Source: Chloroflexota bacterium (lineage in GTDB: Bacteria > Chloroflexota > Anaerolineae > UBA4142). From it: a stretch of DNA of 30,995 nucleotides. Position numbers and translations under genes: made by a program. Location: the NCBI GenBank assembly GCA_016199405.1, contig JACQGS010000041.1:1-30995 (forward strand), in the 5' to 3' direction. Within the stretch, counting starts at the first letter, position 1. The number at the start of each line of letters is the position of its first letter. Under the pieces are notes generated by a model that saw only the letters and a program-made list of their open reading frames with translations, made no database searches and was not told where the DNA came from. Below are positions 1 to 30,995 of this stretch, one piece after another.

Positions 1-368
1 CCCAAGAGCCGCGCTTGCGTATTGCTTCCCAAATTCGCCAACTGCACAAAGCCATCCACTTGCGGCGCAACGCCGACCAGATCGGGCAGCGAGCGCAAGG
101 CGTCGGCGTCTTCCAGCGTCAGCGTTGCGGCCGCGCCTTCCGCCGTGCGAACGCCATCCTGGCGCACCGCGCCGGGGCGAATGAACAGCAAATTTGTGCC
201 GATGCTTTGAATCTGCGCGGTAATCGCGGCTTGCGCGCCGCGTCCAATGCTGAGCATCGCGATCACCAACATCACGCCGATGATAATGCCGAGCATCGTC
301 AAAATCGCACGTAATTTGTTCGCGGCGAGACTACGCAGCGCGATGCGAATACTTTCGGTAACGGTCAT
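1..368 (-). CDS. MacB/FtsX-family ABC transporter permease, N-terminal part (runs off the window edge)
   Basis: Not in the ORF track. Manual translation from ATG at 368: MTVTESIRIALRSLAANKLRAILTMLGIIIGVMLVIAMLSIGRGAQAAITAQIQSIGTNLLFIRPG, the typical MacB N-terminus. GAGG SD upstream; lies downstream of the ABC ATPase. Confidence 0.9.
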   Translation of the reverse strand, partial: MTVTESIRIALRSLAANKLRAILTMLGIIIGVMLVIAMLSIGRGAQAAITAQIQSIGTNLLFIRPGAVRQDGVRTAEGAAATLTLEDADALRSLPDLVGVAPQVDGFVQLANLGSNTQARLL

Positions 369-399
369 TGGAAACCTCAGCCGTAACCGTTCAGCCCTG

Positions 400-489
400 T
401 GTCATTGCGAGCGCACTCTGCGAAGCAATCTCCAAAGTCCTTTTGGAGCTTGGGGATTGCTTCGGGCAAACTTCGCCCTCGCAATGACA
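400..489. repeat. Palindromic element, GTCATTGCGAG family, copy 1
   Basis: 12-bp perfect IR TGTCATTGCGAG (400-411)/CTCGCAATGACA (478-489); inner IR CGAAGCAATC (421-430)/GATTGCTTCG (455-464); second copy at 13066. Confidence 0.9.
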
Positions 490-499
490 AGGTGAACAA

Positions 500-1171
500 T
501 TACGAAAAAACAATCAACCCATCGCCAATTCGGATCGTTCGTTGCCCGAGCGCCGCGACGTTCGCATCGTGCGTTACCAGAACAACGGTCATGCCCTTCT
601 CCCGGTTCAGCCGCTTGAAAATTCCCATAATCTCTGCGCCAGACTTGCTGTCTAAATTCCCAGTCGGCTCGTCGGCGAGGATGATGGCGGGATTATTGAC
701 CAGCGCGCGCGCAATCGCGACGCGTTGTTGTTGTCCGCCGGACAGTTCGTTGGGACGATGGTGCACGCGATCTTTCAACCCCACGGCATCCAACGCCGCG
801 AGCGCGCGCTCCCGGCGATCCTTCGCGCCGGCGTACACCATCGGCAATTCTACATTGTCCAACGCCGGCGTGCGCGCGAGCAGATTGAACGTTTGGAAGA
901 CAAAGCCGATTTTCTTGTTGCGAATTGCGGCGAGTTCGTCGTCTTTCATCGCGGACACCTGCACGCCGTCTAAAAAATATTCGCCGGTCGTCGGGGTATC
1001 CAAACAGCCGATAATATTCATCAGCGTCGATTTGCCGGAGCCGGAGGGTCCCGTAATTGCGACCATTTCGCCGGAGTTGATGGTCACCGAGACGCCGCCC
1101 AACGCCGGCACATCCACGTCACCCATGCGGTAAATTTTCGTTACATTTCGAATGTCAATAACAGCTGCCAT
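500..1171 (-). CDS. ABC transporter ATP-binding protein, LolD/MacB/YknY-like
   Basis: Walker A GPSGSGKS, signature LSGGQQQRV, Walker [16 protein letters not shown] at 1171 lies 1 nt after the upstream stop and is preferred to the track's TTG at 1183. Confidence 0.95.
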
Positions 1172-1172
1172 T

Positions 1173-2420
1173 TTATCTTCCAAAGAATTGAGCGCCGCCG
1201 GGCACGCCGGGCACGTTGCCGCTGCGCGTCGTGGTTTGCTGAATCAGCACGACATCGCCTTCATTCAAACCATTTGTCACTTCGACGAATTGATCGTTCG
1301 TCAAGCCCGTGCCAATCGGCGTGCTGATTTGCTCGCCTTTGAAAAGCACGGTAACGGTTTTCTGATTGCCGGTCGTCCGTACCGCGCGATTGGGAATCAG
1401 CAATACATTGTCGCGGCGTTCGACCGCGATCGCCATGTTCGCCGTCATTCCCGGTTTGATGGAGCCGTCCACATTTTGCACGACGAGCGTCACCGGATAA
1501 TTCACGACGCCTTGCGTGACGGTGCCAATCGGCGCGACCGATTGGACTTGCGCGCTGTACGTTTTGCCGGTCAACGCGTCCAAGGTCATCTGCGCGGTTT
1601 GCCCCGCTTTGACCTTCGCAATATCCACTTCCGAGAGAGTGACTTTGACCTGCAAGGTTGCGAGGTCCACCAGCGTGAGCGCAACGCCCGACCCAACCGA
1701 ATCGCTCACGTTGAAATTCACCGCGGAGACAACGCCGTCAAATGGCGCGACGATGCGCGCCTTTTCGATATTTCGCTGCGCTTGATCGACGCTCACTTGC
1801 GCTTGGTCCAATTGCACTTGGGCCGAGCGCAACGCGCTGTCGTTGATCGTCGAAGCGACTTGGCTGAAACTCGCCAGCGCGGATTGATAATCAATCGTCG
1901 CGGTTTGCAGTGCTTGGGCTTGCGTCGTCATTCCGATGTCGCCGCGCCAAGAAATCGCGTTGTAATCGCCCTGCGCTTTTTGTAATGCGATGGTCGCCTT
2001 GTCCAATCCTGCTCTTGCGACAATCAATTGGTTGGGGTTCTGGGCAACTTTGGTTTTGGCGGTCTCATAGCTCACTTGTGCGCTCGTCAGATTCGCCTGA
2101 GTGTTCTTGAGCGCGAGTTGCAAATCTACTAAATCCAATTCCATCAAGACCTGTCCGCTCTTGACCGTGTCACCGACTTGAACATTCACTTTGGCGACTC
2201 GCCCGGATTGCTGGAACGCCAGCGATGCGGTCTTCGGCGCGGAGACGTTGCCGGCGGCGCTCACCGTCGCGACGAGTGTGCCGCGCGTGACGGAGGCGTC
2301 TTGCGCGCGCACGGTCGTTGCCGCGCTGGTGACTGTGCTGGAGGGTCGTGTGAGAAAAAAAACGGCGACGAGCAGCGCGGCGACTCCGACTCCGCCCATG
2401 ATGTAATGCTGACGTTTCAT
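1173..2420 (-). CDS. Efflux periplasmic adaptor / membrane fusion protein (HlyD/MacA/YknX-like)
   Basis: N-terminal TM anchor, lipoyl half-motifs ([21 protein letters not shown]; APFDGVV), long alpha-hairpin, IKPGMTA motif. Confidence 0.92.
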
Positions 2421-2465
2421 GAAATCCTCCTATCGCGGACCAGCCGAAATCAAACAGGACATGAC

Positions 2466-2521
2466 CCACCAAGCACACGAAGGAACACTAAATTATTTCG
2501 AGATCTTCGTGTCCTTCGTGG
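2466..2521. repeat. Palindromic element built from ~9-nt units (CACGAAG family)
   Basis: Left arm CCACCAAGC-ACACGAAGG-AACACTAAA, right arm CTTCGTGTCCTTCGTGG; a similar arm occurs at 28894-28918. Confidence 0.75.
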
Positions 2522-2541
2522 ACAAAATTTTATCGCGCGAT

Positions 2542-3195
2542 TCACTCGGCGGCGACACCTTGTAGTTTCGGCTGGAAGATTGCCAGCACAGTATCGCGCG
2601 GAGGTCGCGATGACTTCGGGCGAGCGTGCTGGTTCAGCAAGGCGCGTAACTGTATCTTGGCGCGGCGCAAATGCGTGCGCACAGTGTTCAATGGAATTTC
2701 CAAGGTCGCCGCGATTTCCTCGTACGAAAATTCTTCAAGATAACGCAAGACGATCACGGTCTTATAATGCGACGGCAGTTGCGCGACTGCCGCGCTGACT
2801 TCGCGCGCCAGCGCTTGCTTTTCAAGTTGTTCCCACGGCGGCAGCGCGTGATCGGGAATCGATTCGCTGGCGTCGTCAGCGTCTTCAGTGGCGCGGCGCG
2901 CCGCGTCGAGATCGGAAAAGAGCATCGGACGCTTTTTGCGTCCGTGATCGTAGCATAGATTGATGGCGATCCGAAAGAGATACGGCTTGAAGGGCCGCTC
3001 AAGATCAATTTGATCCAGCGCGTGGATGACGCGGATAAAAGTTTCTTGCGCGATGTTTTCGGCTTCCATCGCATCGCCCACCCAGCGCATCGAGGCGCGA
3101 TGAATCGCTGGAGTATAGCGTTCGACCAGTGTGCGGAAGGCGTCCGAGTTGCCGGCTTTGAATTGCCGGAGCAAATCGGTATCGGCGTTAAGCAT
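2542..3195 (-). CDS. ECF RNA polymerase sigma factor (SigW/RpoE-like)
   Basis: Region 2 (AENIAQETFIRV, FKPYLFRIAINLCYD) and region 4 (LRYLEEFSYEEIAATLEIPLNTVRTHLRRAK); ~27-aa C-terminal tail. Confidence 0.93.
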   Translation of the reverse strand: MLNADTDLLRQFKAGNSDAFRTLVERYTPAIHRASMRWVGDAMEAENIAQETFIRVIHALDQIDLERPFKPYLFRIAINLCYDHGRKKRPMLFSDLDAARRATEDADDASESIPDHALPPWEQLEKQALAREVSAAVAQLPSHYKTVIVLRYLEEFSYEEIAATLEIPLNTVRTHLRRAKIQLRALLNQHARPKSSRPPRDTVLAIFQPKLQGVAAE

Positions 3196-3215
3196 AGCGC
3201 GCCTCGCCCCAGATT

Positions 3216-3243
3216 ATTACGATGATAAAAACCTTCAGTTTCA
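3216..3243 (-). promoter_or_regulatory. ECF (SigW-type) promoter TGAAAC-N16-CGTAAT upstream of the sigma gene
   Basis: Minus strand reads TGAAAC tgaaggtttttatcat CGTAAT, ending 20 nt before the ATG; matches the B. subtilis sigma-W consensus TGAAAC-N16-CGTA. Confidence 0.75.
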
Positions 3244-3285
3244 CTCGGGATCCTATTCTAATCGCAATTGGGGCTGACGCCAAAC

Positions 3286-3425
3286 GTCTCGCCGTCACGG
3301 CTTGTGCAAAGTCGTGTTTCAAAATATGGGTGGCAGCCCAGCCGCGCTGGGCGTGAGCAAAACGGCAGCGCGGCTGCCTTCTATCCATCGTGTCAAGCGA
3401 CTTTGCACAAGCCCTGTCTCGCCGT
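3286..3425. mobile_element. MITE-like element with 16-bp terminal IRs, flanked by a 10-bp direct repeat
   Basis: GGCTTGTGCAAAGTCG (3299-3314)/CGACTTTGCACAAGCC (3398-3413) is a perfect IR; GTCTCGCCGT occurs at 3286-3295 and 3416-3425. Confidence 0.65.
3328..3379. repeat. REP-like palindrome, GGGTGGCAGCCCAGCC family, copy 1 (nested in the MITE)
   Basis: GGGTGGCAGCCCAGCCGCGCTGGGCGT...GGCAGCGCGGCTGCC; near-identical copy at 14089-14138. Confidence 0.85.
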
Positions 3426-3514
3426 GCGATCAGATTATTGCACCAGCACATTAGCCACAGATGAAAGGAAACTAAAGAGCAAGCGAAATATCTGGACCGA
3501 ATCGCATCTACCCT

Positions 3515-3545
3515 TTGACCGGGGCTGGACAACTTGTGTTATAAT
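3515..3545 (+). promoter_or_regulatory. Sigma70/SigA promoter with extended -10
   Basis: TTGACC (3515-3520), TG (3537-3538), TATAAT (3540-3545). The spacer is 19 nt, so it probably relies on the extended -10. Confidence 0.7.
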
Positions 3546-3560
3546 CTAGTTGTAATTAGT

Positions 3561-3677
3561 GCACCCCGTTGAGGAACAAGCAAGACGCCCCCACTCTTTA
3601 CGGGGGTCCAACCTGAAATTCCTCAGGCGTCTAGCAATAGTGAGCATAAACTCACTGCCTCAACGGGGTGTTTTTTT
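3561..3677 (+). ncRNA. Structured 5' leader / candidate attenuator or riboswitch of unknown family
   Basis: 13-bp perfect closing stem CACCCCGTTGAGG (3562-3574)/CCTCAACGGGGTG (3658-3670), followed directly by T7 and enclosing several internal helices; lies between the promoter and the CDF ATG. Confidence 0.6.
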
Positions 3678-3699
3678 GCGAGGTCTTTTTTCTAATCCG

Positions 3700-5136
3700 A
3701 TGGCTGACCCTTTATTGCCGAATGCGCAAACGCGCGCGCGCGAAAAAAATCTGGTCGCGGGATCGTCGGTCGGCGCGGCAATCTTTTTGACGCTCATCAA
3801 GATCGTGATCGGAATTGCCACCGGCAGTCTGGGCATTCTTGCCGAAGCTGTGCATTCCGGGCTCGATCTGGTTGCCGCGATCATCACCTGGTTTGCGGTC
3901 TGGGTGAGCGACAAGCCCGCGGATGAGACGCATCCGTACGGACACGGCAAGGTCGAAAACATCAGCGCGCTCGCCGAGACCGCGCTCTTGCTGGTGACGT
4001 GCATTTGGATAATTTCAGAAGCGATCGATCGTTTATTTTTGCACGTCAAACATGTCGATCCGAACGCGTGGGCATTCGCGGTGATGGCGATTTCCATCGC
4101 GATTGATTTTTCGCGTTCACGCGCGCTGAGTCGCATGGCGAAGAAATATTCGAGCCAAGCGCTCGAAGCCGACGCGTTGCATTTCAGCACGGACATCTGG
4201 AGTTCCGCCGTCGTGATTATCGGCTTGGCATTGGTCAAGGTCGGCGAGATCATTGGCGCCGAGTCGATCTTTGTCCGCGCGGATGCGATTGCGGCGTTGG
4301 TCGTCGCGCTGATCGTGATCGGGGTTAGCTTTCGGTTAGGCGCGCGCGCGATCGATGCGCTGTTGGATCGCGCGCCGCGTGGGATAGCGGAGCGAATCGA
4401 GAGCGCGGCGGCGAAAGTGAACGGGGTGCGCGTGGTGAAATCGACGCGCGTGCGCGGCGTGGGCAGTCAGATTTTTGCGGATGTGCACATCGAAATTCCG
4501 CGGCACTTTTCGTTTGAAGAGAGCCATTCCGTCGAGAGCCGCGTCGAAGAGGCGGTGCGCACGATCTCGCCGCACGCGGATGTCGTCGTTCATGCCGATC
4601 CGAGCGCGGATAGTGAAGGCGTGCTGGAAAAAATTCACGCCACCGCCGTGCGCGGACTTTACGCCGTGCACAATATCAGCACACACTGGACGCGGCGCGG
4701 GCTTTGGATCGATTTGGATCTCGAGGTTGATCCAGCGATTTCGTTTGAGCGTGCTCACGAAATGGCGGAAGACCTAGAAACGCAACTCCGCGCCGAACTC
4801 AACACGAATGCGCGCGTAGCAGATGTGAACATTCACATCGAACCGCGCGAGGTGGAGAATCTGCCGGCGATTGAAATTCAACCGAGCGAAACCGCGCGGT
4901 ACGTGGAGCGCATTCGGTCGTTGGGCGCGGAATTTGCGGCGGCGCGGAGCTGCGAAGACATTGCCTTGCAAAATCTTGGTGATGGAATTTACCTTTCGTT
5001 TCACATGCTTATGGATACGGCGCTTTCCGTCGGCGAGGTGCATACGATCGCGGAAGAGATGGAGCGGCGTCTGCGGCTCGAGTTTCCGGAATTGGGGCGC
5101 GTCGTGATCCATACGGAGCCAGCGCAAACGAAATGA
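3700..5136 (+). CDS. Cation diffusion facilitator (CDF) metal transporter with three C-terminal dimerisation domains
   Basis: HSGLD and HFSTD metal-site motifs, HPYGHGKVE motif; three repeats ending VHADP, IHIEP and IHTEP. ATG 3700 is preferred to GTG 3559. Confidence 0.92.
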   Translation: MADPLLPNAQTRAREKNLVAGSSVGAAIFLTLIKIVIGIATGSLGILAEAVHSGLDLVAAIITWFAVWVSDKPADETHPYGHGKVENISALAETALLLVTCIWIISEAIDRLFLHVKHVDPNAWAFAVMAISIAIDFSRSRALSRMAKKYSSQALEADALHFSTDIWSSAVVIIGLALVKVGEIIGAESIFVRADAIAALVVALIVIGVSFRLGARAIDALLDRAPRGIAERIESAAAKVNGVRVVKSTRVRGVGSQIFADVHIEIPRHFSFEESHSVESRVEEAVRTISPHADVVVHADPSADSEGVLEKIHATAVRGLYAVHNISTHWTRRGLWIDLDLEVDPAISFERAHEMAEDLETQLRAELNTNARVADVNIHIEPREVENLPAIEIQPSETARYVERIRSLGAEFAAARSCEDIALQNLGDGIYLSFHMLMDTALSVGEVHTIAEEMERRLRLEFPELGRVVIHTEPAQTK

Positions 5137-6758
5137 CCAACTTTTCCTTTACAACTCGACAAGCCAATCTACAGCGACTTGGGCGCGAGCAATTTGATCT
5201 CCTGATCATCGGCGGCGGCATTACCGGCGTGGGCATTGCGCGCGATGCCGCGCTGCGCGGCTTTTCGGTCGCGTTGATCGACAAAGGCGATTTTGCAAGC
5301 GGCACATCGAGCAAGTCCTCGAAGTTGGTGCACGGCGGTGTGCGCTATTTGGAATTATTTCAATTCGGTTTGGTGTTCGAAGCGAGCCGCGAGCGGCGGA
5401 CGTTGATGCAAATCGCGCCGCATCTGGTGCGCGCGGTGCCGTTCATTTTTCCGGTTTATCGCGATGGACGGTGGCCCGCGTGGTTGATTGATCTCGGTTT
5501 GTGGACGTACGATGCGCTCGCGCTTTTCCGTAACGCCGGGCGACATCACATGCTCTCGCGCGCGGCGGTCGCAGAAAAAACGCGCGGGATCGACATCGGC
5601 AACATCACGCGCGGCGCGTACTATTTCGACGCGCAAGTCGACGATGCCCGCCTCACACTGGAGACCATTCGCGCGGCGCATCGCGCCGGCGCGGTGGCGG
5701 CAAATTACGTTCAAGTGGATGCGTTGGCGAAAGCCGACGCGCGCGTAGTTGGCGCCGACGCGCACGATATGCTGACCGGCGAAAAAATCTCGATCCGCGC
5801 GCGCGTCGTCGTCAACGCGACCGGCGTGTGGTCCGACGGACTCGCGCAAATGGACGATCCGCGCGCGCGGCGTCGTTTGCGTCCCACGAAGGGCGCGCAT
5901 ATTTTTGTTGCGCGCGAACGCATCGGCACGGAAAACGCGGCGACGTTCCCATCGTTTCAAGATAAACGGATCATGTTCTTGATCCCGTGGGGCAAATTTA
6001 CAATCATCGGCACGACCGAATCGGATTTTGATGGCGATTACGATCGCGTCTATGCGGATGCGCGCGATGTCGCCTACATTCTCGCGGCGGCGAATCACGC
6101 GTTCCCGCTCGCAAAACTTTTCAGAGCGGATGTCATTAGTGCTTATGCCGGCTTGCGCCCTTTGGTCAACGAAGGCGGCAAAAATGCGACGCAGACCTCG
6201 CGCGAGCATTTGATTTGGGTGAGCGAATCTGGTTTGATTACAATCGCCGGCGGCAAGTTGACGACGTATCGCGCGATGGCGGAGCAGTTGGTGAATCGCG
6301 TCGCGAAAATATTGCGCGACGAGTTCAATGTTGTAGCGAAGCAAAAATGCGCGACCGCGCGTTTGCCGCTCGTTGCGTCTGACAGCGCGCTGGAATTTGC
6401 GCGCGACGGTCTTGGTGAAGATGTCGCGGCGCATCTCGCGCGCGCGTACGGCGCGAATGCCGCGCGCGTTGCCGCCCTCGCGCATGCTGATGGGCGCGCG
6501 GCGCGGCGAATTGCAGAAGCATTACCGTACCTGTGGGCAGAGGTGGATTACGCGATGGAGAACGAGATGCCGGCGACGCTCGTGGATTTTCTCGCGCGAC
6601 GCACGCATATTATGAACGAAGATGGTGATAATGGCATCGAGGTCGCACCGCAAGTTGCCGCGCGCATGGCGGCGCGCTTGGATTGGGATCGCGCGCGCAT
6701 CGAAAAGGAATTGCGCGCATATCAGGATCAAGTTAGTCTAGCGCGGAAATTTATGTAG
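5133..6758 (+). CDS. glpD: FAD-dependent glycerol-3-phosphate dehydrogenase
   Basis: IIGGGITGVGIA FAD motif, GTSSKSSKLVHGGVRYL, VISAYAGLRPL, IAGGKLTTYR; ATGA overlap with the CDF gene. Confidence 0.92.
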   Translation: MTNFSFTTRQANLQRLGREQFDLLIIGGGITGVGIARDAALRGFSVALIDKGDFASGTSSKSSKLVHGGVRYLELFQFGLVFEASRERRTLMQIAPHLVRAVPFIFPVYRDGRWPAWLIDLGLWTYDALALFRNAGRHHMLSRAAVAEKTRGIDIGNITRGAYYFDAQVDDARLTLETIRAAHRAGAVAANYVQVDALAKADARVVGADAHDMLTGEKISIRARVVVNATGVWSDGLAQMDDPRARRRLRPTKGAHIFVARERIGTENAATFPSFQDKRIMFLIPWGKFTIIGTTESDFDGDYDRVYADARDVAYILAAANHAFPLAKLFRADVISAYAGLRPLVNEGGKNATQTSREHLIWVSESGLITIAGGKLTTYRAMAEQLVNRVAKILRDEFNVVAKQKCATARLPLVASDSALEFARDGLGEDVAAHLARAYGANAARVAALAHADGRAARRIAEALPYLWAEVDYAMENEMPATLVDFLARRTHIMNEDGDNGIEVAPQVAARMAARLDWDRARIEKELRAYQDQVSLARKFM

Positions 6759-6770
6759 TAGTCACTCACG

Positions 6771-9662
6771 GTGAAATCAATGGACACTCGCAAAGACGTT
6801 TCAAAATTACCCCTCTCCAAGATCGCCGACCGCGCGCTGGACGTTTTGCATTACGAGACGCGTCCGCTCGACGCGCTCTTCAAGCCGAAAACGGTCGCGG
6901 TCATCGGCGCAACGGACAAGCCGCACAGCGTGGGGCGCGCGATTTTCACGAATCTCGCGCGTGGAAAATTTCGCGGAAAAGTTTTCGCGGTGAATCCCAA
7001 GCATCGGTCGATTCAGGGCGAAAAATGTTTTCGCAACATTGCGGCGATCCAAGAGCCGATTGAACTCGCGGTCATTGTGACGCCGGCGCGCACCGTGCCG
7101 AACATCGTCAAAGAATGCGCGGATGCCGGCGTCAAAGGCGCGATCATTATTTCCGCCGGCTTTAAAGAAATCGGCGCGGCGGGCGCCGCGCTCGAACGGC
7201 AGGTTTTGGAAAACGCGCGGCGCGGCGGAATGCGGATCATCGGTCCCAATTGTTTGGGCGTGATGAATCCGCTGCTGGGCTTTAATGCGACCTTTGCCGG
7301 CGCGATCGCCCACGCCGGCAATGTGGGCTTCATCAGCCAAAGCGGCGCGCTGTGCACCGCCGTCCTCGATTGGAGTTTTCGCGAGAACGTGGGATTCAGC
7401 GCATTCGTTTCGATCGGCTCGATGCTCGATGTGGGCTGGGGTGATTTGATCACGTATCTCGGCGATGATGCCAAGACAAAAAGCATCGTGATTTATATGG
7501 AAACGGTTGGCGATGCGCGTTCATTCATGTCCGCCGCGCGCGAAGTCGCGCTGACCAAACCGATTATTGTGATCAAAGCCGGTCGAACGCAAGCCGCCGC
7601 GCACGCCGCGGCGTCGCACACCGGCGCGCTGACCGGCAGTGACGAAGTTCTCGACGCGGCGTTTCGGCGTTGCGGCGTTTTGCGCGTGGATTCCATTTCC
7701 GATTTATTTTATATGGCGGAAGTTTTGGGCAAACAGCCGCGCCCGCAGGGTTCGCGGTTGATGATCGTCACCAACGCCGGGGGGCCTGGCGTTCTCGCAA
7801 CGGACGCGCTGATTGATGAAGGCGGCGAGCTCGCTGATCTCACGCGCGAGACAATGGAATCGCTGAATCAATTTTTGCCGGCGCATTGGAGTCGCGGCAA
7901 TCCGATTGATATTCTCGGCGATGCCGATCCTGAACGGTACGCGCAATCCATTCAAATCGCCTCACGCGATCCGAACGCGGACGGCTTGCTCGTCATCCTC
8001 GCGCCGCAAGCCATGACCGATCCGACCGAGATCGCGCAGATTCTCGCGCCGCTCGCGCAATCATACGATAAGCCGATCCTCGCGAGCTGGATGGGTGGTG
8101 CGGTGGTTGAAAAAGGCGAAGCGATCTTGAATCAGGCGAGCATTCCGACGTTTGGTTTTCCCGATACGGCGGCGCGCGTATTCAACTATATGTGGCGGTC
8201 CGCGTACAACCTGCAAGGGCTGTACGAAACGCCGATGCTTCCGCACGCGACCGAAGAAGGTTTGCTCGACCGCGCGCGCGCGCGCAAGATTGTGGATGAC
8301 GTAAACCAGTCCGGGCGCGTGATGCTCACGGAGTTCGAATCGAAGCAATTGCTCGCGGCGTACGGCATCCCGACGGTTGAGACGCGCATCGCGCGTGATG
8401 AAGAGGCAGCCGCGCGGATTGCGGATGAAATCGGTTATCCGGTCGTCGTGAAATTGCATTCGGAAACGATCACGCATAAGACCGATGTCGGCGGCGTGAA
8501 ATTGAATTTGCAAGACGCGGACGCGGTGCGCGCGGCGTACCGCGAAATTCAGCAGGCAGTGGACGCGGCGGTAGGGGCGAGGCATTCGCCTGATCTAGAT
8601 TCAAATGCGATCAAGACGGGGACAAGCCCGTCGAAATCTCAGGGCGGGCAGGAATTTGCGAGCGCCTCGCCCTTTCTGGGTGTCACCATCCAGCCGATGA
8701 TCCAAACGCGTGACGCGTACGAATTGATTTTGGGTTCGAGCGTTGATCCGCAATTCGGTCCGGTGTTGTTGTTTGGCGCGGGCGGACAATTGGTGGAAAT
8801 ATTCCGCGATCACGCGCTCGCGCTGCCGCCGCTCAACACGACGCTGGCGCGGCGGGTGATGGAGCAGACGCAAATATATCGCGCGCTACGCGGCGTGCGC
8901 GGGCGCGCGCCGGTCAATCTCGCTGCGCTCGCGGAATTGATCGCGCAATTCTCGCAACTCGTCTCCGAAAATCGGCGCATTAAAGAGATTGACATCAATC
9001 CATTGCTGGCGTCACCCCCCTCGAATCCCCCCTTTGCAAGGGGGGAAGCAGGGGGGTTGATCGCGTTGGATGCGCGCGTCGTATTGCACGCGGCGGCGAT
9101 GGCCGATGAAGAATTGCCGCGCCTCGCGATTCGCGGGTATCCGACGCGCTATGTTTCGGAATGGACGATGAAGGACGGCGCGGCGGTGACGATTCGGCCG
9201 ATTCGCCCGGAAGATGAGCCGCTGATCGCAAAATATCACGCGACCATTTCAGAAACCAGCGTTTACTTGCGTTATTTCCGGATCATGAAATTGAGCGCGC
9301 GCACCACGCACGAACGGCTGATTCGCATTTGCTTCATTGATTATGACCGCGAAATGGCGCTCGTCGTCGAGAAGCAAGCCGCTCGCGGCGCGCGCGAGAT
9401 CATCGCGGTGGGGCGGCTAACTAAAATTCACGGCACGGAAGACGCGGAATTCGCGATTCTCGTTAGCGATGCGGTTCAAGGGCAGGGCATCGGGTATGAA
9501 ATATTGCGGCGGCTCATCGGAATTGGGCGCGACGAGAAATTGAAACGCATCCGCGCGGAAATTCTTTTGGAAAATTCCGCAATGCAAGGGGTCTGCAAAA
9601 AATTGGGCTTCCAACTTTATCGCATCGAAGGCGGAACCGTCGGGGCGGTGCTGGAATTGTGA
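6771..9662 (+). CDS. Acyl-CoA synthetase (NDP-forming)-like/GNAT fusion (Pat/YfiQ-type protein acetyltransferase family)
   Basis: CoA-binding domain (IIGPNCLG), [18 protein letters not shown]-grasp ([16 protein letters not shown]), C-terminal GNAT ([17 protein letters not shown]). The start may be ATG 6780. Confidence 0.9.
8571..8673. repeat. GTAG-type REP-like palindrome inserted in-frame in the acyl-CoA synthetase-GNAT gene
   Basis: GTAGGGGCGAGGCATTCGC...GCGAGCGCCTCGCCCT imperfect IR; encodes [34 protein letters not shown]. Confidence 0.8.
9014..9057. repeat. C6/G6 nested hairpin element inserted in-frame in the acyl-CoA synthetase-GNAT gene
   Basis: ACCCCCCT/AGGGGGGT outer stem and TCCCCCCTT/AAGGGGGGA inner stem; encodes [14 protein letters not shown]. 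Confidence 0.8.
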
Positions 9663-10876
9663 AGCACCCGCATCACAATCTGCGCGCGCTCGCGGCGAAC
9701 GCGTTTCTGCGCGGCGCGGATACGAGCATTTACAATGTGATCTGGCAGCCGTTCGCGCTGTCGCTCGGCGCGACGGTGCCGGTGCTAGGCATTCTCGCCA
9801 GTCTCGGTGGCTGGTTCGGATTGATTACGAATTTCGTGCAACCGCTCGGCGGGTGGATTGCGGATCGCATCGGACGCAAGCCGGTGATGATGCTCGCCGT
9901 GCTCGTGCATATTTCCGCGTATTTTCTTTTTCTCGCCGCCGGCTTGTCGCATTTACTCGCGTTATTGTTTGCCGCCGTTCTTTTGCTTGCCTTCGCGTCG
10001 TTTTATATGCCGGCGGCATCGTCGATGATCGCCGAATCCGCGCACCAAGAAAAACAAGCGAGCGCGTTCAGCGCGCTGCAAGTGGCGACGATGCTGCCCG
10101 GCATCGTCGCCCCCGCGCTCGGCGGTATTCTTGCCGCGCGCCTGGGCTACGCCAGCGTTTTTCCGATCCTCATCGCGTTCGAAATCGCGGCGTTCCTTTT
10201 GATTTGGCGCGCGGTCGTGGAGACGCGCGCGTCCAATGGCGACGCGTTCAAAAAAAGCGACGCCCTGCGCGTGATCGTGCGCGGCTTTGTGCCGCCGAAA
10301 GGCGCGCGCGGTTTCTTTCTTGCGGTCGCGATGGATTCTTTTTTTTGGGGCATCGGCTGGGGCTTGCTGTACGGGATGCTGACGGATCATTTGCATTTCA
10401 CGGCCGAACAACTGGGCATCATGTCGAGTATGACCGCGCTGTCGTGGGCGATTTTGCAATTGCCGATCGGTCGTTACTTGGATCAGCGCGGCACGCGGTG
10501 GATGCTGATCATTTCGCAATCGCTGGGCATTCCGCTGATTCTCGTTTGGATGACGCAAACACAATTCGAAATCTTTGTGATCAACCAAGCGCTCTTTGGA
10601 CTGACCGCTGCGACGTGGGCGCCCGTCATCAATTTGCATTTGACGCGCGCGATTCCGGAAAAGGAACGCGCCGAAAGTTTTGGGCGGCTGAATGCGTTTC
10701 GCGGCTTGCTCGGCTTTCCGTCCGGCGCGATTGCCGGGTTGCTTTATTCGGTCGGTGGGATGATCTTGCCGCTCGCCGTTAATTTGGTCGGGATCGTGCT
10801 AATTGTAATCGTACTGTCATTTTGGGTGCGCGATCCATACCGTAAGCCGAACTTGCCGGACGCCGGCAAGCCATAA
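9659..10876 (+). CDS. MFS transporter
   Basis: About 12 TM segments; motif [13 protein letters not shown] and second-half [11 protein letters not shown]; GTGA overlap with the upstream gene. Confidence 0.9.
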
Positions 10877-10904
10877 TGCTGGACTATTGGGCTATTTGTA
10901 GCAG

Positions 10905-10933
10905 TTGATAAAGACGAATCGGTCTGTTATAAT
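10905..10933 (+). promoter_or_regulatory. Sigma70/SigA promoter
   Basis: TTGATA (10905-10910), 17-nt spacer containing TG, TATAAT (10928-10933). Confidence 0.75.
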
Positions 10934-10987
10934 TAAATCATCGAAGAGGCAAGGGTAGAACATCGCGCGGGCGCGCTGGATCCGCGC

Positions 10988-12031
10988 TTGACCGACAGCG
11001 CACTTGCGAATCTGACCGATGGGTTGATCCTGATTGATTCTGCGCACCGCATCGCTTTTGCAAACCCGCGCGCCGGAACTATGCTCGATGCGCGGGGATT
11101 GGGAATCGGCGCGGCAGCCGAGCAGTTCATCGAACAGATCGTCACGCAAAGTTCCAATGCGAAAGCAGCCCGCGTGCAGATCAGTGACGCGCTGGCGGCG
11201 GAGAGTGAAACTGCCGTCGAACTCGAACTGACGAACCCGCCCCGGCACATCTCGGCGCGATTTTTTCCACTGCGCGCGCCGCGCGGCAATCTCGGCACCG
11301 GCGTCCTCTTGCGCGATGTGACGCGCGAACGCCAAGCCGACGCGATGAAATCGCAATTGCTCTCGACCGTTTCGCACGAATTGCGCACGCCGCTCGCCTC
11401 GATCAAGGGTTTTGCGACGACGCTGTTGCGGCAAGATGTGAAGTGGGACGAAGCCACTCAGCGCGATTTTTTGCGGATCATTGAAGAGGAGACCGACCGG
11501 CTCACCGAGATCATTGACAACCTGCTCGATATGTCGCAGATCGAAGCCGGTGTGTTGCGGATAGCCAAAGAGCCAACGCAGTTGCGCTCGATTATCCGTG
11601 AGGTTGTCGACGAAATGCGGATGCGCACCGAAGCGCATTGGTTTGTGGTGGATTTGCCGGCGGATCTGCCGCGGATCATCGCCGACCCGCGGCGAATTCG
11701 ACAAGTCCTGCATAATCTAATTGAAAACGCGATCAAGTATACAGAAGGCGGACAGATTACGGTCGCATGCGAGATCGAGCCAGCGCAAGTGGTCGTCAGC
11801 GTTTCGGATCAAGGCGCGGGAATTGCGTCCGAGTATTCGGATAAAATATTCGAACGATTTTTTCAAATGGATGGCAAGTCGACCCGCCGAGTGGGCGGCG
11901 CGGGGCTGGGGTTATCGATCTCGCGCGGCATTATCGAGGCGCATGGCGGCAGAATTTGGGTGGAAAGTATTGTCGGACAAGGAAGTATTTTCCGTTTTGC
12001 ATTGCCCATTGCTCCCAACGAGACGAGTTGA
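10988..12031 (+). CDS. Cytoplasmic PAS-HisKA-HATPase histidine kinase (start uncertain)
   Basis: PAS start DGLILID...FANP, H-box VSHELRTPL, N-box VLHNLIENAIKY, DQGAGI, GAGLGLSIS. No TM segment; TTG start without a nearby SD. Confidence 0.9.
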   Translation: MTDSALANLTDGLILIDSAHRIAFANPRAGTMLDARGLGIGAAAEQFIEQIVTQSSNAKAARVQISDALAAESETAVELELTNPPRHISARFFPLRAPRGNLGTGVLLRDVTRERQADAMKSQLLSTVSHELRTPLASIKGFATTLLRQDVKWDEATQRDFLRIIEEETDRLTEIIDNLLDMSQIEAGVLRIAKEPTQLRSIIREVVDEMRMRTEAHWFVVDLPADLPRIIADPRRIRQVLHNLIENAIKYTEGGQITVACEIEPAQVVVSVSDQGAGIASEYSDKIFERFFQMDGKSTRRVGGAGLGLSISRGIIEAHGGRIWVESIVGQGSIFRFALPIAPNETS

Positions 12032-12070
12032 GCGTTATCGCGGACGTCCGCCTTGGAAAGAGAAAGTTCG

Positions 12071-12982
12071 ATGAATAATTCAATGGTCGTCACATTTTGG
12101 GGCGTGCGGGGTAGTTTCCCAACACCCGGACCGCAAACTGCGCGCGTCGGCGGCAATACGCCGTGCATTCAAGTCCAAATCGGCAAGCACTTGATTATTC
12201 TGGATGCCGGCACCGGGATTATTGGCTTGGGGCGCGCGATGGTTGCGGCGCATCGTCAGTCCGGCACGCCGATGACCACGACGCTTTTGTTCACGCACAC
12301 GCATCACGATCATACGCAGGGCTTTCCGTTTTTTATCCCGACGCATTTTCCTTCGACCCGCATTAATATTTTTGGACCCAAATCCCTGTCGCAAGATTTG
12401 GAAGAAGTGCTGGCGCGTTCGATGTCGCCGCCGGTCTTTCCGATCACGCTCGAGGAACTGCCGTGTGAACGCAAGACGCGCAATTTGGATGAAGGCGAAA
12501 TGGTGGTCTTGCATCCCGATCGTGACGAACCCGAAGTACTCCGTCCGCACCGTGATTCGCCGGTGCTTTTGCCGGACGCGATTCGCATTCGCTTTATCCG
12601 TTCGTTTTCGCACCCGCAAGGCGTTTTTGTTTATCGCATCGAGTCCGCCGATCACACGCTGGTGCTCGCGACCGATACGGAAGGGTACATCGGCGGCGAT
12701 CAACGTATTATCAAATTCGCCAAAGACGCGACGCTCTTGATCCACGATGCGCAATATACCGATGAAGAGTACGCGAATGCGAACGCGCCCAAACAGGGCT
12801 GGGGGCATAGCACTTGGAAAATGGCGGTCGAGATTGCGGAAGCCGCCGGGGCGAAACGACTCGCGCTCTTTCATCACGACCCAACGCACGATGACGATAC
12901 GCTCGACCAGATTGAGAAACAGGCGCGCGGCGCGTTTCCGGCTGCCTTTTTGGCGCGCGAAGGAATGCGCGTCGAAGTTTAG
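12071..12982 (+). CDS. MBL-fold metallo-hydrolase (RNase Z / cyclic-nucleotide phosphodiesterase-like, signalling-associated type)
   Basis: FWGVRGSFPTPG...GGNTPC, LDAGTG, HTHHDH, LIHDAQY, WGHS, FHHDP motifs; ATG 12071. Confidence 0.88.
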   Translation: MNNSMVVTFWGVRGSFPTPGPQTARVGGNTPCIQVQIGKHLIILDAGTGIIGLGRAMVAAHRQSGTPMTTTLLFTHTHHDHTQGFPFFIPTHFPSTRINIFGPKSLSQDLEEVLARSMSPPVFPITLEELPCERKTRNLDEGEMVVLHPDRDEPEVLRPHRDSPVLLPDAIRIRFIRSFSHPQGVFVYRIESADHTLVLATDTEGYIGGDQRIIKFAKDATLLIHDAQYTDEEYANANAPKQGWGHSTWKMAVEIAEAAGAKRLALFHHDPTHDDDTLDQIEKQARGAFPAAFLAREGMRVEV

Positions 12983-13026
12983 TGTGAAATTGAAACCAAA
13001 TTCGTCGCGCGCGAATTACTAAATCG

Positions 13027-13035
13027 TGTTATAAT
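13027..13035 (+). promoter_or_regulatory. Extended -10 promoter (TGnTATAAT)
   Basis: TG-T-TATAAT upstream of the receiver gene; no recognisable -35. Confidence 0.55.
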
Positions 13036-13065
13036 CGAATCCGTTCGCGGAGGAAACTACTCAGC

Positions 13066-13172
13066 CCGTGTCATTGCGAGCGGTCTTTGCGAAGCAATCT
13101 CGGCTCCAAGTCGGAGATTGCTTGCTTCGGCTTCGCTCAGCACCACAAACTGCGCTCCTCGCAATGACACGG
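13066..13172. repeat. Palindromic element, GTCATTGCGAG family, copy 2
   Basis: 15-bp perfect IR CCGTGTCATTGCGAG/CTCGCAATGACACGG, inner GAAGCAATCTC...GAGATTGCTT; lies in the putative 5'UTR. Confidence 0.9.
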
Positions 13173-13203
13173 AGCCACTCGCGGATATTCTAACGAGGTC
13201 TCA

Positions 13204-14058
13204 ATGGCTCGCATCTTGGTTGTGGACGATAATGGCGCGTCTCGACTGTCTCTGACGCAACAATTAACCGCCGGCGGCTATCAGGCGCTTGAATCCAGCG
13301 ACAGTATTGACTCGTTGCGCGTGATTACGCGCGAGCAGCCGGATATTGTCATGGTCGAAGTGCTGATGCCGCGCCTCGACGGATTTTCGTTGTGCCGCCA
13401 ATTGAAAAGCGATCCCGCGACGGCGGCAATCCCGATTGTGCTGCTGACCCGCACTCCGCCTACGCCGGAAGACGAATCGTTTGCCATGTCGGTGGGCGCA
13501 GAACATTATCTGGTCAAGCCGGTCGCGAAAGAAGTTTTGCTCGCGCTGATCGGTCGTTTGGCTTTGCGCTCGCGCGTGTTGCCGCTCGCGGTTCAAAACG
13601 AATCGGATTATTTGCGCGGCTATATCTCCCGCCTGCGTCAGCAAATTCGCGAAAAATCCAAAGAGATCGAGCAAGCGCGGCTGCAAGCCGAGCAAACGCG
13701 CAGCGAAGTCGCGCAAGCGCGCAGCGAATGGCTCAAGGGCGAATTCGACGAACTCAATCGGCAATTGCAACGCGCGCGCGCGCGGCTGGAAGATTTGCAA
13801 ACGCGCGCGGTCGCGCCGGCGCGGCTGCGGATCAATGCGGACGTGCTGAACGATATGCGCGGTATGATTACGATGATCGTGCGCTCGAGCGATTTGCTCT
13901 TGCGCGGCGTTTACGGCGCGTTGCCGGAGCCGCAAGCCGAGCGATTGATGATCATCCGCGAAAGCGCTCGCCGCGTTTTAGAAATCCTCGTCGCAGTTGA
14001 ATTACCCGGACCGAGCGGCGGATTCTCAAAGCGATTGAAAACCCAAGACCCCTCATAA
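13204..14058 (+). CDS. Atypical receiver-domain protein with coiled coil and degenerate HisKA
   Basis: ILVVDD...PDIVMVEVLMP (Glu at the phospho-Asp position)...YLVKP; coiled coil; VLNDMRG...LLRGVYGAL...Q resembles HisKA without the His. Confidence 0.8.
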   Translation: MARILVVDDNGASRLSLTQQLTAGGYQALESSDSIDSLRVITREQPDIVMVEVLMPRLDGFSLCRQLKSDPATAAIPIVLLTRTPPTPEDESFAMSVGAEHYLVKPVAKEVLLALIGRLALRSRVLPLAVQNESDYLRGYISRLRQQIREKSKEIEQARLQAEQTRSEVAQARSEWLKGEFDELNRQLQRARARLEDLQTRAVAPARLRINADVLNDMRGMITMIVRSSDLLLRGVYGALPEPQAERLMIIRESARRVLEILVAVELPGPSGGFSKRLKTQDPS

Positions 14059-14074
14059 AGAGGGGTCTTTTTTT
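14045..14074 (+). terminator. Intrinsic terminator
   Basis: AAGACCCCTC-ataaa-GAGGGGTCTT followed by a T run; the stop codon lies in the loop. Confidence 0.85.
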
Positions 14075-14085
14075 AGGTTTTCTTG

Positions 14086-14150
14086 AAAGGGTGGCAGCCC
14101 AGCCGTGCTGGGCGTCGGGAGCGGGCAGTGCGGCTGCCCTCCCACCCTTT
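14086..14150. repeat. REP-like palindrome, GGGTGGCAGCCCAGCC family, copy 2
   Basis: AAAGGGTGG/CCACCCTTT outer IR; core near-identical to 3328-3379; lies between convergent genes. Confidence 0.85.
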
Positions 14151-14162
14151 TCAGACACGCGC

Positions 14163-15749
14163 TTATCGCGGAATCAAAATGAAAATCGCGATCCACAATG
14201 CCACCAGCAATACCCACAACGTTGGATTCTGTTCCGCCACTGCCAGCATTTGGCGCGCCAGCGCGCCCACTTGATACGCGACGCGCCCCACCGATTGAAT
14301 GAGCCAGTCTAATTCGAATGCTCTCGCCGTACCGCGCAAGACTGCATCCACACGCGTTGGCGTGCGCCACTCTTGCCGCGCGAATCCCCACGCCATGAAT
14401 ATCGGGGCGATGACCACTGCCCAGCCGCCAATGATCGCGCCGGCAGCGGTCCCGTAAAATGCTTGCTGGGCGGCAAGCACCATTGAATCGCTCAGCGTAT
14501 CGCCCAACGCGCCGATGCCCAACGGCATCAACGTCATTCCAACAAACGCACCAGCAATTGCCAATAGCGCGAGGCGCTCGCGACGCATCAGGGCGCGTCG
14601 TTCCGCGGCTTGCATGCCCAAAGCAAAACGCCACAGCGAAATGCAGAGAAACAAACTCGTGATGGAAATCAACGCGAACAGCGCGCCCTGCGCCGATTCC
14701 CACAGCGCAATCAGCAAGTCGATGCGTCCGAGAAATGCCGGCGATAACGGCGCGCCGGCGAACGCGAAGATTCCGGCAATCCACACGAAGCGATACCACC
14801 GCGCGCGATTCTCGGCGCGCCATTTGAGCGCGATTTCAAATAGCGCAAGACCAAACGCGACGCTTAGTGTATTCCAAAACGTAATCGCGTAAGCGGCGTC
14901 GCCGCCAATGACAACTGCCAGCGGAATGAAGGCAACGCTCCAATTTGTCACCGCGCTCGCCGCCGGCGCGGGTTCTTCGGCGCGCCGCGCCCACAAGAAC
15001 GCAGCGAGCAATCCCGCGCCACTCAACGCAAGAATCCATTCAGCCGAGGGAGCGATCTTCCAGGCGTCGAAAGACAACCACAGAGTCGACGCGGCAATCA
15101 ACGGCGCGCCACGCGCGATCCACAAATCCCGTGCCGGAATCGCGCGTGGGCTTGCCATCCCGTGAAATGGAAATAATCCGAGTCTGCCCCACGCGCCCAG
15201 CGCGATGACCACAGCGGCAGATTCCGGCAATCGAGATGACGCCATCGCCGCGCCCGCAAAGAATATCAAGGTCGCGATCCAGCCGGTCGTCGCCGCGCGC
15301 GCAGCATCTTGGACTTGGACGCCGCGCGTCAAACGCCACGCGAGCAGCATAGCATCCAACGCGACCAAGGCGACGACCATCGTCAAAGGATTGGCGGCGA
15401 GGATCGCAAATCCGGCAGCGGCTAACACGGCGATTGACTGCGCGTCGAGTTTTTCCGGCGGCGCCACGAGCGCGAGGATCACTGGAATAAAATAGAGCAG
15501 GACCAAAAGGATAAGCCGCGCGCTGTCCAGCTCTAATGCCAAGCCAAAACTTAACTCAGGAACTTGGGCGATGACGGCGCGATGCGTTCCAGGCGCGCTG
15601 TTCAGCAAAATGAGCGCGAGGTTAATGCCATAAATGAAGAGCGACAACCACGGCGAGGCGTTGCGTGGTAAGCGTTTGATGAGCAACGTCGCCCCCAATA
15701 CGGCGACGATAGGAAAGAGGATGGGCAAAAGCAAAAAAAATTCCGGCAT
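14163..15749 (-). CDS. Divergent proton-conducting antiporter-like membrane subunit (NuoL/M/N-MrpD superfamily)
   Basis: Highly hydrophobic; GRLGLFPFHG resembles K.G.FPFH.W, and AGAPLSPAF resembles .G.PP..GF. ATG 15749 is preferred to 15803. Confidence 0.65.
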   Translation of the reverse strand: MPEFFLLLPILFPIVAVLGATLLIKRLPRNASPWLSLFIYGINLALILLNSAPGTHRAVIAQVPELSFGLALELDSARLILLVLLYFIPVILALVAPPEKLDAQSIAVLAAAGFAILAANPLTMVVALVALDAMLLAWRLTRGVQVQDAARAATTGWIATLIFFAGAAMASSRLPESAAVVIALGAWGRLGLFPFHGMASPRAIPARDLWIARGAPLIAASTLWLSFDAWKIAPSAEWILALSGAGLLAAFLWARRAEEPAPAASAVTNWSVAFIPLAVVIGGDAAYAITFWNTLSVAFGLALFEIALKWRAENRARWYRFVWIAGIFAFAGAPLSPAFLGRIDLLIALWESAQGALFALISITSLFLCISLWRFALGMQAAERRALMRRERLALLAIAGAFVGMTLMPLGIGALGDTLSDSMVLAAQQAFYGTAAGAIIGGWAVVIAPIFMAWGFARQEWRTPTRVDAVLRGTARAFELDWLIQSVGRVAYQVGALARQMLAVAEQNPTLWVLLVALWIAIFILIPR

Positions 15750-15774
15750 TTGAATGTCCAATGTGGTTAGCGCG

Positions 15775-15783
15775 ATTCTAGCA
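15775..15783 (-). promoter_or_regulatory. Extended -10 promoter (TGcTAGAAT)
   Basis: Minus strand TG-C-TAGAAT, about 25 nt upstream of ATG 15749. Confidence 0.45.
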
Positions 15784-15808
15784 CACCCTCGCGGCGGACA
15801 CAAACTAT

Positions 15809-15837
15809 TTGACCCGCACCTATTTTCTTTTTATACT
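15809..15837 (+). promoter_or_regulatory. Sigma70/SigA promoter
   Basis: TTGACC (15809-15814)-17 nt-TATACT (15832-15837). Confidence 0.7.
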
Positions 15838-15843
15838 CGACCA

Positions 15844-15957
15844 CTAGCAGTCTGTTGGAGAACCCGAAAGAAACCCGTTTTCTGTGCTACTCCGCTTCAT
15901 TGCGTCCGCTTGGCGAGAAAACGGGTTTCTGATTTGCCCTCTCCGACAACCTGCTAG
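15844..15957. mobile_element. MITE-like element bounded by CTAG
   Basis: Outer IR CTAGCAGTCTGTTGGAGA/TCTCCGACAACCTGCTAG (15/18); inner perfect 15-bp IR AGAAACCCGTTTTCT (15869-15883)/AGAAAACGGGTTTCT (15916-15930). Confidence 0.75.
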
Positions 15958-15973
15958 ATCAGTCTCTTCGCGA

Positions 15974-16846
15974 ATGGAAAAAATGGATCCCCGTGAAATC
16001 AAAGCCGCGCTCGCGCAAGCGTACGACGCGGCGGCGGAAGATTACGAACGCCTGAGTGTGCCAGTCATGCGCGGACTCGCCAAGCGATTGTTGCAGTACA
16101 TCGATTTGCGACCGGGCTGGCGCGTTTTGGATGCGGGCACCGGCACTGGCTTGCTCGCGCTCGCCGGCGCGCCGCGCGTTGGAAAAACCGGCAAGATGAT
16201 CGGGATCGATCCGTCCGAAAAAATGCTGGCGATTGCGCGTCGCAAAGCCGCGCAGTATGGATTCACGCAGTGCGAATTCGAGCGGGGAGATTTAGAAGGG
16301 TTGAGATTCCCGGACGCGCACTTTCAAGCTGCGCTCTCGCAGTTCGTGTTGCATCATACTGATTTCCCAATTGCGTTACGCGAGCTGGCGCGCGTGTTGG
16401 AGCCAGGCGGATGGTTGGTGTTGCAAGATTGGAGCGGTCAGCGGATCGAGCCGATCGATGTTTTTTATAAAGCCCTCGCTTCGGAACGTGGCGAGAGGGC
16501 AGAGGGTGCACTCGCGTTTTTGCGCGCTCAATCCGATCTCAACGGACAATTTTATCGCGCGTACGCCTACGCGGAGGGAATGCGCGGGGCGTTAGCGGCG
16601 GCTGGATTCGACGCGATCGAATTGCATGAGGAGCAGCCCCCCGCCCGCGCCAAGGATGTGGACGCGTTTTTGGATTTGGTGCTGGTTGCGCCGCTCGCGC
16701 GTGCGGAGTTGGAAGCATTGCCGAAGGGCGGGCGCGAATCGGTGCAGGCGCGCGCGCGGGAGGCGTTGATGCGCTGGATGACGCCGCGCGGGTTTGAGTG
16801 GAATTACTATACGATCGCGGTAGTCGCGCGCAAACGTGCCGCTTAG
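15974..16846 (+). CDS. Class I SAM-dependent methyltransferase (UbiE-like fold)
   Basis: VLDAGTGTG motif I, GIDPSEKML, GDLEGLRFPD, RVLEPGG. Start is ATG 15974 or 15983; the 15884 extension translates the MITE. Confidence 0.9.
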   Translation: MEKMDPREIKAALAQAYDAAAEDYERLSVPVMRGLAKRLLQYIDLRPGWRVLDAGTGTGLLALAGAPRVGKTGKMIGIDPSEKMLAIARRKAAQYGFTQCEFERGDLEGLRFPDAHFQAALSQFVLHHTDFPIALRELARVLEPGGWLVLQDWSGQRIEPIDVFYKALASERGERAEGALAFLRAQSDLNGQFYRAYAYAEGMRGALAAAGFDAIELHEEQPPARAKDVDAFLDLVLVAPLARAELEALPKGGRESVQARAREALMRWMTPRGFEWNYYTIAVVARKRAA

Positions 16847-16986
16847 GGTACCGCGTTCGTGACGCGGCTGAACAGATTGCCGATAAAGTTGCCGTAGGCG
16901 GCGACGACGGCAATGACGATGAGGAAAACAAAAACCAGAATAAGTGCGTACTCGGTTAATGCTGCGCCGCGCGCGCGTTGGAACAT
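16843..16986 (-). CDS. flp: Flp-family type IVb pilin (47 aa)
   Basis: Not in the ORF track. MFQRARG|AALTEYALILVFVFLIVIAVVAAYGNFIGNLFSRVTNAVP: Gly at the cleavage site, Glu+5, Tyr+6 and a hydrophobic helix. Strong SD GGAGGTGA 5 nt before the ATG. Confidence 0.88.
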   Translation of the reverse strand: MFQRARGAALTEYALILVFVFLIVIAVVAAYGNFIGNLFSRVTNAVP

Positions 16987-16987
16987 G

Positions 16988-19639
16988 CTAATCACCTCCT
17001 TGCGTCAGATGGGATTCCGTGTCTTTTCGAGTGAGCCGTTCGCGTTCCAAAACCGATTGATATAATTCCGCATTTGCAATCGCCGCACCCAAGTGATCGG
17101 CGAAGGCCGTAATAATCTTTGTATCCTCTTCGGCTAGTTCACTCTCTCCATAAACCTGGATTGCCAAAACGCCAAGGACGTGCGCGTCGCGGTGAATGGG
17201 CGCGGCAATTTCCTTGAGGACCCCGGCGCCGGCTTTCGGCGGGTTCGTTTCGCGCGTCACTCGACCAAAGGCAACTTGTCCGCTCTTCGCCGCGCGTTCT
17301 GCCAGCGCACTATTCGACGCGCCGGCCGGCGAATGCTCGTATCCAATTTTGGTTTTGAGCACGAGTTGCTCATTTTCGCAACGATAAATCGAAACGTGGG
17401 AATAGCCAAACGCATCGGCTAACCCCCGCACGGTCTTGCCGAAAATATCGGTGAGGTCGAGCGAGGCGCTGATCGCGCGGCTGATTTCGTTCAACAACTC
17501 TAACTCGCGTGCCCGTTGGGCGGCGGTCGCAAATAGCCGCGCGTTTTCCAGCGCGAGCGCGGCTTGCTGACCCACGGCGAGCAAGAAACGCTCGTCGCTG
17601 GCAGAGAAAGCATTCGGTTTGAAACTCTGTACCGACAAAACGCCGATGACGCGATCTTGAATCAGCATCGGTACGCCGAGCCAACTTCGCGCGGGACGCG
17701 TTTCGTGGCGCGGGCGAACCGGCAGCTGGTTACGTTCTTTTTCAAGATCGTCCACGCGTAAGCCCTTGCGGGTTTGGACGATCCAGGTCGTCAAGCCGGG
17801 CGCTTCCATTCGCAATGTAAATCCGCGCAACTCCCATCCTTCTTCCACTGCCATTTCGATTTTAACTTCTTGCCGCGCTTCATCATACAAGCCGACGAAA
17901 AAAGTATCCGGATCGATCACGCGTTGCACTTGCGTATGCAAAAGGCGAAGCTGCTCGTGCAAATCGAGTGTCGATGTCAACGCCAGTCCGATCTCGCGGA
18001 GCGATCCTAGCTCTTCCGCGCGACGATTGGCTTCGTCATAGAGACGCGTATTTTCGAGCGCGACGGCAAGTTGTTGCCCAATCGCGCTCAAGAGCGTGAG
18101 ATCGCTGGGTCCAACCCTCGCGGCTTCACGATGCCCAACGAGCAAGACCCCGGCGACGCGATCTTTGGACGCGATGGGCACGGCGGCAATGGTTTGCGCG
18201 TCTTCAAATGTTTGAAAAGTTTTCATTTCCGGATCGTCGTCTTGAGAGAGGACGATGGGCGTGTTAGTTTGAAACACGCGCCGCGCCAATGCTGGCGGAT
18301 TCGCGCGCGCATTTTCTAATGCCAGGAAGGATAATCCTTGTTGCGCGACGATGGACAGTTCGGAGTTGACCTCGCTCTTTAGCCAGACGATACCGATGGA
18401 CGCTTCAAGGACGTTCAATACAGCTTCGAGCGCGCGGGCGAGCAATTCTGCCGGCGGCAGAAATTGTGCGACCCGCCGCGTGGATTCGTACAAAGCCGTG
18501 AGTTCGCGCGCGCGGCGTTCGACTTGCGAATAAAGCGAAGCATTCCCAATCGCCAGCGCGGCTTGATCGGCAAGCGCATTCATCAAGTTTTGCTCATCAC
18601 GCGTGAACACGTGCGATGCTTGAAATGCCACGTTCATCACGCCGACGACGCGATCAGATTTTTTGAGCGGAAACGAGCCAATCGATTTTGTATTCCATGG
18701 CGGTGCTGCGGTTATCGGAAAAAGTGGATGACCTGCGACATCATCAATGAGCAGCGGCTCTTTGCTTTTGGCAACGGCGTGCGTTAACCCTTCTGCGCGG
18801 GGAGCGGTGAGTTCCCGGTGATTTGGCTCGTCTGCCCAAATCGCGATTCCGTATTCAAGCCGATCCGTTTCGGAATCGTACAAGAATATATGCACATCGT
18901 CGGCGTGGATTAGTTTCAGCGCGCTTTTTCCAATGGTGTCGAGGACTTGATTCAAATTCAAAGAAGCCGTCAGTTGCTCGCCAATCTCGCGGAGGGCGAC
19001 CAACTCACCGACGCGTTGCGCGAGTTCCGCTGAAGTCTGCGACAGACTGGCTTCGCGCCCGCGTAACTGTTCGGCGACCGCGCGCAAGTTATTCAAGCCC
19101 AGATACACAATCACCGCGATAAAAACGAGCGTGACGTAAATAAAGAGGGGGTTGCTGTACTCGGTCTCCAGCGGAAGTCCAATGGTGAGATGCGGAAGGA
19201 CGCGTGAAAATTCAAGGAACGCGTTTAGCCCCAGCGCCGCAAGCGCGCTCAAACTGGCGACCAAGCCCACGCGGGGACCGGCTTGCAGATCGATCACGAA
19301 AAGATACGCGACGAGTAGAAAGAGAAATGGACTTTCAATGCCGCCCGTGACGCGAATCGCGACGAGGAATAAAAGCAAGTCTATCGTGATGCGCGTATAA
19401 AGTAGCGTCGTCAATAGGCGCGGACCCGTAGCGGGCGCGCGATTCACGCGTGACGCCAGCGCGGCGATTAAGGACTGGCTTACGGCAGCGACACCAATGA
19501 GCGCCGTCAGCCCACCCAAGTTAAAGCGCATAAAGTGGTTGCCAATCAAATGCAAACCGCCGAGCACCAGGAGAGTCAGCCAACGGAGTCGGACGGTGCG
19601 CGGATTGACGAGACTGGCAAACGTTTTTTCAGTTTCCAT
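16988..19639 (-). CDS. Multi-TM sensor with four GAF domains and no output domain
   Basis: N-terminal TM bundle with a D...TGGIESPF motif, a coiled coil, and four GAF repeats ending AIGNASLY, ALENTRLY, ALENARLF and AIANAELY; stop 20 codons after the last. Confidence 0.85.
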   Translation of the reverse strand: METEKTFASLVNPRTVRLRWLTLLVLGGLHLIGNHFMRFNLGGLTALIGVAAVSQSLIAALASRVNRAPATGPRLLTTLLYTRITIDLLLFLVAIRVTGGIESPFLFLLVAYLFVIDLQAGPRVGLVASLSALAALGLNAFLEFSRVLPHLTIGLPLETEYSNPLFIYVTLVFIAVIVYLGLNNLRAVAEQLRGREASLSQTSAELAQRVGELVALREIGEQLTASLNLNQVLDTIGKSALKLIHADDVHIFLYDSETDRLEYGIAIWADEPNHRELTAPRAEGLTHAVAKSKEPLLIDDVAGHPLFPITAAPPWNTKSIGSFPLKKSDRVVGVMNVAFQASHVFTRDEQNLMNALADQAALAIGNASLYSQVERRARELTALYESTRRVAQFLPPAELLARALEAVLNVLEASIGIVWLKSEVNSELSIVAQQGLSFLALENARANPPALARRVFQTNTPIVLSQDDDPEMKTFQTFEDAQTIAAVPIASKDRVAGVLLVGHREAARVGPSDLTLLSAIGQQLAVALENTRLYDEANRRAEELGSLREIGLALTSTLDLHEQLRLLHTQVQRVIDPDTFFVGLYDEARQEVKIEMAVEEGWELRGFTLRMEAPGLTTWIVQTRKGLRVDDLEKERNQLPVRPRHETRPARSWLGVPMLIQDRVIGVLSVQSFKPNAFSASDERFLLAVGQQAALALENARLFATAAQRARELELLNEISRAISASLDLTDIFGKTVRGLADAFGYSHVSIYRCENEQLVLKTKIGYEHSPAGASNSALAERAAKSGQVAFGRVTRETNPPKAGAGVLKEIAAPIHRDAHVLGVLAIQVYGESELAEEDTKIITAFADHLGAAIANAELYQSVLERERLTRKDTESHLTQGGD

Positions 19640-19700
19640 CAGTTTTACCGGAATAATTGCTTATGAAAGTTGCCCTTGCGTTCACAAAACGCGAATCCAT

Positions 19701-19729
19701 TTGGTAAATTGTACGCTCCAGTCTATAAT
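19701..19729 (+). promoter_or_regulatory. Sigma70 promoter, probably giving a leaderless mRNA
   Basis: TTGGTA-17 nt-TATAAT; in-frame GTG 7 nt downstream (19737). Confidence 0.6.
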
Positions 19730-19736
19730 AGAACGC

Positions 19737-22118
19737 GTGAATGCGCTAGTCAATCGAACAAGGGTACTGTGGAACGCGCCCGACGTACGGCTACGCGCCG
19801 GATTGTTCTTGATCGCGCTGGCCGCGTATCTCCGAACCATGGCGCCGACGGTTTTGGATGGCGATAACGCCGAGTTTCAATATATGGCGTTCATTCTCGG
19901 CGTGCCGCATTCAAGCGGCTACCCGCTTTACATCCTCCTGACGAAACTGATGACCTTCCTACCGATTGGCGATGTCGCCTACCGCGTGAATTTATTTTCC
20001 GTGCTGTGCGCGGCGCTCGCGATTTCGTTGGTTTATGCGGTGGCAATGCGTGTGGTACACGCGCGCATCCCCGCGCTTTTGGCAACGCTCATCTTCGCCG
20101 TCACGCCGTCGGTCTGGGGCAGCGCGGTCGAAGTCAAGCCGTACTCGTTTCATTTGCTTTTGGGCGTGCTGACGATTCTCTTTGCGTTGCGTTGGCATCA
20201 GGAAGGGAATCGGCGCGATTTCTTTGCGCTGGCATTTGTGTACGGTTTGGGTTTGACTAACCATCACGTCATTCTTTTTCTTGCGCCCGCGCTCGCCTTG
20301 CTCGTTTGGCTCCATCGCCAGCAGATCAATCGCGCGATGGTCGCGCGCGGCGCAGTGTTGGCATTATTGCCTCTGTTACTTTACGCGTACCTGCCCCTGC
20401 GCGCCGATCATTTTATCCAACAGCAGGATCCGGAGAATTGGAAACTTTATACGCGCTCGGATGCAATTCTCAAAGGAACCGTCACGGCGTATTACAATCA
20501 TACGCCGCAAGGCGTTTTTGCTCTCATCACCGGCTTGGACAACAGTTACAAATTGGGATTCAAATCCGAGGAAGAACAAACCAGCCGGACGAGCACCGCC
20601 TTGAATTTATTGCTCGAGCAATTTGGATTCGCCGGGGCGGCGCTGGCGGCAGTGGGCGCGTGGGCGGCGTGGCGGCGGAATCGCCGCGAGTTTGCGTTCT
20701 TGGCGCTCGCCGGCGCGGGCATCGCGTTCATCGCGATTTATTTGCGGGGGATTTCGACCGTCTTTTACTTTTCGCTCGCGTATTTCATTCTCGCGTTGTG
20801 GATTGCCGATGGCTTTGCCGCGCTGTTGCGCTGGGGTGCGCGCGTGCGCGCGGAATCGCGCCACGCGTTCACGCGCCGGCTCGCGCAGCCGCGCATGATC
20901 GGCGCGATCCTCGCGCTCTTGCCCCTGACCGCGTTCGCCGCGAATTTTTCCAAGCTCGATCAGTCCAACGCGTATCTTGCGCGCGAGTACGCGCAACAAG
21001 TGCTTGCCGATCATCTCGCGCCGAACGCGGTCGTCATTGCGCCGTGGGAAGTGGCAGAAACGCTCCGCTATTTGCAATTCGTCGAGCATCAGCGCGAAGA
21101 TTTGCTCATCGTCAACGTTAGCCCGGTGCAACAACAATTTGAAACGATGCGCGTCAACGCGCGTACGCTCAATCGCCCGTTTTATCAGATTCAATTCAAT
21201 CCGGAAGACTACAACGCGCCTGGACCGCGGACTGTGCAAGCCATCCCGCTTCCGCTTTTGCAGCCGCCGCAGCCGCGCTACGCGCTCAACAAAAGCATTT
21301 TGGATGAAGTGAACGTGATCGGATATGATTTTGAGCCGGATCCACCCGAGCCCGGCAAACCGACGCGCTTGCTAATTTATTATCGCACGCTCGGACGAAT
21401 GTTTCCGATTTACTCTAGCTATCTAGACGTGAACGATCTGCTGGATCGAGCGTGGCTAGAACAGAGTGGTTTTCCCGGTTCGTTTTACTTTCCAACTTTT
21501 CGCTGGCAGCCCGGTGATATTTATCGCGAGGCGTGGTTGTTCACGCTGCCGCCGAATGCGCCGAACGGTTTGTATCATCTCGGCTTGAGTTGGTACGTTT
21601 ACGATCTCGACACGCGCAAAACCGATTACAGTCGCGAATTTTCTATATCTCTCGGCACGATTCGCGTTGGCGCAACGCCGACGCTCGCTTCGATTACGCG
21701 CCGCGTCGACGCGAGCAGCGCGCGCGGAATCGCGTTCGTTGGTTGGAATGCCGATCCCGCGCCGACGAATGATGTGATGATGCTCGCGCGCGGTCAGTCG
21801 CTCGATTTGGATTTATTTTGGCGCGCCGAACAAGCGATTCCGGAATCGTACACGGTTTTTGTGCATCTCGTTGACTCGACCGGCAAAGTATTTGCCGATG
21901 CAGACAGCCCGCCCTCGCGCGGCATTTTTCCGACCGATCGTTGGACGCCGGGCGAGATCGTGCGCGACCGGCATGCGCTCGTGATTCCAGCCGATCTCGC
22001 GCCCGGCGAATACGAGATCGAAATTGGAATGTATTTGCCATCAACCAATCAACGCCTCGCGTTCAATCGCGCGAGTCCGAATGATCGAATCGTTCTGACG
22101 CCGGTGCAAGTCAAATAG
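19737..22118 (+). CDS. DUF2723 (TMEM260-like) GT-C glycosyltransferase with C-terminal beta-sandwich domains
   Basis: TMAPTVLDGDNAEFQ...LGVPHSSGYPLY signature, GLGLTNH, many TMs; two C-terminal repeats of the type YTVFVHL...D..P....PT..W.PGE. The track start 19497 overlaps the divergent gene, so GTG 19737 is used. Confidence 0.82.
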   Translation: MNALVNRTRVLWNAPDVRLRAGLFLIALAAYLRTMAPTVLDGDNAEFQYMAFILGVPHSSGYPLYILLTKLMTFLPIGDVAYRVNLFSVLCAALAISLVYAVAMRVVHARIPALLATLIFAVTPSVWGSAVEVKPYSFHLLLGVLTILFALRWHQEGNRRDFFALAFVYGLGLTNHHVILFLAPALALLVWLHRQQINRAMVARGAVLALLPLLLYAYLPLRADHFIQQQDPENWKLYTRSDAILKGTVTAYYNHTPQGVFALITGLDNSYKLGFKSEEEQTSRTSTALNLLLEQFGFAGAALAAVGAWAAWRRNRREFAFLALAGAGIAFIAIYLRGISTVFYFSLAYFILALWIADGFAALLRWGARVRAESRHAFTRRLAQPRMIGAILALLPLTAFAANFSKLDQSNAYLAREYAQQVLADHLAPNAVVIAPWEVAETLRYLQFVEHQREDLLIVNVSPVQQQFETMRVNARTLNRPFYQIQFNPEDYNAPGPRTVQAIPLPLLQPPQPRYALNKSILDEVNVIGYDFEPDPPEPGKPTRLLIYYRTLGRMFPIYSSYLDVNDLLDRAWLEQSGFPGSFYFPTFRWQPGDIYREAWLFTLPPNAPNGLYHLGLSWYVYDLDTRKTDYSREFSISLGTIRVGATPTLASITRRVDASSARGIAFVGWNADPAPTNDVMMLARGQSLDLDLFWRAEQAIPESYTVFVHLVDSTGKVFADADSPPSRGIFPTDRWTPGEIVRDRHALVIPADLAPGEYEIEIGMYLPSTNQRLAFNRASPNDRIVLTPVQVK

Positions 22119-24136
22119 TGCGCGCCCAAGAACCCTGCACTAATTTTTCCATCACTGTGTTGAATTCCAATCTGATCAAACGTATTCCCTTTGGGCTGAT
22201 CTTGATCGTTTTGCTCGGCACGCTGCTTCGGTTCTATGCTATCGACCGGCTCCCGCCCGGTCTTTTTGGCGATGAAGCGGTGGAAGGACTAGACGCGCTT
22301 GATATTCTAGCGGGCAATTGGCAAATTTGGTTTCACGCGCATTTGGGGCGCGAGCCGCTATTTGTCTATCTTGTCGCAACCTCCTATTTTTTCTTTGGCG
22401 TTAGCCCGTTTGCAACACGCCTGCCGGCAATCCTCGCCGGCATCGTGACGATTCCCGCCGCGTACTGGCTCACGCGCGAATGGTGCGCGCAACTATTTTC
22501 CGCCGAACGCGCGCGGCGCATCGCAATTCTTACGGCGTTGCTGCTGGCGATTTCGTTTTGGCATCTTGAACTCTCGCGCAACGCGCATCGCGATATTTTG
22601 CTGCCGCTCGTTCAAGCGGTGGGCTATGCGGTGCTGTGGCGCGCGATTCGTTTGCGCGAGGTTCGACTGTACGCGCTTGCCGGCGCGATCCTCGGACTGG
22701 CGATATACACGTATTCGCCCGGCAGATTCGTTGGAGTTTTCATCGCCGCGTTCTGTGCGCTCGAGCTCTTTCTCGCGCGATACGCGCGGCGCGTTCGCGA
22801 ACTCTCGACCGTTTCATTCAATGGGCGCGGCTTTTGGCTTGCCGGCGGCGCGGCATTGCTCGTGATGCTTCCGCTCGGAATTTATTTCGCGCAAAACCCG
22901 GCGCAATTCAGCCGGCGCTTTGAGAGCGTTTCAATTTTGCGCGCAGAGCAGCCGTTGTCCGTCTTGAGCGAAAGCATTGCCGGCAATCTCGCGATGTTCG
23001 TTGTTCCCGGCGCGGGCTACGCGAGCACGCACTACAACTTGCCGGGCAAGCCGGTCTTTGATTTATTTCTCGCGCCGTGGTTCATTGCCGGCATTGTGCT
23101 TGCCTTCGCGCGCGCGCGCCGCGCCGAATATCGATTTTTGCTATTATGGTTTTTCATTATGCTGATGCCGGCTTTCCTCACGTCCGATATGATTCCCAAA
23201 GGCGTCCGCGATTTTGGCGTCGTTCCCGGCGTTTTTGTTTTTCCGGCGCTGGCGGCGGATTGGGTGCTGGGAAAATTTGGGACGCGAAAGGACGCGAAAG
23301 ACGCGAAAGGCACGATAGAAACGAAAGGCGTGAATCGTGGTTTGACTTTGCCGCATTTGGTAATTGCATTCTCGCTGGTTGCAAGCGCGTTGCTCACGGT
23401 CAACGATTATTTTTTCGAGTGGGCAAAATTGCCGACGCTTCCGACCGCGTTCGATCAAGATTACGCGCAGGTCGCGGCATTTGTGCGCCGCGAGCCGGCG
23501 AACGAACCCATTTACGTTTCCGCCGAAGTGTACCGCCATCCGACCTTTATGCTACTCGGGCAACAGATTCCGACCTCGCGCTATTTTGATCGCGCGACGC
23601 ACGTGCGCGAATTCGACGCGCGCTCTGCGCTCGTCGCCGGCGCCGATGATGCGAACGCGGCGTACGTTTTTCTTGGCGATTACGCGCCCAGCGCGGGGTG
23701 GCTTGCGCGCATAGCCGTACCTGCCGCGCCGCTTGAGCAGCACGAAAATTTTTCTGTCTTTCGGCTCGCGCGACTCCAGTCGCCACAGCAAATGCTCAAG
23801 GAATCGTTCAATCCATTTTTGAAACTCGTTGGCGTTGCGCGTTTTGCCGACGATCCGCGCGGGCTCGCGCTGTATTGGCAAGTGACCACGTTGCCGGATG
23901 ATCGCGCGGAGACGCAGGCACGCAGCGTGCTGTTTGATGCGCGTAGCCAGCCGCTTACGCAATTCGAGCATCGCATCGGAGTGCCGCCAATGGATTGGCA
24001 CATCGGCGATGTGATTGTGGACTGGTTCGAAATCGAATTGCCGGCGAATGCCGCGCGCTTTTCGGCGCAACTCGAGCGCGGCGCGGAGAAATGGGAATCA
24101 GCGCCGATTGCGTTTGACGACCTCCGCGGCAAATAA
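22118..24136 (+). CDS. ArnT/PMT_2-like GT-C glycosyltransferase
   Basis: PPGLFGDEA catalytic-loop motif, GREPLFVYL, FATRLPA, YTYSPGR; multiple TMs. Exact start uncertain. Confidence 0.8.
   Translation: MRAQEPCTNFSITVLNSNLIKRIPFGLILIVLLGTLLRFYAIDRLPPGLFGDEAVEGLDALDILAGNWQIWFHAHLGREPLFVYLVATSYFFFGVSPFATRLPAILAGIVTIPAAYWLTREWCAQLFSAERARRIAILTALLLAISFWHLELSRNAHRDILLPLVQAVGYAVLWRAIRLREVRLYALAGAILGLAIYTYSPGRFVGVFIAAFCALELFLARYARRVRELSTVSFNGRGFWLAGGAALLVMLPLGIYFAQNPAQFSRRFESVSILRAEQPLSVLSESIAGNLAMFVVPGAGYASTHYNLPGKPVFDLFLAPWFIAGIVLAFARARRAEYRFLLLWFFIMLMPAFLTSDMIPKGVRDFGVVPGVFVFPALAADWVLGKFGTRKDAKDAKGTIETKGVNRGLTLPHLVIAFSLVASALLTVNDYFFEWAKLPTLPTAFDQDYAQVAAFVRREPANEPIYVSAEVYRHPTFMLLGQQIPTSRYFDRATHVREFDARSALVAGADDANAAYVFLGDYAPSAGWLARIAVPAAPLEQHENFSVFRLARLQSPQQMLKESFNPFLKLVGVARFADDPRGLALYWQVTTLPDDRAETQARSVLFDARSQPLTQFEHRIGVPPMDWHIGDVIVDWFEIELPANAARFSAQLERGAEKWESAPIAFDDLRGK
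23281..23310 (+). repeat. Three ACGCGAAAG units in-frame within the ArnT-like gene
   Basis: GACGCGAAAG-GACGCGAAAG-ACGCGAAAG encodes TRKDAKDAK; same unit as the arrays at 28811 and 29768. Confidence 0.85.
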
Positions 24137-24173
24137 TCCAATCACCTAATCACCGAATTTCAGTTATCCACCC

Positions 24174-26486
24174 ATGTCCTCACGCGACCTCAAAATTCTC
24201 TTCGCTTACTTTTTTCTAGCGCTTGTTCTCACGTTCCCGCTCGCGCTAAATTTTTCCGATCATATCCCCGGCACGACGACCTGGTCAATGGACGAGTACG
24301 GATATGTTTGGAATAATTGGTGGTTCAAACATGCCGTGTTCGATCTGGGCGCGAATCCGTTTCAAACGAATTACCTGCTTTATCCGGTGGGCGCGTCACT
24401 GGTTTTGTACACGTTCACGCTATTGCACATCTTGCTCGGCTTGCCGATTCAATTTGCATTCGGTCTAATTCCGGCGAGCAACGCGGAATTGTTGTTTTCT
24501 TTTGCGCTCAACGGATACGGCGCGTATTTGCTCGCGCGTTATTTATTGCGCGTCGGCAATGCGCGTTTTGCTGCGCCCGCCGCGTTCATCGCCGGCGCGC
24601 TGTTCGCATTTTCCTCGAATCACTTTGTATACGCCGCGCTCGGGCACTACAACGTCGTTGGAACGGAATGGATTCCCTTTTTCATTTTGTTTTTGATCAA
24701 GACCGTGCGCGAGCCGGCGCGCAAGAACGCTCTCCTCGCCGGCTTATTCGCGGCATTCGCCATGTACGTGGAAACGACGAGCGGCGTCTGGATGTTGCTC
24801 TTTGCCCTGATTTATTTGCTCTCGCATTGGCGCGCTACGTTTCACCGCGCGGCGCTCGCGCGGCTTGCGCTTGCCGGCGCGACCGCCGCGATTTTGTTCG
24901 CGCCCTTGCTGCTGCCAACCCTCGATGAGATTCTGAACAGCGGCTATGTGCTTCCCGGTTGGGGACACGCGGAAAAATTATTGGTCGATCTATTTGGATT
25001 TTTCGTTCCGACGAGTTTGCATCCGCTCGTCGGCGGCTGGACCCAAGAACTCGACCGCGTGCGGCAGGGCATCTCGCGGTTTGTGGATGTCAACACCGTC
25101 TTCATCGGCTACGTCACGCTCGCGCTTGCGCTAATTGCCGTGCGGCGTTATGGGCGAACCGTCAAACTATGGGCGGTCTGCGCAATTGCTTTTGGAATTT
25201 TGAGTCTCGGTCCGTTATTGCACATCAACGGTCAATCGCAATTTGATTTGGATGGATTGGTCGCGTCTGTGCCCCTTCCATTTTTGCTCTTGCATTACAT
25301 TCCCTTTCTGAAAGAAAATCGCGTCCCGAACCGCTTTAGCATTCTGATGATGCTCTCGCTCGCGATGCTGGTCGCGTACGGCGCGGCGTGGTTGATCGAA
25401 AAAATCGCGGCGGGGCGCGGGAATGCGCGCGGAACGAATACGCGCGCGCAAATTGTCGCCGGCGTTTTGCTGATTGGAGTTTTGTTCGAGCACGCGTCGG
25501 TTCCGTTGCCGCTGACCGATGCGCGCGTGCCGGATGTTTTCGCGCAGATCGCGCGCGAGCCGGGCGATTTCGCGATTCTCACGCTGCCCTTCGGCTTGCG
25601 GAATTCGTTCGGCGGCATTGGCGCGGAGGATACGCGCACGCAATATTACCAGAGCGTGCATCAGAAATTTATTTTTCCGGCAAACCTTCAGCGCAACCCG
25701 CCGTTTGTCTTTGACTATTTTGATCGCCTTTCGCTCTTCCATTCGCTGGCGGAGATCGAATTGTATCGCGACGTTTCCGACGAAATTCGCGCGCAGGATC
25801 AACGCGACGCGCCCGCGCTCATGGCGTTCTTCGACGTGCGTTATCTCGTGATCAACGCCGCGCCCCCGAACCGCGTCCCTTTCAGTGATACGCGCGCGGC
25901 GACGATCGAATACGCGCGCGCGGTCTTGCCGCTCGGCGAAAAAATCTATGACCGCGACGACGTAATCGCGTATCGCGTCAATCCAGCGCCGCTCCTCGCC
26001 AAACTGCAAATCGATTTTGGTGCCACTACCGCGCAACTTTATCAGGGCGAGGGCTGGGATCGCGCGGAGACGCTCGACGACGTGCGTGCGAATTGGGTGA
26101 ATCGAAAAACCGCGCGCGTATTTTTTCCGTTGCGCGAAATTTCCGATTACGCGCTCACGCTGCGCGCGTTGCCGTTTAATTTTGCCGGCGCGGCACAACA
26201 GACGATGGAGATCGTGGCGAATGGGCAAGCGCTTGGCAAGTTTGATTTGAAAGCGAGTTGGAGTGATTATTCCGTGACACTACCCGCACGGGTGTTGCAT
26301 AGCGGGTTGAATGAGATTAATTTGAGTTTTGCGCGCTTGAATCGACCGCGCGATGTTTCGCCCGCGCAACGTGCGATCGGCAGAACCGGCGCAACGACGC
26401 CGGTAGACTTGCAGGTGCGCGCGGGGGGAGTTAGCATCGGTCAAAGTGAACGATCGCGAAAGCGCGCGGCAAACGCGTGGCTATAA
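24174..26486 (+). CDS. YfhO-like GT-C membrane protein, 5' part of a frameshifted gene
   Basis: LTFPL...DHIPG...WNNWW...ANPFQTNYLLYPVG, LSLGP, RVPNRF motifs; C-terminal beta-sandwich; the last 15-20 codons are out of frame. Confidence 0.75.
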   Translation: MSSRDLKILFAYFFLALVLTFPLALNFSDHIPGTTTWSMDEYGYVWNNWWFKHAVFDLGANPFQTNYLLYPVGASLVLYTFTLLHILLGLPIQFAFGLIPASNAELLFSFALNGYGAYLLARYLLRVGNARFAAPAAFIAGALFAFSSNHFVYAALGHYNVVGTEWIPFFILFLIKTVREPARKNALLAGLFAAFAMYVETTSGVWMLLFALIYLLSHWRATFHRAALARLALAGATAAILFAPLLLPTLDEILNSGYVLPGWGHAEKLLVDLFGFFVPTSLHPLVGGWTQELDRVRQGISRFVDVNTVFIGYVTLALALIAVRRYGRTVKLWAVCAIAFGILSLGPLLHINGQSQFDLDGLVASVPLPFLLLHYIPFLKENRVPNRFSILMMLSLAMLVAYGAAWLIEKIAAGRGNARGTNTRAQIVAGVLLIGVLFEHASVPLPLTDARVPDVFAQIAREPGDFAILTLPFGLRNSFGGIGAEDTRTQYYQSVHQKFIFPANLQRNPPFVFDYFDRLSLFHSLAEIELYRDVSDEIRAQDQRDAPALMAFFDVRYLVINAAPPNRVPFSDTRAATIEYARAVLPLGEKIYDRDDVIAYRVNPAPLLAKLQIDFGATTAQLYQGEGWDRAETLDDVRANWVNRKTARVFFPLREISDYALTLRALPFNFAGAAQQTMEIVANGQALGKFDLKASWSDYSVTLPARVLHSGLNEINLSFARLNRPRDVSPAQRAIGRTGATTPVDLQVRAGGVSIGQSERSRKRAANAWL

Positions 26487-26868
26487 TCTCGCGGTCATTG
26501 ACCCACGCACAAATGCCGTCTTGGAGTCGCGGGGGTTCAATACGATTGACGACCGCGTCGGCTCGCGCGCGTTGACCGCGTTCATCGAAAATATTCCGGC
26601 GGGCATGATTGTGATCGTCGCGTCGCAAGGCGCCGCGGCGGTCAACCTGGGCGACCGCGCGGCAAACGCGTTTCAGTTGCTGGGCGGCACAGGCGATCCG
26701 CGCGCACAGGCGTCGAAGGCATACGCGCTCATCGGCGTTAAAGGCGCGGCAGCCGGAACCGCGCTGGAATCATTTCAAGAAGGCGCGGCGTTCGCGTGGA
26801 TCGGACGCAATCCGGATGATCGCACGCTCGCTGCCGCCGTCAGCGCGATCACGATTGAAAAGAAATGA
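26407..26868 (+). pseudogene. ILEI/PANDER (FAM3-like) domain: +1-frame continuation of the 24174 gene
   Basis: The +1 frame is open from 26407 and reads ...GELASVKVNDRESARQTRGYNLAVIDP...FIENIPAGMIVIVAS...YALIGVKG; the frame switch maps to the G6 tract at 26423-26428; ATGA coupling to the next gene. Confidence 0.7.
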
Positions 26869-28808
26869 AAGAATTTTTCAAATCGCGCGATGTGCGCATC
26901 GCCGCGCTGATCGCGTTGGCAACGCAGTTGCTTTACGTGCTGACGCTCGCGCCGGATATTGTGGATGGCGACGGCGGCGAATTTCAGTTCGCGGCATGGA
27001 ATTTTTCTTTCGTGCATCCGACCGGCTATCCGTTATATCTGATTCTCGGCGGCTTGTTTCAACACTTGATATTTTGGATAGGCACGCCGGCGTATTGGCT
27101 TAATTTCTTCACGGCGTTGAGCGGCGCGCTCGCGGTCGGTTTGCTTTTTCTTGCCGTTACGATGCTCACGGATGCGCGCGGCGCGGCAATCCTCGCGGCG
27201 GCGGCGTTCGCGGTCTCGCGCGAATTTTGGCACGCTGCCGGCGCGGCGGAAGTTTATGCGCTCCACGCGTTTTTTGTCGCGGCGTTGATTTGGCTCGCGT
27301 TGCGTTGGCAAGCCAATCCAAACGTAGATCGCTTTGCCGGGTTTTGCTTTGCCTGTAGCTTCGCGTTGACGCATCATCGCACGATCATCTTGTGGTTGCC
27401 GGCGTTCGCGCTGTTTTTTGTTTTGGCGGCGCGCACCGGCGTAGGGACGCGCACAAGGCGCTATGCTACGACTGTGCCTCACGCATCGCGCGTCACGTAC
27501 CACGTCTTACGCAACACTTTATTTCTCCTTATCCCGCTTCTGCTCTACCTCTACATTCCGCTCCGCGCGCCGGCATCGCCCTATGCGACGCTAACACTCG
27601 CGCCCGAACAACGGCTTGTGCTCTATGACAATTCAGTCAATGGATTCATGGATTACGTTTTGGGTCGCACCTTTCAAGCGGAATTGCGGTGGGATGCGGT
27701 GAGCGTGGCGCGGCTCGCAGCATTTCCGCAAATGCTCGCCGACCAATTCACTTTGATCGGCGTGGCTATCGGCGTGATTGGTTTGCTCGCGATGGTGTGG
27801 AGAAAAGATTGGACGCGCTTCGGCTTGCTCTTTCTGGGCGCGCTCGCGAATCTTGTCTTTGCCGCGGCGTATCACATCGGCGACATCGCGCCGTATTACA
27901 TTCCAGTTTATCTCGTCTGGGCAATTTGGATTGGGGTGGGGCTGGAGGCGCTCTTTCAAGTGATTGGCTCGCTTGTCATGGATCACGCATCACGCAATAC
28001 GAAATACGGGTTGCGTGTTGCGTATTGCGTCCTACTCGCTGCCACATTTTTCCTCCTCCCTTACTCCCAACTCGCCGCGAATTTTTCTTTCGCGGATCGC
28101 AGTAACGAAACGAACGCGCGCGGCAGTTGGCTGCGCTATCTCGACACGCCGGTGCCGCCGAATGCGATTCTGATCAGCAACGATCGCGATGAAATGACGC
28201 CGCTGTGGTACTTGCAATATGTCGAACAGCGCCGCCGCGATGTGACCGGCTTGTTTCCGCTCGTCACGCCAGCGCCTGAATACGCGAATGTCGGACGATT
28301 GATAGATCAGGTGATTGGGCTGGGGCGCAATGTTTATTTGATCAAGCCGATGCCGGGCATCGAGGCAAAATTCTGGATCGAAGCCGAAAATAAATTGTAC
28401 CGCGTCGTCGGGCGCACGCGCGAGACGCCGCCGCAGAATCCAGTGGACGCGCGGCTTGCCGATTCCATGACGGTCACGGGCTACGACGTGATTCGTCAGT
28501 CCGATTTGCTGCGCGTGGCGGTGTATTGGCAAGCGCGCACAAAGCCAGATCAGAATTACACGGCGTTTGTCCAGCTATTCAACGAACGCGGCGAAAAAAT
28601 CGCGCAAGCGGTTGACCATCCGGTCGGCGGCGAATTTTATCCGTCGCGTTTATGGGATGCCGGCGAAATTGTGCGGGATGAGCACGCTTTGATTTTGCCG
28701 GCAGGATTCGCTCCCGGCACCTATCGCCTGCGCGTGGGAATGTACAACAGCGCGGATCGCGAATTACTGGGCGCGCCGGTTGAGATTAGCGCGGTGCAGG
28801 TGAAATGA
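26865..28808 (+). CDS. Second DUF2723 (TMEM260-like) GT-C glycosyltransferase
   Basis: TLAPDIVDGDGGEFQ...HPTGYPLY, AEVYALH, ALTHHRT; one C-terminal YTAFVQL...DHP....YPSRLWDAGE domain. Confidence 0.85.
   Translation: MKEFFKSRDVRIAALIALATQLLYVLTLAPDIVDGDGGEFQFAAWNFSFVHPTGYPLYLILGGLFQHLIFWIGTPAYWLNFFTALSGALAVGLLFLAVTMLTDARGAAILAAAAFAVSREFWHAAGAAEVYALHAFFVAALIWLALRWQANPNVDRFAGFCFACSFALTHHRTIILWLPAFALFFVLAARTGVGTRTRRYATTVPHASRVTYHVLRNTLFLLIPLLLYLYIPLRAPASPYATLTLAPEQRLVLYDNSVNGFMDYVLGRTFQAELRWDAVSVARLAAFPQMLADQFTLIGVAIGVIGLLAMVWRKDWTRFGLLFLGALANLVFAAAYHIGDIAPYYIPVYLVWAIWIGVGLEALFQVIGSLVMDHASRNTKYGLRVAYCVLLAATFFLLPYSQLAANFSFADRSNETNARGSWLRYLDTPVPPNAILISNDRDEMTPLWYLQYVEQRRRDVTGLFPLVTPAPEYANVGRLIDQVIGLGRNVYLIKPMPGIEAKFWIEAENKLYRVVGRTRETPPQNPVDARLADSMTVTGYDVIRQSDLLRVAVYWQARTKPDQNYTAFVQLFNERGEKIAQAVDHPVGGEFYPSRLWDAGEIVRDEHALILPAGFAPGTYRLRVGMYNSADRELLGAPVEISAVQVK
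27440..27517. repeat. Degenerate GTAG REP hairpin plus five CACGYNN heptamers, in-frame in DUF2723 #2
   Basis: CGTAGGGACGCGC...GCGCTATGCTACG, then CACGCAT-CGCGCGT-CACGTAC-CACGTCT-TACGCAA. Confidence 0.6.
27984..28030. repeat. Inverted heptamer array, in-frame in DUF2723 #2
   Basis: CACGCAT-CACGCAA-TACGAAA-TACG then TTGCGTG-TTGCGTA-TTGCGT (about 16/20 IR); encodes HASRNTKYGLRVAYCV. Confidence 0.75.
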
Positions 28809-28810
28809 AG

Positions 28811-28918
28811 GACGCGAAAGGACGCGAAAGGTCGCGAAAGACGCGAAAGGTCGCGAAAGACGCGAAAGCGCGAAAGGACGCGAAAGATATCACTTGGTGT
28901 TCTTCGTGCCCTTTGTGG
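28811..28918 (+). repeat. Tandem array of 8 CGCGAAAG-core units plus a CTTCGTG-type right arm
   Basis: 8-10 nt units at 28811-28886, starting 2 nt after the stop; TTGGTGTTCTTCGTGCCCTTTGTGG at 28894-28918. Confidence 0.9.
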
Positions 28919-28940
28919 GTAATGATTTTGGGAGAGCGAA

Positions 28941-29765
28941 ATGCCTGACCCTATAATCGCAAGCAAAGCGACAATCAAAAAAGTTTTCGACGACGCGGCG
29001 GCGCGCTATGATCGCGTCGGTCCGCGCCTATTCGAAATTGCCGGCGCGCGCTTGGTCGAGCTGATGGAGATGCCGGAAGGCGGGCGCGTGCTAGATGTCG
29101 CGACTGGCATCGGCGCGGTTCTTTTGCCGGCGGCAACGCGCGTCGGCGCGAAGGGACGCGTGATCGGGATTGATTTTTCGGAGGGGATGCTGCAAGCCGC
29201 GCGGGGCGAGACAGCCGCGCGCGGCATCGCGAATGTTGTCTTGCGGCAGATGGACGCCGAGCATCTCGATTTTCCGGACGATACGTTCGACGCGGTTGCC
29301 TGCGGGTTTGCGTTGTTTCTGATGCCGGCGATGGACAGCGCGTTGCGCGAAATGCAGCGCGTTACAAAACCGACGGGGCGGGTGGGGCTGACGCTGTGGG
29401 GCAAAGATCCGTTCGACCCGGCATGGAAAATTATCGCGGAGCAAGTGCGTACGTATGGAATGGAAGTCCGAATGCCGCATAAAGTCGCGTACGCGCCGGA
29501 GGAAATTCGCGGGATGATGACAGACGCTGGGCTGAGTGATATTGAAACGCGCGAGGAAAAATTGGACGCGCAATACGCGTCGGAAGAAGAATGGTGGGAG
29601 TTTCAGATGACGACGGGCGTGCGCGCCGCCATCGTGCAAATGGACGAAGCGACCCGGGCGCGCTTTAAAGAAGACTATTTCGCCAAGTTGCGCCCGCTGA
29701 AACGCGCGGACGGTTCGTTGCATTTTCCCGCGCCGGTGGTGTACGCGCTCGCGCGGAAAGAGTGA
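28941..29765 (+). CDS. Class I SAM-dependent methyltransferase (paralogue of 15974)
   Basis: VLDVATGIG, GIDFSEGML, MDAEHLDFPDDTFD, RVTKPTG; SD GGGAG. Confidence 0.9.
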   Translation: MPDPIIASKATIKKVFDDAAARYDRVGPRLFEIAGARLVELMEMPEGGRVLDVATGIGAVLLPAATRVGAKGRVIGIDFSEGMLQAARGETAARGIANVVLRQMDAEHLDFPDDTFDAVACGFALFLMPAMDSALREMQRVTKPTGRVGLTLWGKDPFDPAWKIIAEQVRTYGMEVRMPHKVAYAPEEIRGMMTDAGLSDIETREEKLDAQYASEEEWWEFQMTTGVRAAIVQMDEATRARFKEDYFAKLRPLKRADGSLHFPAPVVYALARKE

Positions 29766-29767
29766 GG

Positions 29768-29885
29768 AACGCGAAAGGCGCGAAAGAATGCGAAAGAACG
29801 CGAAAGACGCGAAAAGGCGCGAAAGAACGCGAAAGACGCGAAAGACGCGAAAGAACGCGAAAGAACGCGAAAGAACGCGAAAGCG
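29768..29885 (+). repeat. Tandem array of 12 (A)ACGCGAAAG-like units
   Basis: 9-10 nt units at 29768-29883, starting 2 nt after the stop and ending in CGCGAAAGCG; lies between convergent genes. Confidence 0.92.
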
Positions 29886-29894
29886 GTGAGATTA

Positions 29895-30599
29895 TTACGG
29901 CGGTCGTAGCGGCGGTGGAGTAATATTGCGGGGCGGCTCGCCGGGATAGGAAAGCGACGCGCGCCAACTGACGTAGTGCTTCAATTGCTCGTACTGACTA
30001 TTCCATGCGTCGCCGATGTCGTTGGGCTTGCATGCCGGGACATAAACTTGCAATTCGAATTGATACGCGTCTGGTTCAGTGGTGGCTGGACCCATCGCGA
30101 TATGCCGCGCTTCGTGAACGAGGACCGTCGCCGCGACAAAAGTCCGCATCGAATCTTTGTAATGAGTTGGATCGTTGACCGATCCGCTGGACGGCAAATA
30201 CACAATCGAACTGCCGGTGAAAACATAACCGGTTGCGTTTCGAAATTCGCGCCCGCGTTGAACTTCGCTGACGTGCGTCCGCACATAAGTGAACAAGTGG
30301 GGCGCGCACGCTTTGAGCAGATTGAGCCCGTCCTGAATCATGCGGCGTTCTTCGGAATTGAGATCACTGCCGATCAAAATCTCGCCACTCGCGCGCGTCG
30401 GCGTGCGCGTGGGATTTGATGTCGGGGTTGACAGGCGCGCGCGAGTTGGAACTAGAGTTTGCGATGATAGAGGCGTTAGCGTCGCGATCGGTGTCGGCGT
30501 TTCCGTGGATGCGGGGAATGGCGTCGCGGCAATTTCAATATCGGCGTTGACGCACGCGGTGATCAATTGCGCGAAGAGCAATATGCCGGCGAGTCTCAC
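29895..30599 (-). CDS. Putative lipoprotein with Thr/Pro-rich linker and HExxH metallopeptidase-like motif
   Basis: Lipobox ITA-C16; TPFPASTETPTPIATLTP...TPTSNPTRTPTR linker; VLVHEARH followed by TEPDAY. Confidence 0.7.
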   Translation of the reverse strand: MRLAGILLFAQLITACVNADIEIAATPFPASTETPTPIATLTPLSSQTLVPTRARLSTPTSNPTRTPTRASGEILIGSDLNSEERRMIQDGLNLLKACAPHLFTYVRTHVSEVQRGREFRNATGYVFTGSSIVYLPSSGSVNDPTHYKDSMRTFVAATVLVHEARHIAMGPATTEPDAYQFELQVYVPACKPNDIGDAWNSQYEQLKHYVSWRASLSYPGEPPRNITPPPLRPP

Positions 30600-30605
30600 G
30601 AATCG

Positions 30606-30614
30606 ATTCTAACA
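30606..30614 (-). promoter_or_regulatory. Extended -10 promoter, probably giving a leaderless mRNA
   Basis: Minus strand TG-T-TAGAAT, then 6 nt, then GTG (30599). Confidence 0.55.
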
Positions 30615-30647
30615 TAATCGCCGCGCCGGTTCAACTCCAAAACCAAC

Positions 30648-30731
30648 CGCAGACCCTGGCACTTGCGTTCCCGCCAGGGCAAGTGGAACGCAGAGGAAAA
30701 AAATTTCTCTGCTTGCCTTCGGCAGTCTGCG
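30648..30731. other. Compact multi-helix structured element in a divergent intergenic region
   Basis: CGCAGAC/GTCTGCG closing stem, three interleaved 7-bp complementary pairs, GCAGAG/CTCTGC and TGCC/GGCA hairpins. Confidence 0.55.
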
Positions 30732-30804
30732 ATGATTTATGAGTAATCACCGCGGCGGTTGTCCGGCACGGAAAAATCAACGCAGAGCCAAAATAGCGCG
30801 GCTT

Positions 30805-30832
30805 TTGACGCGCCGGTCGGTCGGTGTATAAT
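30805..30832 (+). promoter_or_regulatory. Sigma70/SigA promoter
   Basis: TTGACG (30805-30810)-16 nt-TATAAT (30827-30832). Confidence 0.7.
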
Positions 30833-30879
30833 CGAAACGAGCGGAAGGGGAAAAAATTTCCGAAGGAGGAAGTGTCACT

Positions 30880-30995
30880 GTGGACTTTCGATTGACCCCG
30901 CAGCAAGAACTTTTTAGGCGCACCGTGCGCGAATTCGCGGAAAAGAACGTCGCGCCGCGTTCGCGTGAGATCGATCAAAAAGCGCAAGGTATTCC
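30880..30995 (+). CDS. Acyl-CoA dehydrogenase, N-terminus (runs off the window edge)
   Basis: Not in the ORF track. AGGAGG SD, then GTG: MDFRLTPQQELFRRTVREFAEKNVAPRSREID, the typical ACAD N-terminus. Confidence 0.85.
   Translation, partial: MDFRLTPQQELFRRTVREFAEKNVAPRSREIDQKAQGI

Follow-up and report, generated by a model that had tools for sequence, protein, structure and literature searches.

A stably folded small RNA of one Chloroflexota order, found ahead of a cation diffusion facilitator gene

The window, by which we mean the entire 30,995-nt stretch of Chloroflexota DNA analysed here, contains a gene for a cation diffusion facilitator (CDF) protein that is preceded by a long inverted repeat and a run of T residues, and this arrangement raises the question of whether the leader is a sensor that controls the CDF gene or an RNA in its own right. 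The initial annotation of the locus had proposed an undescribed metal-responsive switch and kept an independent small RNA of ~120 nt as a fallback. We conclude that the leader encodes a real, uncatalogued, stably folded small RNA of one Chloroflexota order and that it represents a new RNA family of an already known general kind; the fallback is the better fit to the comparative data.

The element is built around a perfect 13-nt inverted repeat (3562–3574 and 3658–3670) with 83 nt between its arms, and both this stem and the T7 run that follows it were correctly recognized at the outset. In the minimum free energy (MFE) fold the repeat forms 14 pairs (3561–3671), and the RNA from 3556 to 3680 has an MFE of −57.3 kcal/mol compared with −32.2 ± 3.6 for 200 dinucleotide-preserving shuffles (z = −6.9), none of which folded as well; the opposite strand folds slightly worse (z = −5.4). 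The MFE and centroid structures agree on a set of nested helices in which P1 closes a junction that holds P3 and a helix P2 bearing P2a and P2b (table 1). The helices that the initial annotation had listed (AGACG/CGTCT, CCCCC/GGGGG, CCTGA/TCAGG, and the hairpin that we call P3) therefore all exist; however, it had taken some of them to be mutually exclusive, and we find that all of them coexist in both structures and that each has compensatory changes in relatives. The competing register GAC-CCCC/GGGG-GTC has no comparative support, and a switch made of mutually exclusive helices gives way to a nested architecture. Complementarity between the unpaired segments is no better than in composition-matched shuffles, and this search for tertiary pairing gave no supported pseudoknot or loop–loop contact; pairing of L2a with L3 is possible in the window and in one group of relatives (group B, described later), without support over the whole family. 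Counts of G-U versus A-C pairs are uninformative as to strand (31 vs. 28), and the strand assignment rests on the putative promoter, the U-tract, and the orientation of the gene.

Table 1. Positions in the window of the RNA element, its expression signals, and the adjoining CDF gene
Feature	Position	Strand	Basis and remarks
Putative promoter, TTGACC plus extended −10 TGT-TATAAT	3515–3545	+	TTGACC at 3515–3520, 19-nt spacer, −10 at 3537–3545; read from the sequence
Predicted transcription start	~3552–3553	+	Inferred
P1, 5′ strand GCACCCCGUUGAGG	3561–3574	+	MFE fold; compensatory changes in 14/14 P1 pairs (18 distinct sequences)
P2, 5′ strand (GC, bulged A, AGACG)	3580–3587	+	Partner 3628–3635 (3583–3587/3628–3632, extended by 3580–3581/3634–3635); fold and alignment
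P2a hairpin (CCCCC, 9-nt loop, GGGGG)	3588–3606	+	3588–3592/3602–3606; 94% of cells paired; double changes in 4/5 pairs
P2b hairpin (CCUGA, 6-nt loop, UCAGG)	3612–3627	+	3612–3616/3623–3627; 99% paired; central CUG/CAG invariant in the RNA family
P2, 3′ strand (CGUCU, A, GC)	3628–3635	+	Fold and alignment
P3 hairpin (UAGUGAG, loop CAUAAA, CUCACUG)	3638–3657	+	3638–3644/3651–3657; double changes in 4/7 pairs; GUGA/UCAC nearly invariant
P1, 3′ strand CCUCAACGGGGUGU	3658–3671	+	Fold, inverted repeat, covariation
U7 tract abutting P1	3671–3677	+	P1 + U7 forms an intrinsic-terminator-like 3′ end; termination predicted
Spacer of 22 nt up to the CDF start	3678–3699	+	GAGG at 3680–3683; second T6 run at 3686–3691
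CDF gene, 478 aa, FieF/MntE/MamM-like	3700–5136	+	Three ZT_dimer stretches

The signals that flank this structure would suit a short transcription unit. The extended −10 promoter named in the initial annotation can be read in the DNA; a consensus promoter scan did not list it because TTGACC and TATAAT are spaced 19 nt apart. Relatives carry TTGAC[CT]...TA-rich promoter-like boxes at the equivalent relative position. At the other end, P1 and U7 have the make-up of an intrinsic terminator, that is, a G+C-rich stem (14 bp, with 8 G-C pairs at its base) directly followed by a U-tract, but an atypical one that encloses an 83-nt folded domain rather than a loop of 3–8 nt. P1 measures between 10 and 16 bp across all family members and is G+C-rich in every one of them, and the same 3′-end design of P1 plus U-tract recurs in eight group B loci. 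The 22-nt spacer between this end and the CDF start codon is too short for a separate consensus promoter, and the consensus scan of positions 3100–3900 found no promoter-like site on the forward strand and hence none between the RNA and the ATG. This spacer is similar to the U-run and GGAGGTC segment that precede the CDF start in one relative (G013).

The product of the downstream gene matches the Pfam Cation_efflux model (1.9e-44), ZT_dimer in three stretches (1.2e-40), and the NCBIfam CDF superfamily model (9.9e-75), and its best equivalog-type model is FieF, under the cut-off of that model. The ZT_dimer (cytoplasmic dimerisation) stretch is present in it three times rather than once, and this long form is common in metagenome-assembled genomes (MAGs) of Chloroflexota, Acidobacteriota, and Aminicenantes, with 585 relatives confirmed by tblastn in the genome collection. 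A divergent gene for an ECF sigma factor lies upstream of the RNA, and a gene for a GlpD-like oxidoreductase lies downstream of the CDF gene.

The RNA has no counterpart in Rfam 15, against which its novelty was judged. No family matches the whole window at gathering score, and a cmscan of positions 3450–3750 (301 nt) at E ≤ 10 returned only a chance match to snoR35, which bears out the original suggestion that the structure is undescribed. The covariance models of the NiCo (czcD, RF02683), yybP-ykoY (RF00080), and M-box (RF00380) riboswitches match neither the window nor this segment, and yybP-ykoY does not match the loci of relatives either. Rfam searches of the loci of nine relatives, and of the full group B RNA at E ≤ 5, gave nothing relevant, and a search of the window for tRNA and tmRNA genes found none. 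A word search of the literature for a described Chloroflexi motif returned general surveys only.

To determine the range of the family we used BLAST in addition to covariance models. BLAST against 60 related genomes gave one clear match, which likewise lies upstream of a CDF gene. Covariance searches were carried out with a model of the single sequence (R1) and then with a model of 11 sequences (R2); R2 found exactly one copy in each of 14 of the 34 genomes of the order, distributed over the genera g16 (9/9), g9 (3/4), and g14 (1/1) and the window's own genus. Among 150 genomes sampled across the class it found no match outside the window's family, and it found none among 150 genomes sampled across the phylum. 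A degenerate pattern taken from the conserved P2b–P3 segment retrieved seven metagenome contigs, all of which are true members according to R2. In a search for the motif in 80 loci that hold CDF relatives of other phyla and classes, only L028 scored, and its sequence is identical to that of L112 from G020.

The final alignment, fitted to the covariance model, comprises 21 matches representing 18 distinct sequences. Standard pairs occupy 89.4% of its cells compared with 32–41% when the 3′ partners are slid by 1–3 columns, both-side (compensatory) changes occur in 31 of the 38 base pairs, and none of 500 column shuffles reaches any of the observed measures; these counts are not independent, as the family is small and phylogenetically narrow. 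All genomes are MAGs. The covariation that the initial annotation had called for is thus present. As an independent check, RNAalifold applied to a plain MAFFT alignment of six full-length group B RNAs gave the same P1, P2, P2a, P2b, and P3. The five core pairs of P2 are paired in 100% of the sequences and show double changes in all five, and in P2b covariation is seen at the outer and the inner pair, with the three pairs between them constant. Invariant or nearly invariant positions are confined to the CUG/CAG of P2b, the GUGA/UCAC of P3, a CC/GG in P2a, and one A each in the P2–P3 junction and in the loop of P3.

Family members fall into three groups according to their genomic context. Group A, to which the window belongs, corresponds to the window's family and also includes the genomes G008, G017, G020, and G013 and L121, a metagenome contig truncated at its end. 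In this group the RNA is located within the 5′ leader of an orthologous CDF gene (five genomes from three genera). In the four relatives the order is patatin gene, leader, CDF gene, and aminotransferase gene (the last seen in G017 and G020), and the motif is wrapped in extra helices and followed by two hairpins and then by a long hairpin ACAGGTAC...GTACCTGT with a U-run. The window leader consists of the motif alone, and P1 with U7 stands where the relatives have the long hairpin. Every CDF-linked locus has a hairpin and U-run 15–25 nt ahead of the CDF start, which is P1 in the window and a separate hairpin elsewhere. In g9 and in G013 no U-rich terminator directly follows the motif, and the RNA continues as a multi-hairpin leader of ~250–400 nt.

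The long hairpin, in the form ACAGGTAC(A/T)CGCG...GTACCTGT plus U-run, was also observed at L142:1400–1480 (G014), on the reverse strand of L147 (G012), at L112:1710–1825, and in L110 and L114. It is conserved in several genera, some of which have the motif and some not, is absent from the window, and forms a separate CDF-specific leader or attenuator element. The g9 loci further contain c-di-GMP-I-GGC aptamers (L112:190–278, reverse strand; L113:2848–2936, forward strand; L110:2820–2906, forward strand) that score 66–72 bits against a gathering score of 59; they lie ~1.3 kb from the motif on the opposite strand and appear unrelated to it.

Group B consists of four genomes of g16, a genus of a sister family, and four metagenome contigs in which the motif is the 3′ domain of a conserved structured RNA of ~345 nt. 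This RNA has its own promoter-like boxes and a 5′ domain closed by a GAGAG/CUCUC helix, and its P1 is followed by U7–9. A divergent gene for an OmpR-type regulator is found upstream at every locus examined, and the downstream gene, where checked, is convergent (MscS in L107 and L124; MFS in L109). The ~345-nt RNA occurs at L107:1495–1845 (reverse strand) and in L106, L108, L109, L124, and L125 (alignment A8); several hairpins are found in its 5′ domain, 33 predicted pairs with compensatory changes are spread over its full length, and it has no Rfam match.

Group C consists of five g16 genomes and two metagenome contigs and has an RNA of ~200 nt in which a promoter-like box, a short 5′ hairpin, the motif, and, 3–20 nt further on, a separate terminator hairpin follow each other. 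A conserved 77-aa open reading frame (ORF) lies downstream in three loci, and no same-strand gene follows the RNA in the other group C loci or in the remaining g16 copies; overall, the g16 RNA usually faces a convergent gene. Among the group C neighbours are a divergent ArsR/SmtB regulator (two loci) and, upstream of the RNA on the same strand, a VIT1 or a P-type ATPase gene (one locus each).

The ORF encodes a protein of 74–77 aa (MxxxFVxxDxQExLAHSFIEEYL...) with a good Shine-Dalgarno sequence and was seen at L111:1061–1294, L117:88–312, and L118:1160–1393 (all reverse strand) as well as in L130 and L131; in two other genomes, G025 and G026, it occurs without the motif. It matches no Pfam or NCBIfam family, Atlas returns only clusters of hypothetical proteins, and the query used did not find it in the window's genome. 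Boxes of the form TTGAC[CT]-N9-TAGA[AG]T, often after TTTT, precede either the RNA or the 77-aa ORF in g16 (L106–L109, L117, L118, L122, and L130). Their 9-nt spacing is far below what a sigma-70 −35/−10 pair needs, so that TTGACC may instead be bound by a regulator or belong to a promoter of unusual type.

The proposed link to a metal exporter is confined to the window's family and is not general. A CDF orthologue is encoded in 19 of the 22 other genomes of this family and in none of the nine g16 genomes, all of which have the RNA; conversely, the CDF gene is found without the RNA in at least 14 genomes of the window's family. RNA-less members of the family have no leader, since the patatin ORF reaches the CDF start or overlaps it, and G012 and G014 have the long hairpin and U-run ahead of the CDF gene without the motif. 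Where a genome has both, RNA and CDF gene are adjacent (5/5 genomes). In the CDF tree, which is poorly resolved and leaves out G021 (in-frame TGA) and G011 (a fragment), the RNA-linked genes do not form one clade, and the well-supported branches require at least two gains or losses; G013, which has the RNA, is sister to G014, which lacks it (98/99 support).

The explanation that we favour, with moderate confidence, is that the locus combines a discrete small RNA with attenuation of the CDF gene. Positions ~3553–3677 of the forward strand would be one member of an order-restricted small RNA family with a core of ~105–125 nt. The RNA would be transcribed from its own extended −10 promoter, with the start as predicted in table 1, and would end at the closing stem and U7, 22 nt ahead of the CDF ATG, the most likely product being a discrete RNA of ~125 nt. 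Because P1 and U7 precede the ATG by only these 22 nt without an intervening promoter-like site, the CDF gene, which has no recognisable promoter of its own, would be expressed only through terminator read-through, that is, by transcription attenuation. The RNA itself probably acts as a single nested module and not by switching among internal helices, and P1 seems too stable to serve as the ligand-gated element of a classical riboswitch. In the window the 5′ strand of P1 is presumably not sequestered from upstream because the predicted transcript starts only ~8 nt before it. No antiterminator is evident, since constrained folding with the P1 5′ strand blocked in silico, which does not fully model co-transcriptional folding, revealed no alternative, and in groups B and C the terminators further downstream form as before. 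In three of the four arrangements the transcript is laid out to end at P1 or immediately beyond it; because of this, and because gating by P1 is disfavoured, we regard the RNA as discrete, small, and stably folded, and it may act in trans. All CDF-linked relatives, and also two genera without the motif, have a hairpin and U-run at the corresponding place ahead of the CDF gene, which suggests that attenuation is a trait of this CDF lineage and that the window copy may have merged the end of the RNA with the attenuator. Several features count against the favoured explanation: a terminator with an 83-nt folded domain as its loop is non-canonical; the motif has no U-rich terminator directly behind it in g9 and G013; VIT1, P-type ATPase, and ArsR/SmtB genes near g16 copies point to ions or metals; the invariant boxes may be binding sites; and the 5/5 adjacency of RNA and CDF gene, despite differing flanks (ECF sigma factor and GlpD-like genes in the window vs. 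patatin and aminotransferase genes), resembles that of a dedicated cis-regulator.

That adjacency also bears on a different reading in which the core binds a ligand (possibly Fe, Mn, or Zn) and thereby shifts termination at P1 and U7, or at the downstream hairpin and U-run in the relatives, to tune CDF expression. We consider such a riboswitch or ion sensor unlikely, although a role in sensing is still conceivable in view of the 5/5 adjacency and of the ion-related genes nearby. The multi-stem junction with strongly covarying stems and few invariant nucleotides is aptamer-like, the FieF-like CDF gene has the RNA in its 5′ leader within two different sets of flanking genes, the RNA-linked CDF genes are not one clade, and VIT1, a P-type ATPase, and ArsR are among the g16 neighbours; a ligand or a protein could bind at the invariant CUG/CAG and GUGA/UCAC boxes. 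However, a consistent position ahead of functionally related genes is lacking, as the RNA precedes CDF only in the window and the four group A relatives: 13 of the 18 distinct copies lie elsewhere than ahead of the CDF gene, most have no same-strand gene downstream, g16 has the RNA and lacks the CDF gene, most CDF orthologues adjoin the patatin gene without a leader, and G012 and G014 have the hairpin without the motif. In addition, P1 is 10–16 bp long throughout and a mutually exclusive antiterminator was not found by constrained folding; if P1 is the terminator, a ligand-stabilized fold would turn the exporter off, the opposite of what sensing of a toxic metal calls for; and the VIT1 and ATPase genes are upstream, not downstream, of the RNA. 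Equally doubtful is the broader proposal that a new class of riboswitch or ion sensor has the ~115-nt module as its sensor domain, or that the module is a new protein-titrating RNA; it would be a stand-alone regulatory RNA in g16 and would attenuate an Fe/Mn/Zn-type CDF exporter in the window's family, with its closing stem turned here into a terminator.

The invariant pairs admit a further reading, namely that a trans-acting protein or RNA recognizes the two similar hairpins, xCUGA...UCAGx and xGUGA...UCACx, a factor that would sequester the RNA in g16 and would act by antitermination or processing ahead of the CDF gene in the window's family. Invariance of these pairs while the other stems covary freely suggests sequence-specific recognition of a helix; stand-alone copies have strong predicted promoters and terminators; and a divergent regulator gene lies by many copies (ECF sigma factor in the window, OmpR-type at all group B loci examined, ArsR at two group C loci). 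Nevertheless we regard this reading as rather improbable, given that no candidate binding protein is consistently linked, the neighbours varying by group, and that the invariant pairs are equally compatible with sites of tertiary contact or ligand binding. Far less probable still, and largely refuted, is the view that there is no RNA gene at all and that the stretch is a MITE/REP-type repeat, a plain terminator, or an N-terminal extension of the CDF protein. A repeat might be suspected because a genuine MITE/REP-like palindrome, its arms likewise 83 nt apart, lies 150 nt upstream, but the element occurs once in the 2.8-Mb, 69.5%-complete MAG and once per genome in 13 relatives, compared with 43 matches for the palindrome, and we reject this candidate. 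The frame that opens at GTG 3559 runs to ATG 3700 without a stop and would add 47 aa; yet this extension has no Pfam match, orthologous CDF proteins begin at the position equivalent to ATG 3700, relatives do not keep this frame open in their leaders, and their compensatory changes and non-multiple-of-three indels maintain base pairing, not the reading frame, so that we reject this candidate too. The initial annotation had itself raised both the repeat and translation from GTG 3559 as possible pitfalls, and it survives on both points. ORF callers that choose the longest frame would annotate a 525-aa protein from this GTG and mask the RNA.

Our preferred reading, a discrete small RNA with attenuation of the CDF gene, can be placed among known systems. 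The RNA resembles terminated leaders or attenuators and also stand-alone structured RNAs with a long terminal stem. NiCo riboswitches form a four-way junction with conserved core nucleotides, and Mn2+-binding yybP-ykoY riboswitches have four helices with conserved L1 and L3 loops. Together with the Mg2+-responsive M-box (RF00380), RF02683 and RF00080 share with the present RNA a structured leader before a metal-transport gene and a terminator-like element before its start; unlike in these classes, to which there is no match even at E ≤ 10, P1 here closes P2 (with P2a and P2b) and P3, has 10–16 bp, and bears the U-tract, no antiterminator was found, and most members do not precede a transporter gene. 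Leader-derived small RNAs such as SreA/SreB and EutX/Rli55 have their own promoter and an intrinsic terminator before the gene, with a short RNA and a read-through mRNA as alternative products, and derive from known aptamer classes with defined ligands. The window locus is similar in having a structured 5′ element, its own predicted promoter, and a terminator-like end just before the gene; it differs in that it matches no Rfam family and has fully stand-alone counterparts in a sister family. With Y RNA/YrlA and 6S RNA the family has in common a single copy and a long terminal stem around a conserved multi-helix domain, with function presumed to lie in the folded body, whereas it has no Rfam match, no T-loop-like element or 6S-type central bubble in the alignment, and a range of one order. 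The orphan structured-RNA motifs that comparative genomics has brought to light in bacteria and metagenomes are alike in covariation, narrow range, and mixed cis-like and orphan contexts, but unlike those curated in Rfam 15 the present family is absent from that database.

The family adds a well-supported uncatalogued structured RNA, every helix of which has compensatory changes, from largely uncultured Chloroflexota. As the same module is free-standing in one family and the leader of a metal exporter in another, it offers a natural experiment in the interconversion of small RNAs and cis-leaders. If the core binds a metal, a metabolite, or a protein it would define a new class of sensor; if it is not a sensor it would be a clean example of the closing stem of a large domain serving as the terminator that gates a downstream gene. 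Covariance model R2 and alignments A7 and A8 make the family searchable.

The palindrome mentioned earlier is located between the ECF sigma factor gene and the RNA promoter. We considered whether it is homologous to the 5′ domain of the group B RNA and rejected this; because nhmmer found nothing, we ascribe the shared words GTGCAAAG and TTGCACAAG to chance. The palindrome is near-perfect over 121 nt (window positions 3286–3425, core 3296–3416), folds with an MFE of −71.6 kcal/mol (z = −7.0), and recurs at positions 14089–14141 of the window. Its 43 matches in the MAG are those of a nested repeat in which ~5 span nearly the full length and over 30 comprise only the inner REP-like palindrome of ~60 nt. 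The core is flanked by the 10-bp direct repeat GTCTCGCCGT, and the whole looks like a MITE with a target-site duplication.

Follow-up and report, generated by a model that had tools for sequence, protein, structure and literature searches.

What might a membrane sensor that ends without an output domain be doing directly upstream of a pilin gene, and is the pilin what it senses? The locus that raises this question lies in a stretch of 30,995 nt (the window; positions 1 to 30,995 of contig JACQGS010000041.1, assembly GCA_016199405.1) from a Chloroflexota bacterium whose assembled genome is 70%-complete. The sensor gene, here called TM-GAF, comprises the following features.

16988 to 19639, minus strand: kinase-less gene for six transmembrane helices plus four GAF domains (TM-GAF; protein P0001), 883 aa, from the open reading frame and Pfam
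19025 to 19639, minus strand: six-helix membrane module of the RegB/PilS class, residues 1-205, running into a long signaling helix, from AF2, hhalign and Foldseek
19325 to 19348, minus strand: TGGIESPF motif (residues 98-105) of the helix 3-4 loop, from the alignment and AF2
17045 to 18958, minus strand: the four tandem GAF domains, from Pfam and the alignment

The initial annotation had described an 883-aa protein with a transmembrane bundle and four GAF domains followed by a stop, and the open reading frame, Pfam and the AF2 model confirmed this. The model of residues 1-215 (pLDDT 90.8) has helices at 13-37, 42-67, 73-97, 105-120, 122-144 and 164-214. Three Pfam families, GAF_2 (180.9 bits), GAF (172.6 bits) and GAF_3 (167 bits), each matched four stretches above their thresholds; Pfam positioned GAF1-3 at residues 228-364, 397-530 and 558-698, and the alignment put the fourth domain at about 725-865. 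No output domain was found after GAF4 in the Pfam search, in which the HisKA/HATPase core was absent and GAF families were the only ones matched. TM-GAF is thus a non-enzymatic membrane sensor or scaffold. The TGGIESPF motif had also been reported together with an upstream Asp; the motif stands but its spacing does not, the alignment identifying the residue as D87 and the pattern as D-x10-TGG rather than D-x8.

Absence of the kinase is a trait of a small Chloroflexota clade, which has lost the kinase core. Eight further proteins, 42-88% identical to TM-GAF, likewise consist of a membrane module and GAF domains, bringing the clade to nine loci; its tree is a polytomy, and five GAF domains are the norm, the window copy having four. 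TM-GAF is under purifying selection: comparison with an 88%-identical orthologue gave a dN/dS of 0.195 overall and 0.12-0.26 by domain (0.14 for the membrane module, 0.12 for GAF3). The reported lack of an output domain therefore holds, and does not reflect a kinase cut short in this one lineage. Parts have nevertheless been lost repeatedly. In the alignment GAF5 was lost twice, in the window copy and in P0003, with differing end points, and P0008 has an internal deletion within the transmembrane region, which hints at relaxed constraint on some modules. These losses, the missing kinase core and the frameshifted C-terminus of the window copy would fit a functionless remnant of a sensor kinase. 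Such decay is very improbable given that open reading frames of 880-1076 aa are retained in nine lineages, at identities down to 42%, with the low dN/dS values above and with the conserved sensor residues in place.

The closest relatives outside the clade are 6TM-GAFn-HisKA-HATPase kinases, which occur in other gene contexts. Descent from such proteins with the sensor residues retained, together with the dispensability of the C-terminal GAF domains seen in the two independent losses of GAF5, would be expected if TM-GAF were a trans-acting modulator, that is, a decoy or heteromeric partner of a full-length 6TM-GAF kinase that it would contact via its transmembrane and coiled-coil modules, its gene neighbors being irrelevant. 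The genome does have at least one other 6TM-GAF-HisKA_2-HATPase kinase (contig C138), but it is distant: the membrane-module profile missed it at E<=1e-8, and it scored 18.6 bits against PF25323. A search of the 70%-complete genome gave no close kinase paralogue, and the fixed place of TM-GAF in a unit with flp and a NuoL-like gene at all nine loci would be left unexplained. We regard a trans modulator as doubtful.

The 3' end of the gene had attracted attention because its last codons contain the Shine-Dalgarno sequence of the pilin gene flp. Three features meet here.

17026 to 17027, minus strand: junction of a 497-nt deletion, with loss of GAF5 and a frameshift, from DNA alignment with locus L001
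16995 to 17000, minus strand: Shine-Dalgarno sequence AGGAGG of flp, inside the last TM-GAF codons in this lineage only
16843 to 16986, minus strand: flp, Flp-type prepilin gene, 47 aa, predicted cleavage G7|A8, 40-aa mature form

TM-GAF ends with the codons CAA GGA GGT GAT TAG (stop at 16990-16988), and the ATG of flp (16986-16984) lies 1 nt beyond the stop. The 88%-identical gene of L001 instead continues into a fifth GAF domain and its own TGA stop, with an 18-nt spacer ahead of flp. Relative to L001, the window deletion (junction 17027/17026) carries the reading frame through the old stop and the Shine-Dalgarno sequence, so that the overlap with flp was created by a frameshifting deletion. 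The deletion is not an assembly artefact, because Logan contigs from three groundwater runs of one study (X1-X3; word depth about 2) cover the junction with zero mismatches. The overlap described initially is thus real in the window but is not a general feature; both it and the four-GAF count are private to the window lineage, and the deletion is recent.

The same comparison bears on the soluble PAS-HisKA-HATPase gene (10988-12031) found 5 kb away on the other strand. As TM-GAF lacks an output domain, the two might be halves of one gene separated by an inversion of about 6 kb. This candidate was rejected as extremely improbable: L001 runs on into its fifth GAF domain and stop, making the window end a deletion scar and not an inversion breakpoint, and related loci carry the PAS kinase as a gene of its own, conserved (63-74% identity) and with its relative orientation unchanged, both where TM-GAF is present (L002 and L027, the latter coinciding with L005) and where it is missing (L028, L029, L031, L034).

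What the membrane module resembles is central to what it may sense. The module had tentatively been called PilS-like, and the superfamily assignment stands: hhalign against 53 six-helix kinases gave a probability of 99.9 (E 4.6e-36). The specific assignment to PilS does not. Among Swiss-Prot models searched with Foldseek, RegB ranked 1-2 (TM-score by query 0.62-0.64 over about 200 residues) and PilS was not among the 30 structural matches listed. The NCBIfam ActS/PrrB/RegB model NF033792 aligned with residues 15-200 at E 0.0019, far under its whole-protein cut-off, and the Pfam 6TM_PilS model (PF25323) gave no match to TM-GAF, whether in the Pfam search at E<=0.01 or when the genome was searched at E<=1. 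Among the 53 remote homologues, 48 matched PF25323 and 51 the RegB model. PilS and RegB modules thus appear to belong to one superfamily, and the link of TM-GAF to the PilS family is only transitive, via these remote homologues. The membrane part resembles the RegB/PilS class of six-helix sensors and is nearer RegB than PilS. Residues R19, W20, D87, G99, G100 and E143 are conserved jointly in TM-GAF and the kinases; in 48 sequences G99 never varies and G100 hardly ever does, and S103 is invariant inside the TM-GAF clade. The position of TGGIESPF matches that of the RegB quinone site GGXXNPF, in which the Asn and Phe are essential and the Asn is required for ubiquinone binding (PMC3000548).

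Upstream of TM-GAF lie two facing promoter-like sites, whose −10 elements overlap.

19725 to 19753, minus strand: promoter-like site of the TM-GAF/flp unit, TTGACT, 17-nt spacer, TATTAT, 10 of 12
19701 to 19729, plus strand: promoter-like site of the divergent GT-C gene, TTGGTA, 17-nt spacer, TATAAT, 10 of 12

The GT-C gene has its GTG start at 19737, and since its TATAAT ends 7 nt before this codon, its mRNA may be leaderless. The block TTGAC..TCAC..TATTATA..CCAAAT, which occurs once in the assembled genome, is conserved in 15 loci: ahead of TM-GAF in the window and nine further loci fetched (eight distinct genes), and directly ahead of flp in five loci without TM-GAF. Part of this conservation may reflect coding constraint, because the −35 element falls within the opening codons of the divergently transcribed GT gene. 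As the only minus-strand promoter-like site is the one upstream of TM-GAF, TM-GAF and flp are very probably co-transcribed, in line with the co-expression proposed at the outset. The conserved unit comprises, in this order, a bidirectional promoter that also serves a GT-C glycosyltransferase cluster, optionally TM-GAF, optionally flp, and a NuoL/MrpA-like gene.

The flp product has the processing motif G|AALTEY (G|xxxxEY) followed by a hydrophobic helix. It scores 18.2 bits against Pfam Flp_Fap, under the 32.2 gathering cut-off; all ten of ten members of its family match Flp_Fap (best E 4.6e-7), and the family profile matches the solved Tad pilins 8u1k and 8u2b (E 6e-5 to 7e-5). No A24 peptidase, T2SSE ATPase or TadB/C gene lies within the window. 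Contigs C3, C87 and C83 of the genome carry three A24 peptidases, four T2SSE ATPases and TadB/C-like pairs; tad sets are present on C3 and C87, and flp lies outside any tad locus. Because prepilin peptidases and Tad machinery are present, mature Flp should exist in the membrane.

Intramembrane pilin sensing is established for PilS and PilA, as stated in PMC6058289 (citing Kilmury and Burrows 2016), and in Caulobacter the Flp-type (type IVc) pilin PilA is sensed by transmembrane segments of the kinase PleC (PMC7196804). By analogy, the TM-GAF module might bind the mature Flp pool by helix-helix contacts and either hold the pilin or report its level in trans. These precedents, the expected presence of mature Flp, the conservation of flp (orthologues 72-90% identical) and the membership of the module in a superfamily that includes PilS speak for this, as does the sharing of one transcription unit at four loci, behind what is the promoter of flp in GAF-less genomes. 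The census of loci points the other way. The gene flp directly follows TM-GAF at 4 of 8 determinable orthologous loci and is absent from the other four, whose TM-GAF orthologues are intact (1030-1076 aa); at the ninth locus its presence is unknown. Conversely, flp is kept at the same position without TM-GAF in at least seven genomes: it stands behind the same promoter block in the five loci mentioned, and flp-like genes precede the NuoL-like gene in seven loci without a TM-GAF orthologue. In genomes that keep flp and the NuoL-like gene while lacking TM-GAF at the locus, a search with TM-GAF gave no orthologue elsewhere. No flp was found within 1.5 kb of 29 other six-helix sensors of the class, nor was flp or a NuoL-like gene a neighbor of the kinase-bearing nearest relatives (P0010 and P0012; genes in G385, G240 and G404). 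The linkage of flp to TM-GAF is thus optional. With RegB rather than PilS as the best structural and profile match, and the tight stop/Shine-Dalgarno overlap a by-product of recent deletion, dedicated pilin sensing by TM-GAF is possible but unlikely.

The more constant companion of TM-GAF lies further downstream.

15884 to 16846, plus strand: class I methyltransferase gene, flanked by flp and the NuoL-like gene; its stop overlaps that of flp
14163 to 15749, minus strand: polytopic membrane protein of NuoL/ND5/MrpA fold, 528 aa, from AF2 and Foldseek, with an alternative TTG start at 15803

The NuoL-like gene is downstream of TM-GAF in 7/7 determinable loci, and among these TM-GAF was never seen without it; as the genomes form one related group with conserved synteny, the seven cases are not seven independent events. 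The GAF and NuoL-like genes as called in L084 share an 8-nt overlap. In the window flp and the NuoL-like gene are not on one transcript, because the methyltransferase gene between them runs on the opposite strand; this arrangement is repeated in L028 and L031 and not in L002-L004. The protein has no Pfam or NCBIfam match, Proton_antipo_M included. Its AF2 model (pLDDT 76.8) contains a broken (discontinuous) helix at residues 175-225 and matched NuoL chains in the PDB (Foldseek E 1e-10, TM about 0.7), Swiss-Prot models agreed, and Atlas features point to Proton_antipo_M. Invariant charged residues are D132, R139, R189, R213, E305, R385 and E391.

The reading we tentatively prefer is that TM-GAF is an accessory, non-enzymatic six-helix GAF sensor or scaffold that joined a pre-existing flp/NuoL-like unit, with the NuoL-like protein as its likeliest target and Flp as a passenger. 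The GGxxSP loop that connects helices 3 and 4 of the RegB/PilS-class module faces outward, and the module may still respond to a cue in the membrane, in the manner of its kinase relatives: either quinone/redox state or the membrane helix of a partner. The long signaling helix connects the module with the tandem GAF domains, where the protein ends and which may bind cytoplasmic ligands or partners. Output would be by protein-protein contact and not by phosphotransfer, most plausibly to the co-transcribed NuoL-like protein, with the Flp pilin a facultative passenger of the operon. A further reading, in which TM-GAF acts within the membrane as a receptor for a protein encoded alongside it (the mature Flp pool or the stand-alone NuoL-like protein) and signals without an enzymatic domain, seems unlikely. 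If true, the Flp-like peptide, NuoL-like protein and RegB-type sensor would form a previously undescribed Chloroflexota membrane module that connects a pilin-like helix with an energy-coupling, antiporter-like protein.

Among known systems, the Chloroflexota 6TM-GAFn-HisKA-HATPase kinases (P0010, P0012 and the ~1840-aa genes in G385, G240 and G404) share with TM-GAF the membrane module, the first five GAF domains and the conserved sensor residues, with 37% identity over the shared length. They have in addition a sixth GAF domain and a kinase core, both absent from TM-GAF, and adjoin radical-SAM, HTH and REC-GAF-kinase genes, unlike TM-GAF.

RegB, PrrB and ActS resemble TM-GAF in having a six-helix membrane module and a long helix into the cytoplasm. 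RegB carries GGXXNPF in its TM3-TM4 loop, where TM-GAF has GG-x-x-x-P (GGIESPF); the RegB Asn (N110) is Ser throughout the TM-GAF clade, and the Phe is F, V or L (PMC3000548). RegB has R31 and Q38 in TM1, whereas TM-GAF has a nearly invariant R19-W20, putatively equivalent to R31 by its alignment pattern, and no Gln seven residues on. The kinase core of RegB, with its redox-active Cys, is replaced in the TM-GAF clade by four or five GAF domains, without HisKA/HATPase or a redox Cys box, and the host is a member of the Chloroflexota.

NuoL/MrpA subunits use a canonical Lys/Glu chain, where the NuoL-like protein has Asp, Arg and Glu residues that are presumed structural equivalents. PilS of Pseudomonas aeruginosa has a membrane module that is likewise polytopic and falls in the same broad superfamily, but PilS is a kinase, as TM-GAF is not; no PilR-type partner was found in the window, and the pilin here is of Flp type and missing from half of the orthologous loci. 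The flp product, for its part, shares G|xxxxEY and a single hydrophobic helix with Flp/Tad (type IVc) pilins such as Caulobacter PilA (8u1k). It differs from them in falling below the Pfam cut-off, in being encoded away from tad loci and in having a NuoL-like partner gene at many loci of Chloroflexota.

The candidate sensor, a kinase-less 6TM protein with four GAF domains (TM-GAF), is encoded beside a 47-aa prepilin gene (flp; 16843-16986, minus strand):

16988-19639, minus strand: TM-GAF gene, an open reading frame of 883 aa

A Pfam scan gave GAF_2 (180.9 bits), GAF (172.6) and GAF_3 (167) matches in four GAF stretches and no other domain, and the protein ends after the fourth GAF. The AlphaFold2 model of residues 1-215 (pLDDT 90.8; 48 input sequences) has six helices (13-37, 42-67, 73-97, 105-120, 122-144 and 164-214), the sixth extending into the cytoplasm; TGGIESPF (residues 98-105) is located in the loop joining helices 3 and 4. 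The initial annotation had correctly described a TM bundle plus four GAFs with no output domain, and a pilin ATG one base beyond the TM-GAF stop with its Shine-Dalgarno sequence (SD) in the last codons (CAA GGA GGT GAT TAG); the spacing it gave as D-x8-TGG is actually D-x10-TGG, the Asp being D87.

Eight related proteins (P0002-P0009; 42-88% identity) also have TM and GAF regions only, and are mostly of 1030-1076 aa with five GAFs. Judged from these sequences, the kinase-less state is a trait of the clade rather than a private truncation among homologues that all carry a kinase or phosphatase, an outcome the initial annotation had allowed for. The clade originates from kinases: the next relatives (P0010 and P0012; 37% identity) have an extra GAF and a HisKA-HATPase core, as do ~1840-aa genes in three genomes (G385, G240 and G404), and the kinase-bearing relatives are flanked by radical-SAM and HTH genes upstream and a REC-GAF-kinase gene downstream, with flp absent. 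The dN/dS ratio between the window's TM-GAF and its counterpart at locus L001 was 0.195 overall, 0.14 for the TM module and 0.12 for GAF3; these low values indicate selection and argue against a dead remnant. On contig C138 (L087 605-3373 and 3395-5839, both minus strand), a second 6TM protein of the same genome is a full kinase with a weak 6TM_PilS match, GAFs, HisKA_2/HWE and HATPase domains, and the adjoining GyrB gene contains an intein.

A recent deletion left both the four-GAF end of the window's protein and its stop/SD overlap. In the nearest relative, P0002 (88% identity, 1043 aa; L001), a fifth GAF is present; the gene ends in a TGA of its own, and 18 nt containing the same SD separate it from flp. 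When the two DNAs are aligned, the window lacks 497 nt in a single clean gap (junction 17027/17026). This length does not divide by three, and the resulting frameshift carries the reading frame across the old stop and SD to a TAG immediately before the flp ATG. The junction is spanned with zero mismatches by low-depth contigs (word depth ~2) that come from three groundwater runs belonging to a single study, and the deletion is therefore real. GAF5 is missing from P0003 (60% identity, 880 aa) as well, but the end point differs, which we read as independent loss of GAF5 in P0003 and the window.

The small gene beside TM-GAF encodes a Flp-type pilin. Its product begins M-F-Q-R-A-R-G/A-A-L-T-E-Y and continues as a hydrophobic helix, the layout of a Flp prepilin with a 40-aa mature form. 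Pfam Flp_Fap scored this product alone at 18.2 bits, under the cut-off of 32.2; all 10 members of the flp family match Flp_Fap (best E 4.6e-7), and among solved structures the family profile hits the Tad pilins 8u1k (Caulobacter PilA) and 8u2b (E 6e-5 to 7e-5). The window's flp is not within any tad locus. The genome, a metagenome-assembled genome of 2.8 Mb (69.5% complete), has three A24 prepilin peptidases, four T2SSE ATPases and TadB/C-like pairs, with which the pilin could plausibly be processed and assembled. These pilus genes lie on contigs C3 (two tad-like sets at ~1.5-5 kb and 12-15 kb, both of which include a flp of their own), C87 (an additional CpaF/TadB/TadC set) and C83 (a T4P-like set including a peptidase). 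Contig C221 (1.9 kb) carries another orphan flp, with ~45% identity to that of the window, and a Flp-like protein of another locus (L029 5609-5764) has Ala, not Gly, at the predicted cleavage position (-1).

A conserved block, consisting of TTGAC, TCAC, TATTATA(A/G)AC and CCAAAT in that order, occurs in 15 loci: ahead of TM-GAF in the window and nine further fetched loci (eight distinct genes), and immediately ahead of flp in five loci without TM-GAF. TM-GAF therefore fills a slot between flp and the promoter found ahead of flp in genomes lacking TM-GAF. The block occurs once in the assembled genome, and its conservation may be partly due to the first codons of a divergent, TMEM260-like GT-C glycosyltransferase (GT) gene. 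A consensus scan placed two facing sites there:

19753-19725, minus strand: promoter-like site, 10 of 12, with -10 TATTAT
19701-19729, plus strand: facing promoter-like site, 10 of 12, with -10 TATAAT overlapping the minus-strand -10

The plus-strand TATAAT ends 7 nt ahead of the GTG of the GT gene (19737), a gap that suggests a leaderless mRNA. Between the TM-GAF gene and flp, the minus strand gave neither a promoter-like nor a terminator-like site in the scan. The two genes are probably co-transcribed; no RNA run contained this sequence.

The conserved order in the relatives' contigs is an opposite-strand GT-C cluster (TMEM260/PMT-like), TM-GAF, flp (49-51 aa) and a ~525-aa membrane protein, in the window the following:

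14163-15749, up to 15803, minus strand: NuoL-like gene, 528-546 aa, NuoL/ND5/MrpA fold

Here flp is optional and the NuoL-like gene constant. Among nine distinct TM-GAF loci, flp follows TM-GAF in four (the window, L001, L002 and L003/L004) and is absent from four in which the NuoL-like gene comes straight after TM-GAF (L005, L006, L084 and L085), and the NuoL-like gene follows in 7/7 determinable loci; all are from related genomes, so that these counts are not independent events, and flp losses cannot be counted on the clade tree, a polytomy. The flp synteny expected beside such genes thus holds in half of these eight loci, and no flp motif was found within 1.5 kb on either side of 29 other genes for 6TM sensors of the class. 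In L084 the gene calls for TM-GAF and the NuoL-like protein overlap by 8 nt; in L005 (8127-8315) and L085 (3855-4061) the space between the two genes is non-coding and, in L005, includes a repeated element whose translated sequence contains a 12-residue stretch more than once. The ninth locus, L086, is cut by a contig end. Its protein, P0008 (L086 3001-5691), is missing ~125 residues, comprising helices 2-5 with the GGxxSP loop, while the 5' region and promoter block are normal; the gap may be a genuine internal deletion or an assembly error. The idea that TM-GAF and a PAS kinase are one gene split by inversion was rejected, being contradicted by synteny and the deletion scar.

The NuoL-like protein has no Pfam or NCBIfam match. 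Its AlphaFold2 model (pLDDT 76.8) matched NuoL chains in Foldseek with E 1e-10 and TM ~0.7, and Atlas features point to Proton_antipo_M. Its invariant charged residues (D132, R139, R189, R213, E305, R385 and E391) are Asp, Arg and Glu, versus the usual Lys/Glu chain. The gene is stand-alone, with a flp-like gene directly upstream in many Chloroflexota loci. Scanning species genomes with this protein added ten loci; TM-GAF is present only in L027, the same place as L005, and the others share the divergent GT gene (54-60% identity). Seven have the upstream flp-like gene (L028, L029, L031, L032, L033, L035 and L036). Five of these genomes, with flp and the NuoL-like gene but no TM-GAF at the locus, yielded no orthologue elsewhere with the TM-GAF query used, only ~30%-identical GAF-region matches leaving the TM part uncovered. 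One further gene interrupts the pair in the window:

15884-16846, plus strand: methyltransferase gene, between flp and the NuoL-like gene on the opposite strand

It is found at this interval in the window, L028 and L031 and is absent from L002-L004; its TAG stop overlaps the TAA stop of flp (TTAG), which leaves no space for terminators. At 24174-26868 a GT-C gene (770 aa) overlaps, in another frame, an ORF of 140 aa with an ILEI domain, where L003, L005 and L006 have one 893-902-aa protein with a terminal ILEI domain; this is indicative of a frameshift in the window, or of an error in sequencing.

TM-GAF residues 1-205, searched against 1.8 billion representatives, returned 80 proteins, most of 430-480 aa; of 53 scanned, 48 match Pfam 6TM_PilS, 51 match the NCBIfam ActS/PrrB/RegB model, and most contain HisKA and HATPase. 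The clade's TM alignment matched these homologues in profile-profile comparison with 99.9% probability (E 4.6e-36, 211 columns). The 6TM module is present in 134 of 401 genomes of the class searched, mostly in kinases of 460-670 aa. Pfam 6TM_PilS matched neither TM-GAF nor the genome region, and the NCBIfam RegB model aligned residues 15-200 (E 0.0019). The best two matches among Swiss-Prot AlphaFold models were RegB of Cereibacter (TM by query 0.62-0.64, ~200 residues, rmsd 4 Å), and PilS was not among the 30 structural matches listed; a PDB fold search with the TM model gave nothing under E 0.9 and so yielded no solved structure for it. The membrane part is a RegB/PilS-class sensor module whose ligand is not readable from sequence; it is nearer RegB than the PilS of the initial annotation.

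That annotation had tentatively proposed a PilS-like, kinase-less scaffold that senses or holds pilin, co-expressed with its Flp and signalling in trans. Pilin sensing has precedents in PilS and, for a Flp-type pilin, PleC (PMC6058289, PMC7196804), but a dedicated Flp sensor is a possible yet weak reading here: it loses weight because intact TM-GAF orthologues exist without adjacent flp, flp is found without the sensor, and the module is nearer RegB. Complex prediction for residues 1-215 with mature Flp scored 0.00 (13-row alignment for residues 1-215), a value that counts neither for nor against binding. We favour a TM-GAF that would still sense a membrane cue and act via contacts, not phosphotransfer, most likely on the NuoL-like protein.

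TM-GAF belongs to a known sensor class as a genuine kinase-less variant that is under selection, in a membrane operon that is interesting and unexplained. Sensors with such elaborate input (6TM and four or five GAFs) and no enzymatic output are poorly understood; as a small selected clade with a defined kinase origin and a fixed genomic position, TM-GAF turns output-less signalling into a concrete question that can be tested on two candidate partners. The analysis also sets aside dedicated Flp sensing by a PilS-like module, an attractive story but a weak one. It brings to light a conserved and undescribed pairing in which a Flp-type gene accompanies a divergent, stand-alone NuoL/MrpA-like protein; the compact bidirectional promoter ahead of the pair is shared with a protein-O-mannosyltransferase-like cluster. 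Practical impact is modest because the organisms are uncultured groundwater Chloroflexota.

In RegB, ubiquinone is bound by GGXXNPF, part of the periplasmic loop that connects helices 3 and 4, with N110, F112, R31 and Q38 required (PMC3000548). Unlike RegB, the whole TM-GAF clade has Ser for Asn, a variable Phe and no Gln after the helix-1 Arg; like RegB, TM-GAF keeps the GG and P of the motif in the same place. Its helix 1 has a nearly invariant Arg (R19), which may correspond to R31.
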